Origin: Candidatus Babeliales bacterium
Lineage (GTDB): Bacteria > Babelota > Babeliae > Babelales > JABDEC01
DNA: 64,000 bases
Reading direction: 5' to 3'
NCBI GenBank assembly: GCA_031292305.1
Contig: JARLHJ010000047.1
Location: 31,334 to 95,333 of the forward strand
A program made the position numbers and the translations under genes. Positions 1 through 64,000 of this stretch are shown piece by piece. The notes beneath the pieces are model-generated. The model was not told the DNA's origin, did no database searches, and worked only from the letters and a program-made list of their open reading frames with translations. Each line of letters opens with the position of its first letter. Within the stretch, counting starts at the first letter, position 1.

Positions 1-984
1 TAAGATTCTAAATCGTGTTGGAAATTTAATAGATAAGAAAAATATTAGTAACATAAATACAAAGATATATGGAGATTCTACTTCATGGTTAGCAACGACT
101 AATTTGCTTAAAGTAATTTTAAAATCTATAGGATAATCAAGATTAGATTCTTTTACTGCATATATCGTCTTAAAGTTAATTTGTTCTAATATCTTATTAA
201 TTCTTTGTATATGCGTATCGCCTGCGCATATAAAGATATATTTTTTATCTTTATGTTTTAGTACTGTATGTACTATTTGTATGTCTATTAAGTCACATAA
301 GTCTTCATTAAAGTTGTCTAAATCTAGTTCTGATATTTGATCTTTAATTTGATTAAAATATGAAGCTTTATTTGTTTCTAATACATTTAATAACTTTTTA
401 TTTTGCTCTAACAGCCTATTTATTGTTGTTGAATAATAATTATTGGCAATTTCATTGTCATTGTATTTTTCAATAGTGCTAACTAAACAGTTAAAATCTT
501 CAAGGAATTTATCTGCTGTAGTTTCTAAGTTAGCAAAGAAAAGACTTTTAGAATGTCTAAATTCAATATTAGCTACATCTATATTTTGTTCTTTGCATAA
601 ATTATTTATATCATCCATACATGTTGAAAAATTATTTTTTTTATTTAATACTCGATATTCATTAAACATTTGTTCTATTTTTTGATTTTTTCCAGTGTAT
701 TCATACATATCTTCTAAAATAAACAAGCTGTCATTAGGTGAAGTTGCAGCGATATTTACAATGCTTAAAGCTTGGGTTTTATTTATTTTTGTTATTTCTT
801 TACAAGTTAAAGTAGGGTGTTCATAACCTTCTTGGCAACCAAAATGGGCATCGCCTGCTTTGATAACATATTGTTTATTATTACTTAACCCATTTTCTAA
901 AACTTCTAAATTGAATATATAAGCATTAAGTGACGCAAAATTTAATGTAAGTATAGAAGCTATTAGTAAATTTTTTATTTTCAT
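1..984 (-). CDS. Exported hypothetical protein, 3' end cut by the window edge; tandem paralog of 985..2010 (possible ChaN/TraB/Tiki-like fold)
   Basis: Hand translation of the minus strand is open from ATG (984-982) to position 1: MKIKNLLIASILTLNFASLNAYIFNLE..KAGDAHFGCQ..FILEDMY..NIEFRH..KKYIFICAGDTHIQRI..FPTRFRIL. It is absent from the ORF track only because no stop lies inside the window. It is colinear with the upstream copy, with many identical blocks. Confidence 0.6.
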   Translation of the reverse strand, partial: MKIKNLLIASILTLNFASLNAYIFNLEVLENGLSNNKQYVIKAGDAHFGCQEGYEHPTLTCKEITKINKTQALSIVNIAATSPNDSLFILEDMYEYTGKNQKIEQMFNEYRVLNKKNNFSTCMDDINNLCKEQNIDVANIEFRHSKSLFFANLETTADKFLEDFNCLVSTIEKYNDNEIANNYYSTTINRLLEQNKKLLNVLETNKASYFNQIKDQISELDLDNFNEDLCDLIDIQIVHTVLKHKDKKYIFICAGDTHIQRINKILEQINFKTIYAVKESNLDYPIDFKITLSKLVVANHEVESPYIFVFMLLIFFLSIKFPTRFRIL

Positions 985-2010
985 TTAAGCCCCCACTTTA
1001 GAATTAAGGTTTAATGTATGGAAATGTATGATTCTAAATCGCGTTGGGTATCTAACAGAAAGTACAAAAAGCAGTGCGATGAAAATTGAAATATATGGAA
1101 ATTCTATTTCTGGGTTAATAAGAGCTAGTTTGCTTAATGAAGTGGTCACATTAATTGGGTTTGGAATATCAGCGTTATTAGAGTTATATTTTTCATTATA
1201 ATCTAATGCTTTTAAGACAATATTCATTCTTTCTAAATGGTTATTGCCAGCACAGATAAAAATATATTTTTTATCGCTATGTTGTAAAATTGTATGAATT
1301 ATTTTTGCATCAATTAAAAGGTAATAATCAAATACAAAGTTATTAAAATTACTTCGAAATGGTTCTTTACCAAATAAAGCTTCTATTTGGTCAATGTTCG
1401 CTGTGCTATTATTATTTAGTAAATCTAAAAGTTCTTTATTATTAGTTAAAATAGAATCGACTAAGTCTTTGTAGTATTGATTGGCAATTGGATTGTCATT
1501 ATAATTTTGTATTTCATTCATCACATAAAAAATACTGTCCACAAATTGAGATGTTAAAGTATGGCCTTTTGCATATAAAAACACAGCATGTCTAAATTCA
1601 ATGTTTTCAGTTTTTAAATCTTCGTTTTTCATAAAATCATTAATATAGCTCATGCAATTTGAAAAGTTTGAATCTTCATTTTTTTGTCTCAAATTTACAA
1701 AGAAATTGTCTGTAAACCCATCTTTACCTTGTGGGTAATACATATCTTCTAAAATGAAAAGAGATTGCTCTTTTGGAAATTGTTTAGCAAAATTTACTAA
1801 GCTTAAAGCATCTGCTTTATTTAGGCATTTTATCTCTAAATTACTTAAAGATGGATGGTCTGAATTTTTTTGGCAGCCAAAATGGGCATCGCCTGCTTCA
1901 ATAACAATTTGACTTTGGTTGTCTAATGCTTGCAAATTGACTATAAAAGCCCTTAGCGAGGCGAAATTTAAGATAAGCATAGAAAGTATTAGTAAATTTT
2001 TTATTTTCAT
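985..2010 (-). CDS. Exported hypothetical protein with conserved His/Glu motifs (possible ChaN/TraB/Tiki-like fold), first of a tandem pair
   Basis: 341-aa ORF with a signal-like N-terminus (MKIKNLLILSMLILNFASLRA). Motifs EAGDAHFGC, FILEDMY, IEFRH and IFICAGNNHLERM are present. There is a hydrophobic segment near the C-terminus (YISIFIALLFVLSV). Its stop (987-985) directly abuts the ATG of the next copy. Confidence 0.6.
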   Translation of the reverse strand: MKIKNLLILSMLILNFASLRAFIVNLQALDNQSQIVIEAGDAHFGCQKNSDHPSLSNLEIKCLNKADALSLVNFAKQFPKEQSLFILEDMYYPQGKDGFTDNFFVNLRQKNEDSNFSNCMSYINDFMKNEDLKTENIEFRHAVFLYAKGHTLTSQFVDSIFYVMNEIQNYNDNPIANQYYKDLVDSILTNNKELLDLLNNNSTANIDQIEALFGKEPFRSNFNNFVFDYYLLIDAKIIHTILQHSDKKYIFICAGNNHLERMNIVLKALDYNEKYNSNNADIPNPINVTTSLSKLALINPEIEFPYISIFIALLFVLSVRYPTRFRIIHFHTLNLNSKVGA

Positions 2011-2236
2011 TTTAAACCTCCATTTACTACTAATTTTATATATAGTTTTCTATTTGTCAATAAAAATATATCTAAAATTGGCTTCAGGTTCAAAATTGGG
2101 AATTTTAGGATAAAAATCAACCCTGGTTATTCAGGTTGAAACTTTTGCTTGATTTTAAAAAGCCGCTTGTGCTAACCTTAAAACTAAGATGTATTTCAGG
2201 GTGAAATGCAATACTAGTCAAAAAAAGGAGGCTATT

Positions 2237-2401
2237 ATGAAAAAGTTATTATTATTTGCTATGTTAGTATTAGGCTTAGGTTCAATCCAAGCTGAAATAG
2301 TATCAGCAACACCATGGCAGTTAGTTGAATCAGAAACTGCAACACCATGGCAGTTAGTTGATGATGAACCAACTACAGATTGGTCTTTAACATATAGATA
2401 A
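2237..2401 (+). CDS. Small secreted acidic peptide with tandem ATPWQLV repeats
   Basis: AGGAG lies 6 nt upstream of the ATG at 2237. The peptide is MKKLLLFAMLVLGLGSIQA|EIVSATPWQLVESETATPWQLVDDEPTTDWSLTYR. A 23-nt direct DNA repeat occurs at 2306-2328 and 2339-2361. A strong terminator follows. Confidence 0.5.
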   Translation: MKKLLLFAMLVLGLGSIQAEIVSATPWQLVESETATPWQLVDDEPTTDWSLTYR

Positions 2402-2407
2402 ATCTAA

Positions 2408-2445
2408 TTAATAAGCCAGTGGAAACACTGGCTTATTAATTTTTG
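2408..2445. terminator. Bidirectional rho-independent terminator between convergent genes
   Basis: Perfect 14-bp stem TTAATAAGCCAGTG/CACTGGCTTATTAA with a GAAA loop, followed by a T-run. It sits between the stop at 2401 (+) and the hflX stop at 2457 (-). Confidence 0.7.
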
Positions 2446-2456
2446 TAGCTATTTAA

Positions 2457-3602
2457 TTAATCTTGTTCTTCTTGTTCTTTTTTTAGTCTTACTTGCAAAT
2501 CAGGTTGCCACGTTTCTATAAAATCAATTAAAGGTTTAATGCCGTCTTTTGTTAAAGCAGAAATAGTGACATTTGGCTGAAATCTATTCATCATTTCTTG
2601 TAATTGATATGTAATTTCAATTTTATCTGCTTTATTAAACACATATAACATTTGTGCATCAACTTCTAAATCTTCAAGAATATAATTTACTACTTTAATT
2701 TGTGAATCCCAATTTTGGTCTGCAATATCAACAACGTGAAGTAAAAGGTCAGCGTGTTGTAATTCTGATAATGTAGATTTAAAGGCTTCTATAAGTTTTG
2801 TAGGTAGCATTTGAATAAAACCAACAGTATCAGAAATTACACCTTTTTTCTGGTGATTTATATAAAGTTCACGTGTAGTCGTATCTAATGTTGCAAACAG
2901 TTTATCTTCTGCTAAAACACCGGCTTTTGTTAAAGTATTTAAAATTGTAGATTTACCGGCATTTGTGTAGCCAACTAAACAAATTTGTGGAATTTTATTG
3001 ACTAATCTTTGTTTGCGCTGAGTTGCTCTCACTTTTAAAAGTTTTTCTAATTTAGCTTTTAAAGTATCAATTTGAGTATCTAAATAGCGCATTTCTTTTT
3101 CTTTTAATGTTTCCCCGGGACCACGAGCACCAATAAAGCCAGCTTGCTGAGAAAGCTCAACGCCTCGTCCAGCCACTTTAGATTTAAGAACTTGTAGAAT
3201 TGCAATCTCTACCTGCATTTTACCTTCTGCACTTGTGGCAGCTCTTTGGAAAATTTCAAGAATTAATTTAGTTCTATCAACTACATCTCTTACATCCCAA
3301 ATTTCACGCAAATTGCGTTCTTGTTTGGTTGTTAAAGGTTCAGATAGTATAACCATTTCAATATCATGTTTTTTGCAATATTCAGTTATTTGTTCAACTT
3401 TTCCTGAAGTTAAAAATGTTGCTGAATCTATTTCTCTTAATTTCATTGGCATGAAATGTTCTGTTTCTATTCCATTACTTTTTGCAAGGTTTTTAAATTC
3501 TTCAAAATAAGAATTGATATCTTTAGTTTTGTTGTATGGAGCTTCCACTGCCACTAAAAGGGTATTAGGGAATATTGTTGTATCTTGCGTTTCTCTGGTC
3601 AT
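2457..3602 (-). CDS. hflX: GTPase HflX
   Basis: 381 aa. GTPase motifs: G1 GYTNAGKST, G3 DTVGF, G4 NKADK. The N-terminal HflX-type domain and coiled linker are typical of the family. Confidence 0.9.
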   Translation of the reverse strand: MTRETQDTTIFPNTLLVAVEAPYNKTKDINSYFEEFKNLAKSNGIETEHFMPMKLREIDSATFLTSGKVEQITEYCKKHDIEMVILSEPLTTKQERNLREIWDVRDVVDRTKLILEIFQRAATSAEGKMQVEIAILQVLKSKVAGRGVELSQQAGFIGARGPGETLKEKEMRYLDTQIDTLKAKLEKLLKVRATQRKQRLVNKIPQICLVGYTNAGKSTILNTLTKAGVLAEDKLFATLDTTTRELYINHQKKGVISDTVGFIQMLPTKLIEAFKSTLSELQHADLLLHVVDIADQNWDSQIKVVNYILEDLEVDAQMLYVFNKADKIEITYQLQEMMNRFQPNVTISALTKDGIKPLIDFIETWQPDLQVRLKKEQEEQD

Positions 3603-3787
3603 TGTTTTCTTTCTATTTTGAACTTATATCTTTATTTTACATGAAAATTTGGAAATAGGATATACCCAATGTCCAAATTTTGAGTTAATTACAACTTGTA
3701 AAATTTCAACAAGAAATGTTTATAAAACTCTTGATTTTTAGTTTTAAGCTTTGTTACTGTTGAGATATAGAAGATAAGGGGTTTCAA

Positions 3788-4366
3788 ATGAATTTAAATA
3801 ATAGGTATTTGCTATATTTAAGTTTATTCTATTTTATAGTATATGAATTAAATGGAGTTGGAATGAATTTTACATTAAAAAGTACATCTTTTGAAAATGG
3901 AAAAGAAATTCCAAAAAAATACAGCTGTGATGGCCAAAATGTATCACCTAATTTAAGTTGGCAAAATGTCCCAGTCGGGGCTAAAAATCTTGTATTGGTG
4001 GTAGATGACCCAGATGCCCAAAAAGTAGTAGGAAAGACATTTGTGCATTGGATAGTTTTAAATATAGACCCAGAAATGAATGAAATTCCTGAAGGTATCA
4101 AATTTCAAAGTAAAATTTCCAATTTAGCTAAAGAGTTTCAAAATGACTTTCATCAATTAAAGTATGGGGGAGTATGCCCACCACAAGGCGAGCATACATA
4201 CTGTTTTACGTTGTTTGCATTAGATAAAAATATTGAGTTAACACCGGAAATGACCCCTGATTTCTTTAGGGATTCATATAATCAAAGCTCAGATTTCTAT
4301 AAAAGATTTAAAAGCCATATTCTTGGATTTGCTCAAATTATGGGTAAATACAAAAGACAAAGCTAA
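3788..4366 (+). CDS. YbhB/YbcL family phosphatidylethanolamine-binding (Raf kinase inhibitor-like) protein
   Basis: Motifs SPNLSWQNVP, LVVDDPDAQ, FVHWIVLNI and PPQGEHTYCFTLFALD are present. A hydrophobic N-terminal extension suggests an exported (YbcL-like) form. An alternative start at ATG 3863 would remove it. Confidence 0.85.
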   Translation: MNLNNRYLLYLSLFYFIVYELNGVGMNFTLKSTSFENGKEIPKKYSCDGQNVSPNLSWQNVPVGAKNLVLVVDDPDAQKVVGKTFVHWIVLNIDPEMNEIPEGIKFQSKISNLAKEFQNDFHQLKYGGVCPPQGEHTYCFTLFALDKNIELTPEMTPDFFRDSYNQSSDFYKRFKSHILGFAQIMGKYKRQS

Positions 4367-4493
4367 AATTCTATCCTATTAGTCATATAAACCATTGATT
4401 TCTTTGTTATAAATAGTTTATTTTAATAATATATAGAATGCCAATAGTAAAATTAGATTGAGTATTAAAATTTATTGAAATAAAGGTGTTTTC

Positions 4494-6428
4494 ATGAAAA
4501 TTAAATTATTTATAGCATTAATGGCTATAATTGCTTGTTATGCAGCAGAAGATCAAAATATGCAAGATGCCCCACCGGTTTCAAGTTCATCTACAGCGGC
4601 AAGCACACAAGCAGCAAGCTCAATTCAAAGTCAGGAAGAATTAGCAGCATCAACTTCGTCAGCGTCTGCAAGTGCATCTGCGTCACCAATAGTAGCGCAG
4701 CCACTTTCACCAGAACAACAAAAACAAGCAAAATTTAAAGAAGCTATTGAAGCTTTACAAAATATTAACGAAATACCGATAGAATTTGCAGATAAAACTT
4801 TGAATATTAATAGCACTGAAAGTTTATACCGTAAAACATTTAAAGAATTAATCAAAGAACATTTTGAGCAATATGTTCCATTTTTAATTGCTCAAGTAAC
4901 CACTAAGCTTAATGGTGAGGTAATTAAAGATTATTATGACGCTTTTCTTTTAAATAAAAATTTTTTAGTTGGAGGTTATAAAATTAATGCATTTCATCAT
5001 GCATTAAATCCAAAGTTGTTATTGAATAGAAAAAATCCATTAAATCAGCAAAATATTACACAGCCAATTGAGTATTATGTTTTGAATCCAGTAAGTGAAG
5101 ATCCGAATTTATTTAAATATATTGGCGCAGAAGATGACATGCTTAAACGTCCTGCAGAAAAGATATTTCTAGAGGCTATGACGCAAAATGAATTTTCGGA
5201 TTACGCAGATTGGTTGATTCCTGTTGATAGTGATTTGAATCCCGAACTTATTACAAAGGAGCTTGTTGAAGTATTAAAATGGTTCGCAATGCAAAAAAAA
5301 TTGAATATTAGTGCACAGTTTAAATTGGGTAAGTTTTTTTTTAATTTAGGTGACAACAACCAGTTTGTTTATGATCTTTTAAGTAGATTAATTGCAAACC
5401 CTGAAACATCTGCGAATATAAGATCGTATGCCAATAGCATGAAGTTTGATGCTTTATCAAAATTATCGCCCCAAGAAAAATTGCAAATGGGTCTTGCTTA
5501 TTATAGCGGCAAGATTGGATTGGGTGGGCGTAATTATAAAAATGCATTAGAGCTACTAGAAAGTGGTCTTTCTGGGGTTAAAGGTCAAAAGAGTGATCTT
5601 ATAACAAAATCAAAGCTAGTATTAAGTAATATTTACTTTTTAGGTAAAGCAGGCAACCAAAAAAATTATCAAAGAGTGAAATTATTTAACGAAGAATTAT
5701 TAAATAGTAATTTGCTTATTGATACTGACAAGAAGCTTGCGTTGAAGTTTCTTATAAATATTTACGGTAGTGGAGGTTTTGGTGTTGAACAAAATCTTGA
5801 AAATGTTGTTACTTTAATTAAAAGATTATATTTAATCGATCCGTTATATTTAAATATAGATTATATTTATAATATAGCTAAGAAGTTATTAGCTAAACAA
5901 AAATATAAATCCCAAAAAGAATTATTAGAAATAATTTTGAATCATCCCCAAATAGATCAGATAGATCCATGTGTTTTTATGAATGCACAATATGATTTGG
6001 CTTATATATATATTAAGGGACTTGGCTTTGAAACGAATCGCAGCAAGGCTATTGTTTTATGGAAATCAATTATTAGTAATGAGAATAATTGCAATAATCA
6101 CGTTAAGTTGCAAGCATATGCAAACCTAGCAGACGTTTTATTTAACGCAAAAGGTTTAAAACAAGATTTAGAAATTGCGCAAGAATATTTTAAAATTGTT
6201 TTAAATGATAAAGATAGCACTGAAAAGCTCAAACAACATGCGCAAATGAGATTAAAACAAATTGAAGTATTGTCTGGCAGTTGTTCAAAGCAATTAATAA
6301 ATATTAAGCCCAATGAAGGTAAGCCAACTTCAGCAGCCCAGCCTTTAAAGCGTAAAAAGGACAAAGATGCACCAGGGCCAGATGAAAAGAAAGCTAGAAT
6401 AACCGAAGAGGAAAATGATGAAAATTAA
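4494..6428 (+). CDS. Exported Sel1-like repeat protein with Ser/Ala-rich linker and C-terminal bipartite basic (NLS-like) tail
   Basis: Signal-like N-terminus MKIKLFIALMAIIACYA. Low-complexity SSSSTAASTQAASS..SASASASASP region. Several Sel1-type units (LAYYSGKIGLGGRNYKNALELL, IYFLGKAGNQKNYQRV, IYGSGGFGVEQNLENV, YIYIKGLGFETNRSKAI, LFNAKGLKQDLEIAQEYF). The tail reads KRKKDKDAPGPDEKKAR..EEENDEN. Confidence 0.7.
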   Translation: MKIKLFIALMAIIACYAAEDQNMQDAPPVSSSSTAASTQAASSIQSQEELAASTSSASASASASPIVAQPLSPEQQKQAKFKEAIEALQNINEIPIEFADKTLNINSTESLYRKTFKELIKEHFEQYVPFLIAQVTTKLNGEVIKDYYDAFLLNKNFLVGGYKINAFHHALNPKLLLNRKNPLNQQNITQPIEYYVLNPVSEDPNLFKYIGAEDDMLKRPAEKIFLEAMTQNEFSDYADWLIPVDSDLNPELITKELVEVLKWFAMQKKLNISAQFKLGKFFFNLGDNNQFVYDLLSRLIANPETSANIRSYANSMKFDALSKLSPQEKLQMGLAYYSGKIGLGGRNYKNALELLESGLSGVKGQKSDLITKSKLVLSNIYFLGKAGNQKNYQRVKLFNEELLNSNLLIDTDKKLALKFLINIYGSGGFGVEQNLENVVTLIKRLYLIDPLYLNIDYIYNIAKKLLAKQKYKSQKELLEIILNHPQIDQIDPCVFMNAQYDLAYIYIKGLGFETNRSKAIVLWKSIISNENNCNNHVKLQAYANLADVLFNAKGLKQDLEIAQEYFKIVLNDKDSTEKLKQHAQMRLKQIEVLSGSCSKQLINIKPNEGKPTSAAQPLKRKKDKDAPGPDEKKARITEEENDEN

Positions 6429-8301
6429 ATTATTTATATTGTGTTTAATAACATTATTTTTAAATTCATCTGAAGATAATGAAATGAAAGATGTTCCTGC
6501 TAGTTCATCTCAGGCTGCAAGCGCAGCCGCAGCATTGCCTGCAGCACCACCTGAAGATGTTGAAATGAGAGATGTGCCGGTTCAGATAAATTCTACGTCG
6601 TCATCAAGCTCTTCAGGACCTGTTCAATTTGAACAGGCTTTAGAAAGATTGCAAACAGTTAATGAAATACCAATTGAAGATACTGGAGATTTAAATATTA
6701 ATCAGGTTGAAAGATTAACAAATAAAACATTTAAGCAATTAATAGAAGAGCATTTTAGGGAAAATGTACCATTGTTAATAGCAAAAATTACTACTATGGA
6801 AAATAGAATGCCAAAAATAGATTATTATGATGGATATAGCTTTAATAAATACTTGTCTGATGTTCATATATTGAAGATTGGCAATAAGTCTATGTTATTA
6901 AAAAAAGAAAAAATTGAATTTGACACTTTTGGTCTTTTAAAAGAGGTTAATTATTCAAAAGTAATAAACCCAGTTAATCAACAATTTATTAGAGAGCCAA
7001 TACAATATTATGTATTGACTACATCTGATCCATTTTTATTTAAAGATGTTAGTTCGTATATTCAATTCGGTGAGGCAAAAACAAGAGATTTATTAATATC
7101 AATTATGAGCCAAGCTGAATTATCAGAATTTTTTAATTTACATATACCTATTGATTTTTGTAAATTGAATGAGTTAACAGAAGAGGATAAGAATTTTCCT
7201 ATTGAAGCAATTCTTCAAGTCTTAACCTTTTTTTCTACAATAGAAAGGTTGAATTTTAAGGATCAATTAAGATTAGCCAAAATATTTTTTAACTTTGGAA
7301 AATACGGGCAGGCTTATGATCTATTAAATAAAATTATAGAAAAACCTGAGGCAACGCAAAATTTAAAATCTGAAGCTATAGCTTTAAAGTGGGAAGTATT
7401 ATCAAAGATTTCATCTGATGAGAAATTAACGTTAGGTCTTCATTATTTTTATTCTAAAACAAATCTTAATTATAAGCTCGCATTAGAGTTATTAGAAAGA
7501 TTTTTTTCTGAAGTTAGAGAAACATCAACAGAAGGTATTGCAAATGCAAAATATGCAATTGGTCTTATATACGCTATGGGTTTAGCTGGTGTTCAAAAAA
7601 ATTATCAAAGAGCTATGTTTTTATTTCAAGCTGCCCTTGACAGTAATTTGCTTAATGCTGATAGGGTAGTGAAAACTTTAAATTATCAGTTGGAAATTTA
7701 TGATACTGGTGGCTTTGGTATCCAAAAAAATGATGAAAAGATTTTTGAAATAATTAAAAAATTATATTTAATCAATCCAACGAAATTGGAGATAGGTCAT
7801 ATTTTTCGTATTGAAAATCATCTTCGACCTGAAAATTATAAAGTAGCAATAGATTTATTAGGAATGATTTTGAGTCGTTCAAATATTCAACCAAAAGTTT
7901 TTATGCAAGCGCAATTCCTTTTAGCTAAAATTCTAGAAGCAGAAGGAAGTGTTATGCAATCTATTCCTCTATATGAATCTATTATAAATAATCAATTTGA
8001 ATATAAGGTGAAATTATTGGCTTATTTTTCCCTTGGAAAAATATATACCTTGGGCAACAAAGATATAAAACAGGATTATGATTTGGCTCAAAAATATTTC
8101 AAGATTGTGCTTGAATCTTCAGACTCGCTTGAAAATGTTAAACATGAAATACGTAAATATCTAAAATATATTGCAGAAAACCAAGGTTTATCAAGTTCTA
8201 AAGAATCAAAGAAGCGAAAAAACCCAGATGATTTAGATAAAGATGGTGAAATTGAAGCTGGACCAGCAGAAAAAAAACAAAAAAGCTGTGATGAAAAATA
8301 G
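6415..8301 (+). CDS. Exported Sel1-like repeat protein, tandem paralog of 4494..6428, with NLS-like tail
   Basis: Colinear with the upstream gene (MKIKLFIL.., EDNEMKDVPA, LQTVNEIPIE, FKQLIEEHFRENVPLLIAKITT, Sel1 units such as IYAMGLAGVQKNYQRAMFLF and IYDTGGFGIQKNDEKI). The tail reads KKRKNPDDLDKDGEIEAGPAEKKQK. The start (ATG 6415 or 6418) overlaps the upstream stop at 6426-6428. Confidence 0.7.
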   Translation: MMKIKLFILCLITLFLNSSEDNEMKDVPASSSQAASAAAALPAAPPEDVEMRDVPVQINSTSSSSSSGPVQFEQALERLQTVNEIPIEDTGDLNINQVERLTNKTFKQLIEEHFRENVPLLIAKITTMENRMPKIDYYDGYSFNKYLSDVHILKIGNKSMLLKKEKIEFDTFGLLKEVNYSKVINPVNQQFIREPIQYYVLTTSDPFLFKDVSSYIQFGEAKTRDLLISIMSQAELSEFFNLHIPIDFCKLNELTEEDKNFPIEAILQVLTFFSTIERLNFKDQLRLAKIFFNFGKYGQAYDLLNKIIEKPEATQNLKSEAIALKWEVLSKISSDEKLTLGLHYFYSKTNLNYKLALELLERFFSEVRETSTEGIANAKYAIGLIYAMGLAGVQKNYQRAMFLFQAALDSNLLNADRVVKTLNYQLEIYDTGGFGIQKNDEKIFEIIKKLYLINPTKLEIGHIFRIENHLRPENYKVAIDLLGMILSRSNIQPKVFMQAQFLLAKILEAEGSVMQSIPLYESIINNQFEYKVKLLAYFSLGKIYTLGNKDIKQDYDLAQKYFKIVLESSDSLENVKHEIRKYLKYIAENQGLSSSKESKKRKNPDDLDKDGEIEAGPAEKKQKSCDEK

Positions 8302-8383
8302 ATAATGAACATTTAGCATTTTTTTGAAAATTTGTTAAAATAATGAAATATAGATTTATTATAAAGCTAAAAAGATAATTATT

Positions 8384-9718
8384 ATGTTTGATTTTTTGAC
8401 CAAAAAGTTCTCTTCCATATTTTCTAAATTCTCTGGGAATACCAGAATAACCCAAGACAATATCCAAGAAGCGTTGGATCAAGTGAAAGACTCGCTTTTA
8501 GAAGCTGATGTACCGCTTGAGGTTATTAATGATTTTATTGAAAAAGTTAAAGTCAAAGCTTTAGGTTTGAACGTTTCAAAGTCCTTAAATCCAGGTGAGC
8601 AATTTATAAAAATTGTTTATCAAGAAATTTGTGACTTTTTGGGTGGGGCAAATTTTGTAACTCCTAGTTTTCAGATTCCTTCAGTAATTATGGTTATGGG
8701 GCTTCAAGGTTCAGGTAAAACTACAACTGTGTCAAAAATAGCTCATTTTTTAAAAGATTTGGCAGCTAAAAAAGGCAAGCCTCGCAATATATTGTTGGCT
8801 TCAGTAGATTTTTATAGACCTGCTGCTATTGATCAATTAGAAATCCTTGCAAAGCAAGTTGGCGTAGATTTTTATAGGTCTAACTATGACAAACCTGTGC
8901 AAGCTGCTTCTGATATATTTAAAAAGTTTAAAAATGGTCAGTATGATTATCTATTATTAGATACAGCAGGGCGATTGCATGTTGATAGTAATATGCTGCA
9001 AGAACTTAAAGATATAGATACTAATCTAGAACCTAAATATAAAATTCTAGTTTTAGACTCAATGACAGGTCAGGAATCCCTACGTGTAGCAAAAGCATTT
9101 GACCAGGTAGTCGGCTTTAATAGTGCAATTTTAACAAAAATTGACAGTGATACTCGCGGTGGGTCTGCTTTTGCATTTAAATATATGTTAAAAAAACCTA
9201 TTATTTTCTTAGGTTCAGGTGAAAAAGTTGAAGACTTAGAATTATTTTACCCTGATAGAATGGCCAATAGAATTCTTGGCATGGGTGATATGTTAAGTCT
9301 TATTGAGCGCGCAGAAGCTCAAATAAAACAAGATGATAAAGAACGCGTTACCCAGAATTTTGCCTCAGGTAATTTTTCTTTAGAAGATTTTGCGGATCAA
9401 TTAAAAATGATGGGTAAAATTGGTTCTTTATCTAAAATAGTCCAATATCTTCCGGGCATGGGTAATTTAAATATGACCCCTGAAATGGTTGAAAAAAGCG
9501 AATTAGAGATTAAAAAGTTTAAGGCAATGATTAGCTCAATGACCTTAAAAGAGCGAGTTTACCCCAAGGTTTTGGATGCTTCTCGCAGAGAACGCATCGT
9601 TAAAGGTTCTGGCACTTCCTTAAAAGATTTGAACTTATTGTTAGAAAGGTTTGAACAAAGTAAGCAATTTGCTAAACTCTTTAATAAGAAGGGTGGATTT
9701 AAGGGTATGTTCAAGTAA
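8384..9718 (+). CDS. ffh: Signal recognition particle protein Ffh
   Basis: 444 aa. Motifs GLQGSGKTTT, DTAGR and TKIDSDTRGG. Met-rich M domain (MMGKIGSLSKIVQYLPGMG). Confidence 0.95.
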   Translation: MFDFLTKKFSSIFSKFSGNTRITQDNIQEALDQVKDSLLEADVPLEVINDFIEKVKVKALGLNVSKSLNPGEQFIKIVYQEICDFLGGANFVTPSFQIPSVIMVMGLQGSGKTTTVSKIAHFLKDLAAKKGKPRNILLASVDFYRPAAIDQLEILAKQVGVDFYRSNYDKPVQAASDIFKKFKNGQYDYLLLDTAGRLHVDSNMLQELKDIDTNLEPKYKILVLDSMTGQESLRVAKAFDQVVGFNSAILTKIDSDTRGGSAFAFKYMLKKPIIFLGSGEKVEDLELFYPDRMANRILGMGDMLSLIERAEAQIKQDDKERVTQNFASGNFSLEDFADQLKMMGKIGSLSKIVQYLPGMGNLNMTPEMVEKSELEIKKFKAMISSMTLKERVYPKVLDASRRERIVKGSGTSLKDLNLLLERFEQSKQFAKLFNKKGGFKGMFK

Positions 9719-9750
9719 GTTTAATTATTTCATAATAAAGGTACAAAATA

Positions 9751-10017
9751 ATGTCAGTAGCAGTTAGATTATCACGTTTAGGTAGAAAAAATTCTCCTAT
9801 TTACAGAGTTGTAGTAAAAGATTCTAGATCTAAAAGAGATGGTGCATTTATTGAAAATTTAGGAACTTACAATCCTATTACACATCAAATTTTTCAATTT
9901 AATGATGAGCGCGTTAATTATTGGCTTTCAAAAGGCGCAATAGTATCTGATGCAGTTATCAAAATTCAAAAAATGTATAAAAAACAAGGCCTTACTTTAA
10001 CACAAGTAGCTTCTTAA
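9751..10017 (+). CDS. rpsP: 30S ribosomal protein S16
   Basis: 88 aa, MSVAVRLSRLGRKNSPIYRVVV.., positioned between ffh and trmD as in the canonical cluster. Confidence 0.95.
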   Translation: MSVAVRLSRLGRKNSPIYRVVVKDSRSKRDGAFIENLGTYNPITHQIFQFNDERVNYWLSKGAIVSDAVIKIQKMYKKQGLTLTQVAS

Positions 10018-10046
10018 TTTAAGCTGGCACAACAGGTTAGAGCCTA

Positions 10047-11348
10047 ATGAATATTTCGATACTTACTCTTTTTCCTGAATTATATTCTGAATTTTTAAAG
10101 GCTAGCATAATAGGCAAAGCTCAAGATAAGAATAAAATAAATGCTGAATTAGTAAATTTTATAGATTTTTGCAACTCAAAAGAACGCGTAGATAGTCCTA
10201 CTTTTGGCCCAGGACCAGGAATGTTAATAAGGCCAGAAGTAGTAGAATCTGCAGTTACTCAGCAAGAACAAAAATTTGGTTCAGCATTTAAAATATTCTT
10301 TTCTCCTCATGGTAAAAAATTAGATCAGAATCTTTTAAAAGAACTTAGTGCAAAACTTGCTCAAGAAAAGCATATTATGCTTTTGGCTTCTAGATACGAA
10401 GGTATGGATGCCAGAGTAGAAGAATATTATGCAGATGAAATAATATCCTTGGGTGATTTTGTTTTAATGGGTGGTGATTTGCCAGCCATGTGTTTTTTGG
10501 AAGGTTTTTTAAGATTAATACCTGGGGTAGTTGGGAATTCAGATTCAATAGAAAATGATTCATTTTCAGGGCCATTAGTAGATCATCCTGAATATACTTC
10601 ACCTTTAGAATTTAAAGGTTTGCAAGTTCCCGAAGTTATAAGGTCAGGAAATCATGCTCTGATTCACGAATATAGGCAAAAAAAAGCGATTGAGCGTACG
10701 CTTAATGGTCATTTTAATTGGCTAAGATCGCAACCCTTAACAAAAGAATTAAAAGCTAAAGTTCACAAAGAAATGCCTACGCATTATGCAGTTTTAATGC
10801 ATGGTGATATTCTTTTAAAAGATAAAACTGTAGGGACTTCATCTGTAACTTCTTTAGATATCCATGATATTGCTAGATCTGCAATGACTTACGGTATTAA
10901 AAACTATTATATTGTGACTCCATTAAAAGATCAGCAAACAATTGTCCAAACTTTATTAGATTTTTGGAATATAGGCCATGGAATTGAATATAATATCCAT
11001 CGTCACAATGCAATAAAAATGGTTAGGCTTAATAATAATTTGGATGAAGTTTTAGCGCAGATAGAAAAGACTGAAGGGCAAAAGCCTTTGTTAATAGCTA
11101 CTTCTGCTAAATATCATAATAATACGGAAAGATATATTACGTATTTTGATCAAGCAAAAGTATGGAAGTCTAAACGTCCGGTATTGTTCATTTTTGGTAC
11201 AGGCCATGGTTTAGCAGATTATATACTAGATAGATGTGATTTTATCTTAGAGCCATTACATGGTTTTTCTGAATTCAATCATCTTTCAGTTAGATCTGCC
11301 GCTGCAGTTATATTTGATAAATGGTTTGGCGTTAATTTAAAAAAGTAA
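10047..11348 (+). CDS. trmD: tRNA (guanine37-N1)-methyltransferase TrmD fused to a second SPOUT-like RNA methyltransferase domain (TM1570/Methyltrn_RNA_4-like)
   Basis: Residues 1 to ~240 align by eye with TrmD (LFPE.., GPGPGML, RYEGMDARV, GDFVLMGGDLPAM, RSGNHA). Residues ~245-433 (from nt ~10779) carry SVTSLDIHDIARSA..YYIVTPL..LLIATSAK..LFIFGTGHGL..FNHLSVRSAAAVIFDKWFG, which I recognise as the TM1570-type SPOUT family. Confidence 0.8.
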   Translation: MNISILTLFPELYSEFLKASIIGKAQDKNKINAELVNFIDFCNSKERVDSPTFGPGPGMLIRPEVVESAVTQQEQKFGSAFKIFFSPHGKKLDQNLLKELSAKLAQEKHIMLLASRYEGMDARVEEYYADEIISLGDFVLMGGDLPAMCFLEGFLRLIPGVVGNSDSIENDSFSGPLVDHPEYTSPLEFKGLQVPEVIRSGNHALIHEYRQKKAIERTLNGHFNWLRSQPLTKELKAKVHKEMPTHYAVLMHGDILLKDKTVGTSSVTSLDIHDIARSAMTYGIKNYYIVTPLKDQQTIVQTLLDFWNIGHGIEYNIHRHNAIKMVRLNNNLDEVLAQIEKTEGQKPLLIATSAKYHNNTERYITYFDQAKVWKSKRPVLFIFGTGHGLADYILDRCDFILEPLHGFSEFNHLSVRSAAAVIFDKWFGVNLKK

Positions 11349-11415
11349 ATTTAGTAGAACAAATTAAAATTATTTGTTATTATAAAGCAATATAAAAAGT
11401 TTTTTAATCTATAGC

Positions 11416-11455
11416 CCTTATCTTTGGTCGCAGAGTGTTGACCTGCAAGATAAGG
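11416..11455 (+). promoter_or_regulatory. Stem-loop in the rplS 5' leader (candidate L19 autoregulatory or processing element)
   Basis: 9-bp arms CCTTATCTT (11416-11424) and AAGATAAGG (11447-11455) enclose an inner GGTC..GACC helix. No U-tract follows. The 3' arm overlaps an AAGGAG motif about 25 nt upstream of the rplS ATG. Confidence 0.3.
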
Positions 11456-11478
11456 AGAACAGCTTGCAAGGATGCTCA

Positions 11479-11886
11479 ATGAAATCAAGAAAAATAACTA
11501 AAGAAACAGTTTCGGAATTAGGGATATATAAAAGAGATTTCCCAAAGTTTTCAATTGGTGATACAATAGCCATTTCGCAAAGAATTAAAGAAGGCGATAA
11601 AGAAAGACTTCAAGTTTTTCAAGGCGATGTTATTGCTATGAATAACAATGGTGCTTCATCAACTTTTACTGTCCGTAAAATTGCTGCAAATACTATTGCT
11701 GTTGAAAGAATTTTTCCTTACTATTCTCCAATAATCGCTTCTATTGAAGCTGTTAAAAAGGGTAAAGTAAGACGTGCAAAACTTTACTACTTACGTAAAC
11801 GTGTTGGTAAATCTGCAAAAATTCAAGAACTTATTTTAACTAAAGAACAAAAAGAACATAAATTAGCTCAAAGTGCAGCTGAGTAA
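11479..11886 (+). CDS. rplS: 50S ribosomal protein L19
   Basis: [49 protein letters not shown] 11479 with AAGGA 6 nt upstream is preferred over the TTG at 11464. Confidence 0.95.
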
Positions 11887-12274
11887 TTGTTTAATTTTTA
11901 AAGGATTATTATTTTTAGTATGCATTTCAGGATGTATAAAAAAAAATAATCTTAAATTAGATGATAAATATCAACAAAAAGAAGCTCGTTTGTTTGATGT
12001 TCCTCTGCCTCTGAATTATATAACTTTAGATAATCGATATGGGCAAGACTCATACGGTTTTAAAACTACAGTTAAAGATTCTGAACTTGTTGATTTTTAT
12101 AAAGAAGAAATGGTTAATGCGGGCTGGAAGATAATTAGTAGCTTTTCTGATATTGAAACTAATTTATTATTTGAAAAGCCTCATAAATTTATTTTGATTT
12201 CTATAAGACCCAATATTGTTAGAAACAATACTGAAGTACATATCTTTGTAGCTATAAAAAAAGAAGACTCATAA
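11873..12274 (+). CDS. Putative lipoprotein, function unknown
   Basis: The GTG-start ORF overlaps the rplS 3' end by 14 nt. It has a lipobox-like LVCISG|C after a hydrophobic segment and is followed by a strong terminator. Confidence 0.45.
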
Positions 12275-12295
12275 TTTTATGAGTCTTCTTTTTTG
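12256..12295. terminator. Bidirectional rho-independent terminator
   Basis: AAAAAAGAAGACTCAT-AATTTT-ATGAGTCTTCTTTTTT, with an A-run and a T-run on either side. It lies between convergent genes ending at 12274 (+) and 12307 (-). Confidence 0.75.
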
Positions 12296-12306
12296 TTTTA
12301 AGATAT

Positions 12307-12741
12307 TTACCCAGCGATTTCTTTAGTGGTAATAATAGTTGTTTTTGGAGATACAGTATTTTTAAAACTACGTTCTCTTTGATTTAGCGCACATTCTCTT
12401 CTTTCTAATTCTCTTTTTTGTGAAGCTAGCTTTTGTTCTTTGTTATTAAGGTCTTGTTCCCAATCAATAAGCTCGCGTTCTTGTTGCCTTAAATCCTGTT
12501 CCCATTGTCTTAATTCTCGATCTTTTCTTGATAATCTATTAGGTCTTACTTCATTTTCTACATAGACGACTTCACGTGTGCTTGGTCTACTCATAGCTGC
12601 TCCAAGCATTGCACCGCCGGCTAGACCGCCTAATACTCCTGCTGCTACATTTCCGCCATTACCAGCATATATTAGATTGCTTGTAACCAGATTGCATAAT
12701 ATTAGTAAAGTTAAACTTAGCTTTATTTGATTTTTGTTCAT
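12307..12741 (-). CDS. Exported glycine-zipper / coiled-coil protein, function unknown
   Basis: Signal-like N-terminus, then Gly-rich segment GNGGNVAAGVLGGLAGGAMLGAAM, then a charged helical region with a repeated RELRQWEQDL / RELIDWEQDL motif. Confidence 0.5.
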   Translation of the reverse strand: MNKNQIKLSLTLLILCNLVTSNLIYAGNGGNVAAGVLGGLAGGAMLGAAMSRPSTREVVYVENEVRPNRLSRKDRELRQWEQDLRQQERELIDWEQDLNNKEQKLASQKRELERRECALNQRERSFKNTVSPKTTIITTKEIAG

Positions 12742-12876
12742 AGATCCTCCTTATTTAATTTAATTTTAGCAAAGCGTAAGCAGAAAAATCAATAGATTAA
12801 AATAAGCTTTTACTTTTGCAATATGGTTTTGTTAAGATCACCTGCAAATATGGTGTGTTAAAAAATAGGAGCTGTT

Positions 12877-13200
12877 GTGAAAATAAAAAGGTTATTTTTG
12901 GGAATTTGCTTAATTGTAATGCCTATTAAATCATCTGATCATTTACATTTTCTTAGAAAAGTGAGTGCGTTAGCAGCAGGAGTATGGGTAGCATATAAAG
13001 CAATTGATAAAAGCAGAGCTGAAGATATAGTTAAACGTTTACATAAAGAATTTAATACTAAAATAGATTTAGCATTTCATACTAAACTTAGTAATAAAAA
13101 TAAATATGATAAAGGTGTTAGTTTTCCCGCTTATGCATTACGTGGTGTGGCAGGGTTAATAACATTCAAACTTATAGATTTTCTATTAAATCATGAATAA
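12877..13200 (+). CDS. Small exported hypothetical protein (paralog pair, copy 1)
   Basis: GTG start with GGAG upstream. 107 aa with a signal-like N-terminus. Central FLRKVSALAAGVWVAYKAIDK matches FARKSVALSIGYVAFIKFDQ in the next gene. Hydrophobic C-terminus. Confidence 0.4.
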   Translation: MKIKRLFLGICLIVMPIKSSDHLHFLRKVSALAAGVWVAYKAIDKSRAEDIVKRLHKEFNTKIDLAFHTKLSNKNKYDKGVSFPAYALRGVAGLITFKLIDFLLNHE

Positions 13201-13229
13201 GAATAATAATTTTAATATTTAGGTGTTTT

Positions 13230-13544
13230 ATGAATAATCTAGTTGTAAGTATAATTTTTATGATATCAACTTTGCCTCTTTATTCTTTAGAGCATGAAAT
13301 AAGTAATTTTGCTAGAAAGTCAGTCGCATTAAGTATAGGATATGTTGCTTTTATAAAGTTTGATCAAAAAGAATCGCAAAAAATAGTTACTGCTTTTGTT
13401 AATGATACTGAAAACTTGGGAAATATACGAAGAGTTTTAGGCAATATAAATATAAATAGCAGTAAGATAAAAGCAACAGCTTTATTATTAAGGCTAGCGG
13501 TTGCTTCTTGTATATTTTGGGGCGTGAATAAAGTTCTAGAATGA
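13230..13544 (+). CDS. Small exported hypothetical protein (paralog pair, copy 2)
   Basis: 104 aa with the same architecture and length as 12877..13200. Its stop codon abuts the murC stop on the opposite strand (13544/13545). Confidence 0.4.
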   Translation: MNNLVVSIIFMISTLPLYSLEHEISNFARKSVALSIGYVAFIKFDQKESQKIVTAFVNDTENLGNIRRVLGNININSSKIKATALLLRLAVASCIFWGVNKVLE

Positions 13545-14939
13545 TTACTGAATCAATTTAGCTGCTATTGCATTAACTCTACCTGCGCCTAAGAGCAATA
13601 GTAAATCATCTTGCATTAGCGAAGTATCTAATTGAAAAATAATATCTTTAAATTCCTGGTCAATTGGAACATAACTAATTTTAAAATTAGGATTCTTTAA
13701 TTTAAGTTCTTCTACTAATCTTTGGCTAGTAATACCTTCAATAGGCATTTCGCCTGCAGGGTAAATATCAGTAATAATTAAGTGTTCTATTTGATCATTA
13801 AATTGTGTAAATACATCAATAAAATTGTCCCAAAGTTTTTCTGTACGTATAAATCGGTGTGGTTGGAAAACAACATGAAATTTTTGTTTTGTTCTATGCT
13901 TTGCTACGCGTAAAATATTTAAAATTTCATTTGGGTGATGTCCATAATCATCAAAAATTTCAGCGCCTTTAAAGGTGCCATGGTAAGAAAAACGTCTTTC
14001 AACACCGTTAAAACTTTTTAGAGCTTCTGCGATGGTTTCAAAAGTCACAACGTCTAAATCTAGGCATAGAGCAATTGCTGCAAGTGAGTTATATATATTA
14101 TGCTTGCCCGGCATATTCACTTGAATTTTGCCTATAAATTTTTCGTTTTTAAATACATCGTAATTAGAATGAGATGGGTGTAGTTCTATATTCTTTGCTT
14201 GTATATCTGCATCACAATCAATTCCAAATTTAACAATTTTTATATGCGGTATTGGTAAAATTGATTGAATTTCTAAATCGTCTATACAAACAAATGCTTT
14301 TCCATAAAAAGGAATATTATTTAAAAACTGTTTAAATGTATTTTTAATATCATCTATATCTTTATAAGTTTCTAGATGTTCTAAATCAATATTAGTTAAT
14401 ATTGCTAAAGTAGGATATAAGTGCAATAAGGACCTATCGCTTTCATCAGTTTCTGCAACCAAGAAATCTCCTTTACCTAGTTTTGCATTTTCAGAAATAT
14501 TTTTTAAATGCCCACCGATAATTATTGTAGGGTCTAGTTTTGCTTCAATTAAAATATGAGAAATCATTGAAGTTGTAGTTGTTTTACCATGCGCCCCTGT
14601 TATAGCTATGCTATATTTTGTACGCATTAATTCTGCAAGCATCATTGCTCTTGGTATTGTTGGGATTCCACGCTGTTGTGCCGCCGTAATCTCAGGGCTT
14701 GAAGATTTTATTGCTGAAGAATATACAAGAACATCTATTGATTTGTCATGGCATAATTCTGATCCGTGACCTAATGTTACTTGACAGCCAATGCTTAATA
14801 ATTCACGAACATTTTTTTGTTCTATATCAACATCACATCCTGAAATTATGTATCCTTGGTGCTTTAAAATTTTTGCGATACCGCTCATTCCAATTCCACC
14901 AATGCCAACAAAATGAATATGTGATTTTTTATGATACAT
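13545..14939 (-). CDS. murC: UDP-N-acetylmuramate--L-alanine ligase
   Basis: 464 aa. HFVGIGGIGMSGIAKIL N-terminus, GAHGKTTTTSM P-loop, Mur ligase central and C-terminal domain pattern. Confidence 0.95.
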   Translation of the reverse strand: MYHKKSHIHFVGIGGIGMSGIAKILKHQGYIISGCDVDIEQKNVRELLSIGCQVTLGHGSELCHDKSIDVLVYSSAIKSSSPEITAAQQRGIPTIPRAMMLAELMRTKYSIAITGAHGKTTTTSMISHILIEAKLDPTIIIGGHLKNISENAKLGKGDFLVAETDESDRSLLHLYPTLAILTNIDLEHLETYKDIDDIKNTFKQFLNNIPFYGKAFVCIDDLEIQSILPIPHIKIVKFGIDCDADIQAKNIELHPSHSNYDVFKNEKFIGKIQVNMPGKHNIYNSLAAIALCLDLDVVTFETIAEALKSFNGVERRFSYHGTFKGAEIFDDYGHHPNEILNILRVAKHRTKQKFHVVFQPHRFIRTEKLWDNFIDVFTQFNDQIEHLIITDIYPAGEMPIEGITSQRLVEELKLKNPNFKISYVPIDQEFKDIIFQLDTSLMQDDLLLLLGAGRVNAIAAKLIQ

Positions 14940-14958
14940 TTATGTCCTAGAGTTTAGT

Positions 14959-15075
14959 GCTCGCACCATTTGAAAGGCTTAGGGCGAGCGGGTAAAAAAT
15001 AATAAACTGGCTCGGTGGTACTTGGTCCGCCGTAGCCAAAGGCGAGGGAGGAAGCTCGTCGAACCATACGAGCAA
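14959..15075 (-). ncRNA. G+C-rich multi-hairpin element (candidate small RNA or murC leader/attenuator)
   Basis: This is an island visibly richer in G+C than its flanks. Read on the minus strand it shows: hairpin GCTCGT-ATGGTTCG-ACGAGC (15073-15054); single-stranded UUCCUCCCUCGCCUUU; imperfect hairpin UGGCUACGGCGG-ACCAAGUA-CCACCGAGCCA (15038-15008) followed by UUUAUUAUUUUUU (15007-14994); then hairpin GCTCGC..GCGAGC (14989-14959). No match to any RNA family that I can recognise. Confidence 0.3.
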
Positions 15076-15123
15076 AAATTATTCTTAAAAGAATAACTTA
15101 AATTCTCATTTTTTAAAATAAAT

Positions 15124-15468
15124 TTAAAGTAATTCTTTAAGTTTTACCAATTGTGCATATAGCTCTTTTATTTTTTCTTGTATGTCAGTAGATGCAGATA
15201 AATCTAAAGTAGAAGGTATAATTTTATTTTTATTGTGCCCAGTTTTCAATTCACTTTTAGCACCTTGAATAGTAAATTTTTTTTCGTAAAGTAAATTTTT
15301 AATTAATTTGAATTTTTCAAAGTCTTGTTCTGAATAGAATCTTTGTCCGCCTTGGGATCTTTGAGATTTTATTTTAAATTCTTTTTCCCAAAACCTAATT
15401 ACAAAGTCTTCTACTTCAAGATTTTTTGCTAACTCACCAATTCTATATTTTTTTTGATTCATGTTCAT
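15124..15468 (-). CDS. MerR family transcriptional regulator
   Basis: MNMNQKKYRIGELAKNLEVEDFVIRFWEKEF..GGQRFYSEQDFEKFKLIKNLL..TIQGAK is a typical MerR winged-HTH N-terminus. GGGGAG SD lies upstream of the ATG at 15468. An AT-rich hairpin TTATTCTT-AA-AAGAATAA (15079-15096) follows the stop. Confidence 0.75.
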   Translation of the reverse strand: MNMNQKKYRIGELAKNLEVEDFVIRFWEKEFKIKSQRSQGGQRFYSEQDFEKFKLIKNLLYEKKFTIQGAKSELKTGHNKNKIIPSTLDLSASTDIQEKIKELYAQLVKLKELL

Positions 15469-15605
15469 ATTAACTCCCCTTTTTTTATTTTTTAACAAAT
15501 AACTTTGTTTAATTTCAATAATTTTTTTTCTTGCTAGCCGTAAAGGCTTTTATTTGTTATTATTTACTATATTTGTGCATAAAAAATAAATTTCAAAAGG
15601 TTAAA

Positions 15606-17135
15606 ATGAACTTGAATAAAATCAGACAATTACTTTTATCGATTAGTATAGTTTTTGGTATCACCTTTATGTTTCAGTATTTTTTTAATATTGGAAATAA
15701 TGTACCACCTGTAGCACTGGAATCAGGAAGAAGTAGATTAGCGCCTAAAAAAGAGGAAGATCAAAGACCTTTAAATTTAGAAGTTAATTTTTGCACTGAT
15801 AAATCAATCGAAGAAAATATTACTACTATCCAAACCGATAATGCAAAATTTGAATTTACTAATTATGGTGCTGCAATTAAAAGTTCTGAATTTAAGCATT
15901 TAACTAGTAAAAAACATATTTTTAAGAAATTTGAAGCACAACGTAAAGAAGATTTAGGATTTTTAGTAGCGTTTGAAGAGAATACTCCTTTTTATTATAA
16001 TTTAGTTGATCAGTCTGAAAATTCTGAGCTAATTACTTTGTCTTATAGCGTAGAATTCGATAACGGCGTTATCAATAAAAAATATTCTGTATATAAACAT
16101 GAATATAAGGTTGATTTAAATATTGATGTTAAATTTAATAAAGTTGCAAAAAATCCAATTAGATTAAGGATTCTATATCCTTCGCCTAGTTTGCCAGAAG
16201 TAAAAGAGGATACTATTCAAGGAGTTTGTAATGAAAAGAATGCTGTAGTTAAAAAAACTATGAATTTGTTGTTGCAAAGATACTGGGAAATTCCTTTAAT
16301 ATTTGGTATTGAAGATAAATATTTTGTCCATTCTATGGTAAATGATTTAAATAAATTCACTCAACGTGGTTATTATAAATCTGTAGGAATTGGTAAATAT
16401 TCTTCAATTTTAGAAAGTGGGCCAATCTCTTCATCATCATCTTTTAATTTATCATTTTACTTAGGTCCAAAACAATCTGCAGCAATGGATATAGTGGAAC
16501 CAAAGCTAGAAAGCATTCTTGACTATGGTTATCTTGCTCCGTTTTCAAAGTTAATGTTAGCTGTATTGGTATTCTTTTATACCTTTTTCCACAATTATGG
16601 AATTGCGATAATTCTATTAACTCTTTTAATAAAATTAGTTTTATTACCTTTTACTCTAAAAGGTGAGCAAAGCATGAAAAAGAGAACTGAATTTCAAAAA
16701 AAACTACAATATGTTCAACAAAAATATAAACATGATAAAGAAGCTTTAGCTAATGCTAGAAATGAATTAATGCGAGAAAATGGCTTCTCTGATATGATCG
16801 GTTGTCTGCCATTGTTATTGCAATTACCGATTGGTATAGCATTAAATAGAGTTTTATTTAACGCTATAGAATTATACAAAGCTCCATTTCTATGGATGTC
16901 AGATTTGTCTGCAAAAGATCCGTATTATATTTTACCTATATTAATAGGTGCTGGTATGATTATGCATTCATCTGCTGGTAATGATCCTAAGCAAAAATTC
17001 TCTGCTTATGCAGTAGCTTTAGTTGTAACTGCTTTCACTGCTGGATTACCTGCTGGGTTGATGTTATTTATTTTCATGAGTATATTCTCATCTGTAGTTC
17101 AAACTAAAGTTTATGGGATGTTTAAAAGGTCATAA
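15606..17135 (+). CDS. yidC: Membrane protein insertase YidC
   Basis: Large periplasmic N-domain followed by the conserved core YGIAIILLTLLIKLVLLPFTLKGEQSMKK..LPLLLQLPI. The ATG at 15606 (MNLNKIRQ) is preferred over the TTG at 15531. Confidence 0.9.
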   Translation: MNLNKIRQLLLSISIVFGITFMFQYFFNIGNNVPPVALESGRSRLAPKKEEDQRPLNLEVNFCTDKSIEENITTIQTDNAKFEFTNYGAAIKSSEFKHLTSKKHIFKKFEAQRKEDLGFLVAFEENTPFYYNLVDQSENSELITLSYSVEFDNGVINKKYSVYKHEYKVDLNIDVKFNKVAKNPIRLRILYPSPSLPEVKEDTIQGVCNEKNAVVKKTMNLLLQRYWEIPLIFGIEDKYFVHSMVNDLNKFTQRGYYKSVGIGKYSSILESGPISSSSSFNLSFYLGPKQSAAMDIVEPKLESILDYGYLAPFSKLMLAVLVFFYTFFHNYGIAIILLTLLIKLVLLPFTLKGEQSMKKRTEFQKKLQYVQQKYKHDKEALANARNELMRENGFSDMIGCLPLLLQLPIGIALNRVLFNAIELYKAPFLWMSDLSAKDPYYILPILIGAGMIMHSSAGNDPKQKFSAYAVALVVTAFTAGLPAGLMLFIFMSIFSSVVQTKVYGMFKRS

Positions 17136-17140
17136 ATATT

Positions 17141-17743
17141 ATGGTTGATCAATTACCGAGCTTAAAGCATCTTTTAAGAAATCTACAGCAAGTTCCTTAT
17201 CTTGCTTCAAAGAATCTTTATAGAGTTGCTAATCATTTTTTAAGTTTAGAAGATCAAAAATTAGAACAATTTTGTGCAGCAATTTTGGCAGCTAAAAAAA
17301 ATATTATTAGATGCCAACAATGTTTTATTTGGCAAGAGCGTGAAGGTAAATGTTTATATTGCGCATCTTTAAAGCGTGATCAATCTATAATTTGTGTGGT
17401 TGATAGTTGGCAAGAATTAATGGCTATTGAAAAGTCTGGTGGGTACCAAGGTGTTTACCATGTTTTGGGTGGTGTTATTTGCCCACTTGAAGGCATAGGT
17501 CCTGAAAATTTAACCATTGAGCAACTTGTTCATAGGGTGCAAACTACAGGAACTAAAGAAATTATTTTGGCTATGAACCAGACACCAGAAGGTGAAGCTA
17601 CTTCTTCTTATATTGCACATAAATTAAAAAATACTACTGTTTCTATTTCTTGTTTAGCACGTGGAGTTCCTGTTGGTTCTTCATTAGAATTTATGGACCG
17701 CGTTACTTTGTATCAAGCTATGTCTGACCGGCGCCCATTTTAA
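17141..17743 (+). CDS. recR: Recombination protein RecR
   Basis: 200 aa. Cys4 zinc finger CQQC..CLYC and a Toprim region (VVDSWQELMAIEKSGGYQGVYHVLGG). Confidence 0.95.
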   Translation: MVDQLPSLKHLLRNLQQVPYLASKNLYRVANHFLSLEDQKLEQFCAAILAAKKNIIRCQQCFIWQEREGKCLYCASLKRDQSIICVVDSWQELMAIEKSGGYQGVYHVLGGVICPLEGIGPENLTIEQLVHRVQTTGTKEIILAMNQTPEGEATSSYIAHKLKNTTVSISCLARGVPVGSSLEFMDRVTLYQAMSDRRPF

Positions 17744-17808
17744 TTCCCTTATCGGTTCGCAATGAACGAAGCGTAGTTGAAGGGTGACCAAATTATTTAG
17801 GAGTTTAA

Positions 17809-19110
17809 ATGCATAAAAAGCAACATTTCAAAATTCAAGAATTCATTCAAAGAAAACAAAATTTATTACATAAATTAGGCGACAAAAAAGGAATAATTTT
17901 ATTGTTCGCAGGTTTTGAACAGTCAGGTTTAAAATTTAAACAAGAGAGTTCATTCTATTATTTTACAGGTATTAATGAACCAGCATGTGTCTGGATGTCA
18001 GACTTTACAGGTAATACAACATTGTTTACTCCAAACTGTCCAGCACGAGCACATTGGATTTCAGGAGCAATAGACCCTGAAAATTTTAAGGCACAAGATT
18101 TTGCATTTGATGAAGTTAAGCATTTAGGCGAGCCAACTAAGAATTATGAGTTTTATCCTTTTTTTACTGCCCAAGAATATTCAAATTTGCTTGCAGTAAT
18201 TGATAATACAATAAAATCTGGTGGTAAGATTTTTACTTTAAAGCCTAATAATCAATATGAATATTTTGAACAAAGATTTATCTTAGAACGTATTGCTACA
18301 TTTATTCCAAATTTCTATGAAGCATTAGTTGATATTTCTAATGAAGTTGCGCAATTACGTCGCACAAAAAGTACAGCAGAAATTGAATTATTATACAGAG
18401 CTGTTGATATTACCATAATGGGACATGAAGCTGCAATTGGCATTATAGAACCAGGTAAATACGAATTTGATGTTCAAGCTGGTATTGAATATGTTTTTAC
18501 AGCTTCAGCTGCAGGTTTAGCGTTCCCTTCTATTGTAGGTAGTGGAAAAAACTCTACTGTTTTGCATTATGCTGATAATTTAAAGCAGTTAGAAAAAGAT
18601 GACCTTGTAGTTGTTGACATAGGTGCGCAATATGGCCACTATTGTGGTGATTTAACAAGAACTTATCCAGTTTCGGGTAAATTTACAAAACGTCAAAAAG
18701 AGATTTATAATTTAGTATTAGATACTCAAGAATATATAGAAAATATTGCAAAGCCTGGCATGTGGCTTTCTAATAAAGATAATCCTGAACAATCACTTAA
18801 TCATTTATCAAAAGAATTTTTAAAAGAACGTGGATATGATAAATATTTTCTACACGGCCTTGGCCACTTTGTAGGCCTTGATGTACATGATGTTGGCAAT
18901 TATTCTGAGCCATTAAAATCTGGTGATATTATTACAATCGAACCAGGCATTTATATTGCTGCAGAAAGCATAGGCGTGCGTATTGAAGATAATTATTTAG
19001 TCGCTGGTGATGGACTTGTTTGCTTAAGTGAGCATTTGCTTAAAAAAGCAGATGATGTTGAAGAGTTGATGCAAGAAAAGAAACTTGTTTCAGAAGAACC
19101 ACGTGATTAG
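17809..19110 (+). CDS. pepP: Xaa-Pro aminopeptidase (M24B family)
   Basis: 433 aa. Metal-ligand motifs VVVDIGAQYGHYCGDLTRT, HGLGHFVGLDVHD, EPGIY, VRIEDN. Confidence 0.85.
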   Translation: MHKKQHFKIQEFIQRKQNLLHKLGDKKGIILLFAGFEQSGLKFKQESSFYYFTGINEPACVWMSDFTGNTTLFTPNCPARAHWISGAIDPENFKAQDFAFDEVKHLGEPTKNYEFYPFFTAQEYSNLLAVIDNTIKSGGKIFTLKPNNQYEYFEQRFILERIATFIPNFYEALVDISNEVAQLRRTKSTAEIELLYRAVDITIMGHEAAIGIIEPGKYEFDVQAGIEYVFTASAAGLAFPSIVGSGKNSTVLHYADNLKQLEKDDLVVVDIGAQYGHYCGDLTRTYPVSGKFTKRQKEIYNLVLDTQEYIENIAKPGMWLSNKDNPEQSLNHLSKEFLKERGYDKYFLHGLGHFVGLDVHDVGNYSEPLKSGDIITIEPGIYIAAESIGVRIEDNYLVAGDGLVCLSEHLLKKADDVEELMQEKKLVSEEPRD

Positions 19111-19210
19111 ATTTTAAATTATATGTTGTGGATGCCATTTGATTAAGCCAAAAATGAATATATAATTAACTAGGAAAGTTATTGTATGTTTAATTTCCTA
19201 AAGGAATTCT

Positions 19211-19555
19211 ATGTTAAAAAAATTATTATTAATTTCTTTATTTGTTTCTTCGTCATTGTTTAGTGCCGATTGGCAAGAAAAAGGTAAAGAATTGCTATCA
19301 AATGATAAAGTACAATCGGTAGTTTTTGGTGCTTTAACTGAAGTTACAGCTAAACATGCAATACGTTATTTTGCTGATAAAGGTGAGTATGCAAGAGCTG
19401 CAGCTTTAACTTCGATGATTTTTTTAGCAAACGGAATAAATGTTTTCCGAAATGGAAATGGTAGAATGGCTAGACTTTTAGCAACAATGTTTGGGGCCTT
19501 AAGCGTTGCATTTGTAAAAAATGATGCTTCATGGCTGAAAGCTGAAATAAGATAA
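19211..19555 (+). CDS. Small exported hypothetical protein
   Basis: 114 aa with signal-like MLKKLLLISLFVSSSLFSA. No recognisable motif. A terminator follows. Confidence 0.4.
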   Translation: MLKKLLLISLFVSSSLFSADWQEKGKELLSNDKVQSVVFGALTEVTAKHAIRYFADKGEYARAAALTSMIFLANGINVFRNGNGRMARLLATMFGALSVAFVKNDASWLKAEIR

Positions 19556-19577
19556 TATTTTTTATAATTTTTATTTG

Positions 19578-19613
19578 GCCGCATTGAGATTATGTCTTAA
19601 TGCGGCTTTTTCT
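19578..19613 (+). terminator. Rho-independent terminator
   Basis: GCCGCATT..AATGCGGC stem (19578-19606) followed by TTTTTCTTTT. Confidence 0.65.
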
Positions 19614-19761
19614 TTTATATAAAAGATAATTAATTAAATTTTGTATTAACCTATCTGAGAGCCATTTGTTTCTGATAGAAGAATGTAATATATGTAAAAT
19701 TATTGATCTTTGTGTCAAAAATACGCTATTATTAAACTATTAGTAATAAATACGGGAAGTT

Positions 19762-21216
19762 ATGAAAAATTATCTGAAAATCTTATTTTTTTTAAGTTGC
19801 TATGCGTTGCAAGCTTTGCAGCCCGCAAGTTCATCTTCGTCAGCTCCATCTAAATGCATATCAAATATTAATCCAATAATGAATTTTAAAGAATTTAAAA
19901 GCGCCGTAACGTCCGTTCAGATTTCACCTAACAATAAATTCTTGGCAGCTTCTGGAGTTGATGGGAAAGTAATAATATGGAATTTAGATTCAGGCAAGGT
20001 ATTTAATACATTAGAAGATGATCCAGAAAACTCTTATGCTCGTGGTGTTTCTTGGTCCCCTGATAGTAGTAAGCTGGCAGCAATATATCGTAATAAAAAA
20101 ATAATAATTTGGAATGTTGATCCTGAAAGTGGACGTGATTTGATTTTAGGCAGTGATATTGGATTATCAGATATTCCAATAGATGTTGCATGGTCACCTG
20201 TTGATGAATCTTTGATAGCAATTGCCATAGGTAATAATGTAGTAATCTATGATTGGGATCCCGAAACCTTAGATATTAATCCTTTAATAATTTTAAGAGG
20301 TCATACTGCAAAAATTAATTCAATTTCTTGGTCACCTAAAGGAAGTAGATTAGTTTCAGGTAGTTCTGATAAAACAGTAAGAATTTGGAATGTAAAAAAT
20401 AAAAGTGAATTAAAGAATATTTCTGAAACTGATTCTGTTAATAAAGTGTCATATTCCCCAGACGCACAATATATAATTTATTCTATGGTAGATAAAACGC
20501 TTACTATATTAAATGATTCTTATGAAAGAGTTGAAAAACTAAACATATTTAATAATGCTTTGGCATTAGAGTGGGCACCAAATTCCAATCTTTTTGTTTA
20601 TGGAAATACAATAGGTGAAATAAAAATTTGTAATTTAGAAGGTAATTTAGTAAAAAAAATAAAGCAAGATACTCCAATTACTGGATTATGTTGGTCTAAA
20701 GATTGTGATTTTTTAGCTTCAAGTTCAGCTGATGGAAGTGTTGTAGTAGAACCAGTAGAAATTTCAATATATGATTTATTGGCGGCTGGTATTCACTTTG
20801 ATTTTATAAACAATGAATTGTATTTAAATAATTTAGAATTGACAAGCTTAAAGGGTTTAGAAAAAATACCAAATATAAATATGATTGATACGTTAAATAT
20901 TAGTTTTAATAATTTAAAAAATCTGGATAATTTGCGAAATTTAAGAAATTTAAAAATTGTAAATTTATCTAATAATAAAATAAAGCATATTAAACTAGAA
21001 GATTTTGAAGGATTAGAAGCTTTAGAAGCAATAATATTGAATGATAATAAAATTCCAAATATAGATTTTGATTTGCAACTATTAAGAAACAATCATAGAA
21101 TGCTTAAAGATTTAATTATTTTAAATAATCCATTAGATTCTTTAACTAAGCTAATGTTAAAGCAGTTTTCTGAATCACCAAAAGCAAAAGAATCTGAAAT
21201 GTCAGTTTATTATTAA
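19762..21216 (+). CDS. Exported WD40-repeat + leucine-rich-repeat protein (family member 1)
   Basis: Signal-like N-terminus. WD40-type units (SVQISPNNKFLAASGVDGKVIIWNL, GVSWSPDSSKLAA, SISWSPKGSRLVSGSSDKTVRIWNV, LCWSKDCDFLASSSADGSV). C-terminal LRRs follow (LYLNNLELTSLKGLEKIPN..LNISFNNLKNLDNLRNLRNLKIVNLSNNKIKHI). Confidence 0.75.
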   Translation: MKNYLKILFFLSCYALQALQPASSSSSAPSKCISNINPIMNFKEFKSAVTSVQISPNNKFLAASGVDGKVIIWNLDSGKVFNTLEDDPENSYARGVSWSPDSSKLAAIYRNKKIIIWNVDPESGRDLILGSDIGLSDIPIDVAWSPVDESLIAIAIGNNVVIYDWDPETLDINPLIILRGHTAKINSISWSPKGSRLVSGSSDKTVRIWNVKNKSELKNISETDSVNKVSYSPDAQYIIYSMVDKTLTILNDSYERVEKLNIFNNALALEWAPNSNLFVYGNTIGEIKICNLEGNLVKKIKQDTPITGLCWSKDCDFLASSSADGSVVVEPVEISIYDLLAAGIHFDFINNELYLNNLELTSLKGLEKIPNINMIDTLNISFNNLKNLDNLRNLRNLKIVNLSNNKIKHIKLEDFEGLEALEAIILNDNKIPNIDFDLQLLRNNHRMLKDLIILNNPLDSLTKLMLKQFSESPKAKESEMSVYY

Positions 21217-21220
21217 AGAA

Positions 21221-22801
21221 TTATTTTTTTAGAATCTTATTAAATATAAGCATAATTGCAAACGATACTGCTATTCCTGATAAAATTGAAGTTAAAGCAG
21301 CTATATAAAAACTCTTCTCAATTAAAAAACCACAAATTAAATATGCGATTATTGCTCCAATGATTGAAGGTATTAGATAAAGTGTACGTGCTTTAATATA
21401 GTCGGTTATATGTGCACCTGCACTTGCGCTAGCCATAATAGTTGAATCAGATATTGGGGATAAGTGATTGCCTGCAGTAGCGCCTGAAAATATTGCACCT
21501 AAGCATGCATATAAAATTGGTATGTTGATAATTGCAGTTGGAAGAGTTGTGATGTTTTTGAATGATAAAATCATAGGTATTGTAATTGGTGCCATAATTG
21601 CCATTGTTCCCCAGGTTGAACCTATTGATAAAGCAATTGCAACCGATGTTAAAAATATCATGCAAGGTATTAAAGTAATGTTTAAATTTCCTAAAACTAA
21701 ATTTGCAAGATAATCTCCTGTATGCAAATCATTTCTTAAAAACGCACCAAATAACCATGCAAGCAATATTGTTATGACTGAAGGCAGCATCATGACTGTT
21801 CCTTCTTTTGTGAGTGTTAAAATGTCTGATGCTGAAAGTTTTTTTCTAATTAGCCCTGATATTAAACTTAGAATTAAAGAAAAAATAGATGAAATTAAAA
21901 GAACAAGTGATGAATCTGCATTTTTTAATGATGCAATAAATGAATGTTGACCACCAAAAAGATAAAAACCACCAGAAAATGGTAAGCCTATTAGTAAAGC
22001 AATAATAAAAGAAAATATTGGTGTAACAAAATCTATTAGTGACGGTGAGCTTGCTTTTTCATTTTCTACTGTTTTCTCTAAAGGTTTATCTTCACCTAAG
22101 TTTTCGGTATTTAAAGCATTTAGTTCAAATGTATGCATTGGTCCATAAGAAATACCTTTTTTTACTATAAAAAAATTAGAAGCAATTATAATAAAAGAGT
22201 AAAAGATAAATGGAATTGTTGAAAGATAAGCAAAAAATGGGTCTTCTAAAACTAAAGGTTGCCCAGTAAAAGATATTCCAGAAGTTTCTAATTGACCTAC
22301 TAAAACTCCTAACCAACTAGAAATTGGTGCGATAATTATTATAGCTCCTGCCATTGTGCCTATTAAATATGCAAGTTTAACACGAGGAATAGAAAATTTA
22401 TCTGTAAGATTTCGCATTACTGGACCAACTGTTAAAGTATTTAAATAGTCATCAATAAAAAGTGCAATTGATAAAAGTAGGCACGAAGTTTGCGCTGCTT
22501 TAGCTGTTTTAGATTTTTTAATAATTATATTACCTAAAGCTTGTGCGCCACCTGTTTTGGTTATAAAAGCTATAATTGTGCCCAAAACCAAAAGAAGTAA
22601 AATAAAGAATATGGTGCTTAGGTCAGTAATTTGATTATAAACATTAGTATATATGATTGTTCCAGATTTTATTAAATTAAATTTTGTTGCTATAAAAGCT
22701 GAAAATATAATGCCTGCAAATAATGAACGTACTATGTTTTTAGTTGCTAGAGATAAGATCAAGACTAAAACTGGGGGCAATAATACTAAAAAGCTATTCA
22801 T
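21221..22801 (-). CDS. NhaC-family Na+/H+ antiporter-like membrane transporter
   Basis: Polytopic membrane protein. The block ALFIDDYLNTLTVGPVMRNLTDKFSIPRVKLAYLIGTMAGAIIIIAPISSW is characteristic of the COG1757/NhaC family. The ATG at 22801 (AAGGA 5 nt upstream) is preferred over 22849. Confidence 0.7.
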   Translation of the reverse strand: MNSFLVLLPPVLVLILSLATKNIVRSLFAGIIFSAFIATKFNLIKSGTIIYTNVYNQITDLSTIFFILLLLVLGTIIAFITKTGGAQALGNIIIKKSKTAKAAQTSCLLLSIALFIDDYLNTLTVGPVMRNLTDKFSIPRVKLAYLIGTMAGAIIIIAPISSWLGVLVGQLETSGISFTGQPLVLEDPFFAYLSTIPFIFYSFIIIASNFFIVKKGISYGPMHTFELNALNTENLGEDKPLEKTVENEKASSPSLIDFVTPIFSFIIALLIGLPFSGGFYLFGGQHSFIASLKNADSSLVLLISSIFSLILSLISGLIRKKLSASDILTLTKEGTVMMLPSVITILLAWLFGAFLRNDLHTGDYLANLVLGNLNITLIPCMIFLTSVAIALSIGSTWGTMAIMAPITIPMILSFKNITTLPTAIINIPILYACLGAIFSGATAGNHLSPISDSTIMASASAGAHITDYIKARTLYLIPSIIGAIIAYLICGFLIEKSFYIAALTSILSGIAVSFAIMLIFNKILKK

Positions 22802-22959
22802 ATTTGTCCTTAAAATCTGTAAAAAACTATATTTTATCAATTTTAACATGATTTATTTGTTTGACCACTGCAAGAATTTCCTTTAAATTAATATGTAATC
22901 CCGTTCGTTATTGATATTTAAGTTGAAAATTTGTTCAAAATTTAAGAGGTACCTTTAAG

Positions 22960-23526
22960 ATGGCTCCAGTTGATAAAGAAAAAAAAGTTAAAAAAGTAGC
23001 TAAAAAAGCTGCTCCAAAAGCAGAAGTTAAGAAAGCTGCTAAACCTGCAAAAGCTGTAAAGCCTGCTGAAACTGTAAAAAAAGATTATGAAATTCAATCT
23101 GGTATAGATATGAATAAAACATTCTTTATGCGTAAAGAAGACGCAATTCCAAAATGGCGTGTAATAGACGCTGAAGGTCAAATTTTAGGTAGATTAGCAA
23201 CTGACTTAGCTACAATTTTACGTGGCAAAGATAAAGCTGTTTATACACCACATACAATGACAGGCGATTATATAATTATTATTAACGCTGAAAAAGTTGT
23301 TTTAACAGGTAAGAAAATGGATCAAAAAGAATATATCCGTTATTCTGGCTGGATCGGTGGTAAAAAAACTGAAGTAGCTAAAGACATTATGGCTAAGCAC
23401 CCTGAACGCATTATTGAAATGGCTGTTAAGCGTATGTTGCCAAGAAATAAGTTGAGCGATGCTGTTATGCGTAGATTATTGATTTATGCTGGATCTGAAC
23501 ATCCTCATCAAGCACAAGTCGGATAA
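22960..23526 (+). CDS. rplM: 50S ribosomal protein L13 with a ~50-aa Lys/Ala/Pro-rich N-terminal extension
   Basis: The canonical L13 core starts at M51 (MNKTFFMRKEDAIPKWRVIDAEGQILGRLA..). The ORF extends upstream to ATG 22960 with AAGAGG 10 nt upstream, encoding MAPVDKEKKVKKVAKKAAPKAEVKKAAKPAKAVKPAETVKK. No rpsI follows. Confidence 0.9.
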   Translation: MAPVDKEKKVKKVAKKAAPKAEVKKAAKPAKAVKPAETVKKDYEIQSGIDMNKTFFMRKEDAIPKWRVIDAEGQILGRLATDLATILRGKDKAVYTPHTMTGDYIIIINAEKVVLTGKKMDQKEYIRYSGWIGGKKTEVAKDIMAKHPERIIEMAVKRMLPRNKLSDAVMRRLLIYAGSEHPHQAQVG

Positions 23527-23552
23527 TTTCCCTCTTTTAAGTAATAAATTAA

Positions 23553-23576
23553 ATAGCCACGAGAAATCGTGGCTAT
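23553..23576 (+). terminator. Hairpin terminator, copy 1 of an identical 24-nt element
   Basis: ATAGCCACG-AGAAAT-CGTGGCTAT (9-bp stem) followed by TTTG, located 27 nt after the rplM stop. Confidence 0.5.
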
Positions 23577-23638
23577 TTTGCTGTAAAGACCCTCCTAAAT
23601 CTCGTTGAATTAAATTTTAAGGCAATTCTGATAAAATA

Positions 23639-23668
23639 TTGCAATGTGAAATGTTTGTTTGTTATACT
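23639..23668 (+). promoter_or_regulatory. Candidate sigma70-type promoter for 23708..23908
   Basis: TTGCAA (23639-23644), 18-nt spacer, TATACT (23663-23668). AT-rich background makes chance matches likely. Confidence 0.25.
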
Positions 23669-23707
23669 TAGCTCTAGTAAAAGTTTTTTAGTAAAAAAGG
23701 AGAAAAA

Positions 23708-23908
23708 ATGAAAAAATTACTTTTTGGGCTTACTTTAATGTTTATTACATGCGCATATGCAGCTGAAAGAGATGAAAGACAAGTATCGCCATCTATATGG
23801 GAGCAGATAAAAGCTAAAGCTATGCCTTATGTTGATAAATATCGCCCGCAGATAGAAGAAAAGATTAAATCAAGGTTATTTCAAAATAACAATACTGATA
23901 ATCAATAA
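23708..23908 (+). CDS. Small exported hypothetical protein
   Basis: 66 aa. AAGGAG SD, signal-like MKKLLFGLTLMFITCAYA, charged mature part. Confidence 0.4.
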   Translation: MKKLLFGLTLMFITCAYAAERDERQVSPSIWEQIKAKAMPYVDKYRPQIEEKIKSRLFQNNNTDNQ

Positions 23909-23934
23909 TAAGTTTATATAGTTTTAATTAATAT

Positions 23935-23958
23935 ATAGCCACGAGAAATCGTGGCTAT
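23935..23958 (+). terminator. Hairpin terminator, copy 2 of the identical 24-nt element
   Basis: Exact repeat of ATAGCCACGAGAAATCGTGGCTAT, 27 nt after the stop at 23908, followed by TCGTTTTG. Confidence 0.5.
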
Positions 23959-24045
23959 TCGTTTTGACATAGTAATTTGATTAGATAATAATATTCTGTA
24001 AAATTAGTATTAATAAAATAAAAATTTTAACTTTATAGGGGTCAA

Positions 24046-24477
24046 ATGAAATTCAAAGCGTTGCTAATCTTATCTGTTCTAAGCTTCTCTAATTCATATT
24101 CGATAGATAATAATAAATCGTTGTTTGAAAAGACTAAGCAGTGGATAAAAGACAATAAGCAAGAATTAGTAAGCAGTTCAAGAGTGTTTTTAGTAGCGGC
24201 ATTGTCTTCCTATCTTGTATTTAGTTCTGAAAAATATAATTCATGTTCAGAGTGTATGCCTGATATGCCAGATTCTATTGACACAAAGCGTACATTGCTT
24301 TATTTGTTAAATTTTACTCATGCACTAGCTTCTTCTTCAGGTGAAAATTCTGCTGCGTTTAATTTTATCTTGTTTAACCTTACACAAATAGCTGTGGGAG
24401 CCAATTTTATTGCTGCAAAAGATGATGAGGCTGCAAGTTGTTATCATAATTTAAGTAGAATGTATTTAAAAGAGTAA
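24046..24477 (+). CDS. Exported hypothetical protein
   Basis: 143 aa with signal-like MKFKALLILSVLSFSNSYS. No recognisable domain. Confidence 0.4.
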   Translation: MKFKALLILSVLSFSNSYSIDNNKSLFEKTKQWIKDNKQELVSSSRVFLVAALSSYLVFSSEKYNSCSECMPDMPDSIDTKRTLLYLLNFTHALASSSGENSAAFNFILFNLTQIAVGANFIAAKDDEAASCYHNLSRMYLKE

Positions 24478-24482
24478 ATAAC

Positions 24483-24513
24483 AAAAAAGGCGCGAGTAAT
24501 TCGCGCCTTTTTT
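24483..24513. terminator. Bidirectional rho-independent terminator
   Basis: AAAAAAGGCGCGA-GTAAT-TCGCGCCTTTTTT between convergent genes (24477 + / 24532 -). Confidence 0.75.
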
Positions 24514-24531
24514 AGTGTCTAAGTTCGTGTA

Positions 24532-25623
24532 TTAGCCTCTGATAATTTTCTTCAAATCTTCAAAAGTTAAGTATAAAGCTAGAATTAATATTCCTACCCA
24601 GCAGATATAATGAATAACAATCTTAATTTGATCAGAAACAGGGCGTCTTAGGATAGCTTCAATAGTAGTGAATGCTATTTGTCCGCCGTCTAAGATAGGT
24701 AAAGGTATTAAGTTTAATACAGCTAAGTTAATGCTTATAAAGGCTAATAAAAGCAAGAAGATTTTAAAGCCTTGTTTTGCACCTTTAATAGTTTGAGAAA
24801 TAACAGCAATTGGGCCACCTAATCCACTTACAGATTTTTTAGTGAATATAGAAGAAAAGGCTGATACTGTTTGCATAAATACACTATTAGTTGCTTTAAA
24901 TGCCTTTTTTGCACTTGTCACAAATGGTTCTGGTGCAAATTCGACCATCGAAGTCGGAGTTTTGAAGCCAATTCCAACTTTGCCCGCAGCATCAAGAACT
25001 ACTGGAACATCAATAATTTGGCCATTACGTTCAACAACTAGTTTTACTTCTTTATTAGCTTCTGGATGTAATTCTTGATTAAATTGTAGAGCATTTGAAA
25101 TAACTCTGCCATCGATAGAAACTATCTTGTCATCTACTTGTAAGTGATATTTTTCAGCAGGTGAACCTGAGCTTATAACTTCAACAATAGGTAAGACTGA
25201 TTCAGGGAATAACATTGGGTTTTTTGGGATTCCTGTCATAAATAAAATAAAAAATACAAAATATGCAAAAATCATGTTAAATAAGATGCCGCCACATAAA
25301 ATAAGCAGTTTTTGCCAATATGGCTTAGATGAGAAAGCATATTCGTCAGTTCTTTTGGCTTCTTTTTGTTCGCCTTGTCCAACTTCTGACATTCCCGCTA
25401 TTTCAACATATCCACCTAAAGGGATAGCTGATAAGCTAAAAACTGTTTCTCCAATTTTTTTCTTAAAAATCTTAGGTCCCATGCCAATTGAGAATGATGG
25501 AGTGCTAACTTTAAATATTTTTGCAAATATAAAATGACCCAATTCATGAAAGCCAATAAGTACGCCTATTCCTATTATACCTAATGCTATAAATAAAAGA
25601 TTTTTGATGATATCCGGAAACAT
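24532..25623 (-). CDS. rseP: RIP metalloprotease RseP (M50 site-2 protease)
   Basis: 363 aa. HELGHFIFAK zinc motif in TM1, central PDZ-like region, C-terminal NLIPLPILDGG motif. Confidence 0.9.
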   Translation of the reverse strand: MFPDIIKNLLFIALGIIGIGVLIGFHELGHFIFAKIFKVSTPSFSIGMGPKIFKKKIGETVFSLSAIPLGGYVEIAGMSEVGQGEQKEAKRTDEYAFSSKPYWQKLLILCGGILFNMIFAYFVFFILFMTGIPKNPMLFPESVLPIVEVISSGSPAEKYHLQVDDKIVSIDGRVISNALQFNQELHPEANKEVKLVVERNGQIIDVPVVLDAAGKVGIGFKTPTSMVEFAPEPFVTSAKKAFKATNSVFMQTVSAFSSIFTKKSVSGLGGPIAVISQTIKGAKQGFKIFLLLLAFISINLAVLNLIPLPILDGGQIAFTTIEAILRRPVSDQIKIVIHYICWVGILILALYLTFEDLKKIIRG

Positions 25624-25736
25624 ACATGTACTCCCAATTTGATATTGTTATAATTTGCTTTAAACTATCATTATTTGCTATTCAAGTCTATTTAATGTAC
25701 TTATACCGATAACTTTATGTTATGTATAGCTCTTTC

Positions 25737-25764
25737 TTGAAAAAATCTAAAAAAGGGATAAAAT
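25737..25764 (+). promoter_or_regulatory. Candidate sigma70-type promoter upstream of the rpsL superoperon
   Basis: TTGAAA (25737-25742), 16-nt spacer, TAAAAT (25759-25764), in the 274-nt intergenic region before rpsL. Not distinguishable from chance in AT-rich DNA. Confidence 0.25.
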
Positions 25765-25897
25765 AGAAAATAAATCACTGTTTTGAATTCAGTAAGATTT
25801 TAATTCAAAAATTGTATTTTTCAACTTAATTTTGATTTCATGAGTTTTTGTAAAGAAAATATTAGTTTAATAAGGTTAATTTTTAGGAACAAAGTAT

Positions 25898-26275
25898 ATG
25901 CCTACTACTAATCAGTTAGTACGCTTAGGTCGCAAGGCTATTAAGCAAAAGTCAAAATGTCCAGCATTGATGTCAGCTCCTCAAGCTAGAGGTGTATGTG
26001 TTAGAGTATTTACCACAACACCAAAAAAACCTAACTCAGCACTTAGAAAAGTAGCTCGTGTTAAGTTGGCTAATGGACATGAAGTCACAGCTTATATCCC
26101 GGGTGAAGGCCATAATTTACAAGAACACTCTGTGGTTTTGATAAGGGGCGGAAAAGTTAAAGATTTACCAGGTGTTAAATATCACATAATACGTGGTGCC
26201 TTAGATACAGCTGGCGTAGAAAACAGAAAACAATCTCGATCAATGTACGGCGCTAAGCGTCCTAAGACAGACTAA
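25898..26275 (+). CDS. rpsL: 30S ribosomal protein S12
   Basis: [25 protein letters not shown]..; first gene of the str cluster. Confidence 0.97.
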
Positions 26276-26297
26276 AGAAAGATTAAGGATATAAGTT

Positions 26298-26780
26298 ATG
26301 CCAAGACGTAAAAGTGTAGATTTTAAAAGAAATATAGGGGTAGATCCAATCTACGGATCGGAATTAATTCAAAAATTAGTAAACATTATCATGGAACGTG
26401 GCAAGAAACAAATTGCTCGCCGTATTGTTTATGACGCTATTGATATTCTTCTTAAAAAAAATAATGGCGATAAAGATAAAGCTTTAAGAACATTCTATAG
26501 AGCGTTTGAACAAGTTACTCCTGCTGTGGAAGTAAAGCCACGTAGAGTAGGTGGTAGCGTGTATCAGATTCCTATCGAAGTTCCAGGAAGCAGAGCTAGA
26601 TCTCTAGCATTACGCTGGATGGTTAAAGCTGCGCTAGAAAGAAAAGATAAAAGCATGGGCTTAAGATTAGGCCATGAATTATTAGATGCTAGCGAAGGTC
26701 GCGGTAACGCAGTTAAAAAGAAGTTAGATGTCCATAAAATGGCAGAATCAAACAGAACATTCTCACACTACGCTTGGTAG
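26298..26780 (+). CDS. rpsG: 30S ribosomal protein S7
   Basis: MPRRKSV..; 160 aa; follows rpsL. Confidence 0.97.
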   Translation: MPRRKSVDFKRNIGVDPIYGSELIQKLVNIIMERGKKQIARRIVYDAIDILLKKNNGDKDKALRTFYRAFEQVTPAVEVKPRRVGGSVYQIPIEVPGSRARSLALRWMVKAALERKDKSMGLRLGHELLDASEGRGNAVKKKLDVHKMAESNRTFSHYAW

Positions 26781-26799
26781 AAGAAGTTAAAGGTTTATT

Positions 26800-28869
26800 A
26801 TGAGCAATCCATTAGAGAGATATAGAAATATAGGTATTGCCGCGCATATTGATGCGGGAAAGACAACTGTAACAGAACGTATTTTGTTCTATACAGGTGT
26901 TACGCATAAAATAGGCGAGGTCCATGAAGGTGAAACCGTTATGGATTGGATGGAGCAAGAAAGAGAGCGAGGTATTACAATTACTTCTGCTGCTACAACT
27001 TGTTTCTGGAAAGATTACCATATAAATATTATTGATACTCCTGGTCACGTAGATTTTACAATTGAAGTTGGAAGATCTTTACGTGTATTAGACGGTATGA
27101 TAGCTGTGTTCTGTGGTGTAGGCGGCGTGCAGCCCCAGTCAGAAACTGTTTGGAAACAAGCAAACAGATATGGCGTACCTAGAATAGCTTTTATTAATAA
27201 GCTTGATAGAATCGGTGCTGATTATTTCAAGGTAATTAAACAAGTAAATGATAAATTGCATGGTAATGCATTAATAATGCAAATACCTATTGGGGAATCT
27301 GAAAACTTATCAGCTGTTATTGACGTATTAACTGAAAAAATGACAGTATTTAAGCCTGTTGATGAAGGCGTTGATATAGTTTGGCAAGATGTTCCTGAAG
27401 AATACAAAAAACAAACTCAAGAATTACGTACTAAAGTTATTGAAAGAGCCTGCGATTTCAATGATGATATGGCTGAAAGATATTTAGGCGGAGAAGAAAT
27501 TTCTATAGCTGAAGTAAAAGCTGCTTTAAGAGCTGGTGTTTTAAAAAGAGAAGTTGTTCCAGCATTTTGCGGAACTGCTTTTAAAAACAAAGGCGTGCAA
27601 CTTTTATTAGATGCTGTTGTGGATTATTTACCATCACCTTTAGATGTTCCTCCTATAGAAGGTATGATTCCTGATTCAGATAAAAAAGAATTAAGAGAAG
27701 CTGATCCTAATGCTAAGTTTTGCGCGTTAGCATTTAAAATTATGAACGATCCATTTGTTGGAGCTTTAACTTTTATTCGAGTTTATTCAGGAACTCTAAA
27801 AAGTGGTTCATATATAATAAATGTTAGAACGGGAAATAAAGAACGAGTAAGTCGCTTGATCAAAATGCACGCAAATAAGCGTGAAGAAATTGATATGGTG
27901 CAAGCTGGTGATATTGCTGCTATCGTTGGACTTAAAGATGTTTTAACAGGCGATACGCTATGTGTTGAAGGCGATAGAATTCTTTTAGAATCAATCGACG
28001 TGCCAGCACCAGTTATTTCTTTATCGGTTGAGCCTAAAAATAAAGGCGAATATGAAAAGATGATTCTTGCGCTTAGAAAAAAAATGCAAGAAGATCCTTC
28101 TTTCAGATTTAGCTACAACCAAGAAACTGGCCAAACTGAAATTTCAGGAATGGGCGAATTGCATCTAGAAATTACAATAGATAGATTGCGCACTGAAAAT
28201 AAAGTTGAAGTAGTTCCTGGTAAGCTTCAAGTTGCTTATAAAGAAACTATTAGAGACACAGTTGAAGCTGAAGGTAAGTTTATTAAGCAGTCAGGTGGTA
28301 GAGGTCAATACGGACATGTTTGGGTTAGATTCGAGCCCCTTGAAAGAGGAAAAGGTTTCGTTTTTGAAAACAAAATTGTTGGTGGTACAATACCAAGAGA
28401 ATTCGTGCCTGCTGTTGAAAAAGGCTTAGATGAAGCAAAAAATACTGGTGTTTTAGGTGGATATCCAGTTGTTGATATAAAATGTACAGTATTTGATGGT
28501 TCTTACCATGATGTCGATTCTTCTGAAATTGCATTTAAAATTGCAGCTTCAATGGCATTTAAATCAGGTGTTACCAAGGCAAGACCGGTTATTTTAGAAC
28601 CAATAATGACTGTAGAAGTTGACACTCCAGAAGAATACATGGGTGAAGTCATGGGTGATTTAAACTCACGCAGAGGCAGAATTCTAGGTATGGATGCAAG
28701 TACTGGTGGATCTCAAATAATCAAAGCCGAAGTTCCTTTAGAATCAATGTTGGGTTATACTACAACTCTTCGTTCTATGTCAAAAGGAAGAGCGTCTTCA
28801 TCTATGGAATTTGCTTGCTATAGAGAAGTACCGGAACATGTTCAAGCATCAATTACAAGTAAAAAATAA
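26800..28869 (+). CDS. fusA: Elongation factor G
   Basis: 689 aa. [21 protein letters not shown]. Confidence 0.97.
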
Positions 28870-28905
28870 ATTTAAGATTAATTTTTAGTTTATAGGAGTT
28901 CTAAG

Positions 28906-30096
28906 ATGGCTAAAGGGATATTCGAACGTAATAAACCGCACATTAACGTAGGTACTATTGGTCACGTTGATCATGGTAAAACATCGTTAACTGCAGCAAT
29001 TACAAAAGTTTTAGCAAAAAAAGGTTTTGCAGAATTTAGAGCTTACGATCAAATCGATAACGCTCCAGAAGAAAAAGCACGTGGTATTACAATTGCAACT
29101 TCACACGTTGAATACCAAACAGATGCAAGACACTATGCTCACGTAGATTGTCCTGGTCACGCTGATTATATTAAAAACATGATCACCGGTGCAGCACAAA
29201 TGGATGGTGGTATTTTAGTAGTATCAGCAGCTGATGGTGCGATGCCTCAAACAAGAGAGCATATCTTGTTAGCTAAAAACGTAGGTGTTCCTTCTCTTGT
29301 TGTATTTTTAAATAAATGCGACATGGTTGATGATGTAGAAATGATCGACATGGTAGAAGAAGAAATCAGAGAATTATTAACTAAGTATGATTTCCCTGGT
29401 AATGAAATTCCAGTAATCAGAGGGTCAGCTACACAGACTCTTGCTGGTGATGAATCAGAATACGGTTCAAAAGCTATCGAAAAATTACTTAATGCATTAG
29501 ATACTTATATTCCTGAACCACAACGTGATATTGATAAGCCTTTCTTAATGCCTGTTGAAGGTGTGTTTACTATTTCAGGACGTGGTACAGTTGCTACTGG
29601 CCGTATTGAAAGAGGAAAAGTAGTAGTTGGTCAAGAAGTAGAAATTATTGGCTTTGGTGCTAAGATTAAAACTACTGCTACCGGCGTTGAAATGTTCCGT
29701 AAGGAATTAAGAGAAGGTATGGCTGGTGATAACATCGGTTTACTATTACGTGGTACAAAGAAAGAAGAAATTGAACGAGGAATGGTTATTGCTGCTCCTG
29801 GTACAATTACTCCTCATAGAAAATTCAAATGCCAAGTTTATATTTTAAGCAAAGATGAAGGCGGAAGACATAGCCCATTCTTAGTTGGTTATAGACCGCA
29901 ATTCTATTTTAGAACTACAGACGTTACTGGAATAGTAACATTACCTGCTGGCCGTGAAATGGTTATGCCTGGTGATAACGTAGAACTTTCAGTTGAATTA
30001 ATTACACCTATAGCAATGGAAAAAGATTTACGTTTTGCTATACGTGAAGGTGGAAGAACAGTTGGTTCTGGTGTTGTAACTGAAATAACAGATTAA
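28906..30096 (+). CDS. tuf: Elongation factor Tu
   Basis: 396 aa. [20 protein letters not shown]. Confidence 0.98.
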
Positions 30097-30108
30097 TAGG
30101 TTGCGTTG

Positions 30109-30414
30109 ATGAAGAAGCAAAGAATTCGTTTACTTTTAAGATCGTATGATCATCAATTGCTAGACAAAGCGGTGAAACAAATTGTTCTAACGGTAAAAAG
30201 AACAGGGTCTAATTTAGTAGGCCCTATCCCTTTACCTAATATGAAAAGAGTCTTTACAGTTTTAAGATCTCCTCATATTGATAAAAAATCTAGAGAACAA
30301 TTTGAACTAACGACTCATAAAAGGTTGCTAGATATTATTTCACCTTCTGATCAAACAATGGATGCTTTGATGAAGTTAAATATTTCATCAGGTGTAGATG
30401 TCGAAGTTAAATAA
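30109..30414 (+). CDS. rpsJ: 30S ribosomal protein S10
   Basis: [32 protein letters not shown] 30109 is preferred to the adjacent TTG 30106. Confidence 0.95.
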
Positions 30415-30426
30415 TAGGGAAAAGCA

Positions 30427-31053
30427 ATGACACGCGGTTTATGGGCAAAAAAAATAGGAATGACTCAAATTTTTAAAAATGACAAAGTCGTTCCTGTTAC
30501 AATAATGGATACATCAAATTGGTTTATCACACAAATTAAAACACAAGCAAATGATGGCTATGATGCTATTCAGGTTGCATGTGTAAGAGATAGATATGCT
30601 GGTGTAGCATTTGATAATGAGTGGTTAAAGAGTCCAAAAAAATATTTTGTTAAAATTAACGAAATAAAAACAACTGAAACAAACAACTTAGAAGTTGGTG
30701 CTTCTGCCGATTTTTCAACTTCATTTCCTGAAGGAACTGCGGTTGATATAATGGGTGTGAGTAAAGGTGCTGGTTTTCAAGGGGTTGTAAAAAGACATAA
30801 CTTCCGCGGCGGTGCTGCGAGTCATGGTGACCAAACTGGTAGAAAACCGGGTGGTATGAGTTTTATGAGAAGTCGTGGCCGAGTTATTAAGGGTAAGAAA
30901 TTACCTGGACATATGGGTGTTGAACGCGTAACAATGAAAAATTTAGAAATTGTAAAAATTGATACAGATTCTAAAGTTATGTTTGTTAAAGGTTCCCTAC
31001 CTGGAAAATCAGGCTCATTTGTTTTTGTCAAAGCGGTAGATACTAACAGGTAG
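30427..31053 (+). CDS. rplC: 50S ribosomal protein L3
   Basis: 208 aa. KIGMTQIF.., [16 protein letters not shown]. Confidence 0.95.
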
Positions 31054-31058
31054 TTAAA

Positions 31059-31697
31059 ATGAACAATAAAAATAAAAATGATATGCCTCACAGTTTAGAA
31101 GTAATTGCACCGAAAGACTTACAACTTAGTGTTAAACATGATGTTGACGCAGTAGGTTTTGCAGTTTGGATACGTGCATTACATCAAAATTGGAGACAAG
31201 GCACAGTTGGTTGTAAAACTAGAGCTGAAGTTGCATTCTCTAACAGAAAACCTTGGAAACAAAAAGGTACTGGTAGAGCTCGTGCAGGTTCATTGAGATC
31301 TCCATTGTGGAGAAAAGGTGGTATTATCTTCGGTCCTCAACCAAGAGTACGCACGCTTAAAGTAAATAAAGAACTTAAAAAGAGAGTATTAAATAATATT
31401 CTTTGGAGTTTTTTAGACAATAAAAAAGCTTTTGTATTAGATTGGCAAATTGGCGAAAAACCAAGAACAGCTGATGCTTTTAATTTATTAAAAACAAATA
31501 ATTTCGATAAATCAAAAATCCTTTTATTAATTGATAAAAATGATTTTTTAGTACAAGCAACTTTTGCTAATCTTCCAAATGTAAAAATATTATTGTTTGA
31601 TCAAATTAATGCTTTTGATCTAAGTTCAAACGATGCTTTAATATTATTCAAGAAAGATTTAAACTTATTTAAAGATACGGTGCAACAATGGACTTAA
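31059..31697 (+). CDS. rplD: 50S ribosomal protein L4
   Basis: 212 aa. [22 protein letters not shown]. Confidence 0.95.
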
Positions 31698-32017
31698 CTA
31701 TTTACGATATTATACAAGGGCCAGTAATTTCTGATAAAGCACAGAAATTAAACACTAATTTGCAAAAGTTAGTTCTTCAAGTTCACCCTCATTCTAATAA
31801 GCCTTTGATAAAAGAAGCTATAGAAAAATTATTTAATGTAAAAGTTGATAATGTCCGCGTAATGGTCCGTAAAGGTAAATTACGTCGTGTAGGTAAGTTT
31901 GAAGTACAAGGCAAATTGCAAAAAAAAGCTGTTGTTACATTAAAAGAAGGTTATACAATTGATTTGTTTGGTCACCAAGGTGCGCCAGCTCAAACACCAG
32001 TTGAACAATCTGCATAA
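31688..32017 (+). CDS. rplW: 50S ribosomal protein L23
   Basis: 109 aa. Position in the S10 cluster; 10-nt overlap with rplD. Confidence 0.9.
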
Positions 32018-32038
32018 ATATATCAAAGAGGCAAGTTA

Positions 32039-32869
32039 ATGGCTATTGTAAGTAGAAAACCAAGAAGCGCCACATTAAGGTTTCAAACATATTTATCTAA
32101 TGATGACATCACTAAGACTGCTCCAGAAAAAAGTCTTACTGCTCCTCTTAGAAAAAGTGGTGGAAGAAACGCCTATGGAAGAATTACTATTCGCCATAGA
32201 GGTGGTGGTGCTTCAAGAAAATATAGAATTATAGATTTTAGACGCTCTGAAAGAGACGTAAACGGTAAAGTTATTACAGTTGAATACGATCCAAGTAGAA
32301 ATGTAAGAATTGCTCTTGTTCTTTATGATAATGGAGCAAAGCGTTATATTTTATTACCTGAAGGTGTAACTGTAGGTTCACAAGTTTACGCAGGTCAAGA
32401 TGCTGAACCTAAAGTAGGCAATTGCTTACCTATAAGAGGCATTCCAGTTGGTTTCTTTGTTCATAATGTTGAGTTAGTTCCAGGTCAAGGTGGAAAAATT
32501 GCAAGAAGTGCAGGGGCATCAATCCAATTAGTTGGTAAAAATGATGAATATGCAACAATGAAATTACCTTCTGGCGAAATAAGACTTATGTCATTAGATT
32601 GTTGGGGTACTGTTGGAGTATTAGGCAATGCTGACTACAAAAACATAGTTTGGGGTAAAGCTGGTAGATCAAGACAAAGAGGTATAAGACCTACTGTTCG
32701 TGGTATGGCTATGAACCCTGTAGATCACCCTCATGGTGGTGGTGAAGGTCGTGGTAAAGGTGGCAACCATCCTAGAAGTCCTTGGGGTGTTGGTGCAAAA
32801 GGTACTCGTACTAGAAGAAGAAAAAATCCTCTTATAGTTCGTAGAAGATCTGCATCAAGAGCAGTTTAA
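32039..32869 (+). CDS. rplB: 50S ribosomal protein L2
   Basis: 276 aa. GRNAYGRITIRHRGGG, MNPVDHPHGGGEGR. Confidence 0.97.
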   Translation: MAIVSRKPRSATLRFQTYLSNDDITKTAPEKSLTAPLRKSGGRNAYGRITIRHRGGGASRKYRIIDFRRSERDVNGKVITVEYDPSRNVRIALVLYDNGAKRYILLPEGVTVGSQVYAGQDAEPKVGNCLPIRGIPVGFFVHNVELVPGQGGKIARSAGASIQLVGKNDEYATMKLPSGEIRLMSLDCWGTVGVLGNADYKNIVWGKAGRSRQRGIRPTVRGMAMNPVDHPHGGGEGRGKGGNHPRSPWGVGAKGTRTRRRKNPLIVRRRSASRAV

Positions 32870-32914
32870 ATAAAATAAATGCTTAGCAAAATATTAAAAT
32901 AGGGTATAATAATT

Positions 32915-33193
32915 ATGACTAGATCGGCAAAAAAAGGATTTTACGTTGAACCTTGTCTTATGGAGAAGATTCAAAAGGTAAAAACAAGTGGAAAACGTGA
33001 AGTTATTAAAACTTGGTCCAGACGAAGTATGGTTATTCCAGAGTTTGTTGGTCTTACTATTGCAGTTCATGATGGTAGAAAATTTGTTTCAGTATATGTT
33101 ACTGAAAATATGGTTGGTCACAAATTAGGTGAATTTTCGCCAACTAGAACATTTAGAATGCACAGTGGTCAACGTAAATCTGGTGCAGAATAA
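32915..33193 (+). CDS. rpsS: 30S ribosomal protein S19
   Basis: 92 aa. [10 protein letters not shown].., VHDGRKFV.., [11 protein letters not shown]. Confidence 0.97.
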
Positions 33194-33213
33194 TTTTAGA
33201 GGTTTAATTTAAG

Positions 33214-33552
33214 ATGGACTTTATAGCTAAAGCAAAATTTTTAAAATTCTCCCCGCATAAATTGAGACTTGTTGTCGATGTTATTCGTGGAAAGAAGGTA
33301 GATTATGCCTTAAATTGGCTAGCTACATATCGTGTATGTAGAGCTGAGCCAATTAAAAAAGTTATTGAATCTGCAGTTGCAAATGCTAAAAACAATGCAA
33401 ACGTAGAATTAAATGATCTTTTTATTAAAGAGATTAAAGTAGATGGTGGCCCTATTTTTAGATACTTCAAGCCTGGTGCTATGGGTAGAGCTAATCCACA
33501 AAGAAAAAGATTAAGTCATATCAGTGTAATTTTAGAATCAAGACAGGTTTAA
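33214..33552 (+). CDS. rplV: 50S ribosomal protein L22
   Basis: 112 aa. SPHKLRLVVDVIRGK; cluster position. Confidence 0.93.
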   Translation: MDFIAKAKFLKFSPHKLRLVVDVIRGKKVDYALNWLATYRVCRAEPIKKVIESAVANAKNNANVELNDLFIKEIKVDGGPIFRYFKPGAMGRANPQRKRLSHISVILESRQV

Positions 33553-33567
33553 TTAGAGAGGATAACG

Positions 33568-34212
33568 GTGGGTCAAAAGGTTCATCCAATAGGATTTAGA
33601 CTTGGTGTTTATAGAGATTGGGATGCTAGCTGGTATGCCCGTAATTCTTATGGTAAATCTCTTTTAGAAGATTTTAAAATAAGAGATTATTTATTTGCTA
33701 CATTAGAAAAAGCAGAAATTGCAAATATAAAAATTGAAAAAGCAGCTGAAAACGTAAAAGTTATAATTTTTTCAGGTAAACCAGGAATGGTTATTGGCAG
33801 AAAAGGCCAAGAAATCGATACATTACGTAGAGATTTATCTAAAATGTTAAACGTAGCTAATGTTGAAGTTTCTGTTCAAGAAGTTAAACGTGCTGAATTA
33901 GATGCAAAGCTAGTAGCCGAAAATATTGCTGAACAGTTAGTAAAACGAGCTAATTTTAAAAAGACAATGAAAAAAGCTGCATCTACAGGAATGAAAAGTG
34001 GCGCAAAAGGTATGAAAATTTGCTGCTCTGGTCGTCTTGGTGGAGCAGAAATAGCAAGAAGTGAATGGACTAGAGTTGGTTCTGTTCCTTTACACACATT
34101 AAGATCTGATATTGATTATGCATTAGCTGAAGCAAAAACTAAGTACGGCATAATAGGTGTTAAGGTTTGGATTTGTAGGGGTGAATATCAACCTAAGAAG
34201 AAACTATTGTAA
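33568..34212 (+). CDS. rpsC: 30S ribosomal protein S3
   Basis: GTG start. MGQKVHPIGFRLG.. and KH-domain GRKGQEI. Confidence 0.96.
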   Translation: MGQKVHPIGFRLGVYRDWDASWYARNSYGKSLLEDFKIRDYLFATLEKAEIANIKIEKAAENVKVIIFSGKPGMVIGRKGQEIDTLRRDLSKMLNVANVEVSVQEVKRAELDAKLVAENIAEQLVKRANFKKTMKKAASTGMKSGAKGMKICCSGRLGGAEIARSEWTRVGSVPLHTLRSDIDYALAEAKTKYGIIGVKVWICRGEYQPKKKLL

Positions 34213-34227
34213 GAAAGATAGCATATC

Positions 34228-34644
34228 ATGTTGATGCCAAAAAAAGTTAAATATAGAAAAGTTCAACGAGGAAATATGAGAGGGTTGTCTAAGGGCGCCC
34301 GTACTTTACACTTCGGTGAATTTGGATTAATGGCTGTTGAGCCATGTTGGGTTACTGCTCAACAAATAGAAGCAATACGAGTTACAATTTCTCGTCAATT
34401 AAAAAAAGAAGGTACACTGTTTATCCGTTTATTTCCGGATAAACCAGTTACAAAAAAGCCTGCTGAAACTCGTATGGGTAAAGGTAAAGGAAATCCAGAG
34501 AGCTGGGTTGCTGTTGTTAAAAGAGAAAGAGTTATTTGTGAAATAGCTGGGTTGTCAGAAGAAGATGCAAAAAAAGCATTAAAAGCTGCAACATACAAAT
34601 TACCTCTAAAGACGAGATTTGTTAGAAAGGCTGATTTACAATGA
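34228..34644 (+). CDS. rplP: 50S ribosomal protein L16
   Basis: MLMPKKVKYRKVQRG..; 138 aa. Confidence 0.96.
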   Translation: MLMPKKVKYRKVQRGNMRGLSKGARTLHFGEFGLMAVEPCWVTAQQIEAIRVTISRQLKKEGTLFIRLFPDKPVTKKPAETRMGKGKGNPESWVAVVKRERVICEIAGLSEEDAKKALKAATYKLPLKTRFVRKADLQ

Positions 34645-34844
34645 ACAAAGAAATGACAGAATTGAATCAATTGAATGTAGAGCAACTTACCGAAAAGGTT
34701 GAGTTCTTTAGAAGAGAGTTATTTGCATTAAGATTAAGTGCTGGTACAACTCATATTAAAGATTATTCCCAATTTAAAAAATTGAGAAAAAACTTAGCTA
34801 GATCTTTAACTTATTTACATCAAAAAAATAATAAGAACAGTTAG
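34641..34844 (+). CDS. rpmC: 50S ribosomal protein L29
   Basis: 67 aa. ATGA overlap with rplP. ..LFALRLSAGTTHIKDYSQFKKLRKNLAR. Confidence 0.9.
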   Translation: MNKEMTELNQLNVEQLTEKVEFFRRELFALRLSAGTTHIKDYSQFKKLRKNLARSLTYLHQKNNKNS

Positions 34845-34845
34845 G

Positions 34846-35103
34846 GTGAAAATGGAAACTAATAATAAACAAACTTTGATCGGCGAAGTAATTTCCGACA
34901 AAATGGACAAAACTATAGTCGTAAAAGTCTATAGAACCTATTTACACCCAAAATTTAAAAAAGCTGTTAGAACTTTAAAAAAATATAAAGTTCATGATGA
35001 AGCTGAAGTTGCTAAAATTGGTGATATGGTTGAAATTTTTGAAGGTAAACCATCTTCAAAAACAAAATATATGTACCTAAGCAAGATTGTAAAGAGTGCT
35101 TGA
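34846..35103 (+). CDS. rpsQ: 30S ribosomal protein S17
   Basis: ..LIGEVISDKMDKTIVVKV..HPKFKK..KYKVHDE. The start is ambiguous (GTG 34846 or ATG 34852). Confidence 0.93.
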   Translation: MKMETNNKQTLIGEVISDKMDKTIVVKVYRTYLHPKFKKAVRTLKKYKVHDEAEVAKIGDMVEIFEGKPSSKTKYMYLSKIVKSA

Positions 35104-35131
35104 TAATAAATAGATTGCAAGGTAAAGAATC

Positions 35132-35497
35132 ATGATTCAAAAGGAATCTTATTTAGAAGTAGCGGACAACTCGGGCGCTAAATCATTACAGTGTATTCAT
35201 ATCGCTGGTAGTACCAGAAAAAGATATGCATATCTTGGTGATTTAATTAAGTGTGCTGTAAAGTCAGCTATTCCTGGTGGAATGGTCAAAAAGGGTGACG
35301 TAGTAGATGCTATTATAGTAAGAACTACTAAAGAATTTCGCCGTGATGATGGAAGTTACATTAGATTTGGACAAAACGCTGCTGTTATTTTAAAAGATAA
35401 TGAGCCAATCGCTACGCGTATTTTCGGTCCAATTGCTAGAGAACTTAGAGCTAAAGGCTATACAAAGATTATTTCTTTAGCGCCGGAAGTTTTATAG
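35132..35497 (+). CDS. rplN: 50S ribosomal protein L14
   Basis: [17 protein letters not shown]..; 121 aa. Confidence 0.97.
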
Positions 35498-35504
35498 GGG
35501 ATAT

Positions 35505-35813
35505 ATGATAAATATTAAAAAAAATGATACCGTCTTTATTTTAAATGGAAAAGATAAAGGGAAAACTGGATCAGTGATCGAAGTTTTACCTAAAAAAAAT
35601 CAAATTAAAGTATCTGGTATTGCGATAGTTATAAAGCATGCGAAAGCTCGTAAGCAAGGAGAGCCTTCAGAAATCATCAAGAAAGAAGATTATATCGATA
35701 TTTCTAAAGTGATGCCTGTTTGTACCTCTTGCAAAAAACCTGCTAGAGTATCATTTACTATAAGCGAAAATAATAAAACACGAACTTGTGTTCGTTGCAA
35801 AGAAAATTTTTAA
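35505..35813 (+). CDS. rplX: 50S ribosomal protein L24 (variant with C-terminal CxxC..CxxC)
   Basis: KOW-type N-terminus IKKNDTVFILNGKDKGKTGSVIEV. Cluster position between rplN and rplE. The C-terminus reads CTSCKKPARVSFTISENNKTRTCVRC. Confidence 0.93.
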   Translation: MINIKKNDTVFILNGKDKGKTGSVIEVLPKKNQIKVSGIAIVIKHAKARKQGEPSEIIKKEDYIDISKVMPVCTSCKKPARVSFTISENNKTRTCVRCKENF

Positions 35814-35829
35814 GTACTAAGGAACAACG

Positions 35830-36372
35830 ATGGAAAAGCCTCGTTTGCAAAAGCTATACGTAGAAGAAATTAGATCTAAGTTATTAAAAGAACTTAATCT
35901 AAGTAATATAATGGAAGTTCCTAAGATAAATAAAATCGTTTTAAACGTAGGTGTAAAAGAAGCGGTTGATGATAGCAAAGTTTTACAAGTTGTTCAAACT
36001 GCGATTGAAAAAATTGCAGGGCAAAAAACAGTTAAGACATTTGCAAGAAAATCTATTGCGGGCTTTAAAATTAGAGAAGATATGCCTATAGGTGTAAAAG
36101 TTACTCTAAGAAACGTAAATATGTATGAATTCTTAGATAGATTTATTAACCTAGCTATGCCTTCTATTAGAGATTTCCAAGGAATCAAACCTGGTTTTGA
36201 TGGAAGAGGAAATCTTAATATTGGTATTAAAGAGTGGATGATTTTTCCTGAATTAGATTTAAGCACATTTGATAAAATGCATGGCTTAAATGTAACTATC
36301 GAAACATCAACTAACAATGATAAGCATGCATTTGAGTTATTAAAAAAATTCAATATGCCTTTTAAAAAGTAA
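35830..36372 (+). CDS. rplE: 50S ribosomal protein L5
   Basis: 180 aa. PKINKIVLNVGV.., RDFQG..FDGRGN. Confidence 0.96.
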   Translation: MEKPRLQKLYVEEIRSKLLKELNLSNIMEVPKINKIVLNVGVKEAVDDSKVLQVVQTAIEKIAGQKTVKTFARKSIAGFKIREDMPIGVKVTLRNVNMYEFLDRFINLAMPSIRDFQGIKPGFDGRGNLNIGIKEWMIFPELDLSTFDKMHGLNVTIETSTNNDKHAFELLKKFNMPFKK

Positions 36373-36390
36373 CAATTAAGGAAGTTAATT

Positions 36391-36576
36391 ATGGCTAGAA
36401 AGGCTTTAATAGAAAAGTCTAATAAAGTTCCTAAGTTTGCGACAAGACAAAGGAACAGATGTAAGTTGTGTGGAAGACCTCGCGCTTACATGAGAATATT
36501 TATGCTTTGCCGACTATGTTTTAGAAAATATGCGTTGCAAGGTTTACTTCCAGGTGTAAAGAAAACAAGTTGGTAA
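36391..36576 (+). CDS. rpsN: 30S ribosomal protein S14, short zinc-binding (type Z) form
   Basis: 61 aa. [23 protein letters not shown]. Confidence 0.95.
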
Positions 36577-36589
36577 AGAAAGGCTTTAT

Positions 36590-36985
36590 ATGTCAATAGA
36601 TACAATGGGAAATTTTTTAACAATAATTAGAAATGGTATTATGGTATCAAAAAGTACTGTAACTATACCTCATTCTAATCTCAAATACGAAGTCGCTAAA
36701 ATTTTAAAAAGCGAAGGTTTTATTAGAGATGTTATTGTTGAAAATATAGATTCCACAAAAAAGAATATTAAAATTTTCTTGAAATATGTAGAAAATGAAT
36801 CTGTTATTCATGAAATTACCAGAGTCAGCAGACCAGGTAAACGTGCTTATGCAGGAATGAACGAATTCAAACCAGTAATTGGTGGATTAGGTGTTTCTGT
36901 GGTAACTACAAGTGGTGGCGTAATGACTGACAAAAGAGCTAAGTCTTTGTCACTTGGTGGCGAAATTTTATGTACAGTTTGGTAA
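36590..36985 (+). CDS. rpsH: 30S ribosomal protein S8
   Basis: 131 aa. D..GNFLTIIRNG.., ..GGEILCTVW. Confidence 0.95.
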   Translation: MSIDTMGNFLTIIRNGIMVSKSTVTIPHSNLKYEVAKILKSEGFIRDVIVENIDSTKKNIKIFLKYVENESVIHEITRVSRPGKRAYAGMNEFKPVIGGLGVSVVTTSGGVMTDKRAKSLSLGGEILCTVW

Positions 36986-36994
36986 GGATTTATA

Positions 36995-37531
36995 ATGTCA
37001 AAAATTGGTAGAAAACCTATTGATATCGCTGGTACCCAAGTGGATATTAAAGGTCAAGAGATACATTACAAAGGTAAGTTTGCTTCAGGCGTTTACGTAT
37101 TGCCTGAATATATCAAACCTATCTTAGAAGATAAGGTTTTAACTTTATCTTTGCTTGATAAAGCGCATAATAATTTTTGGGGGTTACATAGAGCTTTACT
37201 TGCTAACCAATTAAAAGGTGCAAGTGAACTTTTTGAAAAAAAATTGCAAATTATTGGCTTAGGTTTCAAAGCTGAATTACTTAATCCATCTAGGGTTAAA
37301 TTAAGCTTAGGCTATAGTCATAAAATTGAACAAGATCTACCTAAAGGTGTTACTTTAGAATTAGATAAGCCTGGACAAATGTTAACATTTAAGTCCAGTG
37401 ATAAAGAAGCACTAGGTCAAATTTGTGCTACAATACGTTCATTTAGACCGCCTGAGCCATACAAAGGCACAGGAATCAAATTAACAACAGAAGTAATTAG
37501 ACGTAAAGCTGGAAAAACTAAGGCTGCATAG
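36995..37531 (+). CDS. rplF: 50S ribosomal protein L6
   Basis: MSKIGRKPI..; ..PPEPYKGTGIK. Confidence 0.95.
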   Translation: MSKIGRKPIDIAGTQVDIKGQEIHYKGKFASGVYVLPEYIKPILEDKVLTLSLLDKAHNNFWGLHRALLANQLKGASELFEKKLQIIGLGFKAELLNPSRVKLSLGYSHKIEQDLPKGVTLELDKPGQMLTFKSSDKEALGQICATIRSFRPPEPYKGTGIKLTTEVIRRKAGKTKAA

Positions 37532-37561
37532 TATCAGCTAGTTAAAGCTAAAGGAATAAAC

Positions 37562-37918
37562 GTGTCAGTAACTAGAAAAATTTTGAAACGCCAAAAGCGT
37601 AGAACATTAAGAATAAGAAGTAAGATTAAATCTTCTTCAGACTTATTCCGTGTTTCCATATTCAGAAGCTTAAGTAATATTTATGGCCAAATTATTGATG
37701 ATAATGCTGGTGCAACTTTAGCGAGTTGTTCAACAATAGAATTAAATAAATTAACTGGTGATAAAAAAGCTAAGGCAAAAGCGGTTGGAATACAACTTGC
37801 TAAAAAAGCCTTAGAAAAAGGTATTACAGCAGCTAAGTTTGATAGAGGAAATGTCCTTTATCATGGTAGAATTGCAGCTTTTGCTGAAGGTCTGAGAGAA
37901 GGCGGACTTAAAATTTAG
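37562..37918 (+). CDS. rplR: 50S ribosomal protein L18
   Basis: GTG start. ..RVSIFRSLSNIYGQIIDD..FDRGNVLYHGRIAAFAEGLREGGL. Confidence 0.94.
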   Translation: MSVTRKILKRQKRRTLRIRSKIKSSSDLFRVSIFRSLSNIYGQIIDDNAGATLASCSTIELNKLTGDKKAKAKAVGIQLAKKALEKGITAAKFDRGNVLYHGRIAAFAEGLREGGLKI

Positions 37919-47094: not shown

Positions 47095-47478
47095 ATGAAA
47101 ATTTTAACTGTATTAAGTTTTAGTTTAATTTTGTTAAATTCTATATTTATTTCGGCATCAGAGAATGGTGTAATAAAAAAAGGACTTAAAGTAATTATAA
47201 AATATAATTATGTACCACCTAAGCAATTTCCTCAATTTCCAATGAATAATATAGGACAAAATAGTAAAGATTTTTATTGTGATGGTAAAGGCAATATAAT
47301 ACCTGATTTTAATATACTATGTCTTGAACCAAAAATTTTGAATTTTGATCCTAGTAGCAATCAGTTTTTTTTAGTTAATAATCCATATTACATTAAACAT
47401 GTATTAATAAATAAATATTATACCAATACACAGGGTCAAAATGTTTGTTTTGATATGTCTATAGTTGTAAGAGATTAA
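47095..47478 (+). CDS. Small exported hypothetical protein
   Basis: 127 aa. GGGGGA SD; signal-like MKILTVLSFSLILLNSIFISA. No recognisable domain. Confidence 0.4.
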   Translation: MKILTVLSFSLILLNSIFISASENGVIKKGLKVIIKYNYVPPKQFPQFPMNNIGQNSKDFYCDGKGNIIPDFNILCLEPKILNFDPSSNQFFLVNNPYYIKHVLINKYYTNTQGQNVCFDMSIVVRD

Positions 47479-47500
47479 AGAAATATCCAAGATTAAACTT

Positions 47501-47537
47501 AAAAGGACTTACATAATCTGTATGTCCTTTTTTTTTG
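47501..47537 (+). terminator. Rho-independent terminator
   Basis: AGGACTTACA-TAATC-TGTATGTCCT (one mismatch) followed by T9. Confidence 0.65.
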
Positions 47538-47753
47538 CTTAAAATTTATGATGGTGTCCATTTGGGTTTTTTTCGAGCATCAAATTTAATACTTTAAACC
47601 CCACAAAATGAAATAAAATTTAATAAAATTATTACTTATCAGTAAGTTTGCACGATCGATGATTTAATTCACATAGAAATGAATTTAATTGACTTTCCTC
47701 TTTTCACTTTGTTAAGCTATATAGTAAAGCAGGTTATCAATCAAGGAGAAAGT

Positions 47754-50093
47754 ATGAAAAAGGTAATAATTATTGTCTTAAGTTTATTTATTTTAAGTAA
47801 AAATACATTAAAAGCTGATTTAAAAGCTGTGCAAAAAGATGATATTAAATTATTAGAAGGTGTAACAAGAGCGAAACTTGAAGCTATTCAAGCAAAATCT
47901 AAAGAATTAACAAAAGAAACAGAATTGAAAAAAATAACAGATGAATTGGAAAATAAAAAAAGTGAAGCAAAAGATATAAAACAAAAAGAAAAGCTGTTAA
48001 GAGATCAATTTAATGATGCTAGAATTAAGGGGAATGTAAAAGTATTAAATCAATTTAAGCAGATTAAAGAAAAATCAAAAAAATTAAAAGATGAAGTTCA
48101 AGAAAAAGTAAATGAAGTTTTAAAAGTTAAAGATGAAGTAAAAAAATCAAAAATTACTTTAGATTTAACAGAAAAACAGGCAAATGAAGAAATTCAAAAA
48201 AAATCAGAAGAATTAAAAGAAAAGAGAAAAGAATTAATGATAGAAGCTGCGAATGTTGAATCTGAATTTCATACTAATATATTAAATACAAGCCCGGTCA
48301 TGCAAGAAAAAGCTAAAGAATTATTAGCACAATATGATAGGCTCAAAACTCAATTAGAAGTATATAATCAAGCTGAAATGTATATAGCTGCTCAAAAGGC
48401 AACTATCTCAGTAGAGCAAGAAAAAGCATTACTCGATGCCTATATTAAAGCAATAAACAATCTGAAAAGTAAGCAAGAAGTTGAAACAGAAGCTAAAAAA
48501 GCCACGCAAAATGCAAAATTAACAGCTGCACCATATATTATAAAATTAAGTGATACTGCTCAATTAAATCTAAAAAATATAGAACCTTTCTCTAAAAAAA
48601 GCTTTGAAGAATTGTTAAATGAGCGAATTAAAGAGAATCTACCGTTGATAATATCTCAAATCGTAACAGCAGGTAGTGGTTCAGAATTTATGGATGCATT
48701 TGAAATGAGCAAAGAGATGTTTTTTTATGACAATTTACCTTTTGATATTAATGAAACAACAACTTATCAAAATAAACCAATTAAAAATATTGTTTATTAT
48801 AAAATTAAAGCTCCCAGTTCAAATCAAGTTATTAGTTTTGAAATAAATGAATTCGAAAATGGGCATGTTGTTAATAATAATTATGATCAATTAGCTAACT
48901 TCTTTAAAAATCTGTCACAAAAAGAGCTATTAGATATTCTTGAGCATGTTGAAGATATGTTAACTCGACCAGATATGGATTTTGCTCATTTAGAACCAGC
49001 TGAGAGAAAATTAATAAACTTAGCCATCGAAGTATTAAAAAATGGAAATTTACCATTGGCTAAAAAAGTATCTGAAATTAAACATTTTAATTCATTTCAT
49101 ATACGTTCATATAATTTTACTAATTTAATTGTAGATATATTAATTAAAGAAGATTTTGATTCACAAAAAAAATATCAAGAATTGCAGGTTATCTTTGATC
49201 AAATAATGTCAGAAGCAAGCCTTTATGAAAAAGATAAATTTCTAAATTATTTTTATAAAAAGGGTAATCTATGGCAAGCAGAGAGATTATATGAATCTTT
49301 AATGAAGAATCCACAAACTTCAGTTGATCAAAAAGTATTTGTAATGCTTAACTACGCAAATACAATACTTGAAGGTAATGAAAAGACTAAATCAAATGAA
49401 ATAAGAGCATTTGAAATGTATAAGCAAATTATGGATAATCCTCAATTAGCATCTCAATTGAATGATTATGAGAGAACTCAAATTAACTTTAAACTGGGCT
49501 TAGCTTATGAAAATGGAATTGAAACTACTAATAAAGTGGAATCATCTGTTTCAAAAAATATAGCTGCAGCGATAAAGATATTTAGTGATATAGTGCAAAA
49601 TCCTTTACCATTGAGCTTAAAGCCATATCAAAGAGCTGATTTAGATTTAATTAAAATTGAAGCTGCATTAGAGCTTGGAAAAATTTATGTTAATGAATTG
49701 CCTTTAAATTCTGCTAATATAAATAAGGCAAGAGAGTTATTTGAGGGTATTATTAAAAGCAAAACAGCACTGCAACAAATAAAAAATACAACTTTAAAAT
49801 ATATAACAAAGCTTAATGAAAGAATTAAAAATGAAATGCATGGTGTAGAAAATATTAGTATTAGGGAAAAAGATAAAGATGAAAGCAAAGAAGAATTAGA
49901 AACTAAATACCAAGAAACCAAAGTAAAAGAAGATAAAAAAGAAGAAATAAAATTGGAAGAAAAACTGGATGGGAAAGAAGAGAAAAAAAGAAGATCCCCT
50001 AGCCCAAAATTTAAAGTAACAATTCACCCATATAAAACTCCAATTAATTTAAGTCCTAAATCAGGGCAATCTTTAACCAATGACCTTGATTAA
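47754..50093 (+). CDS. Exported coiled-coil + Sel1/TPR-like repeat protein, third member of the 4494/6415 family
   Basis: AAGGAG SD before ATG 47754 (MKKVIIIVLSLFILSKNTLKA). A ~250-aa Lys/Glu-rich heptad-like region. The shared block SFEELLNERIKENLPLIISQIVTAGSG corresponds to FKELIKEHFEQYVPFLIAQVTT. Sel1/TPR-like units (LGLAYENGIE.., LELGKIYVNELPLNSANINKARELF). Basic and acidic tail KEEKKRRSPSPKFK. Confidence 0.65.
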   Translation: MKKVIIIVLSLFILSKNTLKADLKAVQKDDIKLLEGVTRAKLEAIQAKSKELTKETELKKITDELENKKSEAKDIKQKEKLLRDQFNDARIKGNVKVLNQFKQIKEKSKKLKDEVQEKVNEVLKVKDEVKKSKITLDLTEKQANEEIQKKSEELKEKRKELMIEAANVESEFHTNILNTSPVMQEKAKELLAQYDRLKTQLEVYNQAEMYIAAQKATISVEQEKALLDAYIKAINNLKSKQEVETEAKKATQNAKLTAAPYIIKLSDTAQLNLKNIEPFSKKSFEELLNERIKENLPLIISQIVTAGSGSEFMDAFEMSKEMFFYDNLPFDINETTTYQNKPIKNIVYYKIKAPSSNQVISFEINEFENGHVVNNNYDQLANFFKNLSQKELLDILEHVEDMLTRPDMDFAHLEPAERKLINLAIEVLKNGNLPLAKKVSEIKHFNSFHIRSYNFTNLIVDILIKEDFDSQKKYQELQVIFDQIMSEASLYEKDKFLNYFYKKGNLWQAERLYESLMKNPQTSVDQKVFVMLNYANTILEGNEKTKSNEIRAFEMYKQIMDNPQLASQLNDYERTQINFKLGLAYENGIETTNKVESSVSKNIAAAIKIFSDIVQNPLPLSLKPYQRADLDLIKIEAALELGKIYVNELPLNSANINKARELFEGIIKSKTALQQIKNTTLKYITKLNERIKNEMHGVENISIREKDKDESKEELETKYQETKVKEDKKEEIKLEEKLDGKEEKKRRSPSPKFKVTIHPYKTPINLSPKSGQSLTNDLD

Positions 50094-50100
50094 AAAGATA

Positions 50101-50562
50101 TCAGAGCTTAAATAGTTGTTTGATGCCCATATCAAGAATAATATGTGAAAGGGCGCCCGCAGTGAAAAACAATGCGGGAATAGTAATTTCTGAACAAGAG
50201 TGAAATAGTTTAATTTCTACAGTAAAAATAACAAAAGCCACTGTTATTAATATTATAAACCAAGCTTTATGAAATATGCCTCTGTGATTTACAACTAATG
50301 GGGATAAACTAATTACACTCAAAAACACTGCTAGTTTTAATTTGTTTAAGCTAATTAAAAAAAATAAAAGAATTACAAAGCCTGTATAAAATATCTTTTG
50401 AATTTTACTTTTAGTATCAACATCAGGAAATAATGCACCCAATAAGCAAATAACTAGCCATTGAGCTGCAGTGATTAATGATGGATTAGTGCTACGCAAT
50501 AAAAATAATAAAACTATATATGTAGCAAAACCGCCAACTAAATGACCTTTATAATTTGGCAT
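50101..50562 (-). CDS. YdjM-like membrane-bound metal-dependent hydrolase (DUF457)
   Basis: 153 aa. MPNYKGHLVGG.., FPDVD.., GIFHK.., SHIILD in a 4-TM scaffold. Confidence 0.6.
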   Translation of the reverse strand: MPNYKGHLVGGFATYIVLLFLLRSTNPSLITAAQWLVICLLGALFPDVDTKSKIQKIFYTGFVILLFFLISLNKLKLAVFLSVISLSPLVVNHRGIFHKAWFIILITVAFVIFTVEIKLFHSCSEITIPALFFTAGALSHIILDMGIKQLFKL

Positions 50563-50578
50563 TAAATACCTATTTATT

Positions 50579-51238
50579 TTAAATAAAATTTTTAATTAGT
50601 AGGTAATTATTTAAATTGTTTATTTCATCACAAAAATCTAAAATTTTACCTTTTTCAATATAATACACACGATCAAAAATTTTATTAATAAAATTCATAT
50701 CTTGGCTAGAAACTGCAATTGTAAATCCATCTTTTGCTAAAATTTTTAAAATATTAACTAAAGCATCTGTATTGATAGGGTCTAAAGATGCAGTAGGCTC
50801 ATCAAGTAATAATATATTTGGTTTTAAGCATAATGAACGGGCAATAGCAACACGTTGTTGTTGCCCGCCGGAAAGTTCGTTTGGATATTTATTTATATAG
50901 TCTTGCATATCAAGTTTTGTTAATTCATTAATAGCAATTTGGTGTGCATCATTGTAATTAGATCCATTAACTATTAATGGATCTATACAATTTTCCAATA
51001 CTGTTAAATTTGCAAAGAGATTAAAGTCTTGAAACACATAACCAATTTTTTGATCATTAGTTACAATTTCACCTTCTATTGGCGATATAAGTTTAACTAA
51101 TGATTTTAAAATTGTGGTTTTGCCAGCACCACTTTTGCCTATAAAGCATGTAATGGTATAAGGTAGTAATGTGCAATTAATTTTATCTAATATTACTTGA
51201 TTTTTAATACGCACAGTTAAATTGTTAATTTTGACCAT
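50579..51238 (-). CDS. Polar amino-acid ABC transporter ATP-binding protein
   Basis: GKSGAGKTT Walker A, LSGGQQQRVAIARSL signature, LLLDEPTASLD Walker B. Confidence 0.9.
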   Translation of the reverse strand: MVKINNLTVRIKNQVILDKINCTLLPYTITCFIGKSGAGKTTILKSLVKLISPIEGEIVTNDQKIGYVFQDFNLFANLTVLENCIDPLIVNGSNYNDAHQIAINELTKLDMQDYINKYPNELSGGQQQRVAIARSLCLKPNILLLDEPTASLDPINTDALVNILKILAKDGFTIAVSSQDMNFINKIFDRVYYIEKGKILDFCDEINNLNNYLLIKNFI

Positions 51239-51884
51239 ATGATGTCCTTTTTTCTGCGTACATAGATAATAAATTTAACAATGCCGCGCATAATAAATAT
51301 ATGCATGCTATGGTTAAATATACAGGAATGGGATTTAATGTACGGGAAATAATATTCATACCTGTACGAGTTAATTCTGTAATGCCAATTGTAGCTAATA
51401 AAGATGTACTTTTAAGTAATTGTTCAAATTCACCAAACAAAGCTGGACCAATATTTTTAAAAGTTTGTGGTAGAATTATGCGCCTAAGTGTTGCTTGTAG
51501 CGGGTATCCTAATGTTACACATGCTTGCCATTGGCCTAAATGTATAGAATTTATACCAGATCGAATTATTTCTGTAACATAACCACTTGAGCAAAACGCT
51601 AAAGCCCCACATGCGCAAGCAAATGCAGGAATATTAAGACCAATTAATTGTGGAATAATAAAATAAGCTATAAGTATTTGTACATATGCTGGTATACCTT
51701 TGGCAATAAATGTATAAAGCTTTGTTAAATATCTAATTTTAGAATATCCAAGATAGTTACAACTTATAATACCTAAAAAAGAACCTATTAATAAACTTAA
51801 TAACCCTGTTATTGCCCAGGCTAATATTGTAACAGCAATTCCTTTAGAAAACAGATAAAAATATTCGATCATGACATATTCCAT
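51225..51884 (-). CDS. Polar amino-acid ABC transporter permease
   Basis: 219 aa, 5-TM pattern, EAA-like loop ..GYVTEIIRSGINSIHLGQWQACVTLGY... Overlaps both neighbours (14 and 16 nt). Confidence 0.85.
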   Translation of the reverse strand: MEYVMIEYFYLFSKGIAVTILAWAITGLLSLLIGSFLGIISCNYLGYSKIRYLTKLYTFIAKGIPAYVQILIAYFIIPQLIGLNIPAFACACGALAFCSSGYVTEIIRSGINSIHLGQWQACVTLGYPLQATLRRIILPQTFKNIGPALFGEFEQLLKSTSLLATIGITELTRTGMNIISRTLNPIPVYLTIACIYLLCAALLNLLSMYAEKRTSYGQN

Positions 51885-52645
51885 TTTGTTTCTAGTTTTT
51901 TAATTGTTCCATCCTGTTTTAATTCTTGGGCTGCGGTTTCAATTTTGTTAATTAATTTAGTGTTGTTGAGTTTTATGCAAATTCCAACACCTTGTACCTG
52001 ATCTTCTTGAGCTAAAGGTATATCTAGAATTTGGATTTCTGGAAATTTGTTTTTAAACTTCTTTGCAATTGGAAGTTCAACAAAAGCGGCATTTGTTTTT
52101 CCGTATTGTATATTCAATAATGCATCATCAACTTTTTCTGTGGCTATTTTTATGATGTTTTTATATTTACTTAACACTATATCTTGCGTTGATGCAGGTT
52201 CTACGCTAACTGTTAAGCCTTTCATATCATTTATCGATTTAATATTGTCTGGTATTTTTTGCCAGAATATTAATGGGTATGATTTATCTGTTTCGCCTTG
52301 ATAGTGTACCATTGCTATATTGTTTAAACGGTCTTGAGTAATAGACATTCCCCAGATTATTGCATATATTTTATTTTGATTTAATGCTATAAGTAGTGAA
52401 GACATTGAACCTAAGTCTTTTAAAATTATCTTTTTATTTAATTTCAATCCAATTGCATTTATTACATCAATATCAAATCCTTCTAGTTCACCACTGGCAT
52501 TCATGCTTACCCATGGTGCATAACCTGATGCAGTACCAATGACTAAAGTTGAATTATCTTCTTCTGTTAAATTCTGCAAAGTTAGATAACTACCGATCGT
52601 GACGATGAGTAAAAATCCCAATATTATATATAGTCTTAATTTCAT
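51869..52645 (-). CDS. Polar amino-acid ABC transporter substrate-binding protein (family 3)
   Basis: 258 aa with an N-terminal anchor or signal. ..LVIGTASGYAPW..GFDIDV..; cluster context. Confidence 0.8.
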   Translation of the reverse strand: MKLRLYIILGFLLIVTIGSYLTLQNLTEEDNSTLVIGTASGYAPWVSMNASGELEGFDIDVINAIGLKLNKKIILKDLGSMSSLLIALNQNKIYAIIWGMSITQDRLNNIAMVHYQGETDKSYPLIFWQKIPDNIKSINDMKGLTVSVEPASTQDIVLSKYKNIIKIATEKVDDALLNIQYGKTNAAFVELPIAKKFKNKFPEIQILDIPLAQEDQVQGVGICIKLNNTKLINKIETAAQELKQDGTIKKLETKWNMS

Positions 52646-52663
52646 AATGAGCCCTTTAATATT

Positions 52664-52957
52664 TTATTTTTTTTCAATCTTATTTAGTACACTTCTATAT
52701 CCATGATGGGGTTCATCTTTTAAAAATCTAGCAACACGTGTAATTGTCGCTAAACTTACACCGGTAAAAGAGTTTATTTCTCTGTATGACATTTTTCCTT
52801 CATGAAGCAATTTACAAACATTCCATCTTTCTGCTAAAGACTTAATTTCTTGTGGTGTACAAAGATCTTTTAAAAACTTTGCCATTTCGTCTTTATCTTT
52901 TATTGTTAGCAATGCTTCAATTAATTCTTCTATTAAATCTACGTTCTCATTTATCAT
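52664..52957 (-). CDS. YerC/YecD family TrpR-related DNA-binding protein
   Basis: 97 aa. ..FLKDLCTPQEIKSLAERWNVCKLLHEGKMSYREINSFTGVSLATITRVARFLK. Confidence 0.7.
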   Translation of the reverse strand: MINENVDLIEELIEALLTIKDKDEMAKFLKDLCTPQEIKSLAERWNVCKLLHEGKMSYREINSFTGVSLATITRVARFLKDEPHHGYRSVLNKIEKK

Positions 52958-53138
52958 AATTATCCTTCATTATTTAATCTGTTCTCTTGTTCTATTATGA
53001 TAGCACAGAGCTACATTAAATGTCAATATTTAGGCAAAAGACAGTTAATTTAAGGGTAAAAAGCACAAACTTATTATTGCTATTTGAATATATTTTGTGT
53101 TATTATTAACTTATAATTTAATTAAAAATAAGGAAAAT

Positions 53139-53615
53139 ATGAAATTATTAAATATTTTAGCATTTATAGTATTAAAAATAACTTTTTTAAGTCATTCAGC
53201 AGATTCAAACCCCATGGAAAGCAAAGCTCTAATAGAATTAATTTATGATATAACTAAAAATTCTGAAATAAAAAAACGATTATCTGAAAGCGCAGAATAT
53301 CTTAATTTATCGTCTTTAGGCCTTACTAGCCTAGAGGGCTTAGAAAAAATTATTAAACCCGAAACAATAAAATATTTAAACTTAGATAATAATAAAATAG
53401 AAGATATTGATGAAAGTTTTGTTTCGCTAATATTAAGTTTAAAAAATCTAAAATCTATAAGTTTAATCAATAATCCATTATCAGGTGAAAGCTTGGAAGC
53501 GTTAGCAGATTTAGTCCTAAAATTCCAATCAATTGTTCCTTTACATATTGTTACTCGAAATAAACCCAATTTAGCAGTTAATATTAATGCCCCTAAATGT
53601 GGGTGGACAAAGTAG
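53139..53615 (+). CDS. Exported leucine-rich-repeat-only protein
   Basis: AAGGA SD before ATG 53139. Signal-like MKLLNILAFIVLKITFLSHSA. LRRs LNLSSLGLTSLEGLEKII..LNLDNNKIEDID..LKSISLINNPLSGESLEAL are related to the C-termini of the WD40-LRR proteins. Confidence 0.65.
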   Translation: MKLLNILAFIVLKITFLSHSADSNPMESKALIELIYDITKNSEIKKRLSESAEYLNLSSLGLTSLEGLEKIIKPETIKYLNLDNNKIEDIDESFVSLILSLKNLKSISLINNPLSGESLEALADLVLKFQSIVPLHIVTRNKPNLAVNINAPKCGWTK

Positions 53616-53624
53616 GGAGGTTAT

Positions 53625-55220
53625 ATGAAAAGTTTTTTGAAATTACTTTTAGTTTTATTTTCTTTTTCTATAAATGCATCTGAAAGCCCTAATTTGAAAC
53701 CATATATATCATATTTGTTAAAAGATTTTGTAGAAAATCATCCGGAACTTCCATCAGGTATCACAGATTTTAAAAATGCGCATGAAGGAATAATCACATC
53801 AGTCAAAATTTCACCAAATAATAAGTTATTGGCATCAGGTTCGGGTGATGGGTCTATAAAAATTTGGGATATCCATACAGGTAAATTTATTTATGAATTA
53901 AAAAAAGAAGATCATTTTGTACGTTCAATATCCTGGTCACCTGATAGTTCTATGTTGGCAATTCTATACAGAAATAGAAAATTAATAATATTTGATGTAA
54001 ATGATTCTAGGCTATTAGATGAAAAATCTTTTCAAACAGGTTTGCCAACAATTGTTTCTTGGTCGCCAGATGGTTCTAGAATAGCGGTTGGTGCAGAAAA
54101 TAAAATAATAATATATGCATTTAATGCAGGATGTTCTTTGCTAATGGGTCAAGAAGTTGTATTAAAAGATAAAAATAATACTACTACATCACTTATTTGG
54201 ATTTCTGATACTAAATTATTATCGGTAGGTAATAATGGAAAAGCAACTAGTTGGAGTGTTGATCATAAGATAAAAAAATCAATTCAATTGGATGATCTGA
54301 TTACTTCAGCTGATATACTTTCAAGATATTTTCTTTTTTCATTAAAAAATAAATCTATTGTTAAGTTGAACTGGGCAAAAGGAAATTATTTCTTATTGGA
54401 TGTCAAAGATATTATTAGGGCGCTAAAAGTATTAAAAAATACAGAATTTTTAGTGACCGGTGGGATTTCAGGAAATATTATAATTCGTAATATGATTGGA
54501 AAAACTAAAATTGTAGACACATATCAGGTAAGTGATTTGCCGATAACTGATATTGATTGGTCAAATGATGGTAAATTTATTGTTGCTTCTTCTGATAAAA
54601 CTTTAACAATTTGGAAAGATCCATTAAAAACTTTAAATTTAAATGCAAAGAATAGATCAATAAATGATTTGCTAGATTCTATAAATGATAATTATATAAC
54701 AGAAGAATTTAATGACATGACACAAGAATTTAATGAGATAGATATCGATGTAGATTCTTTATTTTTAAATGATTTAGATCTTACGAGTTTAAGCGGTTTA
54801 GAAACATTAATAACAAATCCAGATCGCATTGCGTTTGTGCTTCTAGAAAATAATAAAATTCGTTCATTGGATAATAAATTAAAACAATTTAAAGCTTTGA
54901 TGGAGTTAAATTTAGATGGTAATGAGATAAAAGATTTAAATGATAGCTTAGATGGTTTAGAAAATCTACAACTCGTTGATATAAATAGAAATAAATTAAC
55001 AAGTTTAGGAAGTTTAAAAGGGCTTCAAAAATTAGAAACTTTTAATGTTCAAGATAATCAGATAGTTGATATCGGAAATAGTTTTGATGATTTAATAGCA
55101 TCACAAACATTAAAAACTTTAAATATTTCAGGTAATCCGTTATCTCAAGAAAGTTTAGATAAATTACGGGCATTAAAAGCAGCTTCACCAGTAGGTTTAA
55201 AGATTGATGTTTTAGAGTAA
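53625..55220 (+). CDS. Exported WD40-repeat + leucine-rich-repeat protein (family member 2)
   Basis: Paralog of 19762..21216 (SVKISPNNKLLASGSGDGSIKIWDI, SISWSPDSSMLAILYRNRKLIIFDV, IDWSNDGKFIVASSDKTLTIWK). C-terminal LRRs (LFLNDLDLTSLSGLETL..LENNKIRSLDN..LNLDGNEIKDL..NRNKLTSL..NISGNPLSQESL). Confidence 0.75.
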   Translation: MKSFLKLLLVLFSFSINASESPNLKPYISYLLKDFVENHPELPSGITDFKNAHEGIITSVKISPNNKLLASGSGDGSIKIWDIHTGKFIYELKKEDHFVRSISWSPDSSMLAILYRNRKLIIFDVNDSRLLDEKSFQTGLPTIVSWSPDGSRIAVGAENKIIIYAFNAGCSLLMGQEVVLKDKNNTTTSLIWISDTKLLSVGNNGKATSWSVDHKIKKSIQLDDLITSADILSRYFLFSLKNKSIVKLNWAKGNYFLLDVKDIIRALKVLKNTEFLVTGGISGNIIIRNMIGKTKIVDTYQVSDLPITDIDWSNDGKFIVASSDKTLTIWKDPLKTLNLNAKNRSINDLLDSINDNYITEEFNDMTQEFNEIDIDVDSLFLNDLDLTSLSGLETLITNPDRIAFVLLENNKIRSLDNKLKQFKALMELNLDGNEIKDLNDSLDGLENLQLVDINRNKLTSLGSLKGLQKLETFNVQDNQIVDIGNSFDDLIASQTLKTLNISGNPLSQESLDKLRALKAASPVGLKIDVLE

Positions 55221-55223
55221 TTC

Positions 55224-56378
55224 TTACTTAGCTTTTAATTTCATAAAAGAAGTGCCTGGATAATAAAATTGTATAATACTTTTGCAGTCCCAACCTAAAT
55301 CCACCATTTGGCGTGCGCCCCATTGGCAAAGGCCTAAATGGTGTCCAACGCCACGTCCTGAAAGTACTATATTATTAGCATTTTTTTTAATTTCATAATA
55401 ATAACTTCTTATGCGTTTATTCAAAAAATAAAATGCTTTGCCATCAATAACATATTTCTCTTTTTTATCATAAATCTCTATTTTTTGTGGAATGCCTGCT
55501 TTATCAGTCTTGGTTACTACTATTGAACTAATATTTTTTAACTTAGGAATATTTTGTTGAAGTAGCTGTATTAAATCATCTTTGGGCATAGTCACTTGCC
55601 AAGTATAAAATTTAGAAATTTTACAATGGTTACAGATTTCTTTTCTTGCTAAATAGGGTGCTTTTTTAAAATCTATATGTTCAACGCTTGCGGGTATAAT
55701 GCCTGCACAACAAGAATCATGCATCGCAAGTATTGGTTTGTTATTATAAGTAATTATTAATCCAGCAGTTTCTTTGACGGCTAGTAATAAAGTATCTGTA
55801 TGCTTATTATTCAATACGCCTTTATACGTCTGATGTTCGGTAGTAGTTTTAATATGATAAGATAATTTTTTTTGTTTTGCCTCTAATATTTTATCAACTG
55901 CATATGTACGTATGCATATTGCCAACACTTTATTAGCTTCTAGTGGCCAACCCGGCCAACTTTCTGTTCTTAGTACAACTGACACATACTCTTCTAGATT
56001 AAGTACATTTATTAAAAGCAAAGCATTTTTTTCTTTTAAAATAATAAATGAACCGTGATATTCTCTATTTTCAAAACTTAAATAACCCTCTGTAGGCTTT
56101 ACTTGTAGTGCATTGCCTGCAAATTTTTTTCCATTTATATAAAGTTTATCGTTATCTAAATTAACAGTTAAAGTTGTACCAATTTTTTTTTGAGAATTTT
56201 CATTTTTTGGCAAATGAGTTATTAAATCTTTTTTTCCTATAATGGATATGCTTGTATTGCTAGGTGATTTGTCATTTAATAAGACTTTGATGGTCAGCGC
56301 TCTTATAGGTTCTACACTTTCACTACTATATGTGCAAAAGCTATAAAAAACTAAGCTAAATAATAATATTATGTTCAT
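55224..56378 (-). CDS. SpoIID/LytB domain protein (peptidoglycan remodelling)
   Basis: ..VVLRTESWPGWPLEANKVLAICIRTYA.. and ..GRGVGHHLGLCQWGARQMV... Signal-like N-terminus. The start overlaps the rnhA 3' end by 23 nt. Confidence 0.8.
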   Translation of the reverse strand: MNIILLFSLVFYSFCTYSSESVEPIRALTIKVLLNDKSPSNTSISIIGKKDLITHLPKNENSQKKIGTTLTVNLDNDKLYINGKKFAGNALQVKPTEGYLSFENREYHGSFIILKEKNALLLINVLNLEEYVSVVLRTESWPGWPLEANKVLAICIRTYAVDKILEAKQKKLSYHIKTTTEHQTYKGVLNNKHTDTLLLAVKETAGLIITYNNKPILAMHDSCCAGIIPASVEHIDFKKAPYLARKEICNHCKISKFYTWQVTMPKDDLIQLLQQNIPKLKNISSIVVTKTDKAGIPQKIEIYDKKEKYVIDGKAFYFLNKRIRSYYYEIKKNANNIVLSGRGVGHHLGLCQWGARQMVDLGWDCKSIIQFYYPGTSFMKLKAK

Positions 56379-56868
56379 TGAGTATTTCTACAAATTCTTT
56401 TGGAAGTTTAATTTTTTTATCTACTGCTAAATTTGCTTGTTCATCCGCTTCTTTATTTTTTTCACGCAGAACATGTTCAATTTTATATTTAATATTTTTT
56501 AAAAATTTTAACCCTAATCCATGTAACTTTTGCAATTCAGGATTTTTAATTTTATAATGCCCTAAAATTTGTTTTACCAAAAGTTCAGAGTCAGATTTTA
56601 TATGCAGTACATCATCTGACTTTAAAAATTGTTTTACAAAAAAAAGACCTAAAAGCAATGCTAAATACTCAGCTTGATTATTTGTTTTATGGCCTAAATA
56701 AGCACCAGTTGCCATAATTAATTGAGTATTTTTTTTAATACATATCCCAGCACCAGCAGGCCCGGGGTTATTACGCGAAGCACCATCTAATGAAAGTTGG
56801 AACGTATCAATAGGTTGCAACTTAGGTTTGCTATTAGCTTCAAAAATATTTAATTGAGTAGAAGTCAC
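56356..56868 (-). CDS. rnhA: Ribonuclease HI family protein
   Basis: 170 aa. DGASRNNPGPAGAGI, NNQAEYLALLLGL, SDSELLV, NKEADEQAN (DEDD pattern). Confidence 0.8.
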   Translation of the reverse strand: MTSTQLNIFEANSKPKLQPIDTFQLSLDGASRNNPGPAGAGICIKKNTQLIMATGAYLGHKTNNQAEYLALLLGLFFVKQFLKSDDVLHIKSDSELLVKQILGHYKIKNPELQKLHGLGLKFLKNIKYKIEHVLREKNKEADEQANLAVDKKIKLPKEFVEILNEHNIII

Positions 56869-57581
56869 TTGAGATCTTTCTCACTTTTAATATATAAAAG
56901 TCTAAAACAACCTTTGCATTGTATTAATTGTTTTTTATTAAGATTAATAATATCTTGGTTAGTTACATTAAAGAAGCAAGCCTGGCAGCTATTATTTACA
57001 ACTTCCACAACAGGGTTAGTAACTCGAGAATGCATTATATTATATTTTTCTAACCATTCAACAGGTAGATCTATTTCTTTTTGTGGACGTTCTTTATAAA
57101 GATCTTCAATCTTTTTATAAGTAGAATCTAACTTGTCACGTATTTCTTTAATTTTTGTTGCAGCTTCTTTAATCTGCTCTTCTATGACTTTACTTTTTGA
57201 ATCGTATTCTACAGTTGCAGTTTCTAACTTGTTCCAGCTATTTACTAATTCTGGCTCTAAATTATGTTGTGCTTGTTGAATTCGCTCAAATTCTTTTTTT
57301 ATTAGCGTGTATTCTTTTTGATTTGAAATTGCATCTAACTTATGCTTTGTTTCTTTTTCTTTTACGTCTAATTCTTTCATTGTAAGTTCTTTATCATGAA
57401 CTTCTTTTTTTGCATCGATAAGTAAGTTTTTTTGAGCTTGAAGATTAGTATCAAATGAAAGGGCTTCAGTTTCTAATAATGATAAACTGCTTTTTAATGT
57501 ATCAATCTCTTTATTAGCGTGTAAGATTTCCTGGTCAAAAGTTACCAGGTCTATAAATAATTTGAAAGGGTCTCTCTCCAT
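56865..57581 (-). CDS. COG1579-type coiled-coil protein with C-terminal C4 zinc ribbon
   Basis: 238 aa. Long heptad region followed by ..CQACFFNV..(x)..CKGC... 4-nt overlap with rnhA. Confidence 0.7.
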   Translation of the reverse strand: MERDPFKLFIDLVTFDQEILHANKEIDTLKSSLSLLETEALSFDTNLQAQKNLLIDAKKEVHDKELTMKELDVKEKETKHKLDAISNQKEYTLIKKEFERIQQAQHNLEPELVNSWNKLETATVEYDSKSKVIEEQIKEAATKIKEIRDKLDSTYKKIEDLYKERPQKEIDLPVEWLEKYNIMHSRVTNPVVEVVNNSCQACFFNVTNQDIINLNKKQLIQCKGCFRLLYIKSEKDLK

Positions 57582-57670
57582 AGCTTCCCCTCGTTTTTTT
57601 TGTATTTTACTTCATTTATGGGGTTTGCCAGTAGAAGTTTGTCGAGCCAGAAGCCCGGATAAACTTAAAC

Positions 57671-57747
57671 TGGTGGGCCCACCAGGATTTGAACCTGGGA
57701 CCTTTCGGTTATGAGCCGACTGCTCTAACCAACTGAGCTATGGGCCC
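57671..57747 (-). tRNA. tRNA with CAU anticodon (elongator Met, or Ile2 if lysidine-modified), CCA encoded
   Basis: The reverse complement folds as a cloverleaf: GGGCCCA-TA-GCTC-AGTTGGTTA-GAGC-A-GTCGG-CTCATAA-CCGAA-AGGTC-CCAGG-TTCAAAT-CCTGG-TGGGCCC-A-CCA. The G1:C72 pair argues against an initiator. C4:G69/C5:G68 resemble the TilS determinants of E. coli tRNA-Ile2. Confidence 0.9.
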
Positions 57748-57854
57748 CCACACAATGAATATTTAAGATATATTAAACTAATTTTAACTATTTGCCAAGC
57801 AACTTTTTTACATGTTCTGTCTGGCAACAAAAGCTTAATATTTAATCTAAGTGT

Positions 57855-57883
57855 TTGCAGTTAGGCAAAATTTGGGGTAAAAT
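57855..57883 (+). promoter_or_regulatory. Candidate sigma70-type promoter for 57932..58627
   Basis: TTGCAG (57855-57860), 17-nt spacer, TAAAAT (57878-57883). Confidence 0.25.
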
Positions 57884-57931
57884 GGTTATAGTACAATGTT
57901 TATATGTTTAATGTTTAAATTTCGGGATAAG

Positions 57932-58627
57932 ATGAAAAAAAATCTAATAATAATCATGCTGCTTTTTTGTGTTTCAAACCTAAGATCTTCAGAAGAAATT
58001 TCTCTCGGATTAAATATTGATGATCCAGAAGCGATGAATTCTTTTCAATTATTTAAATATGGTGAATTACAAATACCTACATATTTTATAGACGAGGGTG
58101 ATAAAATAGAGGTAAGTAGTCCTTTAGGGCAAAAACAACTTTATAATTTGTTAAATTCTTCATATAAACAGTTGAGTCAACTTCCTTCAGTTTATAGAGA
58201 AGAGCTAGATATAATAGAAAAAAAAATTAAAGAAATTGGGACATCCGCTTTAGCAACAGGAAAACAAAAACTTAGGAAGTCTATTGCGCAAACATCAAAT
58301 GTCAATTCTAATAGTTTGAATGTAGATGATTTTGCACAAGTAAGCGCATATCAATTATTTAATGAAGAAACTGGACAAATAATAATTCCTAGAAAATTGT
58401 CATCGAAAAATATTAAAGACGTGAGTATCGATAATAAAGATGGGCAGCATTTACTTTATGATTTATTGATTCAAAAATATAAGTCATTAGAAAATAGTCC
58501 GAATAACGAAGACAAATTACAAATAATTCGTAATTATATACAACTTATTTTTAACAATGCAAATAACTGTGGTAATTTTGCTTTATTAAGAAATATCGAA
58601 GAAGCTTTTCCTGAAATCACAGGATAA
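57932..58627 (+). CDS. Exported hypothetical protein with an internal duplication
   Basis: MKKNLIIIMLLFCVSNLRS signal-like start. Two related modules: QLFKYGELQIPTYFIDEGDKIEVSSPLGQKQLYNLLNSSYKQLSQLP and QLFNEETGQIIIPRKLSSKNIKDVSIDNKDGQHLLYDLLIQKYKSLENSP. Confidence 0.5.
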   Translation: MKKNLIIIMLLFCVSNLRSSEEISLGLNIDDPEAMNSFQLFKYGELQIPTYFIDEGDKIEVSSPLGQKQLYNLLNSSYKQLSQLPSVYREELDIIEKKIKEIGTSALATGKQKLRKSIAQTSNVNSNSLNVDDFAQVSAYQLFNEETGQIIIPRKLSSKNIKDVSIDNKDGQHLLYDLLIQKYKSLENSPNNEDKLQIIRNYIQLIFNNANNCGNFALLRNIEEAFPEITG

Positions 58628-58644
58628 TTTAAGACTTTATATTT

Positions 58645-58677
58645 AAGAGGAACCTAAACAGGTTCCTCTTTTTTTTG
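58645..58677. terminator. Rho-independent terminator between convergent genes
   Basis: AGAGGAACC-TAAACA-GGTTCCTCT followed by T8. The gap stop lies at 58682 on the other strand. Confidence 0.7.
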
Positions 58678-58681
58678 CTTT

Positions 58682-59689
58682 TTACCAAGAATTAGATTTA
58701 ATAAAATCTCTTAATCTACAACTATATCCCCATTCATTATCATACCAACCAGAAACTTTTCCCATATTTCCAATAGTTTCAGTCAATAAGCTGTCTAAAA
58801 TAACAGAATGTGAGTTGCCTTTAAAGTCAGATGAAACTAATGGTTCTAGAGTTATATCTAAAATACCATTCAAATTATTATCTTTTGCATTTATAAAAGC
58901 AGCATGTATATCATTTATAGAAATGGCTTTTTTGGCTACAAAAGTTAAATCAATAAAAGAAACATCCGCAACTGGTACCCGTAATGAATTTGCTTTTATA
59001 ACGGTGTTCAGTTCAGGGAATATTTTGCCAACAACTTTAGCAGCACCGGTAGTTGAAGGTATTATGTTAAGTGCAGCAGCGCGTGCTAATCTTAAATCTT
59101 TTTTGTCATTATCTAATAAATTTTGAGTAGCAGTATAAGCATGTGCGGTTGTAATAAAAGCTGAAGTGATAGAAAATGCATCATTAATTACTTTTATTAA
59201 GGGGGCTACAGCATTAGTTGTACAACTACCTAGAGAAATTATTTTATGTTTTTTGGAGTCAAACATTTCATCATTAACACCTGGAATAATTGTAATGTCT
59301 TCATCTTTAGCAGGAGCTGATATTAATACATATTTGGCACCAGCGTTTATATGTATTTTTGCTTTATCAGCATCTGTAAATTTACCAGTGCACTCTACTA
59401 CTAAATCTACATCTAAACCTTTCCAATCAATTTTTGACGGATCAGTTTCTGCTATAACTTTTATAGAATAATTACCTACTTTAATTTGGCCTTGCGTAGA
59501 AGATAATTTATTTTGATATGTGCCCATTAAAGTGTCATATTTAAAAAGATGTAAAGCATGTTCAGAGTTATCAGGGCCAACATTAATTACTTTAACTTCT
59601 ATATTTTCTTGTGCTATTTCATCTGCAAGAATTGTGCGTAAAAATGTTCTGCCTATTCTGCCGAATCCATTTATTGCAATTTTAATCAT
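58682..59689 (-). CDS. gap: Glyceraldehyde-3-phosphate dehydrogenase
   Basis: MIKIAINGFGRIGR.., active-site SCTTN, ..WYDNEWGYS. The ATG at 59689 is preferred over 59710 because it gives the canonical N-terminus. Confidence 0.95.
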   Translation of the reverse strand: MIKIAINGFGRIGRTFLRTILADEIAQENIEVKVINVGPDNSEHALHLFKYDTLMGTYQNKLSSTQGQIKVGNYSIKVIAETDPSKIDWKGLDVDLVVECTGKFTDADKAKIHINAGAKYVLISAPAKDEDITIIPGVNDEMFDSKKHKIISLGSCTTNAVAPLIKVINDAFSITSAFITTAHAYTATQNLLDNDKKDLRLARAAALNIIPSTTGAAKVVGKIFPELNTVIKANSLRVPVADVSFIDLTFVAKKAISINDIHAAFINAKDNNLNGILDITLEPLVSSDFKGNSHSVILDSLLTETIGNMGKVSGWYDNEWGYSCRLRDFIKSNSW

Positions 59690-59690
59690 G

Positions 59691-60512
59691 TTACCACTTT
59701 CTAATATCATCTAAAATTATTTTTTCTTCTTCTTCAGATAATAATGGTAATTCAAGTAATTTTGGAAGAGTAATTAATTGTGGGTGTTCTAAGAAGTTTT
59801 TTAAAGCTACTTTTCCAATATTTCCTTGTCCAGGAAGATCATGCTTATCTATACATCTACCCAATTTTTCTGAGGTATCATTTACATGTATTAAGCTAAT
59901 TCTATTAAGGCCTATATTTTCTTCTACTAATTTTAAAAATTTTTCTTGCCCCGATATATTAGAAACATCATATCCAAATGAATAAGCGTGTGCGGTATCC
60001 AAACAAAATGAAACACGTTCTGGGTATTCCATTAAAGATAATATTTCAGAAAAATCGGTTATATCACTACCTACGGACATTTTGCCATGGGCTGTATTTT
60101 CAAAAACTATATTAATATCAGATTCTTTTTTTAAAATCTTATTTATTGATTCAGCTAAAAAACGTATACCTTGAGATTTTGATGTGCAACTTTTTGCAGA
60201 ACCTGGGTGTAAAATTATATCAGTAAATTCAAGCTCTTTTGCCATTTTAACTTCACGTTCCAGAATTTTGTATCCATAATTTTGGTAAGTGCATAAATTT
60301 ATCCAATAAGAACCATGTAGATACACTTTGTTAAAACGTTCTCTGCGCAAAGTTAAAAATTCACGTATATCATTTTTTTCAAGTTCAATATGTTTACCAT
60401 CAGTAAATGTTAAAAATGTTTGAAAGAAAGGGATATCTAAGCGTATTGCTTTTTTTATTACGTCAGTAAGAGTGCTAGTAAGTCTTATATGTAAACCAAT
60501 ATTATTGTTCAT
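59691..60512 (-). CDS. nfo: Endonuclease IV (deoxyribonuclease IV)
   Basis: 273 aa TIM-barrel pattern: ..YLHGSYWINL.., ILHPGS, VFENTA, CLDTAHA, HVND. Confidence 0.85.
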   Translation of the reverse strand: MNNNIGLHIRLTSTLTDVIKKAIRLDIPFFQTFLTFTDGKHIELEKNDIREFLTLRRERFNKVYLHGSYWINLCTYQNYGYKILEREVKMAKELEFTDIILHPGSAKSCTSKSQGIRFLAESINKILKKESDINIVFENTAHGKMSVGSDITDFSEILSLMEYPERVSFCLDTAHAYSFGYDVSNISGQEKFLKLVEENIGLNRISLIHVNDTSEKLGRCIDKHDLPGQGNIGKVALKNFLEHPQLITLPKLLELPLLSEEEEKIILDDIRKW

Positions 60513-60646
60513 AACTCGTCCCGGAGTTAAAATTAAATGTTTAGTTGATTGTATATTATGAGAAATTAAAATACAATTTTTTTAAAAAATAATAGTATGT
60601 TATAATAATTTAAATTTATTAATACAATTAAAAGTAAGTTGAAACA

Positions 60647-63295
60647 TTGATTCCCCTTAATTTACAAATCAAAAATTTCTTAAGCTACGGTTCAGAATTA
60701 CAAACAATAAATTTTGAGCCTTATAACCTAATATGCTTGTCCGGTAAAAATGGACATGGTAAGTCTGCTTTATTAGATGCAATGGCGTGGGCAGTTTGGG
60801 GCGAAGCACGTAAAACTACAGGCACTTCAAAGCCTGATCAAGGTTTATTACGCCTTGGTCAAAGACAAATGATTGTAATTTTTGATTTTGAATTTAATAA
60901 AAATAAATATCGTATACGGCGTGAATTTTCTTTTTCATATGGCAAACCAAATGCACATCTTGACTTTGGGCTTTATGAAGGGGATGAAAAAATAATTTCA
61001 CTTACAGACAAAACAATAAAAGCAACGCAAGATAAAATAGAAAGCATGCTAGGATTGAATTTTGAATCTTTTTGTAATTCAGCTTTTCTACGTCAAGGAA
61101 GTTCAAATGAATTTTCTAAAAAATCACCTAAAGACAGAAAAGAAATTTTAGCAAATATTTTAGGGTTAGGTAAATTTGAAACTTTGCGTAAAATTGCAAT
61201 GGAAAAGATAAAAAGCCTAACAAATCAACGTGATGGTAATTTAAAATTAAATGAGATGATTGAAAAAGAATTAACTTATTTTGACGAAGTTAATTCTAAG
61301 CTCATAGAAACTAAAAATCAGATAGAAAAGATAACAAAAGAAGAAGAAGAGTATTTAATATCAAAAAGCCTGCAAGAGCAAGAAAAAAAGAAATTATCCG
61401 TTTTATTAAATGAACAGCAAATGTTAATTTTGCAATTGCAAAAGCTGCAAGAAGAACATAGTCTAAAAACAAAAGATCTTATTGGCACATATAATCTTTG
61501 GCATGAAACACACAAAAAAAGAATTAACTTTCCTGATAAAGAAAAACTTGAGTTAGAAAAGCAAGCATGCTTAAAAATAATTGAAACATCCCAGCAATTG
61601 CAGCATCAGCAATTGGAACTTAAAGAAATATTTTTAAAGACTAAAGAAGAAGAACAAAATTTACTAAAAATATTAAATGATAAGCAAGCTATAGAGATTC
61701 AAAATAAGAAGCTTGAATTAGAAAGATCATTAATAAATAAAATTAATACTCAAGAAAAACTTAAAGAGCTAAATAATAGTTTGCAACAATTAACACAAGA
61801 CAATAACAAAATAAATTTAGCGACTGTAGATGAACAGTTAATTTTAAAAGCTGAAAAGCAGTTTGATAAACGAAGAAATTATTACCAAAAATTCATAGCG
61901 CAAGGGAATCAAATAAAATCTGAATTAAATGCTCTAGAGCAAAAATGCAAATTATCATCTGATGATCAAAACCCAAGCTGCCCATTGTGTGAACAGAATT
62001 TATCAGCTTCTCGTAAAAAGTTTTTAAAGCAGCAATTTGCCAACCAAGAAATATTTTTAAATCACAGATTAAAGCGCATTACAGGTTTAATTAGCAAGCT
62101 AAAAGACATTTTAATGTCTCAGCATAATGAAATTAAATCCTATAAAGATTCGTTAGAACTTAATAAAACTAAAGCACAAATTGAAAAACAAATATTAGAA
62201 CTTAAAACTCAAAGCAAAGATCAGCTTAAAATATTAAATGATCTAGAAATACGCATAACAGAAGAACAAAAACTAATTGAGCATTTAAAAATTGAAGGCG
62301 CCAAACTAATAGCGCAAGATGAGAAATATAAAGTAATACAAGCTAATTTAAATGAAATAAATCTAAAAATAGCAGAAATTAAATATAATTCAGAAGAGCA
62401 TAAGAAAGTAATATCTCAATTAGCTAGTATAGATATGCAGTTAGCTGCATATAATAATGTTGATTTGACTACACTGCGTGAACAATATAAAAGAGAATTT
62501 TTGAGCATAATTGCTAATCTTAGATTATTAAAAAATGATATTAAAATATTAAAGCAAAATATAACTAATTTTGGTGATTTAAAGTTATTAGAACAAAATC
62601 TTAATATTAAAGAACGTGATATTACTGATGCATTAAAAGCACTTTTAAAATTTAAAGAAACTATATTGCATCAACGTGGCAGCTTAGAAAATCAGATATC
62701 TAAATTAGAACAACTTTCGCAAGAATGTAAAAAGTATAAAGAAGAAGCTAGCAGTTTGCAAAATACAATGGATGATTATAAAACAATATCTATAGCACTT
62801 TCTAAGGATGGCATTCAAGCGTTGCTAATAGAAGAATCAATCCCGGAAATTGAACACGCAGCAAATGAAATTCTAGCCAAATTAACAGATAATCAGGCAC
62901 AAATTATTATAGAATCTGTTCGTGACCTTAAAAAGGGTGGCATAAAAGAAACTTTAGATATAAAAATTTCTGATGATATTGGTATTAGGCCATATGAAAT
63001 GTTTTCAGGCGGAGAAGCTTTTAGAATAGATTTTGCATTGCGTATAGCAATTTCTAAATTATTAGCACACAGATCAGGAACATCATTGCAAACACTTATA
63101 ATAGATGAAGGCTTTGGTTCACAAGATGAAGAGGGCCTTGCGCATATTATGGATTCTATTTATAAGATACAAGATGATTTTGCAAAGATTATTATTGTTT
63201 CACATTTGCAGACTATGAAAGAACAGTTTCCTGTGCATTTTGTAGTGGAAAAGGGACCTGCTGGTAGCCGAGTTGAAGTTGTAGAACAGGGCTAA
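60647..63295 (+). CDS. sbcC: SbcC/Rad50-family ATPase with zinc hook
   Basis: 882 aa, TTG start. Walker A GKNGHGKSALLDA, long coiled coil with central CPLC hook, signature FSGGEAFRIDFALRIA, Walker B LIIDEGFGSQD. No sbcD/mre11-like gene on either side. Confidence 0.85.
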   Translation: MIPLNLQIKNFLSYGSELQTINFEPYNLICLSGKNGHGKSALLDAMAWAVWGEARKTTGTSKPDQGLLRLGQRQMIVIFDFEFNKNKYRIRREFSFSYGKPNAHLDFGLYEGDEKIISLTDKTIKATQDKIESMLGLNFESFCNSAFLRQGSSNEFSKKSPKDRKEILANILGLGKFETLRKIAMEKIKSLTNQRDGNLKLNEMIEKELTYFDEVNSKLIETKNQIEKITKEEEEYLISKSLQEQEKKKLSVLLNEQQMLILQLQKLQEEHSLKTKDLIGTYNLWHETHKKRINFPDKEKLELEKQACLKIIETSQQLQHQQLELKEIFLKTKEEEQNLLKILNDKQAIEIQNKKLELERSLINKINTQEKLKELNNSLQQLTQDNNKINLATVDEQLILKAEKQFDKRRNYYQKFIAQGNQIKSELNALEQKCKLSSDDQNPSCPLCEQNLSASRKKFLKQQFANQEIFLNHRLKRITGLISKLKDILMSQHNEIKSYKDSLELNKTKAQIEKQILELKTQSKDQLKILNDLEIRITEEQKLIEHLKIEGAKLIAQDEKYKVIQANLNEINLKIAEIKYNSEEHKKVISQLASIDMQLAAYNNVDLTTLREQYKREFLSIIANLRLLKNDIKILKQNITNFGDLKLLEQNLNIKERDITDALKALLKFKETILHQRGSLENQISKLEQLSQECKKYKEEASSLQNTMDDYKTISIALSKDGIQALLIEESIPEIEHAANEILAKLTDNQAQIIIESVRDLKKGGIKETLDIKISDDIGIRPYEMFSGGEAFRIDFALRIAISKLLAHRSGTSLQTLIIDEGFGSQDEEGLAHIMDSIYKIQDDFAKIIIVSHLQTMKEQFPVHFVVEKGPAGSRVEVVEQG

Positions 63296-63324
63296 ATAAG
63301 ACTTTATTTGATTTGAGGCATATT

Positions 63325-64000
63325 ATGTCATTTGTAAAAAAATCTTTTCTCATGTTTACTTTTTTACTTTTTAATTCTTTTTTAAATTGTGCCCAAGTAA
63401 AATATAAAACTGAACAAGATTTAAATGCTCAAGAAAGTGAGAGGGTATCCGAAGCTTTAAAAGAAACACAAAAAGAGTTATATTCGGAATTAATGTTATT
63501 TGTAGCAAGTCCTCGCGCTCAAAATGATAGTCTAGGTAAATCTTCTTCTTTTAGATATACACCTGATTCTGCGCATTCCAAATTCTTACAACTGTGCAGA
63601 GAAAGTGACCATGAATTTTTTGATGTAACAATTTCATCGTGGGCGCAGGAAGTTGATCTGTATGATATTAATGACAAATTATGTTATTGTAATATTTTTT
63701 GTGCGCATGATAATCAACCAATTAATATTAATTGGGATTATTTGTGGAAAGAACTTTTTGGAGAAAAATCTTTAGAAGAAGTTAAATCAATTCACAGTAA
63801 TACACTCTTTCAGGTCGATTCTGAAAACCTTGGAGGTCTTTTTTCATGTTTTAAAACTAACACAATAACCTTAAAAAAAGCAATCAGTGAATACATTAAA
63901 TGGGAAAACTTAACCCCTTCTGAAATGATTTTAACATATATTTTAGTTTTAAATTCCTATAATACTAAAATATTACGCGTTAAAAGCAAAACATTCAGTA
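63325..64000 (+). CDS. Exported hypothetical protein, 3' end beyond the window
   Basis: ATG 63325 with GAGG upstream. Hand translation MSFVKKSFLMFTFLLFNSFLNCAQVKYKTEQDL.. stays open to the window end. Absent from the ORF track because there is no in-window stop. Confidence 0.5.
   Translation, partial: MSFVKKSFLMFTFLLFNSFLNCAQVKYKTEQDLNAQESERVSEALKETQKELYSELMLFVASPRAQNDSLGKSSSFRYTPDSAHSKFLQLCRESDHEFFDVTISSWAQEVDLYDINDKLCYCNIFCAHDNQPININWDYLWKELFGEKSLEEVKSIHSNTLFQVDSENLGGLFSCFKTNTITLKKAISEYIKWENLTPSEMILTYILVLNSYNTKILRVKSKTFS

What the first reader, a model, noticed from the sequence alone, without database searches (positions are those of the whole stretch)
19762..21216. Signal-peptide-bearing WD40 + LRR fusion protein (family member 1)
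This architecture is uncommon in bacteria. A hydrophobic signal-like N-terminus and Ser-rich linker are followed by a WD40-type propeller, recognisable from repeated ..SWSP(D/K)(S/G)S.. and ..D(K/G).(V/I).IW(N/D). units. After that come roughly five or more leucine-rich repeats with a recurring L.L.SL.GLE..P signature. A clear paralog lies at 53625-55220. Both domains are protein-protein interaction scaffolds that are abundant in eukaryotes, which makes this a candidate host-mimicking effector or surface adaptor.
Basis: partly seen in the sequence, partly recalled or inferred. Interest (0 to 1): 0.55.

Follow-up and report, generated by a model that had tools for sequence, protein, structure and literature searches.

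The report
Exported WD40–LRR repeat protein, Babeliales
This gene from an uncultured host-dependent bacterium (Babeliales, phylum Dependentiae/TM6) encodes an exported protein with no enzyme domain, made of a seven-bladed WD40 propeller fused to a short leucine-rich-repeat arc; it is a real but fairly ordinary example of the secreted "eukaryote-like" repeat proteins already described for this phylum.

Summary
ORF 19762-21216 (+, 484 aa) has a signal-peptide-like N-terminus and a Ser-rich linker. It also has a WD40 domain (Pfam 113 bits, cut-off 27) modelled as a closed seven-bladed propeller, and about five C-terminal LRRs (LRR_8 33.5 bits, cut-off 27). The paralog at 53625-55220 is real (30% identity over the full length, E 6e-44) and has the same architecture. 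One detail is wrong: "L.L.SL.GLE" does not recur. It occurs once per protein, in the first LRR.

The protein is 100% identical to an NCBI "hypothetical protein" from a Candidatus Babeliales MAG. Secreted WD40, LRR and ankyrin proteins are already described for this phylum. [quoted passage not shown]

The closest WD40 relatives that carry a source name are bacterial, GC content matches the flanks, and the neighbouring genes are housekeeping. Nothing points to a recent transfer from a eukaryote.

The C-terminal LRR module also occurs as a free-standing secreted LRR protein, in this window (53139-53615) and in other low-GC metagenomic bacteria. I found the WD40-LRR fusion only in these two paralogs, but my searches were not exhaustive.

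Most likely it is a Sec-exported, non-catalytic protein-binding scaffold aimed at the host. Export and the target are inferred, not shown. It is a new member of a known kind, of modest interest.

The parts
19577..19607 (+). Intrinsic terminator-like hairpin of the upstream gene (14-bp stem plus T-run). It isolates the target as its own transcription unit.
   Evidence: sequence
19672..19732 (+). Two overlapping sigma-70-like promoter matches upstream of the target. They are consensus matches only.
   Evidence: The region holds 20 sites against 15.7 expected, so this is weak evidence.
19754..19759 (+). Ribosome-binding site GGGAAG, 2 nt before the ATG
19762..21216 (+). Complete CDS, 484 aa. It is identical to NCBI 'hypothetical protein P4L22_07340 [Candidatus Babeliales bacterium]'.
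19762..19815 (+). Signal-peptide-like segment, aa 1-18 (MKNYLK / ILFFLSCYALQA). Probable SPase I site ALQA|LQP. No proper lipobox.
   Evidence: modelled as helix 2-17 followed by disorder. The cleavage site is inferred by eye.
19816..19872 (+). Ser-rich, low-confidence linker, aa 19-37 (LQPASSSSSAPSKCISNINP...)
   Evidence: sequence; pLDDT below 50 for residues 1-37
19873..20757 (+). Seven-bladed WD40 beta-propeller, aa 38-332. N-terminal strand 40-42 completes blade 7 ('velcro' closure).
20758..20808 (+). Short helical connector, aa 333-349 (EISIYDLLAAG...). It is conserved as 'S(I/V)xDLL' ahead of the LRR cap in related LRR proteins.
20809..21171 (+). LRR domain, aa 350-470, with five repeats (cores at aa 352, 375, 397, 421, 448). 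The first repeat carries the family cap LELTSLKGLE. The repeats are SDS22-like/typical class.
21172..21213 (+). Low-confidence C-terminal tail, aa 471-484. No recognisable anchor motif by inspection.
   Evidence: pLDDT below 50; sequence
53625..55220 (+). Paralog, 531 aa, with the same signal-like N-terminus. It has a 7-blade WD40 (blades 4-5 degenerate), a disordered linker of about 40 aa, and six LRRs.
53139..53615 (+). LRR-only relative, 158 aa from the ATG with an AAGGAAAA ribosome-binding site. It has a signal-like N-terminus and the same LGLTSLEGLE cap. Its stop codon lies 9 nt before the paralog's start, so the two are probably co-transcribed.
   Evidence: P0216

Best explanation
The gene encodes a Sec-exported protein with no detected enzyme domain, built from two protein-binding scaffolds in series. 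These are a closed seven-bladed WD40 propeller (aa 38-332) and a five-repeat SDS22-like LRR arc (aa 350-470). A cleavable N-terminal signal peptide and a flexible Ser-rich linker precede them.

It belongs to the lineage-specific, fast-evolving repertoire of secreted 'eukaryote-like' repeat proteins of Dependentiae (TM6), which are obligate parasites of protists. It probably arose when a propeller gene fused with a free-standing secreted LRR gene of the kind still present at 53139-53615. The fusion was then duplicated.

Proposed mechanism:
1. Sec carries the protein across the inner membrane.
2. The type II secretion system releases it from the cell. [quoted passage not shown] Release in outer-membrane vesicles is an alternative.
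3. In the host compartment, the propeller face and the concave LRR face each bind a host protein. The protein would then act as an adaptor, tether or decoy, not as an enzyme.

Shown here: the domain architecture, the paralogy, the taxonomic origin, and the lack of orthologs or enzyme domains. Inferred: export, which rests on sequence heuristics. Not tested: passage across the outer membrane, host targeting, and the identity of any ligand.
For: - Architecture: WD40 scores 113 bits and many propeller families match. LRR_8 scores 33.5 bits, above its cut-off of 27. The AlphaFold model (pLDDT 75.9, pTM 0.74) has 28 propeller strands plus 5 LRR strands. Foldseek gives TM 0.90 to the 7-bladed prokaryotic WD40 5yzv and 0.83 to WDR5. 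The LRR profile hits solved LRR proteins. Its best hits outside this genome are yeast SDS22 proteins, E 5e-16.
- No catalytic domain appears in Pfam (among the families listed) or NCBIfam.
- Export: the n/h/c-type N-terminus is shared by the target, the paralog and ORF3. The heuristic separates them from all ribosomal and cytoplasmic proteins in the window.
- Organism: the protein is 100% identical to a Candidatus Babeliales MAG protein. The window has 30.7% GC.
- Lineage-specific and fast-evolving: the paralog is the closest known relative of the propeller (108 bits single-domain, against 76 bits or less for anything else fetched). The best non-self hit in the full-length search of the 5.8-billion-protein collection (which did not retrieve the paralog) is 27% identical.
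- Fusion origin: the same signal peptide, 'S.xDLL' helix and 'L.LTSL.GLE' cap occur in free-standing, often tandem, LRR proteins. Examples are ORF3 here, P0282 on L005, and P0286 with its neighbour on L004, where a separate WD40 gene lies about 3 kb away.
- Phylum context: Babela encodes WD40 and LRR proteins, some predicted to be secreted, and type II secretion was the only system detected (PMC4378268). WD40, F-box, LRR and TPR proteins occur in all TM6 genomes examined, as do type II secretion components (PMC4776705). In Chromulinavorax, 44% of CDS and 78% of ankyrin proteins carry signal peptides (PMC6561590).
Against: - No dedicated signal-peptide predictor could be run. The h-region contains a Cys and the cleavage site is only moderately canonical.
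- A Sec signal delivers a protein only to the periplasm. Nothing in the sequence shows passage across the outer membrane.
- The type II secretion genes of this particular genome were not examined, because they lie outside the window.
- No genomic neighbour hints at a function. The flanks are YidC, RecR, aminopeptidase P, a Na+/H+ antiporter and L13.
- No host ligand is predicted.
- The models rest on a two-sequence alignment. The last 50 residues of the target and blades 4-5 of the paralog have low confidence.
Confidence: 0.5

Rival explanations
1. It is a surface-exposed adhesin or invasin. After export the protein stays on the bacterial surface, and its LRR arc (internalin-like) and/or propeller bind a host-cell surface receptor to promote attachment or uptake by the protist.
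For: It has a signal-like N-terminus. The LRR region gives weak matches to class 1 internalin and to the Leptospira LIC LRR and fibronectin-binding families. Dependentiae must be taken up by phagotrophic hosts (PMC4378268, PMC6561590).
Against: By inspection I saw no anchoring device: no proper lipobox, no second TM segment, no C-terminal beta-barrel and no LPXTG/GW-type module. The internalin model scores 18.7 bits against a cut-off of 1050. The C-terminal tail is short and is not conserved between the paralogs.
Confidence: 0.22
2. It is a resident periplasmic or envelope protein with a bacterial housekeeping role. It would act as a propeller scaffold analogous to TolB or BamB, with the LRR as an added interaction module.
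For: Sec signals most simply imply a periplasmic location. Periplasmic beta-propellers are common in diderm bacteria (general knowledge). The neighbours include the envelope-related YidC and, next to the paralog, SpoIID.
Against: No TolB, BamB or other curated family matches at E <= 0.01. The propeller is WD40-type, not PD40- or PQQ-type. There are no orthologs: the best non-self hit is 27% identical over 58%. The two paralogs share only 30% identity, which does not fit conserved housekeeping. The gene is monocistronic with unrelated neighbours.
Confidence: 0.1
3. It is a recently acquired eukaryotic gene (host mimic). On this view the WD40 and/or LRR parts were captured from a protist host and copy a specific host protein such as SDS22 or LRWD1.
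For: The best named LRR hits outside the genome are eukaryotic SDS22 proteins, E 5e-16 and 37% identity over 54% of the module. Both domain types are abundant in eukaryotes.
Against: The top WD40 relatives, where named, are bacterial: Babeliales, Ktedonobacteraceae, Hydrogenedentes, Anaerolineaceae and Planctomycetes. The first named eukaryote appears only at E 1e-16. The top structural match is a prokaryotic WD40. GC of 26-30% equals that of the flanks. The domain order is the reverse of LRWD1, and PF23211 reaches only E 0.16. SDS22 has 11-12 repeats (my own knowledge) against 5 here. The same capped LRR module occurs in other bacteria.
Confidence: 0.05
4. It is a cytoplasmic protein, and the hydrophobic N-terminus is not a functional export signal.
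For: No predictor was run. AT-rich genomes produce Ile/Leu/Phe/Lys-rich N-termini by composition.
Against: The N-terminal pattern is conserved in all three related proteins although their sequences have diverged. It is absent from every cytoplasmic housekeeping protein in the same window. Relatives in other bacteria carry the same pattern.
Confidence: 0.05

Closest known systems
Secreted 'eukaryote-like' repeat proteins of Dependentiae/TM6 (ankyrin, WD40, LRR, TPR and F-box proteins of Babela massiliensis, TM6SC1 and Chromulinavorax destructans)
   Same: Same phylum. These proteins also combine a signal peptide with a non-catalytic repeat scaffold. They are lineage-specific, duplicated and fast-evolving, and are presumed to leave the cell by Sec plus type II secretion (PMC4378268, PMC4776705, PMC6561590).
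   Different: The passages I read from those papers list WD40 and LRR proteins separately. Here the two scaffolds are fused in one polypeptide, in the order WD40 then LRR. I found this fusion only in this window's two paralogs. None of these proteins, this one included, has an experimentally known target.
Free-standing signal-peptide LRR proteins with the 'L.LTSL.GLE' first-repeat cap (ORF 53139-53615 here; P0282 on L005; P0286 and its neighbour on L004)
   Same: They share the signal peptide, the 'S(I/V)xDLL' helix, the capped first LRR, SDS22-like/typical repeats and a terminal 'NNPL' repeat. Identity to the target module is 26-36%. They often occur as tandem gene pairs.
   Different: They lack the N-terminal WD40 propeller. 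The family is unnamed, and the organisms of L004 and L005 were not identified.
SDS22 (PP1 regulatory subunit) and the SDS22-like LRR class
   Same: SDS22 proteins are the best named sequence matches to the LRR module, E 5e-16. The repeat length is about 22-24 residues, with the core LxxLxLxxNxI.
   Different: The module has 5 repeats where SDS22 has 11-12 (my own knowledge). Identity is 37% over about half the module. It is attached to a propeller and a signal peptide. PP1 binding was not tested.
Prokaryotic WD40 domains (Thermomonospora curvata WD40 domain, PDB 5yzv) and WDR5-type seven-bladed propellers
   Same: Seven four-stranded blades. TM-score is 0.90 to 5yzv and 0.83 to WDR5, with 23-25% identity. 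The target shares the 'SWSPDG...D.T..IW' repeat style of its closest bacterial WD40 hits.
   Different: Those proteins carry no signal peptide and no LRR (my own knowledge; not checked here). Several blades here have lost the WD dipeptide.
LRWD1/ORCA (eukaryotic LRR + WD40 protein)
   Same: It combines the same two domain classes in a single polypeptide.
   Different: The order is reversed (LRR N-terminal, WD40 C-terminal). LRWD1 is nuclear and binds ORC (my own knowledge). The LRWD1 LRR model reaches only E 0.16 and 12 bits against a cut-off of 28 in the paralog, and does not hit the target.

Membership tests
WD40 repeat beta-propeller (Pfam PF00400) | Sequence match to the WD40 repeat model above the curated threshold | tested here: met
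   113.1 bits against a cut-off of 27, E 3.4e-33. The paralog scores 87 bits.
WD40 repeat beta-propeller (Pfam PF00400) | Closed ring of four-stranded blades, typically seven | tested here: met
   The model has 28 strands between aa 40 and 331, forming 7 blades with N-terminal strand closure. Most of the propeller has pLDDT of about 80-94. TM-score is 0.90 to the solved 7-bladed WD40 5yzv. This is a prediction, not a solved structure.
Leucine-rich repeat domain (LRR_8 / LRR_4; SDS22-like class) | Sequence match to LRR models above the curated threshold | tested here: met
   Target C-terminus: LRR_8 33.5 bits against 27. Paralog: LRR_4 35.1 and LRR_8 34.0 bits against 27.
Leucine-rich repeat domain (LRR_8 / LRR_4; SDS22-like class) | At least three tandem LxxLxLxxN units at 20-30 residue spacing, forming a parallel beta-strand arc | tested here: met
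   Cores lie at aa 352, 375, 397, 421 and 448. Short strands sit at 352, 377, 399 and 423 with pLDDT about 72-84. The last repeat has low confidence.
SDS22 orthologs (PP1 regulators) | About 11-12 SDS22-type repeats and a PP1-binding concave surface | tested here: not met
   Only 5-6 repeats are present. The best SDS22 hit is 37% identical over 54% of the module. PP1-contact residues were not examined.
Sec/SPase I signal peptide | Positively charged n-region, hydrophobic h-region of 7-15 residues, and small residues at -3/-1 | tested here: inconclusive
   The n-region MKNYLK has 2 Lys. The h-region is ILFFLSCYALQAL (KD 2.37). A possible cleavage site is ALQA|L. The heuristic is specific within the window. 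SignalP and Phobius were not available, so the cleavage site is not established.
Bacterial lipoprotein (SPase II) | Lipobox L-[AS]-[GA]-C at the end of the h-region, with the Cys about 15-35 residues from the start | tested here: not met
   The only early Cys is C13 in 'FLSC'. It lies in the middle of the hydrophobic stretch and is too close to the N-terminus. The paralog has no Cys there (read from the sequence).
TolB / BamB periplasmic propellers | Match to the curated TolB or BamB family models, with wide orthology | tested here: not met
   NCBIfam has no such hit at E <= 0.01. No ortholog exceeds 27% identity.
Internalins (class 1) | N-terminal cap, LRR, Ig-like inter-repeat region and a cell-wall anchor, with a score above the family cut-off | tested here: not met
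   NF033188 scores 18.7 bits against a cut-off of 1050, over the LRR only. No anchor motif is seen by inspection.
LRWD1/ORCA | N-terminal LRWD1-type LRR followed by a C-terminal WD40 | tested here: not met
   The order is reversed. PF23211 gives E 0.16 in the paralog only.
Secreted eukaryote-like repeat proteins of Dependentiae (informal class) | Encoded by a Dependentiae genome, with a repeat scaffold, a predicted signal peptide and no enzyme domain | tested here: met
   The class is described in PMC4378268, PMC4776705 and PMC6561590.
Secreted eukaryote-like repeat proteins of Dependentiae (informal class) | Actual delivery into the host, and binding of a host protein | not testable with these tools
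   This needs secretome or localisation experiments and interaction assays.

The most novel reading that the evidence does not exclude
The WD40-LRR fusion is a lineage-specific bivalent tether secreted into the protist host. Its SDS22-like LRR arc would capture one specific host protein, for example a PP1-type phosphatase as SDS22 does. The propeller would bind a second host protein or organelle surface. The result would be a forced host-host or host-bacterium contact, a type of Dependentiae effector not yet described. The neighbouring LRR-only protein (53139-53615) could then act as a competing or regulating single-valent form.
Probability: 0.1. Interest if true: 0.55.

Novelty: new member of a known kind. 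Interest (0 to 1): 0.3.

Why it matters
Dependentiae are widespread, mostly uncultured parasites of protists, and none of their presumed effectors has a known target. This protein and its paralog are small, soluble and free of detectable enzyme domains, with two well-understood binding folds. That makes them practical baits for finding host partners. The locus also shows how the repertoire grows, by fusing a free-standing secreted LRR module to a propeller and then duplicating the result. Otherwise the finding mainly confirms what comparative genomics of this phylum already reports. It does not open a new question.

Tried and rejected
1. A genome-contig scan with the two-paralog alignment returned only three remote WD40 matches (24-29% identity, propeller only). 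The window's own genome did not appear, so it is not among the species representatives.
2. An exhaustive profile search of the LRR module against 1.84 billion representatives filled its top 150 with giant multi-LRR proteins. The only single-stretch hits were the window's own three proteins. It says little about distant relatives with the same architecture.
3. Word-index searches with the LRR profile and with a junction profile (last blades + linker + first LRRs) returned only short LRR-only proteins and did not even recover the target. They gave no evidence for or against the fusion elsewhere.
4. Local HMM checks found that none of the 119 closest WD40 relatives has this LRR. None of the 256 fetched LRR proteins has a WD40 except the paralog. 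No ORF in the 10 fetched loci has both.
5. Two metagenome scans were run. The LRR-cap pattern found 490 pattern matches but no relative. The propeller patterns found five remote WD40 loci, none reaching the LRR.
6. The look-up of encoding contigs for the target returned no record.
7. The afdb50 fold library, which might have shown proteins with the same two-domain fold, was not available.
8. Lipoprotein, TolB/BamB, internalin and LRWD1 memberships were considered and rejected.
9. Recent horizontal transfer was considered and found unsupported.
Full report
**1. What is in the sequence**

A GGGAAG ribosome-binding site sits at 19754-19759. The upstream gene (19211..19555) ends in a strong hairpin terminator at 19577-19607. 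Promoter-like hexamers lie at 19672-19732. The downstream gene is convergent. The target therefore looks like a single-gene transcription unit. The window has 30.7% GC. The gene's GC of 26-30% matches its flanks at 27-34%.

**2. Domains**

- *WD40.* Pfam gives WD40 (PF00400) at 113 bits against a cut-off of 27, plus many propeller families.
- *LRR.* The C-terminal 158 residues scanned alone give LRR_8 at 33.5 bits (cut-off 27). LRR_4, LRR_9 and LRR_EndoS fall just below their thresholds.
- *Model.* The AlphaFold2 model (pLDDT 75.9, pTM 0.74, built on a two-sequence alignment) shows the following:
  - an N-terminal helix at 2-17;
  - a disordered stretch at 18-37, which is the PASSSSSAPS linker;
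  - 28 beta-strands between residues 40 and 331. These form seven four-stranded blades, and the N-terminal strand 40-42 closes the last blade;
  - a short helix at 336-341;
  - LRR-type strands at 352, 377, 399 and 423, with a low-confidence fifth repeat.
- *Structural matches.* Foldseek against the PDB puts a prokaryotic seven-bladed WD40 (5yzv, Thermomonospora) first at TM 0.90. WDR5 follows at about 0.83.
- *Repeat count.* A regular-expression pass finds LRR cores at aa 375, 397, 421 and 448. Adding the capped first repeat at about aa 352 gives five repeats.
- *LRR class.* A profile of the LRR module hits solved LRR proteins in general. In the 5.8-billion-protein collection its best named hits outside this genome are yeast SDS22 proteins at E 5e-16. 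That places the repeats in the SDS22-like/typical class.
- *No enzyme domain.* Nothing catalytic appears in the Pfam families listed (best 25 per protein) or in NCBIfam.

**3. N-terminus**

MKNYLK is followed by ILFFLSCYALQAL. This gives the charged n-region and hydrophobic h-region of a Sec signal. A plausible cleavage site is ALQA|LQP, and there is no second TM-like segment. The only early Cys (C13) sits inside the hydrophobic core and too close to the start to be a lipobox.

I could not run SignalP. As a control I applied one simple rule to all 69 plausible ORFs in the window. It flags 14 of them, including the target, the paralog and the LRR-only ORF. It flags none of the ribosomal or cytoplasmic housekeeping proteins. 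Export is therefore well supported but still inferred.

**4.

The ORF at 53625..55220 (531 aa) aligns with the target over its full length at 30% identity, E 6e-44. Its model has the same plan: seven blades (blades 4-5 at low confidence), a disordered linker of about 40 residues, and six LRR strands.

It is the closest known relative of the target's propeller. Its single-domain score is 108 bits, against 76 bits or less for anything else fetched.

Immediately upstream, with 9 nt between its stop codon and the paralog's start, lies a 158-aa ORF (53139..53615). It has a signal-like N-terminus and an LRR domain only.

All three proteins share a motif, L[EDG]LTSL[KSE]GLE. It occurs once per protein, in the first LRR, and follows a short S(I/V)xDLL helix. 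It is a family-specific first-repeat cap.

**5. Organism and relatives**

The protein is 100% identical to NCBI [quoted passage not shown] on a 143.7-kb contig. The next best hit in that search, which did not retrieve the window's own paralog, is 27% identical over 58% of the query, covering the propeller only.

Among hits that carry a source name, the better-scoring ones are bacterial: Babeliales, Ktedonobacteraceae, Hydrogenedentes, Anaerolineaceae and Planctomycetes. Named eukaryotic proteins first appear at about E 1e-16. Several of the closest hits, such as P0003 from Babeliales, also start with signal-like sequences.

The neighbouring genes are housekeeping. They include YidC, RecR, aminopeptidase P, a Na+/H+ antiporter, L13, an M50 protease and the ribosomal-protein operon. 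Nothing suggests a mobile element or a functional operon partner.

**6. How common is the fusion?**

None of the 119 closest WD40 relatives carries this LRR. None of the 256 fetched LRR relatives carries a WD40 except the paralog.

The genome and metagenome scans returned only remote propeller matches that stop before the LRR. The cap-pattern scan found nothing. No ORF in any fetched locus has both domains.

The LRR module itself does exist elsewhere as a free-standing, signal-bearing and often tandemly duplicated protein in low-GC metagenomic bacteria. P0282 sits on L005 with an LRR paralog next to it. P0286 and its neighbour sit on L004, a 1.6-Mb contig where a separate WD40 gene lies about 3 kb away.

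The simplest history is that a propeller gene fused with such a secreted LRR gene, and the fusion was then duplicated. My searches were biased by the tools, through word indexes, a top-150 limit and narrow patterns. I therefore cannot claim that the architecture is absent elsewhere.

**7. Comparison with what is known**

The class is well described for this phylum:
- Pagnier et al. 2015 (PMC4378268) report several WD40 proteins, other propellers and an LRR protein in Babela massiliensis. Some are predicted to be secreted. Seventy-nine of 126 ankyrin proteins carry signal peptides. Type II secretion was the only secretion system detected.
- Yeoh et al. 2016 (PMC4776705) find WD40, F-box, LRR and TPR proteins and type II secretion components in all TM6 genomes they examined.
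- Deeg et al. 2019 (PMC6561590) find signal peptides on 44% of all CDS and on 78% of ankyrin proteins in Chromulinavorax destructans.

The target fits this class in every feature I could test. It does not belong to TolB/BamB, the internalins, LRWD1 or the SDS22 orthologs. The protein itself is deposited only as "hypothetical".

**8. Most likely mechanism and rivals**

My best reading (confidence about 0.5) is a Sec-exported, non-catalytic, two-surface binding scaffold. It would be released by type II secretion or in vesicles and would bind host proteins as an adaptor, tether or decoy. The architecture, paralogy and taxonomy are shown. Export is inferred from sequence. Release from the cell and the host target are untested.

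The rivals are:
- a surface adhesin or invasin (about 0.22), weakened by the absence of any recognisable anchor;
- a periplasmic housekeeping scaffold (about 0.1), weakened by the lack of orthology and the fast divergence;
- a recent eukaryotic acquisition (about 0.05), not supported by the nearest relatives or by composition;
- a cytoplasmic protein with a spurious signal (about 0.05).

**9. Verdict**

It is a new member of a known kind, and the domain fusion may be lineage-specific. Interest is 0.3.

Noticed in passing
window 53139-53615 (+): A 158-aa ORF with a signal-like N-terminus and an LRR domain only (NCBI P4L22_07590). It shares the 'LGLTSLEGLE' cap, and its stop codon lies 9 nt before the WD40-LRR paralog's start, so the two probably form an operon. 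The ORF listing extends it to a GTG at 53097, but the ATG at 53139 has the ribosome-binding site.
   Followed up: partly
window 4494-6428 and 6415-8301 (+): Two tandem, overlapping paralogs (644 and 628 aa) with signal-like N-termini (MKIKLFI...) followed by a Ser-rich stretch. They hit DUF5092 and give sub-threshold Sel1-repeat hits. This is another duplicated, probably secreted repeat-protein family.
   Followed up: no
window 44965-45408 and 45442-46107 (+): A tandem pair of small ORFs with nearly identical signal-like N-termini (MKFI[IN]VLLFVLF[AT]NLYCADPS). They sit directly after the ribosomal-protein/rpoA region. Their Pfam content was not checked.
   Followed up: no
window 19211-19555 (+): A 114-aa ORF with a signal-like N-terminus, no Pfam family and only far-sub-threshold NCBIfam hits. 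It lies directly upstream of the target and ends in a 14-bp-stem terminator at 19577-19607.
   Followed up: partly
window 10047-11348 (+): A single 433-aa ORF combines a TrmD-type tRNA (m1G) methyltransferase domain (aa 23-219) with a second SAM-dependent RNA methyltransferase domain, PF09936 (aa 247-427). This looks like a fusion of two RNA methyltransferases.
   Followed up: no
window 22960-23526 (+): Ribosomal protein L13 carries an N-terminal extension of about 60 residues rich in Lys, Ala and Pro (MAPVDKEKKVKKVAKKAAPKAEVKKAAKPAKA...). The Pfam L13 domain starts only at residue 65.
   Followed up: no
window 47679-50093 (+) and 985-2010 (-): An 804-aa ORF and a 341-aa ORF with no Pfam match at E <= 0.001. 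The 341-aa one has a signal- or TM-like N-terminus.
   Followed up: no
L004 3266-4705 (+) and 7988-8705 (-): On a 1.6-Mb metagenomic contig (ena:ERZ25039592:contig_689; fetched locus 39% GC), two tandem 234/235-aa signal-bearing LRR proteins carry the same first-repeat cap. A separate WD40 gene lies about 3 kb away. These may be the unfused counterparts of the modules fused in the window.
   Followed up: partly
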